DNA from: a virus
Lineage: Duplodnaviria; Heunggongvirae; Uroviricota; Caudoviricetes
DNA: 14,640 nt
IMG/VR virus record: IMGVR_UViG_2630968342_000015
Direction: 5' to 3' (one strand)
Shown here: one piece after another, positions 1 through 14,640 of the stretch
Numbering within the stretch: the first letter of the stretch is position 1
How the letters are laid out: each line of letters starts with the position of its first letter
Program-made: the position numbers and the translations under genes
Notes under the pieces: generated by a model
The model's database searches: none
The model's input: the letters and a program-made list of their open reading frames with translations, nothing else
Told to the model about the DNA's origin: nothing

Positions 1-6861: not shown

Positions 6862-6909
6862 TTGTTCGTGGTTGTTCCACGTTGTTCACTGACAGGATCG
6901 GCATATTTT
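6862..6909 (+). promoter_or_regulatory. Phased TTGTTC repeats (6862, 6872, 6882) with candidate -10 TATTTT (6904-6909); putative activator-dependent head-operon promoter
   Basis: TTTGTTCGTGG TTGTTCCACG TTGTTCACTG at exact 10-bp spacing. Third unit sits 16 bp upstream of TATTTT. 15-mer TTGTTCCACGTTGTT recurs exactly at 14375-14389. Confidence 0.4.
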
Positions 6910-7062
6910 ACCCGAACTGAATCATGAGTATTCTCGCCCGTGGTGCCAGGACGCTGGGGCCACTTTCCCGCCTGTTAATGTGCTCGCCAATATTCATTAC
7001 CAGGCGGGAAAACGATCGGTGCGATTGCTGATTTCCTTATGAAAAACGGTTGAGTTTTTGCC

Positions 7063-7102
7063 GCGTCCTGGAGTTCCTTACTTAACCCCAGGACTTTTTT
7101 TT
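7063..7102 (+). terminator. Terminator/attenuator hairpin abutting the capsid start codon, with the SD inside its 3' arm
   Basis: GTCCTGG (7065-7071) pairs with CCAGGAC (7088-7094) across a 16-nt loop, followed by eight T (7095-7102), then ATG at 7103. AGGA (7090-7093) is the only SD-like sequence. Confidence 0.4.
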
Positions 7103-8260
7103 ATGCCGAGAATAATCGAATTACGCCAGCAGAAAACCGCCATTAAAAATCAGATGCGCGACATGCTGGAGAACGCGGAAAAAGAAAACCGCAGCCTTAA
7201 CGATGCAGAGGGCGCAAAATTTGACGAATTACGCGCTAAAGCTGAATCCCTCGATAAAGACATTTCCCGCCTTGAAGCCATTGCAGACGAAGAGCGCAGC
7301 AAGCCAGGTAAAAGCAGCCAGACCACTGACCCGGCAGAACTCCGCAACTACATCCTGACAGGTGAAACCCGCGCATTAAGTACAGGCGTTCCCGCTGATG
7401 GTGGTTATACCGTTATCCCCGAACTGAACACCGAAATCATGCGAATGCTGACGGATGAATCCACCATGCGCCGCATCTGTACCGTGAAGAAAATCAGCAG
7501 CAACGAGTTTAAGCAGCTTGTTTCCGCTGGCGGTGCGACCGTTAACCACGGTGAAGAGGGTAAGACACGCGAACAGACCAGCACCCCGCAGATTAACGAG
7601 GTGAGCATTAAGCTGTATCCGGTCTATGCGTACCCGCGCACCACACAGGAAATCGTGGATTTTTCCGATGTGGACATCCTTTCATGGCTGACGGGTGAGA
7701 TTGGCGACACCTTCACGGAAACCGAAGAAAGCGATCTGGTTGTGGGCGACGGTGACAAAAAAGCAAAAGGTTTTTTATCCGTACCCCGTGCAGAGAAGAA
7801 CGACAAAGAGCGTGATTTTGGTACGTTGCAGGTAATTAAACCTTCCGAATCTCTGGCGTGGACATCTGCGGACCCGCTGATCGACCTGAAATTTGCATTA
7901 CGTAAAAAATACCGCAAAAACGCGGTCTGGGTGGTTAACTCCACGACGGCGGCAAAACTTCAGAAGGTGAAGAACGCGAACGGTGATTACATCTGGCGCG
8001 ACCGTTTACAGGCGGGTGATCCTGATACGTTGCTGGGCCTTCCGGTCGAATATCTGGAGTTTATGCCTGATAACGTTATTGCCCTGGGTGACTTCAAACG
8101 CGGTTACTACATTGTTGATCACGAAACAGGTGTTCGCACCAGACCGGACAACCTCACAGAGCCGGGCTTCATCAAAATTTTCACGCAGAAATATTTAGGC
8201 GGTGGCGTGGTGGATTCGAACGCGATCAAGATTCTGGAACTGCCACAGGACGACGATTAA
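7103..8260 (+). CDS. Major capsid protein, HK97 fold, with N-terminal scaffold-like delta domain
   Basis: 385 aa. Charged, coiled-coil-like N-terminal ~100 aa followed by a body recognised by eye as HK97-family. ATG 7103 preferred over the TTG at 7058 shown in the ORF track. Confidence 0.9.
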   Translation: MPRIIELRQQKTAIKNQMRDMLENAEKENRSLNDAEGAKFDELRAKAESLDKDISRLEAIADEERSKPGKSSQTTDPAELRNYILTGETRALSTGVPADGGYTVIPELNTEIMRMLTDESTMRRICTVKKISSNEFKQLVSAGGATVNHGEEGKTREQTSTPQINEVSIKLYPVYAYPRTTQEIVDFSDVDILSWLTGEIGDTFTETEESDLVVGDGDKKAKGFLSVPRAEKNDKERDFGTLQVIKPSESLAWTSADPLIDLKFALRKKYRKNAVWVVNSTTAAKLQKVKNANGDYIWRDRLQAGDPDTLLGLPVEYLEFMPDNVIALGDFKRGYYIVDHETGVRTRPDNLTEPGFIKIFTQKYLGGGVVDSNAIKILELPQDDD

Positions 8261-8270
8261 CAGCATACAG

Positions 8271-8300
8271 AAGGGGCTTAAAAGCCCCTTTAGTGTTTTA
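8271..8300 (+). terminator. Partial terminator/attenuator between capsid and protease genes
   Basis: AAGGGGC-TTAAAA-GCCCCTT hairpin followed by a T-rich but interrupted tail (TAGTGTTTTA). Confidence 0.4.
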
Positions 8301-8314
8301 TGGGTGAAAAAATT

Positions 8315-8872
8315 ATGAAGAGTATGGAAATCCGGTCATCGGAAATCACCACCAGCGCCAGCAACACGCTTACAGGCTACGTTGTTCGCTGGGATAAGCT
8401 TTCAGAGCTGCTATGGGGGGAGTTTTACGAAAAATTCCAGCGGGGAGCGTTTACTGAATGGCTTGCGGCGGGTAATGACGTTCGCGGCCTGTATGAGCAT
8501 GACCACAGCATGTTGCTGGGGCGTACCCGTTCCGGCACGCTGAAACTGGAAGAGGACGAAACAGGGTTACGCTTTGAACTGACCCCACCGGATACCAGTA
8601 CAGGGCGCGACGTTATCGAACTGGTTAAGCGTGGGGACATCTCGGGGATGAGCTTTGGCTTTCGCTCCCGTAAGGATGTATGGGATACCACAACAGATCC
8701 ATGCGTGCGCACCGTGCTGGTGGCGGAACTGTACGAAATTACCGTTACATCGGTACCGGCTTACCCTGATTCCGGCGTGGAGCTGGCCCGCCGTTCCCTG
8801 TATGAGCAGCACCCCGAAAAAATGCCGCGTGCGGATAATCGCCGCTGGTGGGTGGATTTAGCGGGGGTGTGA
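8315..8872 (+). CDS. Prohead maturation protease, HK97 family
   Basis: Position directly after the capsid gene; motifs LYEHDHS and GMSFGF are consistent with the His/Ser catalytic regions of this family. Start ambiguous (ATG at 8300, 8315 or 8324); 8315 has the best SD. Confidence 0.8.
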   Translation: MKSMEIRSSEITTSASNTLTGYVVRWDKLSELLWGEFYEKFQRGAFTEWLAAGNDVRGLYEHDHSMLLGRTRSGTLKLEEDETGLRFELTPPDTSTGRDVIELVKRGDISGMSFGFRSRKDVWDTTTDPCVRTVLVAELYEITVTSVPAYPDSGVELARRSLYEQHPEKMPRADNRRWWVDLAGV

Positions 8873-8873
8873 T

Positions 8874-10085
8874 ATGTGGCTTTTCAGAAGAAAAAAAGAG
8901 CAGCGCAGCATGACGCTTGATGAATTTATGGCGCTGGCTGGCACATCGAACACGGGGGCGGGTGAGTACGTATCATCGGGGACAGCGGAATCACTGCCCG
9001 CCGTCATGAACGCCGTGACGGTCATCTCTGAGGCGGTGGCTACCATGCCGTGTTACCTGTACCTGGTACGCAATGAGAAGGGGAAGGAGGCCCGCGAGTG
9101 GCTTGATTCTCATCCGGTCGATCACATCCTCAACGAGCGCCCGAACGCGTGGCAGACTCCCTACCAGTTTAAGCGAATGATGATCCGCCACTGCCTGTTA
9201 AACGGTAATGCTTATGCGGTGATTCAGTGGGGGCGTGATGGTTTTCCGGTGGCTTTACATCCTTACCCGCCGCAGTCGGTGAACGTGGAGCAGACAGGCG
9301 AACACAACTGGCGCTACTGCATCACTGACGCCTACACCGGAAACACCCGCAACTATTTACCGTGGGAGGTTCTCCACCTTCGTTACTCCACGGATGACGG
9401 TTTTATGGGGCGCTCACCTGTAACCATCTGCCGCGAATCGCTGGGGCTTGGGCTGGCCCAACAACGCCACGGCGCGAGCGTGATGCGTGATGGCATGATG
9501 GCGGCAGGGGTTATCACGTCAGGCGAATGGCTGGACGGCGTGAAGGGCAAACAGGCATTAGCCGCACTGGAACGCTACAAAGGGGCCAGAAACGCCGGAA
9601 AAACGCCCATCCTTGAAGGGGGTATGAGCTATCAGCAGCTGGGCATGAGTAATCAGGATGCTGAATGGCTGGCCTCCCGTCGCTTCACCATTGAAGACAT
9701 CGCCCGAATGTTCAACGTCTCGCCGATTTTTCTGCAGGAATACAGCAACAGCACCTACAGCAATTTCAGCGAGGCAAGCCGCGCATTTCTCACCATGACA
9801 ATGCGCCCGTGGCTGGCGAACTTTGAGCAGCAGATAAAAAACGCCCTGCTGGTGGCCTCGCCTGTACCTGGTATCCGGTATCAGGTGGAGTTTGACAGCG
9901 CGGACCTGTTACGGGCCACACCTGGCGAACGCTTTGCCACCTATGAACGCGGCATCAAATCCGGCGTTATGTGCCCGAACGAAGCCCGCGAACGTGAAGG
10001 GCTGTCCCCGCGTGATGGTGGTGATGAGTTCAGCCAGGCATGGAAACAGGAAGTAAAAATCAGCGAGGGAGAAAAACCGGAATGA
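8874..10085 (+). CDS. Portal protein, HK97 family
   Basis: 403 aa, recognised by eye as HK97-type portal. ATG 1 nt after the protease stop; its stop overlaps the next start. Confidence 0.85.
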   Translation: MWLFRRKKEQRSMTLDEFMALAGTSNTGAGEYVSSGTAESLPAVMNAVTVISEAVATMPCYLYLVRNEKGKEAREWLDSHPVDHILNERPNAWQTPYQFKRMMIRHCLLNGNAYAVIQWGRDGFPVALHPYPPQSVNVEQTGEHNWRYCITDAYTGNTRNYLPWEVLHLRYSTDDGFMGRSPVTICRESLGLGLAQQRHGASVMRDGMMAAGVITSGEWLDGVKGKQALAALERYKGARNAGKTPILEGGMSYQQLGMSNQDAEWLASRRFTIEDIARMFNVSPIFLQEYSNSTYSNFSEASRAFLTMTMRPWLANFEQQIKNALLVASPVPGIRYQVEFDSADLLRATPGERFATYERGIKSGVMCPNEAREREGLSPRDGGDEFSQAWKQEVKISEGEKPE

Positions 10086-10420
10086 ACATAGGGCGACTGC
10101 GTGACAGGGTAACGATTCAGACCCTGAAACAGACCAGGGATATAACCGGCGAAATACTCGAAACGTGGGAGGACGGTCACACACTCTGGGCAAGCGTGAA
10201 CATGATCAGCAGCAAGGAGGCCATTTCATCGGGTGCAGAGCTGGCGATTGGTACCGTAAGGATCTGGATACGGTACCGGAAGGACATCAATGCCACCAGC
10301 CGGATAAAGGTCAGTACGGGGCCGCTGGCGGGGCGTGTACTGAATATCATCGGGCAGCCGCTGCCGGATGCCGCCAGGACACGCCTTGAAATTCTTTGTC
10401 GTGAGGGCGCGGAAAAATGA
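10082..10420 (+). CDS. Head-tail adaptor / head closure protein
   Basis: 112 aa (MNIGRLRDRVTIQ...). ATGA overlap with portal stop. Pattern resembles head-tail joining proteins. Confidence 0.7.
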   Translation: MNIGRLRDRVTIQTLKQTRDITGEILETWEDGHTLWASVNMISSKEAISSGAELAIGTVRIWIRYRKDINATSRIKVSTGPLAGRVLNIIGQPLPDAARTRLEILCREGAEK

Positions 10421-10713
10421 CAGAAGAACTTATCACCCTGGAAGAAGTGAAACTCCATTGCCGCATCGATGGCGACGAGGAAGACCAGTTAATCAGCGGA
10501 TACATCGCCGCATCGCTTGAGGCGTGCCAGATACACATAGGCAGGCGCTTTGATGACGGGCTGGAGTTCACGCCAGCCATAAAGATTGGCTGCATGATGT
10601 TTATCGCTCACCTGTATGAAAATCGCCAGATTGTCGCGGATAACGCAAAAACACGCGTACCCATGACGATTGGTGCACTCTGGACGGCTTACCGTGATGT
10701 GGGGGTGTACTGA
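10417..10713 (+). CDS. Head-tail connector protein (gp6-like)
   Basis: 98 aa. N-terminus LITLEEVKLHCRIDGDEEDQLISGYIAAS and AHLYENRQ are typical of gp6-like connectors. ATGA overlaps on both sides. Confidence 0.7.
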   Translation: MTEELITLEEVKLHCRIDGDEEDQLISGYIAASLEACQIHIGRRFDDGLEFTPAIKIGCMMFIAHLYENRQIVADNAKTRVPMTIGALWTAYRDVGVY

Positions 10714-11153
10714 TGCCGTGGCAACCATTAAGACGATGCACAGAACCAGGCTGTAACAGGCGCGTGAAGTCCGGCAAGTGTGAGGAGCACAGGCGGGCGG
10801 CATGGCGTGCAGAGGATGCCAGACGAGGACACCGCCGCGCGCGTGGGTACTCCAGACAGTGGGACAAATACCGCGCCATGTATCTGAGTAAAAACCCGTT
10901 ATGCGTGCGATGCCTTGAGAAGGGGATATATACGCCCGCCGTGGTGGTGGATCACATTATCCCGATTAATGGCGGTGATGATGTTCTCTTCTGGCCCGAA
11001 TGGAACCATCAGCCATTGTGCCAGGCGTGCCATAACCAGAAAACGAAATGGCTTGATCCGGCAACAAAAAGCAAGCGTGCCGCAGGTGGATTTCGTGAAG
11101 AGGAAGAACGGGCCGCTAACCGCAATAACTGGATGTATGACGCTGATGAATGA
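10713..11153 (+). CDS. HNH endonuclease (terminase-associated)
   Basis: 146 aa. Cys pairs CNRRVKSGKC and CVRC, then HNH core DHIIPI ... NHQPLCQACHNQKT. Confidence 0.85.
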   Translation: MPWQPLRRCTEPGCNRRVKSGKCEEHRRAAWRAEDARRGHRRARGYSRQWDKYRAMYLSKNPLCVRCLEKGIYTPAVVVDHIIPINGGDDVLFWPEWNHQPLCQACHNQKTKWLDPATKSKRAAGGFREEEERAANRNNWMYDADE

Positions 11154-11319
11154 GCGGGAACAAAACCGCCTTATCCGTGGACTTATAAGGCAGCGTGACG
11201 CATGGAAGACACAGGAAACAGGGCATAAAGATAAAGCGTCAGGACGCGCAGAACGCATCACAGCGAAGCGATTAACCGACCGTGACCGCGAGGTTATGGA
11301 ATGTTTCCGCAATCGCTGA
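11146..11319 (+). CDS. Hypothetical small charged protein (57 aa); uncertain
   Basis: ATG at 11146 overlapping the HNH stop by 8 nt. Only the 3' portion of ORF-track entry 10915..11319 is not in conflict with HNH. Confidence 0.3.
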   Translation: MNEREQNRLIRGLIRQRDAWKTQETGHKDKASGRAERITAKRLTDRDREVMECFRNR

Positions 11320-11441
11320 TGAGGCTGTATGACGGGGTGGGGGGCGTTTTCAGGACAAACCCGACCCCGCCGGGCACCGACCGCCTCCTCAAATTTTTAT
11401 GCACGGGAATTTTTTGAAAAATAATCTGACGAAAAATAAGC
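11320..11441. other. Candidate cos / packaging-initiation region between HNH and terS
   Basis: G-run GGGGTGGGGGGCG followed by C-rich CCCGACCCCGCCGGGCACCGACCGCC, then an AT-rich stretch. Placement between HNH and terS matches HK97-type cos phages. Exact cut site not identifiable by eye. Confidence 0.3.
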
Positions 11442-11798
11442 ATGGCAAGACCACCGAAAGCCCCCGCCTACCTGGATGACATCGCCGTGAAGCAGTGGCG
11501 GGAAAAATCGCGGCAGCTTGCGGAACGGGGAGACCTGACCCCCGCCGACTGGAGCAATCTGGAACTGTATTGTGTCAACTACTCCATTTACCGGAAAGCC
11601 GTCGCAGACCTTGCGGCGCGCGGGTTCAGCATTGTTAACAGTCAGGGCGGCGAGAGCAGAAACCCCGCATTAAGCGCGAAATCAGACGCTGAAAGGGTGA
11701 TGATAAAAATGGCCTCCTTGCTCGGTTTTGACCCGATAAGCCGCCGTAAAAACCCACCGGAAACAGAAGAAGAGGACGAGCTTGACCGCCTGGAATAA
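11442..11798 (+). CDS. terS: Terminase small subunit (P27-family type)
   Basis: 118 aa, immediately upstream of and overlapping terL; acidic C-terminus EEEDELDRLE. Family recognised by eye. Confidence 0.8.
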   Translation: MARPPKAPAYLDDIAVKQWREKSRQLAERGDLTPADWSNLELYCVNYSIYRKAVADLAARGFSIVNSQGGESRNPALSAKSDAERVMIKMASLLGFDPISRRKNPPETEEEDELDRLE

Positions 11799-13443
11799 GT
11801 ACGCAGAAGACGTAAAAACGGGCAAAATTCAGGCCTGTAAACGGTTAAAACAGGCCGTTAAACGGTACTTTTCGGACCTTAAAAGCCCCCTTTACACGTT
11901 CGATCGTGAGGTTGTGGATCGGTTTATTGCCTTTTCCAGGGTGTGCCCGCACGTAAAAGGGCCGATGCGTGGCAGACCCATTGAGCTGGAGCCGTGGCAG
12001 CAGTTCGCCTTTGCGTGCATCCTCGGCTTTAAGGTTAAGGCCACCGGACGGCGCAAATATACGAGCGCCTTTATCGAAGTGCCGCGCAAAAATGCTAAAT
12101 CAACGACCGCCGCGATTCTGGCTAACTGGTTTCTGATTATGGAGAACGGTCAGCAGGATATTTACACCGCAGCGGTGAGCCGTGACCAGGCGAGGATCGT
12201 ATTTGATGATGCGCGTCAGATGTGCATTTTATCCCGACCGTTACGCAGGCGGGTGAATATTCAGGCGCATAAGGTGATACACCCGAAAACCAACAGCCTG
12301 TTAAAGCCGCTGGCAGCAAAAGCGGCAACTATCGAGGGCACAAACCCCAGTCTTTCTATCGTGGACGAATACCACCTACACCCCGACAACGGCGTATATT
12401 CTGCGCTTGAACTGGGGATGGGGGCACGTCCCGAAGGGCTGTTATTTGCCATTACCACATCGGGAAGTAACGTCGTTTCAGCCTGTAAGCAGCATTATGA
12501 TTATTGCTGCCAGATCCTGGACGGCGAAGAGGTTAACGAATCGCTTTTTGTGCTGATTTACGAACTGGACGACGAAAACGAGGTTGATGATCCGGAGATG
12601 TGGATAAAGGCGAACCCTAATATCGATGTTTCCGTGGATCGTGAAAAACTGGCCTCAACCATTCAGAAAGCGCGGGGTATTCCGTCGCAATGGGTGGAGA
12701 TGATGACAAAGCGATTTAATATCTGGTGTCAGGGGACTACCCCGTGGATGGGTAATGGTGCATGGGCTGAGTGTGCCGGAACGTTCACGGAGGAAGATTT
12801 ACACGGTCAGGAGTGTTACGCGGGGCTGGACTTATCATCAACCAGCGATATTTCCAGCGTGTGCTATGCCTTTCCGGTCGGTAAAACCATTATGATGATT
12901 TCCCGTCATTATCTGCCGGAGTTCCAGCTACAGAACCCCGCCAATAAAAACCGCGCTGTCTATCGTCAGTGGGCTAAAGCAGGCTGGATACGCACAACGC
13001 CTGGCGACTGCATTGATTACGACCGGATCAGAGATGACATCATGCAGGACGCGGAGAAATTTAATATCAGGCTGGTGGGCTTTGATACGTGGAACGCCAC
13101 GCATCTCAGAACGCAATTACAGGGGGCAGGTTTTGAGGTGGAGCCGTTCCCGCAAACCTACCTCAGATTCAGTCCGGCGGCGAAATCGTTCGAAGTTTTT
13201 GTTAACCGCAGGGTGATTGTGCATCGTGGCGATCCGGTGTTGTCCTGGTCGATGAGTAACGTCGTGATGCAGAGTGACGCGAACGCCAATATCAAGCCGA
13301 ACAAGAAAAAATCACCGAACAAGATAGACCCGAGCGTGGCGGCGCTGATGGCGTTTGGTACATTCCAGGCAGAGCATGAGGATTTTGCTTTTGATATAAG
13401 CGACAGCCACCGCCAGAAACTGGAAGAATTTAGCGGGGTGTAA
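11782..13443 (+). CDS. terL: Terminase large subunit
   Basis: 553 aa. N-terminus MTAWNKYAEDVKTGKIQACKRL is typical of TerL. Apparent TTG start at 11782 with SD GAGGA (11772-11776), overlapping terS by 17 nt. Confidence 0.9.
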   Translation: MTAWNKYAEDVKTGKIQACKRLKQAVKRYFSDLKSPLYTFDREVVDRFIAFSRVCPHVKGPMRGRPIELEPWQQFAFACILGFKVKATGRRKYTSAFIEVPRKNAKSTTAAILANWFLIMENGQQDIYTAAVSRDQARIVFDDARQMCILSRPLRRRVNIQAHKVIHPKTNSLLKPLAAKAATIEGTNPSLSIVDEYHLHPDNGVYSALELGMGARPEGLLFAITTSGSNVVSACKQHYDYCCQILDGEEVNESLFVLIYELDDENEVDDPEMWIKANPNIDVSVDREKLASTIQKARGIPSQWVEMMTKRFNIWCQGTTPWMGNGAWAECAGTFTEEDLHGQECYAGLDLSSTSDISSVCYAFPVGKTIMMISRHYLPEFQLQNPANKNRAVYRQWAKAGWIRTTPGDCIDYDRIRDDIMQDAEKFNIRLVGFDTWNATHLRTQLQGAGFEVEPFPQTYLRFSPAAKSFEVFVNRRVIVHRGDPVLSWSMSNVVMQSDANANIKPNKKKSPNKIDPSVAALMAFGTFQAEHEDFAFDISDSHRQKLEEFSGV

Positions 13444-13456
13444 TGAGGTCAGCAGC

Positions 13457-13738
13457 ATGACAGAAGCCGAAATAACGGGATTAATCCGCCGCGTTGCCGG
13501 AATCAGCCAGCAGGCTGACGAACAGGCCACGCAGCCGGACAGCGTGACAGCCGAAAACTATGCGCGTGTTGTTGCTGAGGTGATGCGCCGTGATGGTATA
13601 GAACTTAATGGCGTGGATATGCGCAACATACGAACCAGAGTTCTTGAGTTGCTGGCCTACCGTCGCCGCGTGGAGATGTATCGGGAGAAGGAGAAAATAA
13701 CGTACCACTGGAAGAAGCCGGAGCGGTTGCGGCGGTAA
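13457..13738 (+). CDS. Hypothetical protein (93 aa), last gene of the element
   Basis: ATG 13457 with SD GAGG. No recognisable family. Confidence 0.5.
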   Translation: MTEAEITGLIRRVAGISQQADEQATQPDSVTAENYARVVAEVMRRDGIELNGVDMRNIRTRVLELLAYRRRVEMYREKEKITYHWKKPERLRR

Positions 13739-14030
13739 CTGGTTGATATTCCCGACGGACCAAAAATGGGTGGCTACATCCCTCGCTTCTGAGGACTGTT
13801 AACAAGCTGCCTGAAAGACAGTCACAAACTACGAAATTTTCGCAGTTTAATTAATGATCAGCTTAATCGCTAACCCGCTGATATTTTCGGAAACCTCAAT
13901 TTGAGGAAGTCGGCGCGGTAACTCGCTGAACTTTAAGCAAAGTGCAAAATTGCGCTTGCTGAATAATCATTATGATTACGCAGATGATTAAGGAATGACC
14001 GAAGGCGGAAATTCGCCTGTGGTTAATGGG

Positions 14031-14144
14031 GGAGTTGCAGATCTGCAACTCGACCATGAAACTACGGAAACTACCCGTAGTTTGGGTAGTAAGAGTAACA
14101 CCCAGATTTTGGGTCTTACTCGTGATACCCAAATTTGGGGTATC
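14031..14144. promoter_or_regulatory. Cluster of palindromes in the right noncoding arm
   Basis: Perfect 20-bp palindrome GAGTTGCAGATCTGCAACTC (14031-14050). 9-bp inverted repeat AAACTACGG / CCGTAGTTT (14059-14083). Two related palindromes ACCCAGATTTTGGGT (14100-14114) and GATACCCAAATTTGGGGTATC (14124-14144). Confidence 0.45.
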
Positions 14145-14361
14145 AGTGGCAACCATAACGACTTTCGTTACGGTTGATGCTTTTACCCCATTGGGGGAAA
14201 GGTATTACGATAATCATAACACCTACCGAACAGGTAAAGCCCACCAGCCTGATTAACGTTTAACCGGAAAAAAATTCCGGTAGGTGGGGATCCCCATATC
14301 GACATTAACGCCCCTCATGAATTGGTGCGCTTCCCCCTGGAAAGATGATCCGCCTGTATAT

Positions 14362-14457
14362 TTCTTGTGTCTATTTGTTCCACGTTGTTTCATACAGTGC
14401 ACCGAACGGTGTAGTCACTGGTGTAGTCATTTTGCGATTTTTGGCACTTTTTGCGGT
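14362..14457. repeat. Right-arm repeats near the junction: TTGTTCCACG TTGTTTCATA (14375-14394), tandem GGTGTAGTCA(C/T) (14408-14418, 14420-14430), TTTTGCG repeats
   Basis: Read directly. The 15-mer at 14375-14389 is identical to 6872-6886. Candidate integrase/excisionase arm-type sites. Confidence 0.4.
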
Positions 14458-14475
14458 GAAAATTATTTAATTAAA

Positions 14476-14640: not shown

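Follow-up and report, generated by a model that had tools for sequence, protein, structure and literature searches.

Phased TTGTTC arrays at the attachment arms and predicted promoters of an Escherichia coli satellite island as candidate AlpA operators

Introduction

The role of AlpA, first described in the element CP4-57, as master activator of Gram-negative PICIs has been recognised since 2018. Among the better characterised proteins with which it may be compared, P2 Cox activates the PLL promoter of the satellite P4 from three 10-bp repeats just upstream of that promoter, and P4 Vis acts at attP and at late promoters. We take the three 10-bp TTAAAG repeats that stand upstream of vis in the P4 record to be the Cox boxes. 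The same record annotates Vis (ORF88) as an excisionase and transcriptional regulator, and labels as "attP arm sequence repeats" the 12-bp tandem pairs that flank the core, the P' pair lying just upstream of int.

Proteins with a recombination directionality function (RDFs) bind head to tail on tandem repeats one helical turn apart (PMC7498355). For 186 Apl there are five sites at att and seven at pR-pL, bound cooperatively, with bending of the DNA and with low specificity per site (PMC7498355). TorI is the mapped RDF of KplE1 (CPS-53); its 8-bp sites, with 2 nt between them and a GTTCG core, lie in attL next to intS (PMC2951348). The reported cores are GTTCG, GATCG and GTCCG, and the sites occupy the P' arm between the core and int, where they overlap the int promoter (PMC2951348). 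As we read them in K-12, these sites are CAGTTCGTCA, TGGTTCGCTT and CAGATCGTTG.

In the PICI EcCICFT073, AlpA supplied in trans activates a PalpA-lacZ fusion, and AlpA over-expression leads to int-dependent excision (PMC6092414). The transcription of PICI alpA is itself switched on by a helper-phage factor (PMC6092414). Studies of EcCICFT073 and EcCIEDL933 describe AlpA autoactivation and the loss of induction in alpA mutants, and the AlpA of PICMI, which resembles TorI, is sufficient for excision (PMC10803314). Our literature search found no paper defining an AlpA site or array binding in PICIs. Pseudomonas AlpA-type antitermination was considered as a model and rejected; that protein, of a different family and much larger (eight helices, with DNA-contact residues at numbers as high as 142), is similar to the Q antiterminators and recognises one GGGACG element.

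Results

The island and its insertion site

The window, by which we mean the whole stretch of 14,640 nucleotides that was analysed, is identical to positions 2491600-2506239 of E. coli G1/2 (NZ_CP060083.1), and the flanks outside it were read in that genome (coordinates prefixed L001). Comparison with the uninterrupted tqsA of K-12 shows that the E. coli gene is interrupted by a 14.7-kb island with a 9-bp att core, ATAACAGCA, which is found at the attR junction in tqsA (14504-14512, plus strand) and again, as the attL copy, at L001 2805-2813, that is, 187-195 bp upstream of window position 1. Pfam matches and RefSeq annotation identify int, alpA, an icd-like gene, DUF4222, a D5/P4-type primase, SSB, PerC and a 74-aa gene, together with HK97-type capsid, protease, portal, head closure, connector, HNH, TerS and TerL genes. 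The island thus has int, alpA and primase along with its own head genes, has no tail or lysis genes and measures about 15 kb; judged by its Pfam matches, its RefSeq annotation and the gene set described for EcCIEDL933, the window is a capsid-forming PICI (cf-PICI) in E. coli tqsA. Rfam and tRNA scans gave no matches.

By Pfam and RefSeq annotation, int (1-1218, plus strand, with an annotated start 11 nt upstream of the window) encodes a P4-family tyrosine integrase with an N-terminal arm-DNA-binding domain (Arm-DNA-bind_3, 1.4e-18; Phage_integrase, 2.9e-16). The alpA gene (1593-1781, plus strand) encodes a 62-aa winged-helix protein of the AlpA/Vis family, which is our proposed array binder. 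It matches Pfam Phage_AlpA (PF05930; 1.9e-17), PHROG 2790, "excisionase and transcriptional regulator" (2e-17), P4 Vis (45% identity, E 4e-16) and the AlpA-family protein of PDB entry 8c3t (1e-6), an entry for which our literature search found no paper, and it is 94% identical to the AlpA of EcCICFT073.

TTGTTC arrays

Three units, TTGTTCGTGG TTGTTCCACG TTGTTCACTG, lie upstream of the head operon at 6862-6891 (plus strand); five TTGTTC-type units at an exact 10-bp period occupy 1261-1310 (minus strand), between the int stop codon and alpA; and three units, TTGTGTCTAT TTGTTCCACG TTGTTTCATA, which are identical in six related islands (L003 and L015-L019), stand in the attR (P) arm at 14365-14394 (plus strand). 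The initial annotation had quoted arrays at 6862-6891, 1261-1310 and 14375-14394, and direct reading bore out both their sequences and their coordinates, as it did the exact 15-mer common to 6872-6886 and the attR arm (TTGTTCCACGTTGTT, at 6872 and 14375, with no other copy in the island). Its count of three loci proved too low. There are at least six once attL is included, where four units, TTGTTCCAGC TTGTTTCACG TTGTAGCCCT TTGTGCAACG, occupy L001 2899-2938 (62-101 bp upstream of window position 1) and more phased TGTTT units lie closer to the core. To these are added a two-unit pair at 1521-1540 (minus strand; ATGTGTCTGA TTGTGTCAGG), which overlaps the predicted alpA -10 element and is matched by TTGTGTCGGA TTGTGTCAGG in L016, L017 and L018, and another at 6552-6571 (minus strand; TTGTGTCTGT TTGTTTCAGA), which lies 15 bp upstream of the small, conserved 74-aa gene (6586-6810) and is kept in L003, L015 and L017.

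The phasing that had been described as exactly 10 bp is real. Against 1000 dinucleotide-preserving shuffles, three runs of at least three TTGT at exact 10-bp spacing were observed where a mean of 0.006 is expected, and the longest run was of five units as against a shuffled maximum of three. All units within one locus point one way, and the unit consensus across the arrays is TTGTTyCAyG.

These features are those expected of an RDF operator array of the Xis/Cox/Apl/TorI type: at least three head-to-tail direct repeats one turn apart (here in runs of 3, 4 and 5, with 6 in relatives), placed in the att arms at 3-13 bp from the GGTGTAGTCAC pairs described below and within about 150 bp of the core, in an element that encodes a small winged-helix protein of an RDF family, namely AlpA. 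As with a dual-function RDF-regulator of the Cox/Apl/Vis/RdfS kind, one repeat type is found at att and at predicted promoters, the loci away from att being the int-alpA spacer, the predicted PalpA itself, the region upstream of the 74-aa gene and the region upstream of the head promoter.

Candidate integrase arm sites

A different repeat, of motif GGTGTAGTCAC(T), is arranged in tandem at a 12-bp period as GGTGTAGTCACT GGTGTAGTCA or as two copies of GGTGTAGTCA. Its attR copy is the pair GGTGTAGTCACT GGTGTAGTCAT at 14408-14430 (plus strand), and its twin in attL lies at L001 2942-2964, 24 bp before the int start. The pair directly follows the array on its 3' side in both attL and attR, and no copies occur elsewhere. 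The layout is that of the annotated P4 attP arm repeats, and both arms of CP4-57 likewise carry 12-bp pairs, TAGGCCCA and TAGGACCA. Compared with P4-family arm sites, which the GGTGTAGTCACT pairs resemble, the TTGTTC arrays have the wrong period (10 bp), occur in runs of 3-6 and are present at internal loci. The 12-bp pair, rather than the TTGTTC array, is on this comparative reading likely to be the integrase arm site, and the match of the pairs to the P4 and CP4-57 arms leaves the TTGTTC arrays for a second protein.

Integrases of 76-92% identity that share this arm module are inserted at tqsA, in the roxA-phoQ spacer, in yifB and near cspD (the window and L015-L019). Since the arm module is constant across the four chromosomal sites, core specificity has shifted while the arms remained unchanged.

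The head-operon and alpA promoter regions

A terminator scan places an intrinsic terminator at 6821-6846 (plus strand); it closes the upstream transcription unit, so that the head operon needs a promoter of its own. Directly 5' of the head array stands TTTTGTAAATTAT (6849-6861, plus strand), invariant in every cf-PICI lineage examined at 2.0 bits per column, and conservation across lineages points to a predicted head-operon promoter at 6907-6934 (plus strand), with a -35 element TTTACC (6907-6912), a 16-nt spacer and a -10 element TATTCT (6929-6934). Fifteen variants share one layout, in which TTTGTAAATTA is followed by 1 nt, three 10-bp units, 13 or 15 nt, TTTACw, 16 nt, TATyyT and a leader hairpin; two of the variants depart from TATyyT, with TACCTT and TAAATT. 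The head array thus spans about -80 to -50 relative to the predicted transcription start, the position of an upstream activator. A generic promoter scan found no promoter at the head operon, because its thresholds were stricter.

Two side observations concern this region. The near-identical intrinsic terminators AGCCGGAGAAATCCGGCT (6467-6484) and AGCCGGAGCAATCCGGCT (6821-6838) flank the 74-aa gene and so set it apart, between perC and the head operon, as a small separate transcription unit. The capsid leader of about 160 nt (6940-7100) contains elements conserved across distant cf-PICIs, namely a hairpin, GTGGCAC...GCCGCCAC (GTGGTGCC...GGCCAC in the window), directly after the predicted start and a box resembling GGTTTCACGTC near the start codon; it may be a regulatory RNA structure, for which Rfam gave no match.

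For alpA, a consensus scan predicts a promoter at 1503-1531 (plus strand; TTGCCA, 17 nt, CACAAT, with TG), and TTTGCCA is invariant in the alignment of int-alpA spacers (A2). The int-alpA array lies about 280 bp upstream of alpA in the opposite orientation. The position of the 1521-1540 pair on the predicted -10 element would suggest repression, as against the activation that has been reported. Elsewhere in the spacer, the block TACTGnTTTTTTnTACAnTnGCGAATCAnTCTT at 1364-1400 is almost invariant across diverged int-alpA spacers and is followed at 1405-1433 by a hairpin that resembles a strong minus-strand terminator; this block may represent a promoter or encode a small RNA.

Conservation across related islands

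A capsid-protein search of genome contigs gave five useful relatives. The initial annotation had proposed that a motif search be made in related islands, and arrays are indeed present at equivalent positions in L003 and L015-L018, and in L019 at the att arms only. Same-position arrays occur in a Shigella island, in EcCICFT073 (L016), in a classical PICI of O157 and in cf-PICIs at roxA-phoQ and in yifB, and a PICI at cspD has arrays at att only, so that they are kept in islands at four insertion sites (tqsA, roxA-phoQ, yifB and cspD). Almost every one of 68 IMG/VR loci with an AlpA of at least 87% identity has them too.

In related islands the int-alpA array has 3-6 units, and in alignment A2 its (G)AACAA cores are invariant every 10 bp while the spacers vary. 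The head array exists as 15 distinct 30-mer variants across lineages, in which unit positions 2-6 (TGTTC) hold 1.4-1.85 bits and positions 7-10 hold 0.15-0.6 bits. In L018 the head-array block is invariant, as against flanks that have diverged by about 50%. Periodic conservation of this kind is the signature of a protein reading one helix face once per turn.

In the L091 lineage the att and head units have a common relaxed flavour (GTTCG/GTTTA/GTTCA/ATTCA). In vB_KppS-Ant (Int 50%, AlpA 47%) both repeat types are altered together, the pairs being TGTATAAACA, with a five-unit GTTCATC array upstream of alpA and four TTCATG units inside attP. The pair motif thus differs in distant islands (TGTATAAACA in Ant, GGTATCCTAT in a Citrobacter island), yet the module of array followed by pair is retained at both ends.

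The three-unit array at the head promoter is absent from vB_KppS-Ant and from the Erwinia island L006, though both carry the conserved TTTTGTAAATTAT, and no head-operon array is present in the classical PICIs L015 and L016, whose packaging module differs; the head array is therefore a feature of one cf-PICI head-module lineage. TACCC (three copies) and TTCAT units at the Ant and L006 head promoter were considered as lineage-specific arrays and rejected, the 15-variant alignment showing both islands to be without the 30-bp array; the GTTCACC clusters near this promoter in Ant and L006 are ori iterons.

Other phased arrays were seen in these islands. One, of four or five GTGACnnnnn units, also at 10 bp, lies near the right end of L003 (16789-16828), L017 (29520-29559) and L018 (28745-28794); the corresponding part of the window (13739-14360) is occupied by other accessory DNA and lacks it. 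Three 10-bp arrays fall within 200 bp upstream of the alpA-like gene of vB_KppS-Ant (L021, 7130-7328), four units of CATTCAACAG abutting three of GACACGTAAC, with five GTTCATC units about 80 bp further on.

Replication iterons

The ori iterons TGTTCACC, present in both orientations at 5253-5480 downstream of the primase gene, are distinct from the arrays; the 8-mer is the annotated "ori type 1 repeat" of P4. It is hardly credible that the TTGTTC arrays are themselves iterons of the island replication initiator, forming a second, crr-like cis site as in P4, although TGTTC is common to the array units and to TGTTCACC, the third head unit TTGTTCACTG matches the iteron at 7/8 bases, and in P4 the TGTTCACC iterons occur at ori and crr, two distant loci of which one adjoins attP. 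Relatives with other replicases (other primase alleles, a RepA-type helicase, a DUF927 protein) have the iterons CTGTCTACC, AAGTGGGGAG, TAACCCGCA and CCTCTACC, with the same TTGTTC arrays in the same places. The arrays stay the same whichever of four replicase types is present, and we rejected the iteron reading since only the iterons follow the replicase in their variation.

Proteins linked to the arrays

In all five islands that carry both-arm and int-alpA arrays (L003, L015-L018), the only conserved proteins are Int (88-92%), AlpA (90-98%) and a 93-aa protein (hyp93). The last is 84-91% conserved in islands with internal arrays and is missing from L019, which keeps its att arrays. Some of the five lack PerC, the 74-aa protein or DUF4222, or carry highly divergent versions of them; PerC is missing in L018 and the 74-aa protein in L016, and arrays are present in both. 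The int-alpA region has matches in 887 of 5426 complete E. coli genomes and the attR arm in 883 genomes; Int and AlpA are almost never separated, so comparative data cannot cleanly tell them apart. L019, in which AlpA is 60% and Int 76% identical, has lost the int-alpA array and retains those at att, a pattern that is ambiguous and fits Int as the binder as well as it fits AlpA.

Mapping of the published primers identifies the PalpA reporter fragment of EcCICFT073 as L016 15941-16396, which contains the six-unit homologue of the 1261-1310 array and a two-unit pair, eight units in all, and no GGTGTAGT pair. The published Pint fusion, whose expression AlpA left unchanged in EcCICFT073 (PMC6092414), maps to about L016 14436-15282 and includes the attL array.

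Discussion

AlpA as the probable binder, and its rivals

We take the TTGTTC arrays to be a strongly conserved and functional set of protein-binding sites, and consider it probable that they serve AlpA as operators, bound cooperatively in the manner of the Cox/Apl/Vis/TorI systems. With Int provided with a better candidate site in the 12-bp pairs, AlpA remains among the conserved proteins. The initial annotation had proposed that one island protein, either an AlpA-like regulator or the arm-binding domain of the integrase, acts near int/alpA, at the head operon and at an att arm. Its core idea of cooperative binding to phased sites by one island-linked protein is supported by the conservation of the arrays, by their periodic footprint and by their linkage to the int-alpA module. 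The ranking of the candidates and the number of loci have to be revised, as does the role assigned to the att arms, since the arrays there most likely serve excision, a recombination directionality function, rather than expression. From this material we infer physical binding of the units by AlpA, where the promoters lie and in which direction each is regulated.

The integrase domain now appears the less likely of those two candidates, with the separate 12-bp pairs a better fit to Int. Were the arrays nonetheless arm-type sites for the N-terminal domain of Int, the internal loci would titrate Int or regulate genes. Int does carry an Arm-DNA-bind_3 domain, the arrays stand in both arms within about 140 bp of the core, Int and arrays are always co-inherited, and in L019 the att arrays persist with an Int of 76% identity despite an AlpA of only 60% and the loss of the int-alpA array. 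Both arms nevertheless contain the 12-bp pair as well, its P' copy standing some 24 bp ahead of the int start in the manner of P4 and CP4-57, and two unrelated motifs for one arm-binding domain are unlikely. An RDF-regulator would suit better than Int the runs of 3-6 units with their exact 10-bp period and the sites that lie at two or three promoters remote from att, and the PalpA fragment that responds to AlpA contains arrays and lacks the GGTGTAGT pair; this reading is accordingly quite doubtful. A slightly less doubtful suggestion, though still an unlikely one, is that the binder is some other sequence-specific protein, either from the helper phage, as P2 Cox is for P4, or from the island itself (hyp93, PerC or the 74-aa protein). 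A helper-phage factor does switch on PICI alpA transcription (PMC6092414), the TTAAAG repeats upstream of vis offer a Cox-box precedent, and hyp93 is well conserved where internal arrays occur. Against this, AlpA alone suffices to activate PalpA in a non-lysogenic host (PMC6092414), arrays are present in L018 without PerC and in L016 without the 74-aa protein, the att arrays of L019 occur without hyp93, sites for a helper factor beside Int arm sites on both arms are not expected, and the flavour of the units differs between island lineages.

Were the binder a host winged-helix response regulator of the OmpR/PhoB class, the island would be linked to a host signal. Such regulators use direct repeats 10-11 bp apart, and the attL units near the core, CTGTTTCATA ATGTTTCAGG, loosely resemble PhoP-type TGTTTA half-sites. 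An exact 10-bp period with runs of up to six units is atypical of that class, however; the arrays adjoin Int arm sites on both arms, their unit sequence varies between island lineages within one host species, and we know of no host box that matches TTGTTCC, all of which makes this origin very improbable. The AlpA reading has its own difficulties. The Pint fusion with the attL array is unresponsive to AlpA, the int-alpA array is directed away from alpA, the 1521-1540 pair overlies the predicted -10 element, the head-promoter array is missing from Ant, L006, L015 and L016, and RDF sites on both att arms are unusual.

A proposed mechanism and its implications

If AlpA is indeed the binder, its monomers would assemble head to tail, one per 10-bp unit, each reading the TGTTC core, and on an array they would form a short, cooperative filament that bends the DNA. 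The filaments at attL and attR, beside the Int arm pairs GGTGTAGTCAC, would then help Int to assemble the excisive complex, while sites in the int-alpA spacer and at the predicted alpA promoter would provide for AlpA autoregulation. At the head operon, where the array stands upstream of a weak, conserved promoter of sigma-70-like sequence, AlpA might serve as an upstream activator, as P2 Cox does at P4 PLL. In this scheme AlpA induced by a helper would bring about excision, its own amplification and capsid-gene expression through one recognition code.

More tentatively, we speculate that AlpA is the sole switch encoded by the island, that the modules of array and Int pair on both arms together form the excisive complex, and that the same filament directly activates the capsid operon, a fuller proposition that we would put forward as possible and no higher. 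To our knowledge RDF filaments on both arms are an architecture that has not been described for lambda, P2, 186 or KplE1. If this were true, helper sensing, excision and capsid production would be hard-wired together, which would explain the timing of head production in capsid-forming satellites.

The papers on AlpA of EcCICFT073 and EcCIEDL933 define no binding site, and the arrays described here would be the missing operator. They give a concrete candidate, built on a TGTTC core in a 10-bp register and present at six loci, along with a predicted AlpA-dependent capsid promoter for cf-PICIs and a separate candidate site for the integrase arm domain. The AlpA switch of Gram-negative PICIs is thereby made directly testable, and the annotation of att sites and regulatory regions could be improved in the hundreds of E. 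coli genomes that harbour these islands.

Comparison with known systems

Among known repeat families, the P4 alpha type I iterons resemble the arrays in being short TGTTC-containing repeats, partly at about 10-bp spacing and clustered at separate loci; iterons of the P4 type differ in that they occur in both orientations beside the replicase gene and change with the replicase, whereas the arrays are unidirectional and independent of it.

TorI shares with the present case its 10-bp period, and the GTTC of its core corresponds to the most conserved array positions here. It is, however, a weak relative of the island AlpA, with 26% identity and a sub-threshold match to Pfam AlpA (E 0.12). The sites reported for TorI are confined to attL, and TorI is a repressor of int, unlike AlpA of EcCICFT073, which left Pint unaffected. 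We know of no role for TorI at structural-gene promoters.

P4 Vis (ORF88) is the closest characterised homologue of the island AlpA, and the satellite to which it belongs likewise encodes a P4-family integrase and has tandem 12-bp arm repeats flanking its core. P4 differs in that its genome is without TTGTTC arrays and in that it redirects capsid size and has no capsid genes of its own.

In 186 Apl and P2 Cox, dual-function RDFs of P2-like phages, the likeness is that of a small protein bound head to tail on direct repeats phased at 10-11 bp, both at att and at promoters, and the geometry that we propose for the head array is that of the Cox boxes at P4 PLL. Apl and Cox lie outside the Pfam AlpA family, mainly repress switch promoters and have their sites in one att arm. 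The island differs from both in pairing an array with candidate Int arm sites in each arm, and in the internal role proposed for its arrays, the activation of a capsid operon.

Follow-up and report, generated by a model that had tools for sequence, protein, structure and literature searches.

A putative two-state RNA leader ahead of the capsid operon of the capsid-forming phage satellite EcCIEDL933

In the rpoS leader, the hok mRNA (tac/ucb/fbi) and the MS2 maturation gene the Shine-Dalgarno (SD) sequence lies in a hairpin and a distant complement competes for one arm of it; in leaders of this kind, which sequester the ribosome-binding site (RBS), a 5' hairpin can be a kinetic trap. The P4 CI RNA and the c4 RNAs of P1 and P7 are structured RNAs at the 5' end of an operon that are complementary to a site further along the same transcript, and in P4 and P1 this pairing is repressive. 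Attenuators and riboswitch platforms (trp, pyrBI, T-box and the PyrR/BglG type) place a terminator directly ahead of the gene together with an upstream pairing that excludes it, and because its strands are made earlier the antiterminator can form before the terminator. In the lambda pR'-tR' (6S RNA) and Q system, a promoter, a short leader and a terminator stand at the head of the structural operon and the structural mRNA is a read-through product; the put RNA of HK022 consists of two adjacent stem-loops located right after the promoter.

The window analysed here (the whole stretch of 14,640 nucleotides) is the capsid-forming phage satellite (cf-PICI) EcCIEDL933, which corresponds to Sp7 of strain Sakai. 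The cf-PICIs are recently recognised and widespread satellites that build capsids of their own and depend on their helpers for tails alone; how expression of the capsid module is timed or limited is not addressed in the cf-PICI papers that we consulted. The major capsid gene ECs1590 (7103–8260; this and all features below are on the plus strand) encodes a protein of the HK97 fold and opens the packaging operon. We propose that the region immediately ahead of it, 6941–7102, is a bistable cis-regulatory 5' leader of the cf-PICI capsid/packaging operon, a reading to which we assign a probability of about 0.55. It shares with the rpoS, hok and MS2 leaders a hairpin-held SD, a distant element competing for one arm and a 5' hairpin that could serve as a kinetic trap, with attenuators a terminator-like signal directly ahead of the gene, an exclusive upstream pairing and a synthesis order that lets the latter form first, and with lambda pR'-tR' the succession of promoter, short leader and terminator-like signal at the head of a structural operon.

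Upstream, the leader adjoins ECs1589 (phrog_1957), a gene that is present with all leader types and whose AlphaFold model (pLDDT 65) was too poor for a structure search. This gene is closed by an intrinsic terminator at 6821–6843 (d-score of about 20), with a near-identical second copy at 6467–6484, and the terminator at 6821–6843 is the boundary of the capsid-operon control region. Within that region, a TTGTAAAT box (6851–6858) precedes the first nucleotide of the first leader hairpin (hp1) by a fixed 87–89 nt in all leaders of classes A (the window's lineage) and B, and is followed by three TTGTTC direct repeats with an exact 10-bp spacing (6862–6887; starts at 6862, 6872 and 6882), which are probably an activator binding site. 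A weak sigma-70-like promoter was recognised at 6907–6934, with a -35 element TTTACC (6907–6912), a 16-nt spacer and a -10 element TATTCT (6929–6934). A consensus promoter scan made no call in this region; the same layout is found in about 20 diverged leaders, and one of them (L003) has a replacement promoter, TTGCGA-17-TATAAT, at an unchanged distance from hp1. This conservation of the promoter would place the transcription start at approximately 6941 (6940–6942) and hence the leader RNA at 6941–7102; the initial annotation had begun the leader at 6904, and 6904–6940 is better read as promoter than as leader RNA. At the other end, the U-tract described below ends at 7102 and the capsid ATG begins at 7103, leaving no space for a promoter between them, so that every capsid mRNA must traverse the last hairpin and its U-tract. 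No published sRNA or transcription start at the leader was found in the cf-PICI papers, by sequence-string searches or in Hfq-CRAC supplements, and our literature search returned no description of the leader RNA; the sole trace of expression was a single, non-significant chimeric read at 7057–7080 in RNase E CLASH data.

Folding of 6900–7110 gave a minimum-energy structure of three hairpins (z = -4.6 by comparison with shuffles), and a similar value was obtained for 6941–7102 (z = -4.4). The 5'-terminal hairpin, hp1 (6940–6963; -15.6 kcal/mol, z = -3.4), has a lower stem (6940–6944/6959–6963), an upper stem (6946–6949/6954–6957) and a GACG loop (6950–6953); it shows covariation, and its 142 occurrences in 775 kb of loci always lie 100–200 nt upstream of a capsid ATG. 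The second, hp2 (6964–7011; z = -5.6), contains the perfect inverted repeat noted previously at 6965–6974/7001–7010, which in fact extends to 11 bp (6964–6974/7001–7011) and is followed by a further 5 bp and a 14-nt apical loop (6981–6994). In relatives the hp2 sequence is hypervariable while the structure is kept, with 25 distinct basal stems, a conservation that was judged by folding each sequence separately because such variability defeats MAFFT alignment. Both hp1 and hp2 begin close to +1 and are separated by 0–4 nt. A small 7-bp linker hairpin (7014–7033) is common to the window and to the diverged class A leader L126.

The third hairpin, hp3 (7065–7094; z = -4.5), carries the SD sequence AGGA (7090–7093) in its 3' arm and is followed by a U8 tract (7095–7102) abutting the capsid ATG at 7103, all as previously described. 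The hairpin had been drawn as 7063–7071 with CCAGGAC (7088–7094); it is present, with a stem that is more exactly 7065–7071/7088–7094 (7 bp, five of them G-C) and an additional inner helix of 3 bp, which, where it forms, would reduce the loop from 16 to 8 nt. On the d-score, hp3 and U8 reach about 21, versus 20 and 25 for two bona fide intergenic terminators nearby, and the loop length accounts for the failure of a consensus scanner to call a terminator at hp3. A U-tract of seven or eight residues is kept in 22/22 distinct class A upstream regions, including that of L126, with a capsid identity of just 69%, and is absent from class B. With its G+C-rich stem and U-tract, hp3+U8 is therefore an intrinsic-terminator-like signal at which transcription may terminate. 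In the majority of relatives the switch is the same, but its hairpin covers the RBS and has no U-run after it; this limitation of the U-tract to class A suggests that the conserved output is most likely access to the RBS, and that termination is an addition of the window's lineage.

The 5' arm of hp3 has a second potential partner. The segment CCAGGACGC at 6946–6954, within hp1, is the exact reverse complement of GCGTCCTGG (segment Z) at 7063–7071, as first pointed out in the initial annotation, so that Z may pair either with hp1, in an antiterminator or anti-sequestering helix, or as the hp3 arm with 7088–7094. The chance of such a 9-bp complement had been put at several percent; when the upstream 159 nt were shuffled 20,000 times with dinucleotide composition preserved it proved much rarer, with a frequency of 0.00045 for the exact 9-mer complement and of 0.0036 for any 9-mer complementary to 7057–7077. 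Both strands are invariant in 15 class A variants in which other parts of the leader vary, and hp1 and the long-range helix are both kept in approximately 95 distinct leaders from about 280 loci. Among 34 leaders of less than 93% identity, the core of the long-range helix was 100% paired and the pairs of hp1 and of the class B type of hp3 were 92% paired, compared with only 22–51% for slid controls. Further, RNAalifold returned the long-range helix unprompted as the consensus, and this is the only helix that occupies the same alignment columns in classes A and B.

The two helices also covary through a shared position. The long-range pair between columns 16 and 139 occurs as UA (27 sequences), CG (4) and GC (3), and within hp1 column 16 pairs with column 11 (AU in 27, GC in 4 and CG in 3). 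The three covarying positions read A/T/A in 112 and C/G/C in 8 of 120 further IMG/VR loci, with no discordant case; these changes represent few independent events, in three lineages, and the sequence counts overstate their weight. Thus a perfect 9-bp upstream pairing that would exclude the 5' arm of the terminator-like hairpin is accompanied by compensatory changes, and that two mutually exclusive folds are both kept in distant relatives points to a probable, hitherto undescribed RNA switch that controls expression of the capsid. The attenuator proposed in the initial annotation stands as regards its anatomy and its two pairings, which distant relatives preserve through compensatory changes; its leader ORF does not, and its U-tract is confined to class A.

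The predicted order of events during transcription was followed by prefix folding. For RNAs that end at 7072–7087 the long-range helix has the lowest energy, and once 7094 is reached the fold flips to hp1 and hp3. In the window, opening raises the mean unpaired probability of positions -15 to +3 from 0.22 to 0.68, and the same rise is seen in 10/10 leaders drawn from both classes; exposure of the AGGA sequence in the 3' arm of hp3 is thus predicted to depend on the alternative fold. The cost of the open state ranges from 0.5 to 12 kcal/mol in 17 representatives, in 16 of which the closed fold has the lowest energy.

This preference for the closed fold is also what a static, unregulated leader would give. 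In such a leader the hairpins would stabilise the mRNA, hp3+U8 would be a fixed partial terminator or RBS damper that keeps flux through the operon low and insulates it from upstream read-through, and the long-range complement would be a folding intermediate or a non-regulatory helix of the mature RNA. Partial terminators are common in phage late operons, and the HK106 record annotates several rho-independent terminators among its structural genes; the failure to find a sensor or effector (see below) is likewise in keeping with a static leader. We nevertheless consider it unlikely, as it leaves unaccounted for why a single position changes jointly in three strands, why both exclusive helices are kept in all of approximately 215 sequences, or why the alternative helix alone shares its columns between classes A and B.

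For the bistable leader we envisage that in the closed state hp1 would form first, followed by hp2 and then by hp3, which would hide the SD; in the E. coli lineage the U8 tract after hp3 would add intrinsic termination directly against the ATG. In the open state the strand and loop of hp1 at 6946–6954 would pair with 7063–7071, and as this pairing takes the 5' arm of hp3, no terminator would form and the RBS would be exposed. Since thermodynamics favours the closed state and hp1 is transcribed first, we infer that the default is 'off', which would safeguard against capsid expression from an uninduced island. A factor acting after induction would then move nascent transcripts to the open state; this might be a protein, an RNA or a change in elongation kinetics. 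Against this model, the 4-nt loop of hp1 is a poor toehold for opening, no sensor was found, and cf-PICIs with leader types C, D and E have no such leader and do without one. By comparison with the rpoS, hok and MS2 leaders, to which it has no sequence relation, the leader adds a terminator-like signal in one lineage.

The nature of any trigger was approached through the leader and its neighbourhood. No conserved leader peptide, Rfam aptamer or recognised protein-binding motif was found in the leader; in Rfam searches of the whole window at the gathering score, and of class A and B leaders at E ≤10 and ≤1, no family was returned, and the best scores, 15–21 bits, fell short of cut-offs that range from 44 to 245 bits. 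The 35-codon ORF at 6924–7031, suggested earlier as a possible leader ORF, does exist with an ATG start. Its start is missing in L003, it is frameshifted in L026, and in L126 it begins with GTG and its tail differs; moreover, its ATG sits inside the promoter and upstream of the probable RNA start. Leader-peptide attenuation was rejected on both counts. The leader thus differs from attenuators and riboswitch platforms in having neither a conserved peptide nor a recognised aptamer or protein motif, and in that the output hairpin of most relatives lacks a U-tract and covers only the RBS. A co-occurring regulator gene was rejected as well: when ORFs within 1.5 kb upstream were clustered for 167 loci, no cluster tracked the leaders with hp1.

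A further possibility is processive antitermination, in which hp1 and hp2 would act in the manner of put, or a Q- or AlpA-like protein would be loaded at the promoter, so that polymerase ignores hp3+U8. The putL RNA likewise has two stem-loops, spans about 70 nt and lies just past its promoter; the AlpA protein of Pseudomonas aeruginosa bypasses a terminator that immediately precedes the first of its target genes, and an AlpA-family protein of the island is required for its induction. Folding of HK022 putL and putR, however, showed no resemblance to the leader in sequence or structure, put is conserved, unlike the hypervariable hp2, and a put-like RNA was rejected. Class B leaders have hp1 and hp2 but no downstream terminator that would need to be bypassed, and no strong terminators were found inside the packaging operon. 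A -10-like sigma-dependent pause element, as used by lambda Q, was not seen on reading 6941–6975; in contrast to lambda pR'-tR', the leader has an RNA alternative to the terminator in cis, and relatives that lack the terminator retain the leader. The island AlpA gave a single match in a PDB search, an 'AlpA family phage regulatory protein', and no connection with the solved antiterminator complexes of P. aeruginosa was detected; the shared name being no evidence, its candidacy as a Q-like antiterminator was dropped. As processive antitermination also leaves the conserved pairing of 6946–6954 with 7063–7071 unexplained, we regard it as highly improbable.

Compatible with a bistable leader is a possible role for the class A RNA in trans. 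Two blocks of the leader are complementary to the mRNA of a head gene of lambdoid/Stx prophages. Block 1 (6975–6999), in the hp2 apical loop region, matches at 23/25 nt, with 16 perfect positions at 6984–6999, and covers an internal ATG and the first codons of the capsid part of that gene; block 2 (7032–7052), in the linker, is a 21/21 complement of nt 548–568 of the same CDS, including AAGGAAA, and is predicted to be largely unpaired. The target, which thus comprises an internal SD and ATG, covers AAGGAAAAGACCATAATG and lies where the protease and capsid domains of a fused 645-amino-acid head gene meet. An RNA of about 160 nt, released by termination at U8, may therefore act in trans on the head mRNA of a co-resident lambdoid (Stx-type) prophage, although we think this doubtful; it is just as tentative to suppose that the class A leader RNA silences the capsid of a rival phage or, conversely, that phage late mRNA flips the leader switch.

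The blocks are correctly ordered and run antisense to the target, and by a rough estimate the chance of the second, given the 21-mer as an anchor, is about 1e-10; both lie within predicted unpaired regions, and the predicted binding energy is -28 kcal/mol. The target is present in 1254/5426 E. coli genomes, with 3–5 copies in O157:H7 strains that also harbour the island, and only class A combines the blocks with the terminator-like signal. On the other hand, the blocks are no better conserved than the remainder of the leader, block 1 being its most variable part among class A variants, and L126 and class B have no such match. The island is not induced by the resident prophages of EDL933, no interference has been seen with its known helpers, and these helpers lack the target. 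The minus strand of this region reads like an inverted relic of a phage junction between the end of the protease and the start of the capsid, so that the match may reflect passive capture of DNA. Elsewhere, the longest complement between the leader and the laboratory helper HK106 is 13 nt, which is at chance level, and targets in the rest of the island amount to chance-level 10-mers. The idea that hp2 is a general 'programmable' antisense module was abandoned after 11 class B hp2/linker families and L126 returned only cf-PICI-like records and noise. With the P4 CI and P1/P7 c4 RNAs the leader has in common a structured operon-5' RNA and a complement on the same transcript, extended in class A possibly to the mRNA of another element; it differs from them in having no match to the Rfam C4 family and in that its cis pairing is predicted to activate.

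If the conserved two-state leader is real, it would be the first control point after initiation to be described for cf-PICIs, and a new motif among cis-regulatory RNAs, one that Rfam lacks and that hundreds of enterobacterial islands carry. Its two 9-nt strands and its U-tract are clean handles for experiments. If the antisense match is functional, it would represent conflict or signalling at the RNA level between a satellite and the prophages of the same host, with a direct bearing on the traffic of mobile elements in O157:H7.

The window matches E. coli O157:H7 chromosomes with 100% identity in a 15 kb island that is flanked by roxA and phoQ, annotated in strain Sakai as 'prophage Sp7; untypable' and identical in sequence in strain EDL933. 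Its first genes (integrase, AlpA-family regulator, DUF927 primase, SSB and PerC-family regulator) are followed by packaging genes (HK97-type capsid, protease, portal, connectors, HNH, TerS and TerL); a content that agrees with EcCIEDL933, the prototype capsid-forming PICI (cf-PICI). The published cf-PICI studies consulted for this work do not mention how the packaging module is transcribed, nor any promoter or terminator of it. The PerC-family gene (6189–6461) is Sakai pchE (ECs1588); here a phage satellite carries this member of the Pch group, which regulates the LEE pathogenicity island. ECs1589 (phrog_1957, function not assigned) lies directly upstream of the capsid leader, with near-identical terminator hairpins on either side (6467–6484 and 6821–6838; AGCCGGAG[A/C]AATCCGGCT plus a T-run); L003, the related island of E. 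coli JNEC-KY176, lacks the intervening DNA or has other DNA in its place, which suggests recombination between the hairpin copies. Downstream, a 9-bp G+C-rich hairpin with a weak T-run (8270–8291) between the stop codon of the capsid gene (ECs1590) and the protease gene could be a partial terminator or a stabiliser fixing the capsid-to-protease ratio.

The capsid leader (6941–7102, ending at the capsid ATG at 7103) folds into three hairpins, hp1 (6940–6963), hp2 (6964–7011) and hp3 (7065–7094, followed by U8 at 7095–7102), with energies well beyond shuffled controls (z = −4.4 for 6941–7102; −3.4 for hp1; −5.6 for hp2; −4.5 for hp3 plus tail, 7063–7102). The initial annotation had described this region as resembling an attenuator, and its coordinates were all correct on reading the sequence. 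A capsid-protein search of genomes, IMG/VR and metagenomes gave ~170 loci and a degenerate hp1 pattern search 120 more. Of 142 distinct upstream regions, ~110 have hp1 between −125 and −163 relative to the capsid ATG, and these collapse to 95 distinct leaders; and all 142 occurrences of the hp1 motif in 775 kb of fetched DNA were at the capsid-leader position. Class A, the type of the window, comprises 30 loci including L126, a divergent relative with a capsid of just 69% identity. Most loci belong to class B (116, from Citrobacter, Erwinia, Rosenbergiella and numerous uncultured sources), and in the remaining cf-PICIs (types C, D and E) the leader is short or unrelated. The pchE cluster was mostly associated with class A leaders in this sample (27/30 cluster members). 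A class B leader was also present in three phage-labelled records, vB_KppS-Ant (LR881103.1, 16.5 kb), S.Kent 1-2-1 (OR850982.1, 3.8 kb) and Klebsiella phage P12620-1 (PQ569648.1, 106 kb, where it lies at the end). Each of these is probably a satellite or a chimeric assembly and not a phage.

Class A and B leaders share a promoter layout in which a spacer of 16 nt separates a -35-like TTTACN from a -10-like TATyyT, whose end lies 5–6 nt before hp1; in the window these are TTTACC (6907–6912) and TATTCT (6929–6934), positions from which the RNA would start at ~6941. In L003, unrelated DNA replaces everything upstream of ~6940 and provides TTGCGA-17-TATAAT with unchanged spacing to hp1, an independent argument for this start. 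The initial annotation had placed the leader at 6904–7105; the RNA would occupy this span from ~6941, with 6904–6940 being promoter. All class A and B leaders have a TTGTAAAT box 87–89 nt 5' of the base at which hp1 begins, and after it three short direct repeats spaced by one helical turn. The window has box and repeats at 6851–6887 (TTGTTC repeats at 6862, 6872 and 6882, exact 10-bp spacing), 53–90 nt before the inferred start. Box and phasing are kept throughout the cf-PICIs of classes A and B while the repeat sequence differs between lineages (for example TTACCC-like in the related loci L005–L007), and together they probably form the site of a putative activator. The window promoter matches the consensus poorly (8/12) and was not called in a consensus promoter scan of the region, which is compatible with activator dependence. 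A possible 35-codon leader ORF (6924–7031) begins upstream of the inferred RNA and is not conserved: it lacks a start in L003, is frameshifted in the relative L026 and differs in L126, and a leader peptide was rejected.

In both classes hp1 consists of a lower stem of 5 bp (GUGGY/RCCAC) and an upper stem of 4 bp capped by a GACG loop, and hp2 begins 0–4 nt after it. The basal stem of hp2 is always 9–13 bp (−17 to −32 kcal/mol) but is built from at least 25 different stem sequences; hp2 is a structure preserved despite wholesale sequence turnover. A 10-mer of its 5' strand (TTTCCCGCCT, 6964–6973) recurs in the capsid gene (7263–7272, ISRLE codons), so that the hp2 3' strand could also pair ~260 nt downstream, although this recurrence may be chance. 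hp3 adjoins the ATG, with a weak SD within or beside its 3' arm; in class A it is GUCCUGG...CCAGGAC followed by U7-8 (22/22 distinct upstream regions examined), and in class B UGGUUUC...GAAACCA without a U-run. By a classical terminator discriminant, hp3 with U8 scores ~21 in the window, against 25 and 20 for the intergenic terminators at 6467 and 6821. Because U8 abuts the ATG, every class A capsid mRNA would have to be a read-through product.

In both classes a segment overlapping the hp3 5' arm complements the hp1 loop and flanking stem bases (GCGUCCUGG with CCAGGACGC in class A; UUCACGUCU with AGACGUGAG in class B1; UUCCCGUC with GACGGGAG or GGCGGGAG in class B2). For the window (6946–6954 with 7063–7071), the chance of such a 9-bp complement had been put at several percent; this was too high, as shuffling the 159 nt upstream with dinucleotides preserved gave the exact 9-mer complement of the terminator arm in 0.045% of cases, and any 9-mer complementary to the 21-nt window around the arm in 0.36%. 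Covariation was examined in a MAFFT alignment of 34 leaders of <93% identity. Five core pairs of the long-range helix form in 34/34 sequences; pair 16:139 is U-A in 27, C-G in four and G-C in three, and the flanking pairs 11:144 and 18:137 alternate between A-U and G-C. Sliding the partner by 1–3 columns lowered pairing from 82% to 22–51%. Column 16 also pairs with column 11 inside hp1 (A-U in 27, G-C in four, C-G in three), and in the 120 further IMG/VR loci the three covarying positions were A/T/A in 112 and C/G/C in eight, with none discordant. One base thus has two partners and all three covary, which is the hallmark of two mutually exclusive helices both under selection; an argument that is qualitatively strong, with three lineages giving few independent events and a small substitution sample. 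RNAalifold, with the alignment as sole input, returned the long-range helix as consensus, and across 15 class A variants no position varies in 6946–6954 or 7063–7071 while other parts do. The mutually exclusive pairing proposed initially is conserved, with covariation, across classes A and B.

Prefix folds of the window with 3' ends at 7072–7087 have the long-range helix as minimum-energy fold, and once 7094 is included the optimum switches to hp1, hp2 and hp3 together. In full leaders the open fold, with the long-range helix, costs 0.5–12 kcal/mol (17 representatives) and is the optimum in L126. Folding under alternative constraints, as had been suggested, showed that the open fold lifts the mean unpaired probability of −15 to +3 from 0.22 to 0.68 in the window; this probability rose in 10/10 leaders tested. 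On these data the best-supported reading is that the leader is a bistable cis-acting RNA. This reading has two main rivals. One, a static leader whose partial terminator is constant, leaves the three-way covariation unexplained. The other is processive antitermination: the resemblance to put is in layout only, and neither putL nor putR is similar; in class B there is no terminator that would need bypassing; and the island AlpA has no detectable match to solved P. aeruginosa antiterminator complexes.

A BLAST of the leader against phage genomes revealed a further, unexpected feature. In BP-4795 and many Stx-converting phages, the 'major head protein/prohead protease' gene is matched perfectly over 21 nt, on the opposite strand, by leader block 2 (7032–7052); alone this is at noise level (E = 0.9), but block 1 (6975–6999) matches 23/25, 16 perfectly, only six bases from block 2 in the phage (2469–2521 of phage locus L177), with an estimated chance, given block 2, of ~1e-10. 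The leader RNA is antisense to phage mRNA ...CAACCGUUUUUCAUAAGGAAA-AGACCA-UAAUGAAUAUUGGCGA..., between the S78 protease domain (residues 48–153) and the capsid domain (386–635) of a fused 645-aa ORF; the target has the look of an internal SD and ATG at the start of the capsid N-terminal domain (MNIGEQIK...). In the predicted fold, block 1 is the 14-nt apical loop of hp2 with flanks and block 2 an unpaired linker, and hybridisation is predicted at −28 kcal/mol. The target, carried by Stx-type lambdoid prophages, occurs in 1254/5426 complete E. coli genomes, with 3–5 copies in island-bearing O157:H7 strains; and blocks and terminator occur together in class A only, where that terminator would release a discrete ~160-nt RNA. 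Nevertheless, the blocks are conserved no better than the remaining leader, block 1 being its most variable part, and no phage matches were found for class B hp2 sequences or L126. As published, helpers HK106 and HK446 suffer no interference and the island is not induced by resident EDL933 prophages; the target is absent from HK106. A functional antisense or sensing role is considered unlikely. Passive capture of phage DNA is possible: minus strand 7052–6908 looks like the C-terminus of an unfused phage protease (...TVFHKEISNRTDRFPAW*) with which, at TAATG, the start of a capsid gene overlaps (MNIGEH...), and may be an inverted relic of such a junction between phage genes. The blocks flank a segment (hp2 3' strand and a small hairpin) common to class A and L126, which has neither block, so a single simple insertion is insufficient as explanation.

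As to what might trigger the bistable leader, we found no leader peptide, no aptamer among Rfam families, no gene co-occurring specifically with the leader and no significant complementarity elsewhere within the island. Some class B islands encode a ProQ/FinO-domain RNA chaperone upstream of the leader (in the relative L002 at 5190–5732, two genes upstream; Pfam E = 9e-25), a candidate catalyst of refolding that we regard as a lead, not evidence. The sole expression trace found was one RNase E CLASH chimeric read from strain Sakai (PMC5286369, supplementary file 5; n=1, not significant) fusing sRNA SroC to 'ECs1590 5'UTR' (TTTTGCCGCGTCCTGGAGTTCCTT, window 7057–7080), which indicates at most that some leader RNA is present in uninduced cells. 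SroC CCAGGGGCGG resembles the hp1 strand CCAGGACGC.

The initial observation is confirmed, and the attenuator reading proposed from it finds partial support: anatomy and conservation hold and the leader peptide fails. As an RNA motif the leader is new and unannotated, and specific to the capsid operons of cf-PICIs; it resembles a terminator/antiterminator combined with an RBS-sequestration switch and is a member of no described family. Its conserved output would be access to the ribosome-binding site, and the E. coli lineage would have gained the U-tract, by which the closed state (hp1, hp2 and hp3) additionally terminates transcription at the ATG. Since transcription yields hp1 before the other hairpins and equilibrium favours the closed state, the default would be 'off' and would guard against capsid expression from a quiescent island; some factor present after induction would shift the leader to the open state.

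Follow-up and report, generated by a model that had tools for sequence, protein, structure and literature searches.

Head-gene order of an island inserted in tqsA of Escherichia coli G1/2 follows the conserved layout of the proteobacterial cf-PICIs

[quoted passage not shown] These elements, for which the literature gives a size criterion of ~10-18 kb and six attB sites, make their own capsids and borrow the tails of phages, and their transfer between species has been reported, in the form of capsids which lack tails and acquire those of other phages. When each of the packaging genes of EcCIEDL933 was knocked out, transfer of the island was lost and transfer of the phage was kept; with tail mutants, transfer of both was lost. 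The specificity for tails is set by the connector together with the head-closure protein (Phage_HCP), which is named “adaptor” in the cf-PICI papers, and the capsid of the cf-PICI has T=4 symmetry.

The window analyzed here, a stretch of 14,640 nucleotides, is a 100% match to E. coli G1/2 and lies within tqsA. A 9-bp direct repeat, ATAACAGCA, delimits an island of ~14.7 kb inside this gene, a length within the published range; the attL copy precedes the first base of the window by 187-195 nt, and the tqsA sequence resumes at attR. The att-bounded island carries an integrase at its left end (the RefSeq start of which is annotated 12 nt upstream of the window), an AlpA regulator, and its own primase-helicase, as do the cf-PICIs, plus a single-stranded DNA-binding protein (SSB). 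AlpA is the induction switch of PICIs, and the HNH endonuclease is a packaging cofactor for TerS/TerL. All 11 SatelliteFinder cfPICI core components, that is the eight head/packaging genes along with int, alpA and pri-rep, are present, which corresponds to “Type A”. The tandem repeats near the right end and upstream of int (Table 1) are likely to be arm-type sites of the integrase.

Gene order is the same in this island and EcCIEDL933 throughout, and the two share many WP accessions, including that of the major capsid protein (MCP; WP_001137345.1). By blastn, window 5586-13750, with ssb-perC and the whole of the packaging module, is 97.7% identical to EcCIEDL933 at the DNA level, and the left arm with int, alpA and icd (4-2801) is 94.3% identical. 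At the protein level the MCP, connector, TerS, SSB, PerC and the products of several small ORFs do not differ from those of the prototype, TerL is 98% and the integrase 91% identical, and the MCP matches PDB 9gyi_B at 385/385 residues. The differences lie elsewhere: window 2800-5586 is not conserved with EDL933 by blastn, the replication module having been exchanged so that a D5-type primase-helicase (605 aa) is found here as opposed to a DUF927 protein and three extra small ORFs in EDL933; the integration site is the interior of tqsA rather than the roxA/phoQ intergenic region; and the island is ~14.7 kb as compared to 15.4 kb. It is thus almost certain that the window represents an integrated cf-PICI which is a close variant of EcCIEDL933.

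Table 1. Features of the island in window coordinates.
Feature	Position	Strand	Basis or remark
Tyrosine integrase	1..1218	+	Pfam Arm-DNA-bind_3, Phage_integrase; RefSeq annotation; tblastn
AlpA regulator/excisionase	1593..1781	+	PF05930, E=1.9e-17; phrog_2790
Primase-helicase	3421..5238	+	D5_N / DUF5906 / Pox_D5
SSB	5768..6178	+	Same WP accession as in EcCIEDL933
PerC-family regulator	6189..6461	+	Same WP accession as in EcCIEDL933
Terminator-like hairpin	6821..6838	+	Ends upstream transcription unit
HK97-fold MCP, 385 aa	7103..8260	+	PF05065, 2.6e-61
GC-rich hairpin and T-tract, directly 3' of MCP stop codon	8270..8291	+	
Prohead serine protease, Peptidase_S78	8300..8872	+	Pfam, 4.4e-48
Portal protein	8874..10085	+	Pfam, 9.1e-91
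Head-closure protein, HK97 gp7-like	10082..10420	+	Phage_HCP, 5.2e-23
gp6-like head-tail connector, HK97 gp6 / Ad1-like	10417..10713	+	Pfam, 8.4e-12
HNH endonuclease	10713..11153	+	PF01844, 1.8e-8
Conserved 60-aa ORF (orf60)	11137..11319	+	phrog_3173, E=7.5e-37; WP accession as in EcCIEDL933
Probable cos region	11334..11356	+	Putative; GGGGTGGGGGGCGTTTTCAGGAC aligns with extreme right end of linear LR881103.1
TerS, P27 family, Terminase_4	11442..11798	+	PF05119, 1.3e-23
TerL, TTG start, ATPase and nuclease domains	11782..13443	+	PF03354, PF20441
Conserved 93-aa ORF, last gene of island	13457..13738	+	phrog_1561
Tandem GGTGTAGTCA repeat	14408..14429	+	Second occurrence upstream of int, just beyond window
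attR core ATAACAGCA	14504..14512	+	Compared with empty tqsA site

None of the ORFs in the morphogenetic module is broken, every one is on the + strand, and the eight head/packaging genes from capsid through TerL all score above the Pfam gathering cut-off. The Pfam matches confirmed the identities and coordinates behind the first-pass annotation of the module as capsid, protease and portal followed by adaptor, connector, HNH, (cos), terS, terL, a list from which the 60-aa ORF between HNH and the presumed cos was missing. Its mention of many ATGA coupling overlaps was overstated, there being two within the module (10082-10085 and 10417-10420); the other junctions comprise a TGATG at 10713 and 17-nt overlaps between HNH and orf60 and between terS and terL, and further ATGA overlaps occur outside the module at 3421 and 5768. 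No match to tail, holin or lysis families was obtained with Pfam or PHROGs among the annotated genes and larger unannotated ORFs of the island.

A comparison of synteny found the capsid gene first in all 57 order-readable loci with an MCP identity of at least 58%, most of these being near-identical E. coli copies and the independent diverged lineages numbering ~7: E. coli/Shigella; a group at 69-70% to which Citrobacter belongs; Rosenbergiella; Erwinia; Gilliamella; the vB_KppS-Ant record; and Pasteurella. Capsid was followed by protease in 57/59 loci above the same threshold, the remaining two being truncated. Below 45% MCP identity, the HK97 order was found in every order-readable locus (15/15, or 15 of 16 loci in total), true tailed phages among them. 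The identical 8-gene order recurs in 45/45 related loci in which every one of the eight genes was detected, and therefore is not a matter of chance; it is a hallmark conserved across the proteobacterial cf-PICI clade. Between these relatives and the true phages, identity drops from 58% to 40% for the MCP and from 68% to 36% for TerL, and the homologues in true tailed phages (MCP ≤40%, TerL ≤36%) had the HK97 order in those examined. Judged from these identity gaps and from the trees already published, both the capsid and TerL appear to group with the cf-PICIs and apart from their phage homologues. When the module was searched by megablast against the phage collection just four weak partial matches were returned, thus suggesting that it has no close phage relative. 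In the Citrobacter, Erwinia and Gilliamella relatives, Pfam scans of the downstream ORFs revealed no tail module 3' of terL; for related loci at large, the search was by tblastn with the tail proteins of HK97 and VW-6S only, which is a weak test, and Pfam was added for these three diverged loci. A “tape measure” annotation in LR881103.1 (2036-4333) had no support from Pfam and was not counted as a tail gene. The earlier reading of a distinct lineage organization, rather than a recent phage fragment, is borne out by the near-identity of the module to that of EcCIEDL933 and by an order common to the ~7 lineages. The cf-PICIs, which that reading had suggested for comparison, are the right group, and the synteny comparison gave no sign that the order is common in ordinary tailed prophages, the outcome it had said would count against it.

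The mechanism proposed for this island is the one which published experiments have shown with EcCIEDL933; it is carried over here by the near-identity of the module. A helper phage would switch on the expression of alpA, upon which the island would excise at its att sites and replicate via its own primase-helicase. The single co-directional operon (7103-13738) would then supply the MCP, maturation protease and portal of a small capsid that belongs to the island itself (T=4 according to the literature), whilst its HNH/TerS/TerL complex would cut concatemers at cos, between HNH/orf60 and terS, and take up island DNA only. The head-closure protein and the gp6-like connector would complete the neck and decide which helper tails can dock, the tails being the sole component expected to be borrowed from the helper phage. 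The replication module and attB differ from those of EcCIEDL933, so that for this particular island the helper-phage range and the inducibility are predictions.

The hairpin at the end of the upstream unit implies that the morphogenetic operon probably has a promoter of its own in 6840-7100, a region in which a scan for the sigma-70 consensus gave no match on the + strand. The position of the second hairpin, directly after the MCP gene, is conserved in each of the diverged cf-PICI relatives that were inspected. With the capsid gene next to the promoter and a leaky terminator or an RNA-stabilizing hairpin behind it, one operon could yield a high ratio of MCP to portal and terminase, which would supply a selective reason for the lineage-specific order. 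That the capsid-first order is functionally tied to this hairpin and, separately, that the tqsA island with its D5 replicon is an undescribed recombinant with a different helper range, is a speculative proposal which we consider rather unlikely to hold.

Another explanation is that the region is a decayed HK97-like prophage remnant, a recent phage fragment without autonomous biology in which the tail and lysis genes have been deleted and the order scrambled. Its proteins do belong to HK97-type families, tail genes are absent from the island, and defective prophages are numerous in E. coli genomes. However, every ORF is intact, the borders are exact att repeats accompanied by an intact integrase, and the order of the eight genes is found again, likewise without a tail module, over 58-100% MCP identity in the ~7 lineages; moreover no phage was found with an MCP above 40% or a TerL above 36% identity, and the near-identical prototype is functional in experiments. 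A remnant is therefore very improbable, and this explanation can be regarded as largely refuted.

The description of the order as non-canonical for an HK97-type module stands in part. The usual order to which it was compared is indeed that of HK97 (NC_002167.1), which runs terS, terL, portal, protease, MCP, Ad1, Hc1 and then the tail genes, with HNH at the far right. The terminase genes coming last and HNH not being at the genome end, both of which had been listed as unusual, are consequences of the integrated coordinates. When cut at cos, the map would read terS, terL, (att, int, regulation, replication), capsid … HNH, so that terS-terL come first, HNH comes last, and the HNH-cos-terS-terL junction is the same as in HK97, where these elements are contiguous on the circular map. 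In the linear relative LR881103.1, terS begins at nt 23 and the record stops after HNH and a small ORF; the placement of cos comes from the alignment of its end to the window, and so from one deposited linear record, the ends of which were possibly chosen by the depositor. What is truly rearranged is (a) the head block, which is upstream of HNH rather than following terL, and (b) the gene order within its two sub-blocks, capsid-protease-portal and closure-connector, each being reversed relative to HK97. It could be argued that an ordinary HK97-like temperate phage is being viewed in permuted prophage coordinates, with the odd order an artefact of where the map was opened, and permutation does account for the positions of the terminase and HNH genes, as the linear LR881103.1 illustrates. 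Yet a same-strand permutation can neither convert portal-protease-capsid into capsid-protease-portal nor change Ad1-Hc1 to Hc1-Ad1, and the att-bounded element is just ~14.7 kb without tail or lysis genes, which makes such a phage highly unlikely. A domesticated GTA-like particle system, controlled by the host and not helper-dependent, would fit with capsids being made and tails not, and the PDB matches next after 9gyi are GTA capsid proteins of Rhodobacter capsulatus (6tb9 and 6tba), but it is scarcely credible for an island which has the int, alpA, att and replicon of a mobile element, a patchy distribution (538/5426 E. coli genomes), insertion sites that differ between G1/2 and EDL933, a terminase specific for cos and accompanied by HNH, and a prototype that packages itself specifically and requires helper tails.

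Taken as an integrated cf-PICI, the region is correctly annotated as a functional-looking satellite rather than a defective prophage, and its recognition as such bears on analyses of the mobilome, defence and gene transfer in E. coli G1/2. The unusual order of the head genes is real, yet it is the published, conserved cf-PICI layout and is already known; since work published in 2022-2023 covers the order as well as its conservation and phylogenetic separateness, the finding raises no new question.

Amongst known systems other than the prototype, the cf-PICI-like relatives, some of which were deposited as phages (vB_KppS-Ant LR881103.1, Pasteurella Pmp7/Pmp8 and the Citrobacter, Erwinia, Gilliamella and Rosenbergiella loci), have the same capsid-protease-portal-closure-connector-HNH-terS-terL order in 10-17 kb and, as here, are without a tail module; they differ from this island in an MCP identity of 58-74% and in their accessory genes, and Pmp8 has in addition a tail-terminator gene (Phage_tail_U) and an HK97 gp10-like gene. 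HK97 and the HK97-like cos/HNH phages draw upon the same families (HK97-fold MCP, S78 protease, portal, gp6/gp7 neck proteins, P27-type TerS, TerL and HNH), and HK97 too has a hairpin 3' of its capsid gene. The island, however, lacks genes for tail, lysis and immunity and measures ~14.7 kb as against 39.7 kb for HK97, and the tail/lysis/immunity modules and terS-terL-portal-protease-MCP order by which a functional HK97-like prophage would be recognized are not those found here. The classical Gram-negative PICIs, such as EcCICFT073 and EcCIED1a, share with this island the int-alpA-pri/rep left half and the logic of helper-dependent, alpA-mediated induction; according to the literature they carry no capsid, portal or TerL, and instead redirect the packaging of the helper through Rpp or TerS.

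The head and packaging genes of the window, as called from the ORF listing and Pfam scans, are all intact, and their order was confirmed along with the gene list and coordinates of the first-pass annotation (table below). The "many ATGA overlaps" described there were overstated, as the module contains only two (10082 and 10417), the other junctions being one TGATG (10713) and two 17-nt overlaps. The order taken there as canonical holds for HK97 itself (NC_002167.1), which runs terS, terL, portal, protease, major capsid protein (MCP), Ad1, Hc1 and tail genes, and has HNH at the far right of its genome.

Packaging module and neighbouring features of the window
Feature	Position	Strand	Basis
Terminator-like hairpin, 3' of perC	6467-6484		
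Small conserved gene	6586-6810		phrog_1957
Terminator-like hairpin, 3' of 74-aa ORF	6821-6838		
Major capsid protein	7103-8260	+	PF05065
Terminator-like hairpin after capsid stop	8270-8291		
S78 prohead protease	8300-8872	+	Pfam
Portal	8874-10085	+	Pfam
Head-closure protein	10082-10420	+	Phage_HCP (Pfam)
gp6-like head-tail connector	10417-10713	+	Pfam
HNH	10713-11153	+	Pfam
Conserved 60-aa ORF	11137-11319	+	phrog_3173
TerS, P27 family	11442-11798	+	Pfam
TerL	11782-13443	+	Pfam

Part of the difference from HK97 is a matter of coordinates. The vB_KppS-Ant record LR881103.1, which is linear, 16.5 kb long and derived from an induced lysate, opens with terS (nt 23) and terL; int, regulators, primase, MCP, protease, portal, closure and connector follow, and the record ends just past HNH and a small ORF. 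The right end of the record aligns with window 11334-11356, between the 60-aa ORF and terS. After excision and cutting at cos, the element thus starts with terS-terL and finishes with HNH, as HK97 does, and the exact cos cleavage site would lie in this gap. The earlier description of the terminase as last, and of HNH as away from the far end, therefore reflects the integrated state, in which terL is directly followed by att and int. What stands is the arrangement of the head block, which lies upstream of HNH in the window but downstream of terL in HK97, and whose inner order is reversed with the genes co-directional (MCP-protease-portal against gp3-4-5, Hc1-Ad1 against gp6-7); by direct comparison of the sequences, this displacement and reversal are the real differences. 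LR881103.1 also has, in the accessory slot after terL (2036-4333), a 765-aa "tail length tape measure protein" without a Pfam match, so this label is likely to be an error for what is probably an accessory or defence gene.

The distribution of the order was examined in 70 loci with MCP relatives, fetched from species-representative genomes and IMG/VR, with phage records added, onto which eight module proteins and HK97 and VW-6S proteins were mapped by tblastn; loci with an unreadable order do not enter the counts of each arrangement. Where MCP identity was at least 58% (59 loci), capsid was followed by protease in 57, the other two being contig-truncated, and all eight genes, where detected, stood in the window's order (45/45); at high identity, many of the loci are nearly identical copies from E. 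coli, and independent support comes from about seven diverged lineages, namely E. coli/Shigella, a 69-70% group including Citrobacter, Rosenbergiella (MCP 74%), Erwinia (66%), Gilliamella (66%), vB_KppS-Ant (65%) and Pasteurella (58%). Below 45% MCP identity, 15 of 16 loci had the HK97 order and the remaining one no readable order. Host or accessory genes, and no tails, were found 3' of terL in the Citrobacter, Erwinia and Gilliamella relatives. In the phage collection, MCP of at least 58% or TerL of at least 68% identity occurred in only three kinds of record: small ones of 10.7-16.5 kb (vB_KppS-Ant and Pmp8, the two that were examined, have no tail module), a 3.8-kb fragment, and a 106-kb record that carries in its last 16 kb, in virion permutation, the stretch from terL to portal of such an element. 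Among true phages the best identities were 40% (MCP) and 36% (TerL), and VW-6S and YeP1, the two nearest true-phage MCP matches examined, keep the canonical order, which argues against the window's order being common in ordinary tailed prophages. The view that this is a distinct lineage organisation, rather than a recent phage fragment, is thus supported.

Two cf-PICI relatives (MCP ~70% identical) lie inside a prophage terL gene (L062, 1476-2096 and 17065-18102; L066, 1573-2196 and 18345-19376), with TerL residues 1-200 upstream and 195-526 downstream; the prophage is canonical, (HNH-)terS-terL-portal, the upstream HNH being detected in L062 only, and each locus therefore holds both orders side by side. 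These insertions resemble published "helper-embedded" satellites. The 15.3-kb, cf-PICI-like Pasteurella "phage" Pmp8 has two extra genes (14914-15321 and 8244-8702), one for a tail terminator (Phage_tail_U), shortly before the capsid gene, and one for an HK97 gp10-like protein, beyond terL, which suggests a Pasteurellaceae variant supplying more of the head-tail joining apparatus. The "Klebsiella phage" record PQ569648.1 (106.5 kb; 84000-106503) carries the cf-PICI part in its final ~16 kb, with terS/terL at ~90.6-92.6 kb, MCP at 102.3 kb and portal at ~104-105 kb, probably as a co-assembled or concatenated satellite that is not part of the phage. Three loci from uncultured Bartonella MAGs or IMG/VR (L018, L020 and L076; MCP ~30-33% identical to that of the window) show a third arrangement, portal-protease-MCP-HNH ... 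terS-terL, sharing with cf-PICIs the head block upstream of HNH but with canonical internal order; a weak tape-measure-like match (tblastn, 26%) comes after terL in L018 and L020.

E. coli G1/2 (NZ_CP060083.1) contains the window at 100% identity; there, by RefSeq annotation, the island interrupts tqsA between pntB and mdtJ. Comparison with uninterrupted tqsA revealed a 9-bp direct repeat, ATAACAGCA, at both junctions, thus giving an island of ~14.7 kb (window -186 to 14512). Near each end, a tandem GGTGTAGTCA(CT) x2 stands on the inner side of the att core, outside the coding genes (window 14408-14429, and 59-36 nt upstream of base 1, L001:5942-5965); the integrase probably uses these tandems as arm-type binding sites. 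Genes of the left half specify a tyrosine integrase (Pfam), AlpA (PF05930), an Icd-like protein, a DUF4222 protein, a D5-type primase-helicase, SSB and a PerC-family regulator. Pfam and PHROGs gave no match to a tail, holin or lysis family in any of the other island ORFs scanned.

Two near-identical terminator-like hairpins (AGCCGGAG[A/C]AATCCGGCT, then a T run) bracket the small phrog_1957 gene just upstream of the packaging operon, and the second would close the unit upstream of the capsid gene. The region's strongest terminator-like hairpin is the GC-rich GGGGC-loop-GCCCC, with a T-rich tail, right after the capsid gene. A GC hairpin occupies this position, 5-15 nt past the stop codon, in the window and in 10/10 diverged relatives examined (L005, L006, L011-L014, L063, L065, L067, L068), though the flanks have diverged, and in HK97 a putative terminator is annotated at the corresponding place. 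Speculatively, the hairpin might act as an attenuator or stabilise the RNA, and so adjust the stoichiometry of MCP in an operon that starts with the capsid gene.

The gene order has been published before, as the hallmark of a satellite family that is already known. The conserved proteobacterial cf-PICI order, including hnh-terS-terL, is that of the window (Alqurainy et al., bioRxiv 10.1101/2022.09.08.507074), and a follow-up preprint used it as a search criterion, reporting a T=4 capsid and tail choice determined by the adaptor and connector proteins (10.1101/2025.02.11.637232). The SatelliteFinder definition comprises 11 core components and forbids tails and holins, and 969 cfPICIs are reported, present in 13% of Enterobacteriaceae genomes (PMC10085698); the window island has 11/11. 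Capsids and TerLs of cf-PICIs form clades apart from phages, with three independent origins (10.1101/2022.09.08.507074).

The window element is a near-copy of the 15.4-kb prototype, EcCIEDL933 (Alqurainy et al., bioRxiv 10.1101/2022.09.08.507074). The island between roxA and phoQ on the EDL933 chromosome, whose size, strain, gene content and locus-tag number "1792" agree with those of EcCIEDL933, has the same gene order and identical WP accessions for MCP, connector, TerS, SSB, PerC and several small ORFs; the window MCP is also 385/385 identical to PDB 9gyi_B, "Major head protein", and the packaging module occurs in 538/5426 complete E. coli genomes. By blastn the islands are 97.7% identical over 5586-13750, the entire packaging module, and 94.3% over 4-2801, whilst the replication module between them (2800-5586; counterpart L003:3630-7108 in EDL933) is replaced, with a D5_N/Pox_D5 primase-helicase in the window against a DUF927 protein and three small ORFs in EcCIEDL933. 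With flanks that are 94-98% identical, the swap indicates modular recombination between satellites. In EcCIEDL933 the helper induces alpA expression, and an alpA mutant loses transfer; the island encodes its own small capsids and self-specific HNH/TerS/TerL packaging, and uses helper tails (10.1101/2022.09.08.507074). Each packaging-gene mutation abolished island transfer and left the helper unaffected, except that mutation of hypothetical gene 1792 severely reduced transfer; helper capsid mutants still allowed island transfer, and helper tail mutants abolished both (10.1101/2022.09.08.507074). The window variant, with another replicon and attB, would be expected to behave like EcCIEDL933.

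Follow-up and report, generated by a model that had tools for sequence, protein, structure and literature searches.

Genes and composition of the locus

The locus lies within a window of 14,640 nt (the whole stretch of DNA that was analyzed), between a gene for an HNH endonuclease and terS. The HNH protein (10713..11153, + strand; Pfam HNH, E = 1.8e-8; phrog_144, E = 8e-45) is a gp74-like packaging accessory nuclease, 39% identical to HK97 gp74 (E = 2e-19) and 37% identical to the HNH protein of SfV. terS (11442..11798, + strand) encodes a small terminase of the P27 family (Pfam Terminase_4, E = 1.3e-23; phrog_83) and is followed by terL (11782..13443, + strand), encoding a large terminase of the HK97 type with matches to Pfam TerL_ATPase and TerL_nuclease and 27% identity to HK97 gp2 over its full length (E = 3e-47). 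TerL and the HNH protein are thus homologous to HK97 gp2 and gp74, as for an HNH-dependent cos. TerS is homologous to that of SfV (36% identity, E = 4e-21, both in phrog_83) and presents no detectable similarity to HK97 gp1 (E = 2.4), so that the likeness to HK97 on which the first-pass annotation had relied does not extend to TerS.

The region in question is located between the HNH gene and terS-terL, with one small conserved ORF of 57 aa (11146..11319, + strand) intervening. The ATG of this ORF overlaps the HNH stop codon, and the ORF takes up the left 60% of the interval 11154-11441 that had been flagged as an inter-gene site. As it is annotated in RefSeq (hypothetical protein WP_000174068) and matches phrog_3173 (E = 6e-37), 11154-11319 should be considered coding, and the true non-coding gap is 11320-11441. 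No Pfam family matched the 57-aa product, which is basic and in which the C-terminal RDRE..ECFRNR* is kept across many genera; it could be a packaging accessory protein and is a candidate for this role. In the Acinetobacter phage AbIPP1, a small ORF that looks unrelated occupies the equivalent slot.

The G-run, C-rich tract and AT-rich segment described by the first-pass annotation were located correctly, as seen on recount. Positions 11334-11346 (GGGGTGGGGGGCG) contain G in 11 of 13 nt and form the top G-rich 13-mer of the window, 11361-11387 are 59% C and are among its most C-rich 27-mers, and A+T reaches 74.5% across 11391-11441. By itself, however, the composition of the G-run and C-tract is weak evidence for a site, as a 13-mer containing 11 or more G or C was present in 73 of 300 shuffles of the window. 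It is conservation, not composition, that sets the region above chance.

Identity of the element

Judged by its gene content and order, the window is not an HK97-type phage but an Escherichia coli capsid-forming PICI (cf-PICI) of the EcCIEDL933 type, namely a phage satellite, without tail or lysis genes. Pfam matches identify an integrase (1-1218), AlpA (1593-1781), a D5-type primase (3406-5238), SSB (5768-6178), an HK97-fold capsid protein (7058-8260), a prohead protease, a portal, a head completion protein and a connector. The order in the window is int, alpA, primase, capsid, protease, portal, connectors, HNH, terS, terL, which combines the int, AlpA and primase/replication module of cf-PICIs with the capsid, protease, portal and connector genes followed by hnh-terS-terL, as found in Proteobacteria. 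The element measures ~14.6 kb between two tqsA halves, within the 10-18 kb range of cf-PICIs, and neither a tail module nor lysis genes were found in the RefSeq annotation of a 100% identical locus. Because gene content and order match those of published proteobacterial cf-PICIs, the site belongs to a satellite and not to a phage.

The HNH-terS segment (10713-11800) is 100% identical to that of E. coli G1/2 and is matched by O157:H7 strains at ~98% DNA identity; the element is carried by 515 of 5426 complete E. coli genomes. In E. coli G1/2, it lies inside tqsA, the AI-2 transporter gene, flanked by two annotated pseudogene fragments (1195-2100 and 16785-16928 of locus L001). EcCIEDL933 and KpCIDSM30104, both from the Penades laboratory, have the same gene content and order as the window, and the KpCIDSM30104-type Klebsiella element also has the same cos architecture. 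The cf-PICI texts that could be searched mention cohesive ends but contained no sequence-level map or description of cos for either element.

Conservation of the non-coding gap

To compare the gap among relatives, a TerS-based scan with one genome per species was used, yielding 33 loci from Klebsiella, Aeromonas, Citrobacter, Serratia, Xenorhabdus, Erwinia, Pectobacterium and other genera. For 30 of the 33 loci, distinct and from different genera, the upstream DNA was aligned with that of the window, and conservation was defined as the share of sequences that have the most frequent base. The G-run (GGGGTGGGGG, 11334-11346) scored 0.86 and the adjoining block TTTTCAGGACAAA (TTTCAGGACAAA, 11347-11359) scored 0.80. 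They are followed by a variable spacer of 13 nt (11360-11372) with a conservation of 0.53, by the C box (11373-11390) at 0.87, by AAATTTTTAYGCACGG (11391-11407) at 0.91, and by the T-run and GAAAATAA (11408-11421) at 0.89. For comparison, codon positions 1, 2 and 3 of terS scored 0.92, 0.94 and 0.65, respectively. Outside the 13-nt spacer, conservation in the gap is thus 0.80-0.91, near that of the first and second codon positions.

The conserved blocks persist where the upstream gene is unrelated. As they outscore the third positions of terS even in such surroundings, the non-coding gap is under strong purifying selection. The same blocks are also found in the Pasteurella satellites Pmp7 and Pmp8, which were deposited as phages in records of 10.7 and 15.3 kb, respectively, and which encode an HNH protein and a TerS 66% identical to that of the window, with the same cos architecture. 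Their size and content suggest that both are Pasteurellaceae satellites of this same kind. A blastn search among the phage records of the collection searched revealed none that share the sequence, the few real matches being satellite-sized or fragmentary, and this absence agrees with reports that satellite and helper packaging exclude each other.

Comparison with known cos sites

The closest measured reference is phage SfI, for which run-off sequencing of virion DNA revealed a 10-nt gap corresponding to the cohesive end TGCCCGCCCC (PMC3636060; the text searched gives no polarity for this end). The cos region of SfI differs from that of SfV by one base. In SfV, the box TGCCCGCCCC is found 31 nt after GGGGAGGGGCGGG and before ATCGTTTTTTTATACCCGCG. 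When 11325-11441 of the window was locally aligned with the SfV cos junction, the similarity was well above chance (z = 8.8, reached by 0 of 1000 shuffles), with a collinear alignment that runs from the G-run to the T-run and places the SfV box TGCCCGCCCC on 11378-11387. The likeness amounts to ~85 nt of collinear DNA at ~60% identity. In both SfV/SfI and the window, the site lies between HNH and terS and consists of a G-run, a spacer of ~31 nt and a C-rich 10-nt box followed by a T-run. The window differs in its box, which is CGACCGCCTC, in the small ORF between HNH and cos, and in its host element, a satellite that lacks tail and lysis genes.

HK97 is a more distant reference. Its record ends with ...GGGCAGGGGGGGGGATCAAATCTTCAAAACCTTTGCCCCAAATGACCGCCGCCAAA and starts with GTTTGAATTTAACGCTAACCCGATTTTTTTAG, and the numbering in the paper on HK97 TerS binding agrees with the start of this record. 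HK97 DNA has 10-nt 3' overhangs. Cleavage of its cos is stimulated by gp74 (HNH), and TerS binds at +15 to +29; the need for TerS, TerL and HNH together in cleavage was shown for HK97 only. Direct alignment of the window with HK97 cos was not significant (z = 1.8), and transferring HK97 cos in this manner was thus rejected. SfV, which aligns with HK97 cos at z = 6.2, was instead taken as a bridge, such that similarity of the window to a measured cos junction is obtained via SfV and not via HK97. The terminase and HNH comparisons rank the two phages in the same way. In terms of layout, HK97 nonetheless presents the same order of HNH, cos and terS, a G-run that precedes the C-rich terminal 10-mer by ~32 nt and, downstream, a T-rich stretch, then a G/C core and then an A/T tract, as does the window. 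The two differ in that the HK97 TerS is unrelated in sequence and the terminal 10-mer appears to be offset by ~3 nt.

The lambda cos (cosQ-cosN-cosB) resembles the site in general logic, with a cut site flanked by a region for TerS binding downstream and by a further element upstream. Lambda, however, has unrelated terminase subunits, a 12-nt 5' overhang and an IHF site, whereas the class to which the site belongs requires an HNH partner and the site would have a 10-nt overhang, probably 3', with no IHF consensus in the gap. Indeed, a search of 11320-11441 for the IHF consensus WATCAANNNNTTR with up to one mismatch returned no match, and a lambda-type cosB is thus not seen in the gap. In the entire window, there are only two perfect matches to WATCAANNNNTTR, at 13736-13748 (- strand) and 14474-14486 (+ strand), both near the right end and downstream of terL, where the attachment site would be expected.

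Ends of packaged-type DNA in relatives

Contigs that start or end at cos offer a second route to the cut site. A metagenome contig of 15,518 bp, IMGVR_UViG_3300022664_000095, is free of terminal repeats and contains a complete gene set in cos-permuted order, namely terS, terL, int, alpA, capsid, protease, portal, connectors, HNH and the small ORF. Scanning IMG/VR for the G-run and then for the start of terS revealed this contig, whose start was missed by a TerS-based search. The contig starts with CTCAAATTTTTACGCACGG (CTCAAATTTTT) and ends with ...GCAAGGCAC (...GGCAC), while its closest integrated relatives read GGCAC|CACCCGCCCC|CTCAAATTT. Because the contig ends flank CACCCGCCCC of the integrated relatives, the contig appears to lack exactly 10 nt, which correspond by homology to the cohesive end of SfI, as judged from these relatives rather than from a prophage copy of its own. 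The loss also bears on polarity. A 3' overhang at the box is probable, since the 10 nt are gone from both ends of the contig, as happens when end repair acts on a 3' overhang. A 5' overhang is disfavored, since fill-in would leave the segment at both ends.

The second such sequence is GenBank LR881103 (vB_KppS-Ant, 16.5 kb), which has the gene content of a satellite in an order running from terS to HNH and the small ORF. The phage preparation from which it derives was grown on K. pneumoniae DSM 30104, Nextera XT was used for sequencing, and the authors noted >99% identity of the record to the host genome. Compared with the corresponding locus of ATCC 13883 (= DSM 30104), vB_KppS-Ant is 100% identical on both sides of the junction and lacks 69 nt, located after TTTTCAGGAC and before ACGAAAAGG and including the box. 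As tagmentation loses the ends of linear molecules, this gap brackets the physical ends, which should lie in the interval equivalent to 11357-11421, but does not by itself give their exact position. He et al. described concatemers of KpCIDSM30104 that form via cohesive cos ends, and given the same host strain, we infer that vB_KppS-Ant and KpCIDSM30104 are the same element. The source paper described vB_KppS-Ant as a filamentous ssDNA phage of a novel genus, while the gene content seen here is that of a cf-PICI. The record also contains a CDS of 765 aa after terL that is annotated as a tape measure protein.

Other records were less informative. The UViG L266, from an E. coli isolate, is 97.6% identical to the window overall and identical in its last 60 nt, and ends at the equivalent of 11378. 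This end may be an assembly or provirus-trimming boundary and is given little weight, as the other end of the record coincides with the start of int. No E. coli-type contig starting at cos was found in IMG/VR (33 matches) or in the JGI/ENA metagenomes (8 matches). In a scan of IMG/VR contig ends for the downstream motif, all matches were internal or at storage-chunk boundaries; most of this motif is missing from any contig ending at cos, and flanking patterns were used instead. The AbIPP1 record was rotated to the terS start and thus informs on architecture only, not on ends.

Predicted cos map and alternative explanations

The gap at 11320-11441 is very probably the cos site of the E. coli cf-PICI. 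The proposal of the first-pass annotation that a cohesive-end site lies between HNH and terS is supported by the conservation of the gap, by its homology to SfV and by the ends of packaged-type DNA in relatives. The finding of virion ends elsewhere had been named as the observation that would speak against such a site; in the relatives, the ends of both 3300022664_000095 and vB_KppS-Ant fall in the gap.

The predicted cosN is the 10-nt cohesive end CGACCGCCTC at 11378..11387, where the SfV box aligns, where the contig ends point and which lies inside the vB_KppS-Ant gap. The two independent anchors, i.e., the SfI measurement and 3300022664_000095, yield the same 10 positions. Transferred by homology from relatives in which TerS is 83% identical, the right duplex end would be 11377 and the packaged left end would start from 11388, with CTCAAATTTTTATGC. 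What had been considered a single C-rich tract (11361-11387) is thus retained only at its 3' end, 11378-11387, as the predicted cohesive end, with the 5' part being variable spacer. The downstream block CTCAAATTTTTATGCACGGGAATTTTTTGAAAAATAA (11388..11421, + strand; conservation 0.89-0.91) is a putative cosB and the likely TerS-binding site, and the T-run of the window is found at +23 to +28 from the predicted left end. It should be noted that, as the TerS families differ, the analogy with the TerS site of HK97 is one of layout.

Packaging could then proceed as follows. After excision and replication, TerS of the satellite itself, a P27-family protein, would bind ~11388-11421 and position the HK97-type TerL, which, together with HNH, would nick twice, 10 nt apart, around CGACCGCCTC. 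The products would be 10-nt cohesive ends, most likely 3' overhangs. Packaging would run rightward from 11388 through terS, terL, the attP junction, int, the replication genes, the capsid genes, HNH and the small ORF to the next cos. The G-run at 11334-11346, 31 nt upstream, would be a further part of the site, possibly serving in cutting or termination. In this scheme, we infer the exact position of the cut here, the 3' polarity, the pairing of proteins with blocks and the role of the G-run.

The main residual uncertainty lies in the exact nick positions in the E. coli lineage and in the polarity of the overhang. The nicks could be shifted by a few bases in this lineage, or the overhang could have another length or be 5', with cos still being in the gap. 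Several points are in line with such a shift: In the alignment of HK97 with SfV, the terminal 10 nt of HK97 are displaced rightward from the SfV box by ~3 nt, L266 ends at 11378 and not at 11377, and the box, although always C-rich, has 11 variants in 31 loci, with the CGACCGCCTC of the window being unique among them. Polarity, moreover, is deduced only from the loss of 10 nt at both contig ends. Nonetheless, the distances between the box and its flanks do not vary, with 10 nt in nearly all loci, and the SfI measurement and the metagenome contig agree on position. As for the overhang, that of HK97 is 10 nt and 3', and the SfI cohesive end is also 10 nt. We thus consider a departure from the map in nick position, overhang length or polarity unlikely.

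It could also be argued that the gap serves mainly in the control of terS-terL transcription or translation, as a promoter, terminator or leader RNA, with the packaging site being elsewhere. The gap is directly upstream of terS, its A/T-rich tail must hold the terS ribosome-binding site, and the G-run and C box can form 9 pairs that are kept in nearly all relatives. However, compensatory change was seen in 0 of these 9 pairs, folding was no better than that of shuffles (z = +0.39), no Rfam family matched at E <= 1, and neither a sigma-70-like promoter nor an intrinsic terminator was found on the + strand. With the ends of two packaged-type sequences also falling in the gap, a role confined mainly to such control is very improbable. 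A hairpin or terminator formed by the G-run and the nearby C-rich DNA, which can pair in the window, was considered separately and rejected, given the same fold score and given that, in relatives, the pairing partner falls in the variable spacer. Headful packaging from a pac site, without fixed ends, is the generic alternative for any TerS/TerL module and has nothing specific in its favor here. The combination of HNH with an HK97-type TerL is, in contrast, a known cos type, concatemers via cohesive ends were reported for a cf-PICI, and the ends of 3300022664_000095 are unique with no terminal redundancy, so that we give headful packaging almost no credence.

The G-run element

Relative to the cos site as mapped above, the G-run (11334..11346, conservation 0.86) is an upstream cos element that repeats the cohesive-end box imperfectly and in inverted orientation. 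Its distance upstream of the 10-nt box is 30-32 nt in 26 of 29 relatives and 31 nt in the window. Together with the box, the G-run makes up an imperfect inverted repeat of 9 pairs, which is invariant in nearly all relatives and shows no covariation, and because the pairs are invariant, no structure is demonstrated by them. Similar G-runs occur upstream of the SfV, HK97, Pmp7 and AbIPP1 junctions. AbIPP1, which shares the TerS family of the window, has the same G-run and box arrangement. In SfV, the G-run matches part of the box in inverted form (GGGGCGGG versus CCCGCCCC).

In the texts searched, no role for the G-run was found. We tentatively suggest, as a possibility that is at present rather doubtful, that it is a second, undescribed subsite common to HNH-dependent cos sites and recognized by TerL or HNH rather than by TerS. 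G-runs lie ~27-32 nt upstream of the box in SfV, HK97 and the Acinetobacter phage despite differing TerS families, and a spacing that is common across TerS families would indicate recognition by TerL or HNH. If this is true, the G-run might place the second nick or trigger termination, like cosQ of lambda.

Meaning of the site

As interpreted here, the site is an HNH-dependent cos with a 10-nt cohesive end, like those of SfV and HK97, and the satellite family in which it occurs is a known one; as such, it is expected and not surprising to a specialist. cf-PICIs make capsids of their own, in which they package nothing but themselves, and identical elements are found in different genera. This packaging exclusivity is based on the sequence recognized by the terminase, and a base-level map of cos offers a target for mutagenesis and for the design of cos-carrying plasmids that could be packaged by cf-PICI capsids. 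Such a map also allows packaged ends to be recognized in virome data and decayed elements to be flagged.

One example of the latter is the copy in Shigella flexneri SFBU1023, in which 97 bp between two direct repeats of CCCCGCC have been deleted (window-equivalent 11372-11468; locus L004 2490-2510). Along with the cohesive-end box, the deletion eliminates the downstream block and the first terS codons, and this copy is probably a satellite in decay that has lost the capacity to be packaged.

Follow-up and report, generated by a model that had tools for sequence, protein, structure and literature searches.

A conserved cassette of four palindromes in the noncoding right arm of Escherichia coli PICIs

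RESULTS

The island and its right arm

The window, by which we mean the whole stretch of 14,640 nucleotides analysed here, is, from its annotated neighbourhood, an E. coli capsid-forming PICI (cf-PICI) of the EcCIEDL933 kind, inserted in tqsA. The cf-PICI family, including islands of this kind, has been described (bioRxiv 10.1101/2022.09.08.507074). The island genes run in the order integrase, AlpA, D5-type primase, SSB, major capsid, protease, portal and head–tail proteins, followed by HNH, TerS, TerL and a 93-aa hypothetical protein. The landmarks of the right end are:

13457–13738, plus strand: 93-aa ORF, last of the conserved genes in E. coli PICIs; assigned to phrog_1561 and without Pfam family
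14027–14149, plus strand: palindrome cassette of about 123 bp, with sharp borders set by homology
14375–14500: att-proximal apparatus, separate from the cassette and next to the tqsA junction
14497–14640, minus strand: tqsA 5' fragment, on the junction side of the att region

The noncoding right arm is the 758-bp stretch that separates the 93-aa ORF from the att junction. The first-pass annotation had described a stretch of about 760 bp lacking a credible ORF, and this was borne out, since the RefSeq annotation carries no feature between the 93-aa ORF and the tqsA fragment and the ORFs of the arm gave neither a Pfam nor a PHROG match. A search for tRNA and tmRNA genes found none. Several E. 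coli strains carry positions 13739–14500 (762 bp) in the chromosome at 100% identity, next to a truncated tqsA, and right-arm DNA was matched in 1326 of 5426 complete E. coli genomes, about one quarter. A sliding fold scan picked out three strongly structured regions in the window, namely the arm, the ori region and the stretch that precedes the capsid gene. We also asked whether the 93-aa protein might be an N-like arginine-rich RNA binder acting on the hairpins; a BLASTP comparison with an approximate lambda N query gave no alignment, the protein has no Pfam family, and this candidate was dropped. The AlphaFold model of the protein (pLDDT 59) was too poor for a structure search.

A dense cluster of palindromes

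Within the cassette we distinguish four palindromes, HP1 to HP4:

14032–14051: HP1, perfect spacer-less 20-bp palindrome GAGTTGCAGATCTGCAACTC
14059–14089: HP2, in which AAACTACGG (14059–14067) pairs with CCGTAGTTT (14075–14083); holds ACTAC twice and GTAGT twice
14071–14076 and 14084–14089: overlapping inverted repeat of HP2, CTACCC/GGGTAG
14093–14121: HP3, GAGTAA-C-ACCCA-GATTT-TGGGT-C-TTACTC
14100–14104 and 14110–14114: inner arms of HP3, ACCCA/TGGGT
14124–14144: HP4, GATACCC-AAATTTG-GGGTATC
14128–14139: perfect 12-mer CCCAAATTTGGG inside HP4

This anatomy agrees with what had been noticed at first reading. The perfect 20-mer is present, although its start had been put at 14031, one base early; the two sets of inverted repeats in HP2 were located and do overlap; and the two further palindromes with related arms correspond to ACCCA/TGGGT at 14100–14114 and GATACCC..GGGTATC at 14124–14144. 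The 20-mer had been judged improbable by chance, with an expectation of about 0.01, and our own figure for 14.6 kb is close to this (about 0.014, from 14640 x 4^-10). The 758-bp arm holds six perfect palindromes that are gap-free or centred on 1 nt and have at least six pairs, as against seven in the other 13.9 kb. Shuffled arms contained 0.39 on average and at most four, and none of 2000 shuffles reached six. For perfect palindromes without a spacer, the density in the arm is about 16 times that of the remaining part of the window. The cluster is real and non-random.

The enrichment of spacer-less palindromes points to a role at the level of DNA, because an RNA hairpin needs a loop, whereas a dyad that runs through its centre is a feature of double-stranded DNA. 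The segment 13996–14155 folds at a z of about -8 for both strands and for both RNA and DNA, which would also suit a structure formed by a single strand. One such possibility is a part in replication, with the palindromes acting as hairpins of single-stranded DNA or as extruded cruciforms that might, for instance, signal priming or pausing. The z of the DNA fold (-8.2), the lack of strand bias among mismatches in the arm hairpins (16 G.T versus 19 A.C) and the presence in the island of a D5-type primase (primase-helicase) and an SSB are consistent with this. However, the ori with its iterons lies at 5240–5480, 8.5 kb away, nothing ties the cassette to replication, and many PICIs replicate without it, so that we consider a replication signal improbable.

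Distribution and genomic position of the cassette

When the arm was compared by BLAST with the 5426 genomes, it split into modules with independent distributions, and 14027–14149 behaved as one block. This block was found in 706 genomes (13%) at 75–100% identity, in a median of one and at most six places per genome. Absence of the palindromes from related elements had been named beforehand as an outcome that would speak against a function; they are conserved in hundreds of related islands.

Cassette contexts were drawn from genomes, viral contigs and metagenomes. Flanking sequence was sufficient in 142 copies; 140 of these have the 93-aa ORF upstream and in the same orientation, and the same count places these copies in PICI right arms. 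An exception is L063, in which the cassette begins 55 nt past a Nu1-like small-terminase gene that is there the last gene. The distance from stop codon to cassette is 51–55 nt in PICIs of the L002, L005 and L063 types. Carriers include cf-PICIs with their own terminase (the window, L005 and L006), classical PICIs with an Rpp/Nu1-like protein that are inserted upstream of clpS (L002), and a PICI embedded in a prophage capsid gene (L004). They thus differ in packaging systems, integration sites and integrases, while the order and orientation of the cassette are constant across three PICI classes. In some arms the cassette is repeated in tandem at a distance of 434 nt, and in L004 it is separated from attR by a 762-bp Abi gene. 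Conversely, many PICIs with the same 93-aa ORF, such as the classical PICI L003, do not carry the cassette.

The cassette matched none of 50,697 phage records, and the six plasmid records with a match include none predicted to be mobilizable. A profile scan of viral contigs for divergent homologues returned close relatives only, a metagenome scan added few new variants, and a contig scan with a single protein query gave one locus. The cassette seems to be confined to Escherichia/Shigella PICIs.

Relation to cos and att sites

The palindromes had been proposed to form part of the excision or packaging machinery, and we therefore compared their position with the cos and att signals of these islands. 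The att-proximal apparatus contains:

14375: repeat TTGTTC-N4-TTGTT
14408–14429: doubled GGTGTAGTCA motif
14474–14486: perfect IHF consensus near the att core

The doubled motif may be compared with one described earlier (PMC10111431). The TTGTTC repeat also occurs before the late operon and between int and alpA. The att-proximal sites lie 230–350 bp to the right of the cassette, whose end is about 260 bp to the left of the GGTGTAGTCA and IHF motifs. The lambda-type cosN GGGCGGCGACCT has no match within two mismatches anywhere in the window, and the cos of this cf-PICI is likely the G/C-rich HNH–terS gap at 11320–11441. In the classical PICI L003, exact copies of lambda cosN are found at 7544–7567 and 8411–8434, upstream of the 93-aa ORF.

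A perfect palindrome could serve as a symmetric nicking site, and the arm does hold IHF consensus sites. However, the cosN copies of the classical PICI stand upstream of the 93-aa ORF. PICIs with different packaging proteins (cf-PICIs with a P27-family TerS/TerL, others with only a Nu1/Rpp-like protein) share the cassette, and many PICIs with the same ORF lack it. The att-proximal motifs occupy their own segment at 14375–14500, and in L004 the Abi gene separates the cassette from attR. With cosN-like sites elsewhere, att motifs 230–350 bp away and a gene that can intervene, the proposed excision or packaging role was not upheld. We rejected the cos reading, and membership of a cos or att site is the least probable of the readings that we weighed.

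Variation within the cassette

We collected 43 distinct variants of the cassette, mostly at least 90% identical. The stems of HP1, HP2 and HP4 are near-invariant across them, while centres and loops vary. The centre of HP1 is GATC, GATT or AATT by variant, with a symmetric change from GATC to AATT in the L004 lineage, and that of HP4 is AAATTTG, AAATAAA, AAATATA or TAATATTAT. Two lineages lack one 9-nt copy in HP2 (GAAACTACG). HP4 is swapped for unrelated palindromes in L006 and L013, and the pairing of HP3 is lost in the L004 lineage though its sequence is kept. The sole compensatory change seen affects HP4, where an A–T pair is replaced by C–G (GATACCC/GGGTATC to GATCCCC/GGGGATC), and the intermediate was also found. 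The minimum-free-energy RNA fold contains a long-range pair, TTTGGGTA/TACCCAAA; the A-to-C change in HP4 speaks against it, as its compensation is local and the long-range pair would be lost.

Covariation analysis, which had been suggested as a check, gave a divided answer. In a 29-row alignment, 88% of the cells are paired, compared to 30–41% in slid controls. Only one pair shows a double change, however, and the covariation score, from an alignment of low diversity, falls below the mean of shuffled controls. With 43 variants of such high identity, comparisons of this kind have little power to test a DNA-level role either. Separations of 2 nt and 9 nt both occur between the arms AAACTAC and GTAGTTT.

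Conservation of the cassette goes beyond that of its surroundings. It is 92–93% identical where the adjacent 93-aa ORF is 81% identical, and this therefore indicates either strong constraint or recent exchange. By codon position, the ORF is 87% identical at positions 1 and 2 and 67% at position 3; set against the third positions, the identity of the cassette means that sequence is kept, and not pairing alone.

A possible RNA-level role

These data bear on the possibility that the cassette acts as RNA. Together with the hairpins upstream, it could form the structured 3'-UTR of a long rightward (late/packaging) transcript, where it might block 3'-to-5' exonucleases, help to stop or insulate transcription ahead of attR and the host gene, or give rise to a 3'-UTR-derived RNA. 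Its constant, co-oriented position downstream of the last late gene, at 51–55 nt past the stop codon in L002-, L005- and L063-type PICIs, fits such a role, as do the excess of paired cells, the retention of stems while loops vary, the compensatory change, the exchange of whole hairpins for others, the fold z of about -8 and the variable spacing of the AAACTAC arms. Other observations count against it: many of the palindromes are perfect through the centre, G.U and A.C mismatches show no strand bias, covariation does not exceed that of shuffled controls, HP3 in the L004 lineage has lost its pairing and kept its sequence, and conservation is greater than a generic stabiliser would need.

Searches for known RNA elements gave no match to support an RNA-level role. 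At the gathering threshold, Rfam 15, including the C4/IsrK/P4 CI-type immunity RNAs, had no match in the window. Relaxing the search to E<=10 on 13700–14520 gave chance matches only, and the arms of six related loci gave nothing. A terminator scan found no plus-strand site in the cassette and one weak minus-strand site at HP3, a count not above that in shuffled sequence, and the cassette hairpins are without a plus-strand U tract. We therefore set aside an intrinsic terminator within the cassette. In the PICI L002, a G+C-rich hairpin with a T-rich tail follows the cassette, which would again suit the end of a transcript. A structured noncoding RNA, one of the functions first proposed, found no positive support, given the blank Rfam search, the single compensatory pair and wobbles without strand bias. 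The cassette may still be part of a 3'-UTR, and we regard a 3'-UTR role as possible, a close second among the readings considered here.

A protein-coding reading

The cassette could instead encode a small protein, for example a type I toxin. The translation in frame +0 is (M)GELQICNSTMKLRKLPVVWVVRVTPRFW.., an internal start lies at 14056 and the candidate peptide is MKLRKLPVVWVVRVTPRFW; in L002-type PICIs this frame is the in-frame extension of the 93-aa ORF beyond its TAA stop. Synonymous changes are most numerous in frame +0 (15 of 34; P about 0.02, or about 0.05 after six-frame correction), all five differences between the window and L004 in the first nine codons fall on third positions, and 29 of 30 loci have an in-frame distance of 51 or 54 nt from the stop codon. 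In contrast, 5.8 billion proteins yielded only 13 near-identical, sporadic ORF calls, all at least 81% identical, and no divergent homologue. The L004 lineage has a stop 13 codons after the internal ATG, PGAP calls, where there are any, lie in another frame, and neither Pfam nor PHROG gave a match. Three frames are open simply through palindromic composition. Since the synonymous excess is marginal, the frame is stopped in L004 and the matches are near-identical only, we rejected a convincing gene in the cassette and hold a coding function to be very improbable.

The cassette belongs to a modular array

The remainder of the arm is likewise built of palindromes, so that the whole 758 bp form an array:

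13733–13780, plus strand: arm unit 1, box TAAC-N4-TGATATT over the stop codon of the ORF, then a short hairpin
13736–13748: reverse complement of the unit 1 box, a perfect IHF consensus (TATCAACCAGTTA)
13824–13848: palindrome AAACTACGAAATTTTCGCAGTTT, with arms as in HP2; perfect in other PICIs
13868–13915, plus strand: arm unit 2, box with one mismatch to the IHF consensus and two-tier hairpin TTCGG-AAA-CCTCA-ATT-TGAGG-AAG-TCGG
13916–13998, plus strand: arm unit 3, degenerate box, hairpin AGCAA-GTGCAAAATTGCGC-TTGCT, then a perfect palindrome
13964–13978: perfect palindrome TAATCATTATGATTA after the unit 3 hairpin
13999–14023, plus strand: G+C-rich hairpin CCGAAGGCGGAAATTCGCCTGTGG
14152–14300: second arm module with a separate distribution, hairpin CAACCATAACGA..TCGTTACGGTTG plus CCCCATTGGGGG and CCGGAAAAAAATTCCGG
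14241–14248, minus strand: Chi site in the second arm module
14285–14296: palindrome TGGGGATCCCCA in the second arm module

In L002-type PICIs the hairpin CCGAAGGCGGAAATTCGCCTGTGG comes after the cassette and is the one followed by the T-rich tail (TTACTTATT). HP3 and HP4 (CCCA-N-TGGG with an A/T centre) resemble palindromes of the upstream arm units.

We aligned 68 distinct arms and extracted their units. A unit measures about 45–50 nt and consists of the box TAAC-N4-TGATATT and, at a fixed distance, a hairpin of one or two tiers. The stems of these hairpins are wholly different between units (CCTCA/TGAGG, CAGCC/GGCTG, CGCAA/TTGCG, CCCA/TGGG, GTGCA/TGCAC and TTCGCC/GGCGAA are examples) while pairing is kept. 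This free covariation is typical of selection for single-strand structure; it favours an RNA-level role and counts against a DNA-level one. Later units each retain the last bases of the ORF and therefore arose by duplication or recombination.

Read on the opposite strand, the box is the IHF consensus WATCAANNNNTTR, and its four variable nucleotides fall exactly at N4. In the first ~300 nt of 82 distinct arms the consensus occurs at 2.9/kb, compared to 0.08/kb in upstream coding DNA, and all 72 of the sites in the arms have a single orientation. The window has only two perfect matches (13736–13748 and 14474–14486), and both are in the arm. As consensus matches, these are putative IHF sites.

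Arm unit 2 has a counterpart in phage DNA. Positions 13879–13913 match at 32 of 35 nucleotides within roi of HK620, H-19B, Stx phages and others, and unit 2 and its relatives are about 83% identical to HK620 roi over 46 nt, as aligned by eye. The matching segment of roi holds the sole IHF consensus of the HK620 locus, beside the same palindrome. The Roi protein of HK022 reportedly binds inside its own gene, beside an IHF site. We rejected the idea that the arm units are remnants of a minus-strand roi-like gene, as stops interrupt the frame; the similarity of a translated peptide (RLPQIEVSENISGL) arises because nucleotide identity is about 90% over 35–50 nt.

An array that grows by duplication could also be repeat DNA that is selfish or nearly neutral. 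Duplication, template switching and inter-satellite recombination would have made its palindromic units, which would be tolerated as filler adjusting the genome to the size of the small capsid and would serve no specific function. The arms are indeed mosaics of duplicated units whose extra members carry the last bases of the ORF, the cassette itself is doubled in tandem in some arms, its borders are sharp, an exact Chi lies within 25 nt upstream in 39 of 81 distinct arms, and many PICIs with the same ORF lack it. On the other hand, the cassette is far better conserved than neighbouring third codon positions, its stems are kept in 43 variants with a compensatory change among them, and its order and orientation are constant in three PICI classes. 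We consider mere filler unlikely.

DISCUSSION

A double-stranded DNA array as the favoured reading

The feature reported here is real, widespread and previously undescribed. The reading that we favour, with a probability of roughly 0.35, is that the cassette acts as double-stranded DNA, as an array bound by proteins and IHF. The cassette is a discrete conserved unit of four short DNA palindromes. It forms part of a modular array, specific to PICIs, which occupies the untranslated right arm from the last late gene to attR. This array consists of units made of an oriented IHF-consensus box and a palindrome, plus larger palindrome cassettes, and grows and reshuffles through duplication and recombination between satellites. 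The four palindromes may then be a set of dyad-symmetric binding sites which, with the neighbouring IHF sites, form a protein–DNA array, the binders being dimeric DNA-binding proteins of the helper phage or of the satellite, perhaps of the Roi, Bro or AlpA kind. The anatomy, conservation, distribution and modular make-up are observed, and cos, att, the Rfam families and an intrinsic terminator are excluded; that the cassette acts as DNA, that IHF binds and which protein might bind are what we infer.

Several observations argue for a DNA-level role. Spacer-less perfect palindromes are enriched in the arm, mismatches show no strand bias, and the centre of HP1 changed symmetrically in the L004 lineage. 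The cassette is conserved beyond what pairing asks, and it follows the 93-aa ORF in nearly all copies across differing packaging systems and integrases. IHF consensus sites are dense in the arms and uniformly oriented, with both perfect matches of the window among them, and unit 2 is homologous to a box-plus-palindrome segment of lambdoid roi.

The suggestion that the palindromes are operator sites for a dimeric regulator fits these DNA-level signals best, and the part of it that stands is the dyad symmetry (the perfect 20-mer and 12-mer, and the 16-fold enrichment). The part that does not is the regulatory setting. We found no credible promoter at the cassette, no other copy of any of its half-site pairs near a promoter or elsewhere in the island, and no candidate regulator in a Pfam scan of the island. 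No cognate protein or binder was found, and the cassette itself matched none of the 50,697 phage records. At least four different palindrome sequences would demand several proteins, and the 2-nt and 9-nt separations of AAACTAC/GTAGTTT suit hairpins better than rigid dimers. The array is also located where the 3' end of the late transcript must fall, and its high identity could be explained by recombination instead of selection.

A more specific proposal is that the right arm, cassette included, is a decoy or sensor array that captures DNA-binding proteins made early by the helper phage. Phage regulatory sites, in tandem copies and variants that each join an IHF site to a palindrome bound by a Roi/Bro-type protein, would then serve to sense helper induction or to unbalance helper autoregulation, and the sites of the cassette could be meant for proteins of helpers still absent from phage databases. 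We think this improbable.

Significance

A literature search with the arm sequences returned no relevant paper, and the available PICI literature does not mention the region; in these intensively studied islands, the DNA between the last late gene and attR has been treated as empty. The arm instead shows order, conservation and recombination, and about one complete E. coli genome in four carries such an array. Binding of IHF and phage proteins by the array would add a new layer to satellite–helper interaction; as a 3'-UTR, the array would control the output of the packaging operon. On either reading, it marks the boundary of a region into which accessory genes, for example Abi in L004, are inserted, and it offers a convenient signature for locating PICI right ends.

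Comparison with known systems

Several known systems share features with the arm. The operators of dimeric phage regulators (Cro, CI, C-protein) are likewise clustered dyads of 12–20 bp with centres more variable than their arms, but the cassette is not at a promoter, has no second copy in the island and comprises four unrelated sequences. The roi locus of lambdoid phages, with its IHF site and palindrome, shares with arm unit 2 the box, the spacing, the two-tier palindrome and the position of the IHF consensus. This homology concerns the upstream units and not the cassette, however, and the PICI unit is noncoding, tandem and variable in the sequence of its palindrome; the Roi and IHF sites are putative. 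With structured 3'-UTRs and REP-stabilised transcripts the arm has in common a stable chain of hairpins, here between the last gene of the operon and att, whereas the cassette is without covariation above control. Retroregulation by lambda sib is a distant analogy: int lies beyond attP and is read away from it, so that a sib-like arrangement is inapplicable.

The closest kind is the extragenic mosaics of palindromes and IHF sites known as BIME or RIP. In E. coli, these extragenic elements combine REP palindromic units with an IHF-binding L motif. Like them, the PICI arm is extragenic, lies at the 3' end of an operon, combines palindrome mosaics with an IHF site (here as consensus matches), varies in the number of its tandem units and could act both as DNA and as RNA. 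It differs in sequence, as no resemblance to the REP consensus was seen by eye; in distribution, as the cassette is confined to PICI right arms (140 of 142) and REP is found in hundreds of dispersed chromosomal copies; and in symmetry, since the PICI palindromes are often perfect and spacer-less. It also comes without a RAYT transposase.

Chi sites in the window and beside the cassette

The window holds 14 exact copies of Chi (GCTGGTGG) in 14.6 kb, against an expected 0.52, and the shuffled sequences contained at most three. This corresponds to approximately one Chi per kb, several-fold above the average density of the E. coli chromosome. Exact matches occur at:

873, 2034, 4917, 5797, 6272, 8716, 8844, 9848 and 13071, plus strand
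4234, 6131, 8349, 10293 and 14241, minus strand

In 39 of 81 distinct arms, that is, the untranslated DNA leading to attR, an exact Chi also lies at most 25 nt upstream of the cassette, the block of four palindromes. Such an abundance could shield a satellite lacking Gam against RecBCD, or it could act as a motor of mosaicism.

A putative origin and the end of the early block

Directly after the primase gene, positions 5240-5480 look like a replication origin. At least ten copies of CTGTTCACC, an octamer shared with the type I iterons of P4, are found there in both orientations around A/T-rich DNA, and no other segment in the window is as structured (z = -10.6). Two further elements lie at the end of the early block and ahead of the capsid genes:

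6816-6843, intrinsic terminator (CAGCCGGAGCAATCCGGCTTTTTG) closing the early/replication block
6964-7011, inverted repeat with 17-bp arms, 94% complementary, in the capsid operon leader

Repeats near the att junction

The repeat TTGTTC-N4-TTGTT(C/T), which has a 10-bp period, is restricted to three places in the window; the last of these is followed by two other elements towards the att junction:

1295-1310, repeat between int and alpA
6862-6887, repeat upstream of the capsid (late) operon
14375-14390, repeat in the right arm, close to attR
14408-14429, doubled motif GGTGTAGTCA with 12-nt spacing
14474-14508, perfect match to the IHF consensus at the att junction, together with the A/T palindromes ATTTAATTAAAT and GTTATATATAAC

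Near attR, three copies of the TTGTTC repeat are present in L002, a classical PICI upstream of clpS, and in L124, another PICI. The repeat is a plausible candidate site for AlpA or another activator/RDF. Doubled GGTGTAGTCA was also found in L002, L124 and L003 (a classical PICI without the cassette), all of which have other integration sites. In the host DNA beside L002, between clpA and infA, a solitary CRISPR-DR4 repeat (L002 12437-12464; Rfam RF01317, 50 bits) adjoins tRNA-Ser.

The 93-aa ORF and cassette arms in other loci

The ORF preceding the arm (13457-13738) encodes a helical 93-aa product whose basic tail, Y-x-W-K-(K/T)-P-E-x-L-R-R, is invariant. The product has no Pfam family and falls in a PHROG family without known function, and the ORF is present in PICIs of every packaging type. 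Its ..RRRSQQRRES.. variant is nearly always followed by the cassette; in a biased sample, this held for 43 of the 44 distinct arms.

In the related locus L014 (4527-5083), an insert is flanked by two cassette copies 434-436 nt apart, an arrangement that recurs in L034, L055, L087, L219 and L310. The insert comprises three copies of TTGCGGGTTA with a 21-nt period, an A/T-rich stretch and three inverted copies of ATAACCCGC, and so resembles either an iteron/origin cassette or an operator cassette. In L004, a PICI located in a prophage major capsid gene, a gene lies between the cassette and attR:

L004 6246-7007, minus strand, abortive-infection family gene

The arm is therefore also a slot for accessory or defence genes.

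Likely packaging sites

By analogy with HK97-type phages, the cos site of the window's capsid-forming PICI is likely the gap between HNH and terS:

11320-11441, G/C-rich HNH-terS intergenic gap (GGGGTGGGGGGCG ... CCCGACCCCGCCGGGCACCGACCGCC)

The classical O157:H7 PICI L003 carries exact copies of lambda cosN:

L003 7544-7567, plus strand
L003 8411-8434, minus strand

These copies, inverted relative to each other, flank an Rpp/TerS-like gene, in agreement with the cos1/cos2 arrangement reported for EcCICFT073.

Follow-up and report, generated by a model that had tools for sequence, protein, structure and literature searches.

Close to the right end of a 14,640-nt viral sequence (the window, by which we mean the whole stretch analysed), several families of short direct repeats crowd into 14362-14457, and we asked what these repeats are for. 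A sequence-only reading had taken them for arm sites of an attachment (att) site, lying just inside an island end near position 14500 and bound by a tyrosine integrase. We conclude that 14362-14512 is probably the int-distal arm and core of the attachment site of a capsid-forming PICI (cf-PICI) inserted in tqsA, on which Int, IHF and AlpA would act together. The predictions of the att-arm reading that can be examined at the sequence level were all borne out: a core, an arm-binding Int domain, an alpA gene, a module present in both arms, an IHF consensus and an attP joint. The features are collected in Table 1.

Table 1. Features of the island and its attachment site, in window coordinates
Feature	Position	Strand	Remarks
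Tyrosine integrase gene (int)	1-1218	+	window begins at codon 5; N-terminal Arm-DNA-bind_3 and catalytic domain (Pfam)
Five 10-bp-phased TTGTT units	1261-1310	-	CTTGTTCGTAGTTGTTCCGCATTGTTGCTCATTGTTGCACGTTGTATC on the minus strand; between int stop and alpA
AlpA-family winged-helix protein	1593-1781	+	PF05930, E 1.9e-17; candidate binder of the TTGTT arrays
Three phased units TTGTTCG, TTGTTCC, TTGTTCA	6862-6891	+	~240 bp upstream of the capsid gene
Three TTGTT-type units, 10-bp phase	14365-14394	+	TTGTGTC 14365, TTGTTCC 14375, TTGTTTC 14385; proposed AlpA sites
Spacer CAGTGCACCGAAC	14395-14407	+	between array and 12-mers; attL arm counterpart TTGTGCAACGATC
Tandem 12-mers	14408-14431	+	GGTGTAGTCACT 14408-14419, GGTGTAGTCATT 14420-14431; proposed Int arm-type sites
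T-runs	14430-14457	+	14430-33, 14438-42, 14448-52; ~9-10 bp apart
IHF consensus AATCAACGTGTTA (WATCAANNNNTTR)	14474-14486	+	A/T-rich tract before; 18-30 bp from core
Core ATAACAGCA	14504-14512	+	9 bp common to attL, attR and the empty tqsA site (attB); crossover inside
tqsA 5' fragment (host gene)	14513-14640	-	start codon 14640-14638; severed from the remainder by the island

The island and its junctions with tqsA

The window matches NZ_CP060083 (E. coli G1/2) at 100% identity, and its position 1 corresponds to position 2402 of the 33-kb locus that we call L001. The element is a cf-PICI-type satellite within tqsA, 14,708 bp from core to core. In the RefSeq annotation of the identical locus, the first genes encode the tyrosine integrase, an AlpA-type helix-turn-helix protein, an Icd-like protein, a primase, SSB and PerC; later genes encode the major capsid protein, prohead protease, portal, head closure and connector proteins, an HNH protein, TerS and TerL, and no tail or lysis genes are annotated. 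The int-alpA-primase order, a capsid-to-TerL set of its own and a size of ~15 kb are those of capsid-forming PICIs of the EcCIEDL933 type. The right end is found in ~192-208 of 5,426 complete E. coli genomes (~3.5-3.8%); in O157:H7 genomes it is 99.8% identical and also lies at tqsA. Just downstream of the primase gene are two sets of 10-11-bp tandem repeats, ACTGTTCACC x2.5 at 5251-5274 and GGTGAATAGTT x3 at 5380-5411; the units of the two sets are approximately reverse complements of each other and resemble replication-origin iterons.

Island-free genomes align to the window only from 14504 on, in agreement with the predicted junction near 14500. The sequence-only reading had proposed finding the core repeat by comparing both junctions with an empty site, and this comparison yields ATAACAGCA in attL (L001 2206-2214), attR and attB. 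The empty site reads GGGTTAAGAATAACAGCAATAAATAATG, attL reads GGGTTAAGAATAACAGCATTTTATCATT, and attR reads AGTTATATATAACAGCAATAAATAATG. A tRNA scan found no tRNA, and the target is a protein-coding gene. The 3' part of tqsA lies to the left of int (tqsA stretch, L001 1308-2213). This AI-2 transporter gene is split ~45 codons after its start, and the island does not restore it.

The joint form of the site can be seen in a metagenomic IMG/VR contig, L094 (11,098 nt), from a near-identical island with an Int 99.8% identical to that of the window. Its ends overlap exactly over 119 nt, and we therefore read it as circular. Across the joint the order is attR arm-ATAACAGCA-attL arm, the attP predicted from the two junctions. 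We take the contig (segments 1-330 and 10980-11098) for a classical PICI in circular or concatemeric form.

Within the core, the 7-bp overlap is probably AACAGCA (14506-14512), and TTTTATCA would be the conserved island-side core site. The model for this assignment is the island at roxA/phoQ (L003). Its attP, rebuilt from L003 17340-17370 and 4830-4860, has a perfect core, TGATAAAA-GGACATA-TTTTATCA, with 8-bp inverted repeats and a 7-bp spacer. On the island side of the core, TTTTATCA is kept in L001, L003 and L004 and is one base shorter in L073 (TTTATCA). Compared with the TGATAAAA/TTTTATCA pair of L003, the left core site here matches at just 5/8 positions, and both the core sites and the overlap are therefore assigned tentatively. 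Another island, L006 (reverse strand, ~9102), has type A arms (see below) and a different junction, GTTATGTATGTCAGCATTCC; L127, on the same contig, encodes a 99% identical Int. This island appears to use a second site, with a core, ATGTCAGCA, that has 7/9 bases of ATAACAGCA.

A composite module in both arms

The phased units of the TTGTTC type that the sequence-only reading described are real; there are three, starting at 14365 and exactly 10 bp apart. What it saw as a tandem repeat at 14408-14430 is a pair of 12-mers ending at 14431, and the repeats, placed by it 50-140 bp inside the junction, measure 47-142 bp from the crossover core, within the ~200 bp in which att arm repeats are expected. 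The 12-mer GGTGTAGTCAYT has four exact copies in the 33 kb of L001, two in each att arm and none elsewhere, the distribution expected of a non-core arm motif. Within the window, exact GGTGTAGT occurs just at the two places in 14408-14431.

The int-proximal arm lies outside the window, directly upstream of int, and repeats the composite module without a change of orientation. There, CCTTGTTCCAGCTTGTTTCACGTTGTAGCCCTTTGTGCAACGATC is followed by two copies of GGTGTAGTCACT, the second ending 24 bp before the int start codon. An alignment of the arms gives a module of ~70 bp in direct orientation in both, with a spacer pattern, GTGCAnCGAnC, common to the two, and the elements of both arms all lie on one strand. 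Counted from the start of the core, the int-distal arm has its units at -138, -128 and -118, the 12-mers at -96 to -73 and the IHF consensus at -30 to -18, with the T-runs between the 12-mers and the IHF consensus. In the int-proximal arm, TGTTTCA occurs at +32 and +42, the units at +95, +105 and +115, the 12-mers at +137 to +160, and int begins at +184. A search ahead of int gave no consensus promoter. In the lambda convention, the int-distal arm, which is the one in attR, is called P. The earlier proposal of P'-type arm sites therefore stands as to the att arm and has its label inverted.

We compared 27 distinct int-distal arms from islands at tqsA, roxA/phoQ, allE/allC and other att sites. 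A search of genome contigs with the Int protein led to a single locus, and the relatives were taken from IMG/VR; GGTGTAGTNNNTGGTGTAGT gave 120 matches there, most of them unrelated coding repeats, which were removed by context. Identity to the window is 0.95 for the TTGT array plus spacer and 0.91 for the 12-mers; the upstream part has 0.78, the T-runs 0.84 and the core with the host flank ~0.55. The best-conserved block of the arm is 14362-14431.

Could the repeats be chance or neutral low-complexity sequence, or part of an open frame of 70 codons in the window (14284-14496)? Some counts do lie near chance. Single TTGTT-type 8-mers (TTGTTYCA) are barely above it, with 8 matches versus 3.4 expected and 4 of 100 shuffles reaching 8, and the two copies of TTTTGCG, at 14430-14436 and 14449-14455, are not significant alone. 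Phased arrays and longer motifs, however, are far above chance: the island has 4 arrays of at least three units versus 0.035 expected (200 shuffles, maximum 2), and the 14-mer TTGTTCCACGTTGT, with up to two mismatches, has 7 matches versus 0.25 expected. The 12-mer is found in arms only, and the block is the best-conserved part of the arm. The open frame has no Pfam match and was rejected as a gene; since stop codons break it in most relatives, we regard the arm region as non-coding. This explanation is largely refuted, and we can practically dismiss it in favor of an att arm.

The T-runs deserve separate mention. The TTTTGCG repeats are present as the sequence-only reading gave them, and they do not hold up as a conserved motif: in relatives the GCG varies, and the T-tracts alone are kept. 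These T-runs could possibly form an intrinsic bend or a further protein site. Scanning the arm for sigma-70 promoters and terminators gave one weak promoter-like match on the minus strand, at chance level. An Rfam scan of 13400-14640 (E up to 1) found no match, and thus no known RNA family accounts for the region. Just inside the arm, non-coding sequence at 13990-14300 holds a string of at least 8 hairpins, with RNA minimum free energies of -130 (plus strand, z -8.1) and -133 kcal/mol (minus strand, z -10.6). It has no Rfam match and is partly kept in related islands at other att sites; a structured RNA, palindromic protein sites or terminators are the candidates.

Between the module and the core lies a consensus for a DNA-bending host factor, IHF, as expected of an att arm. 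The window has 2 matches to this consensus versus 0.63 expected. It is found at the same offset in 19/27 arms and with one mismatch in 7 more, and its four N positions vary freely. Preservation of the consensus while the N positions vary is the pattern expected of a protein site, and not of shared ancestry alone.

Candidate sites for Int and AlpA

An att arm of this kind calls for a cognate integrase with a separate N-terminal arm-binding domain. Indeed, residues 8-95 of Int match PF13356 (Arm-DNA-bind_3, E 1.4e-18). PDB relatives are 3jtz and 3ju0, and a sheet with two helices is predicted.

There are two main variants of the 12-mer, type A (GGTGTAGTCACT/CATT; TCACT) and type B (GGTGTAGTTAAT/TCAAT; TTAAT). 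The type agrees between arms, A/A in L001, L094 and L126 and B/B in L003, L004, L073, L174 and L197. In the int-distal arm, the A/B change is limited to two positions per 12-mer, and the 48 and 18 bp that flank the 12-mers are identical between L001 and L004. Both arms vary in concert with Int residues 24-42. Type A 12-mers occur with Int residues S28 and K36-Y37-L38-K42 and type B with N28 and R36-H37-S38-L42, a match that holds even for Ints just 75% identical overall. It extends to the attR arms, 10-14 kb from int: the A-type 12-mer is present in 8/8 loci with the KYL signature, one of which (L143) has a variant second copy, TTATT, and the B-type in 12/12 loci with the RHS signature. Between L001 and L003, ~15 of the ~35 differences in Int fall in residues 1-42. 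In an AlphaFold model (mean pLDDT 72), strands 1 and 2 of the sheet contain residues 24-28 and 31-37, so that the type-specific substitutions in residues 1-42 would lie on predicted strands 1-2. Islands of types A and B do not differ in the helix-turn-helix of AlpA.

This association is partly linkage, because the Int N-terminus is contiguous with the attL 12-mers and makes up a single variable cassette with them. The covariation also rests on few independent events, since just two motif-type switches are seen and the islands are related. Intermediate 12-mers occur in L143, L067 and L103. In a hybrid island (L144 10001-11227 plus L072, one contig, IMGVR_UViG_2859821903_000003), the 12-mers are type A in attL and type B in attR, and Int is type A in residues 1-55 and type B in the remainder. 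Either strict matching is therefore not required, or this island is a recent, possibly crippled, recombinant. Our best model is that the 12-mers would be the Int arm-type sites.

The TTGTT-type units have a different distribution. They are head-to-tail repeats spaced about one helical turn apart beside the proposed Int arm sites, the arrangement of a directionality-factor array, and the island encodes a small winged-helix protein, AlpA (PDB relative, 8c3t), whose need in excision is known from the literature on related islands. EcCIMP1 excision needs alpA (PMC11773190), and so does EcCIEDL933 induction (10.1101/2022.09.08.507074). The arrays are not confined to att, however; besides those of the two arms, there is one in the int-alpA spacer and another before the capsid gene. 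The spacer array directly follows the int stop, ~290 bp upstream of alpA, and is a candidate site of AlpA autoregulation. A counterpart is present in every related island examined, among them L003, L004, L094, L126 and L174, with three units in L174. The array before the capsid gene is preceded by a terminator-like hairpin (6821-6838), and an array lies 220-241 bp upstream of the capsid gene in 28/30 capsid-homologue loci, including those with capsids only 64-75% identical. Because arrays also lie outside att, they look like sites of a regulator, probably AlpA, rather than of Int. The earlier reading of all the repeats as arm sites is thus corrected, in that the 12-mers are confined to the arms and the TTGTT arrays are not. 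Directionality-factor arrays usually lie in one arm only; here they are in both. T-runs precede a perfect 16-bp palindrome, CAGTATGCGCATACTG (1236-1251), which is located between the int stop codon and the TTGTT array and is kept in L003 and L004.

Another family (L073/L197) bears on this assignment. Its AlpA is 64% identical with a differing helix-turn-helix, its TTGTT units are replaced by GTTCG at every location, and its 12-mers remain type B. The GTTCG pairs are found only in the near-core attL, the attL module, the int-alpA spacer and the attR arm. Assignment of the arrays to AlpA is not certain, since Int differs too between families with differing TTGTT units. Still, the simplest reading is that the TTGTT arrays would be AlpA boxes serving both att and promoters. 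AlpA of EcCICFT073 activates its own promoter and, when overexpressed, drives int-dependent replication of the island, described as excision plus replication (PMC6092414). In the same island, expression of Pint-lacZ is unchanged by AlpA (PMC6092414), which counts against the model, since the array adjoins int upstream.

Might the assignment be reversed, with the arrays as Int sites and AlpA on the 12-mers, or might Int alone read both? Both arms hold both motif classes, and Int differs between the L001 and L073 families, as do the TTGTT units. Other integrases, too, have arm-type sites made of short direct repeats in phase, among them the P' sites of KplE1 (PMC2951348). On the other hand, variation of the 12-mer follows residues of the Int sheet against an unchanged AlpA helix-turn-helix, the 12-mers are found in the arms only, and the arrays upstream of alpA and the capsid gene have no obvious role for an integrase. 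We consider such an exchange of roles unlikely and keep the 12-mers for Int and the arrays for AlpA.

The arrays at two non-att sites beside likely promoters raise another possibility, that the module serves mainly to control transcription, as an operator or promoter that depends on AlpA, and that its attR copy has no role in recombination. The attL copy, 24 bp upstream of int, would fit this, as KplE1 attL overlaps PintS (PMC2951348). But in the integrated island the attR copy faces a truncated host gene with no island gene downstream, and no sigma-70-like promoter was found on that strand. Moreover, the 12-mers join an array only at the two att arms, and the IHF consensus and its fixed spacing to the core are kept across islands with different cores. 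This makes a purely transcriptional role improbable, and we proceed with the module as part of an att arm.

From these patterns we infer which protein would bind which motif, IHF binding and bending, and a role in directionality. Int would be heterobivalent. Its catalytic and core-binding domains would act at the core, and its N-terminal domain would hold the tandem GGTGTAGTCAYT at 14408-14431 and the identical pair upstream of int. IHF at its consensus, together with the phased T-tracts, would bend the arm so that arm-bound Int reaches the core. AlpA may bind cooperatively, as filaments, on the arrays beside the 12-mers in both arms and so shape the excisive complex; through the same boxes ahead of alpA and the capsid operon, excision would be coupled to induction.

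We also tentatively put forward a broader proposal, to which we give somewhat less than an even chance. The TTGTTYC arrays would be the DNA boxes of the PICI master regulator AlpA, which would have two functions: at both arms it would be the directionality factor of excision, and at its own promoter and the capsid operon it would activate transcription or load an antiterminator. As part of the same proposal, the first ~42 residues of Int may form, with the 12-mers of the arms, an exchangeable specificity cassette of types A and B.

Comparison with characterised systems and significance

The closest characterised architecture is that of KplE1/HK620 (IntS, TorI), where attL overlaps the int promoter and contains five TorI sites that act cooperatively, along with arm-type sites for Int (PMC2951348, PMC3509656). 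In both, int adjoins attL and reads away from the core, and Int arm-type sites and a directionality-factor array, both candidates in our case, lie just upstream of int. KplE1 excision in vitro uses IHF, and an IHF consensus is present here; both systems have a small winged-helix directionality factor, in our case a candidate one, expressed apart from int. They differ in that KplE1 P' sites share TAAA, unlike the motifs here, and in that here a composite module occurs in both arms and the array motif at two non-att places. TorI and IntS repress PintS, whereas AlpA of EcCICFT073 is without effect on Pint (PMC6092414). The KplE1 target is a tRNA gene; the island described here lies inside protein-coding tqsA, which it disrupts.

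The general model is the lambda attP, which has P and P' arms with tandem Int arm-type sites, a Xis array and IHF sites. The island resembles it in its probably heterobivalent integrase with tandem arm repeats in both arms, here candidate arm-type sites, and in head-to-tail excisionase sites alongside and an IHF bend from arm to core, which are again candidates here. AGTCACT is common to the type A 12-mer and the lambda arm-type consensus C/AAGTCACTAT, a likeness that we treat as a lead only. Unlike in lambda, the arm domain of Int belongs to another Pfam family (PF13356), each of the two arms has a candidate excisionase array, and int is transcribed away from att. In the satellite phage P4, attP is served by Int and Vis, a member of the AlpA family, and repeats flank the core. 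The island likewise has a P4-like integrase that includes an arm-binding domain, a protein of the AlpA family with a need in excision known from related islands, and repeats around the core. The relationship of its Int and AlpA to those of P4 is only distant (PMC6092414).

Among PICIs, EcCIEDL933 and EcCICFT073 have the same layout of int, alpA, primase and capsid to TerL. Integration of EcCICFT073 was tested with an int-att segment on a thermosensitive plasmid (PMC6092414). In the papers on these two islands (10.1101/2022.09.08.507074; PMC6092414), the passages returned by an att-term text search concern attB usage and give no arm sites, AlpA boxes or IHF site. A full-text literature search for the motifs returned nothing relevant.

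An att arm with accessory sites is textbook biology, and this analysis is therefore of value for annotation and for the design of experiments and does not establish a new principle. PICIs carry virulence and defence genes among enterobacteria; the capsid-forming ones are a widespread class that was recognised recently. AlpA is pivotal to their induction, and the PICI papers that were text-searched, in the passages so returned, do not define AlpA targets or the anatomy of att. The analysis offers a testable att map for a cf-PICI, with a core, an IHF consensus, candidate Int arm sites and candidate AlpA boxes. The 12-mers and the Int N-terminus make up a natural cassette with which to probe or re-engineer arm specificity. 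The model predicts that AlpA boxes link excision, autoactivation of alpA and expression of the capsid operon. If this is true, a single factor triggered by the helper phage would couple excision of the island to its late gene expression.
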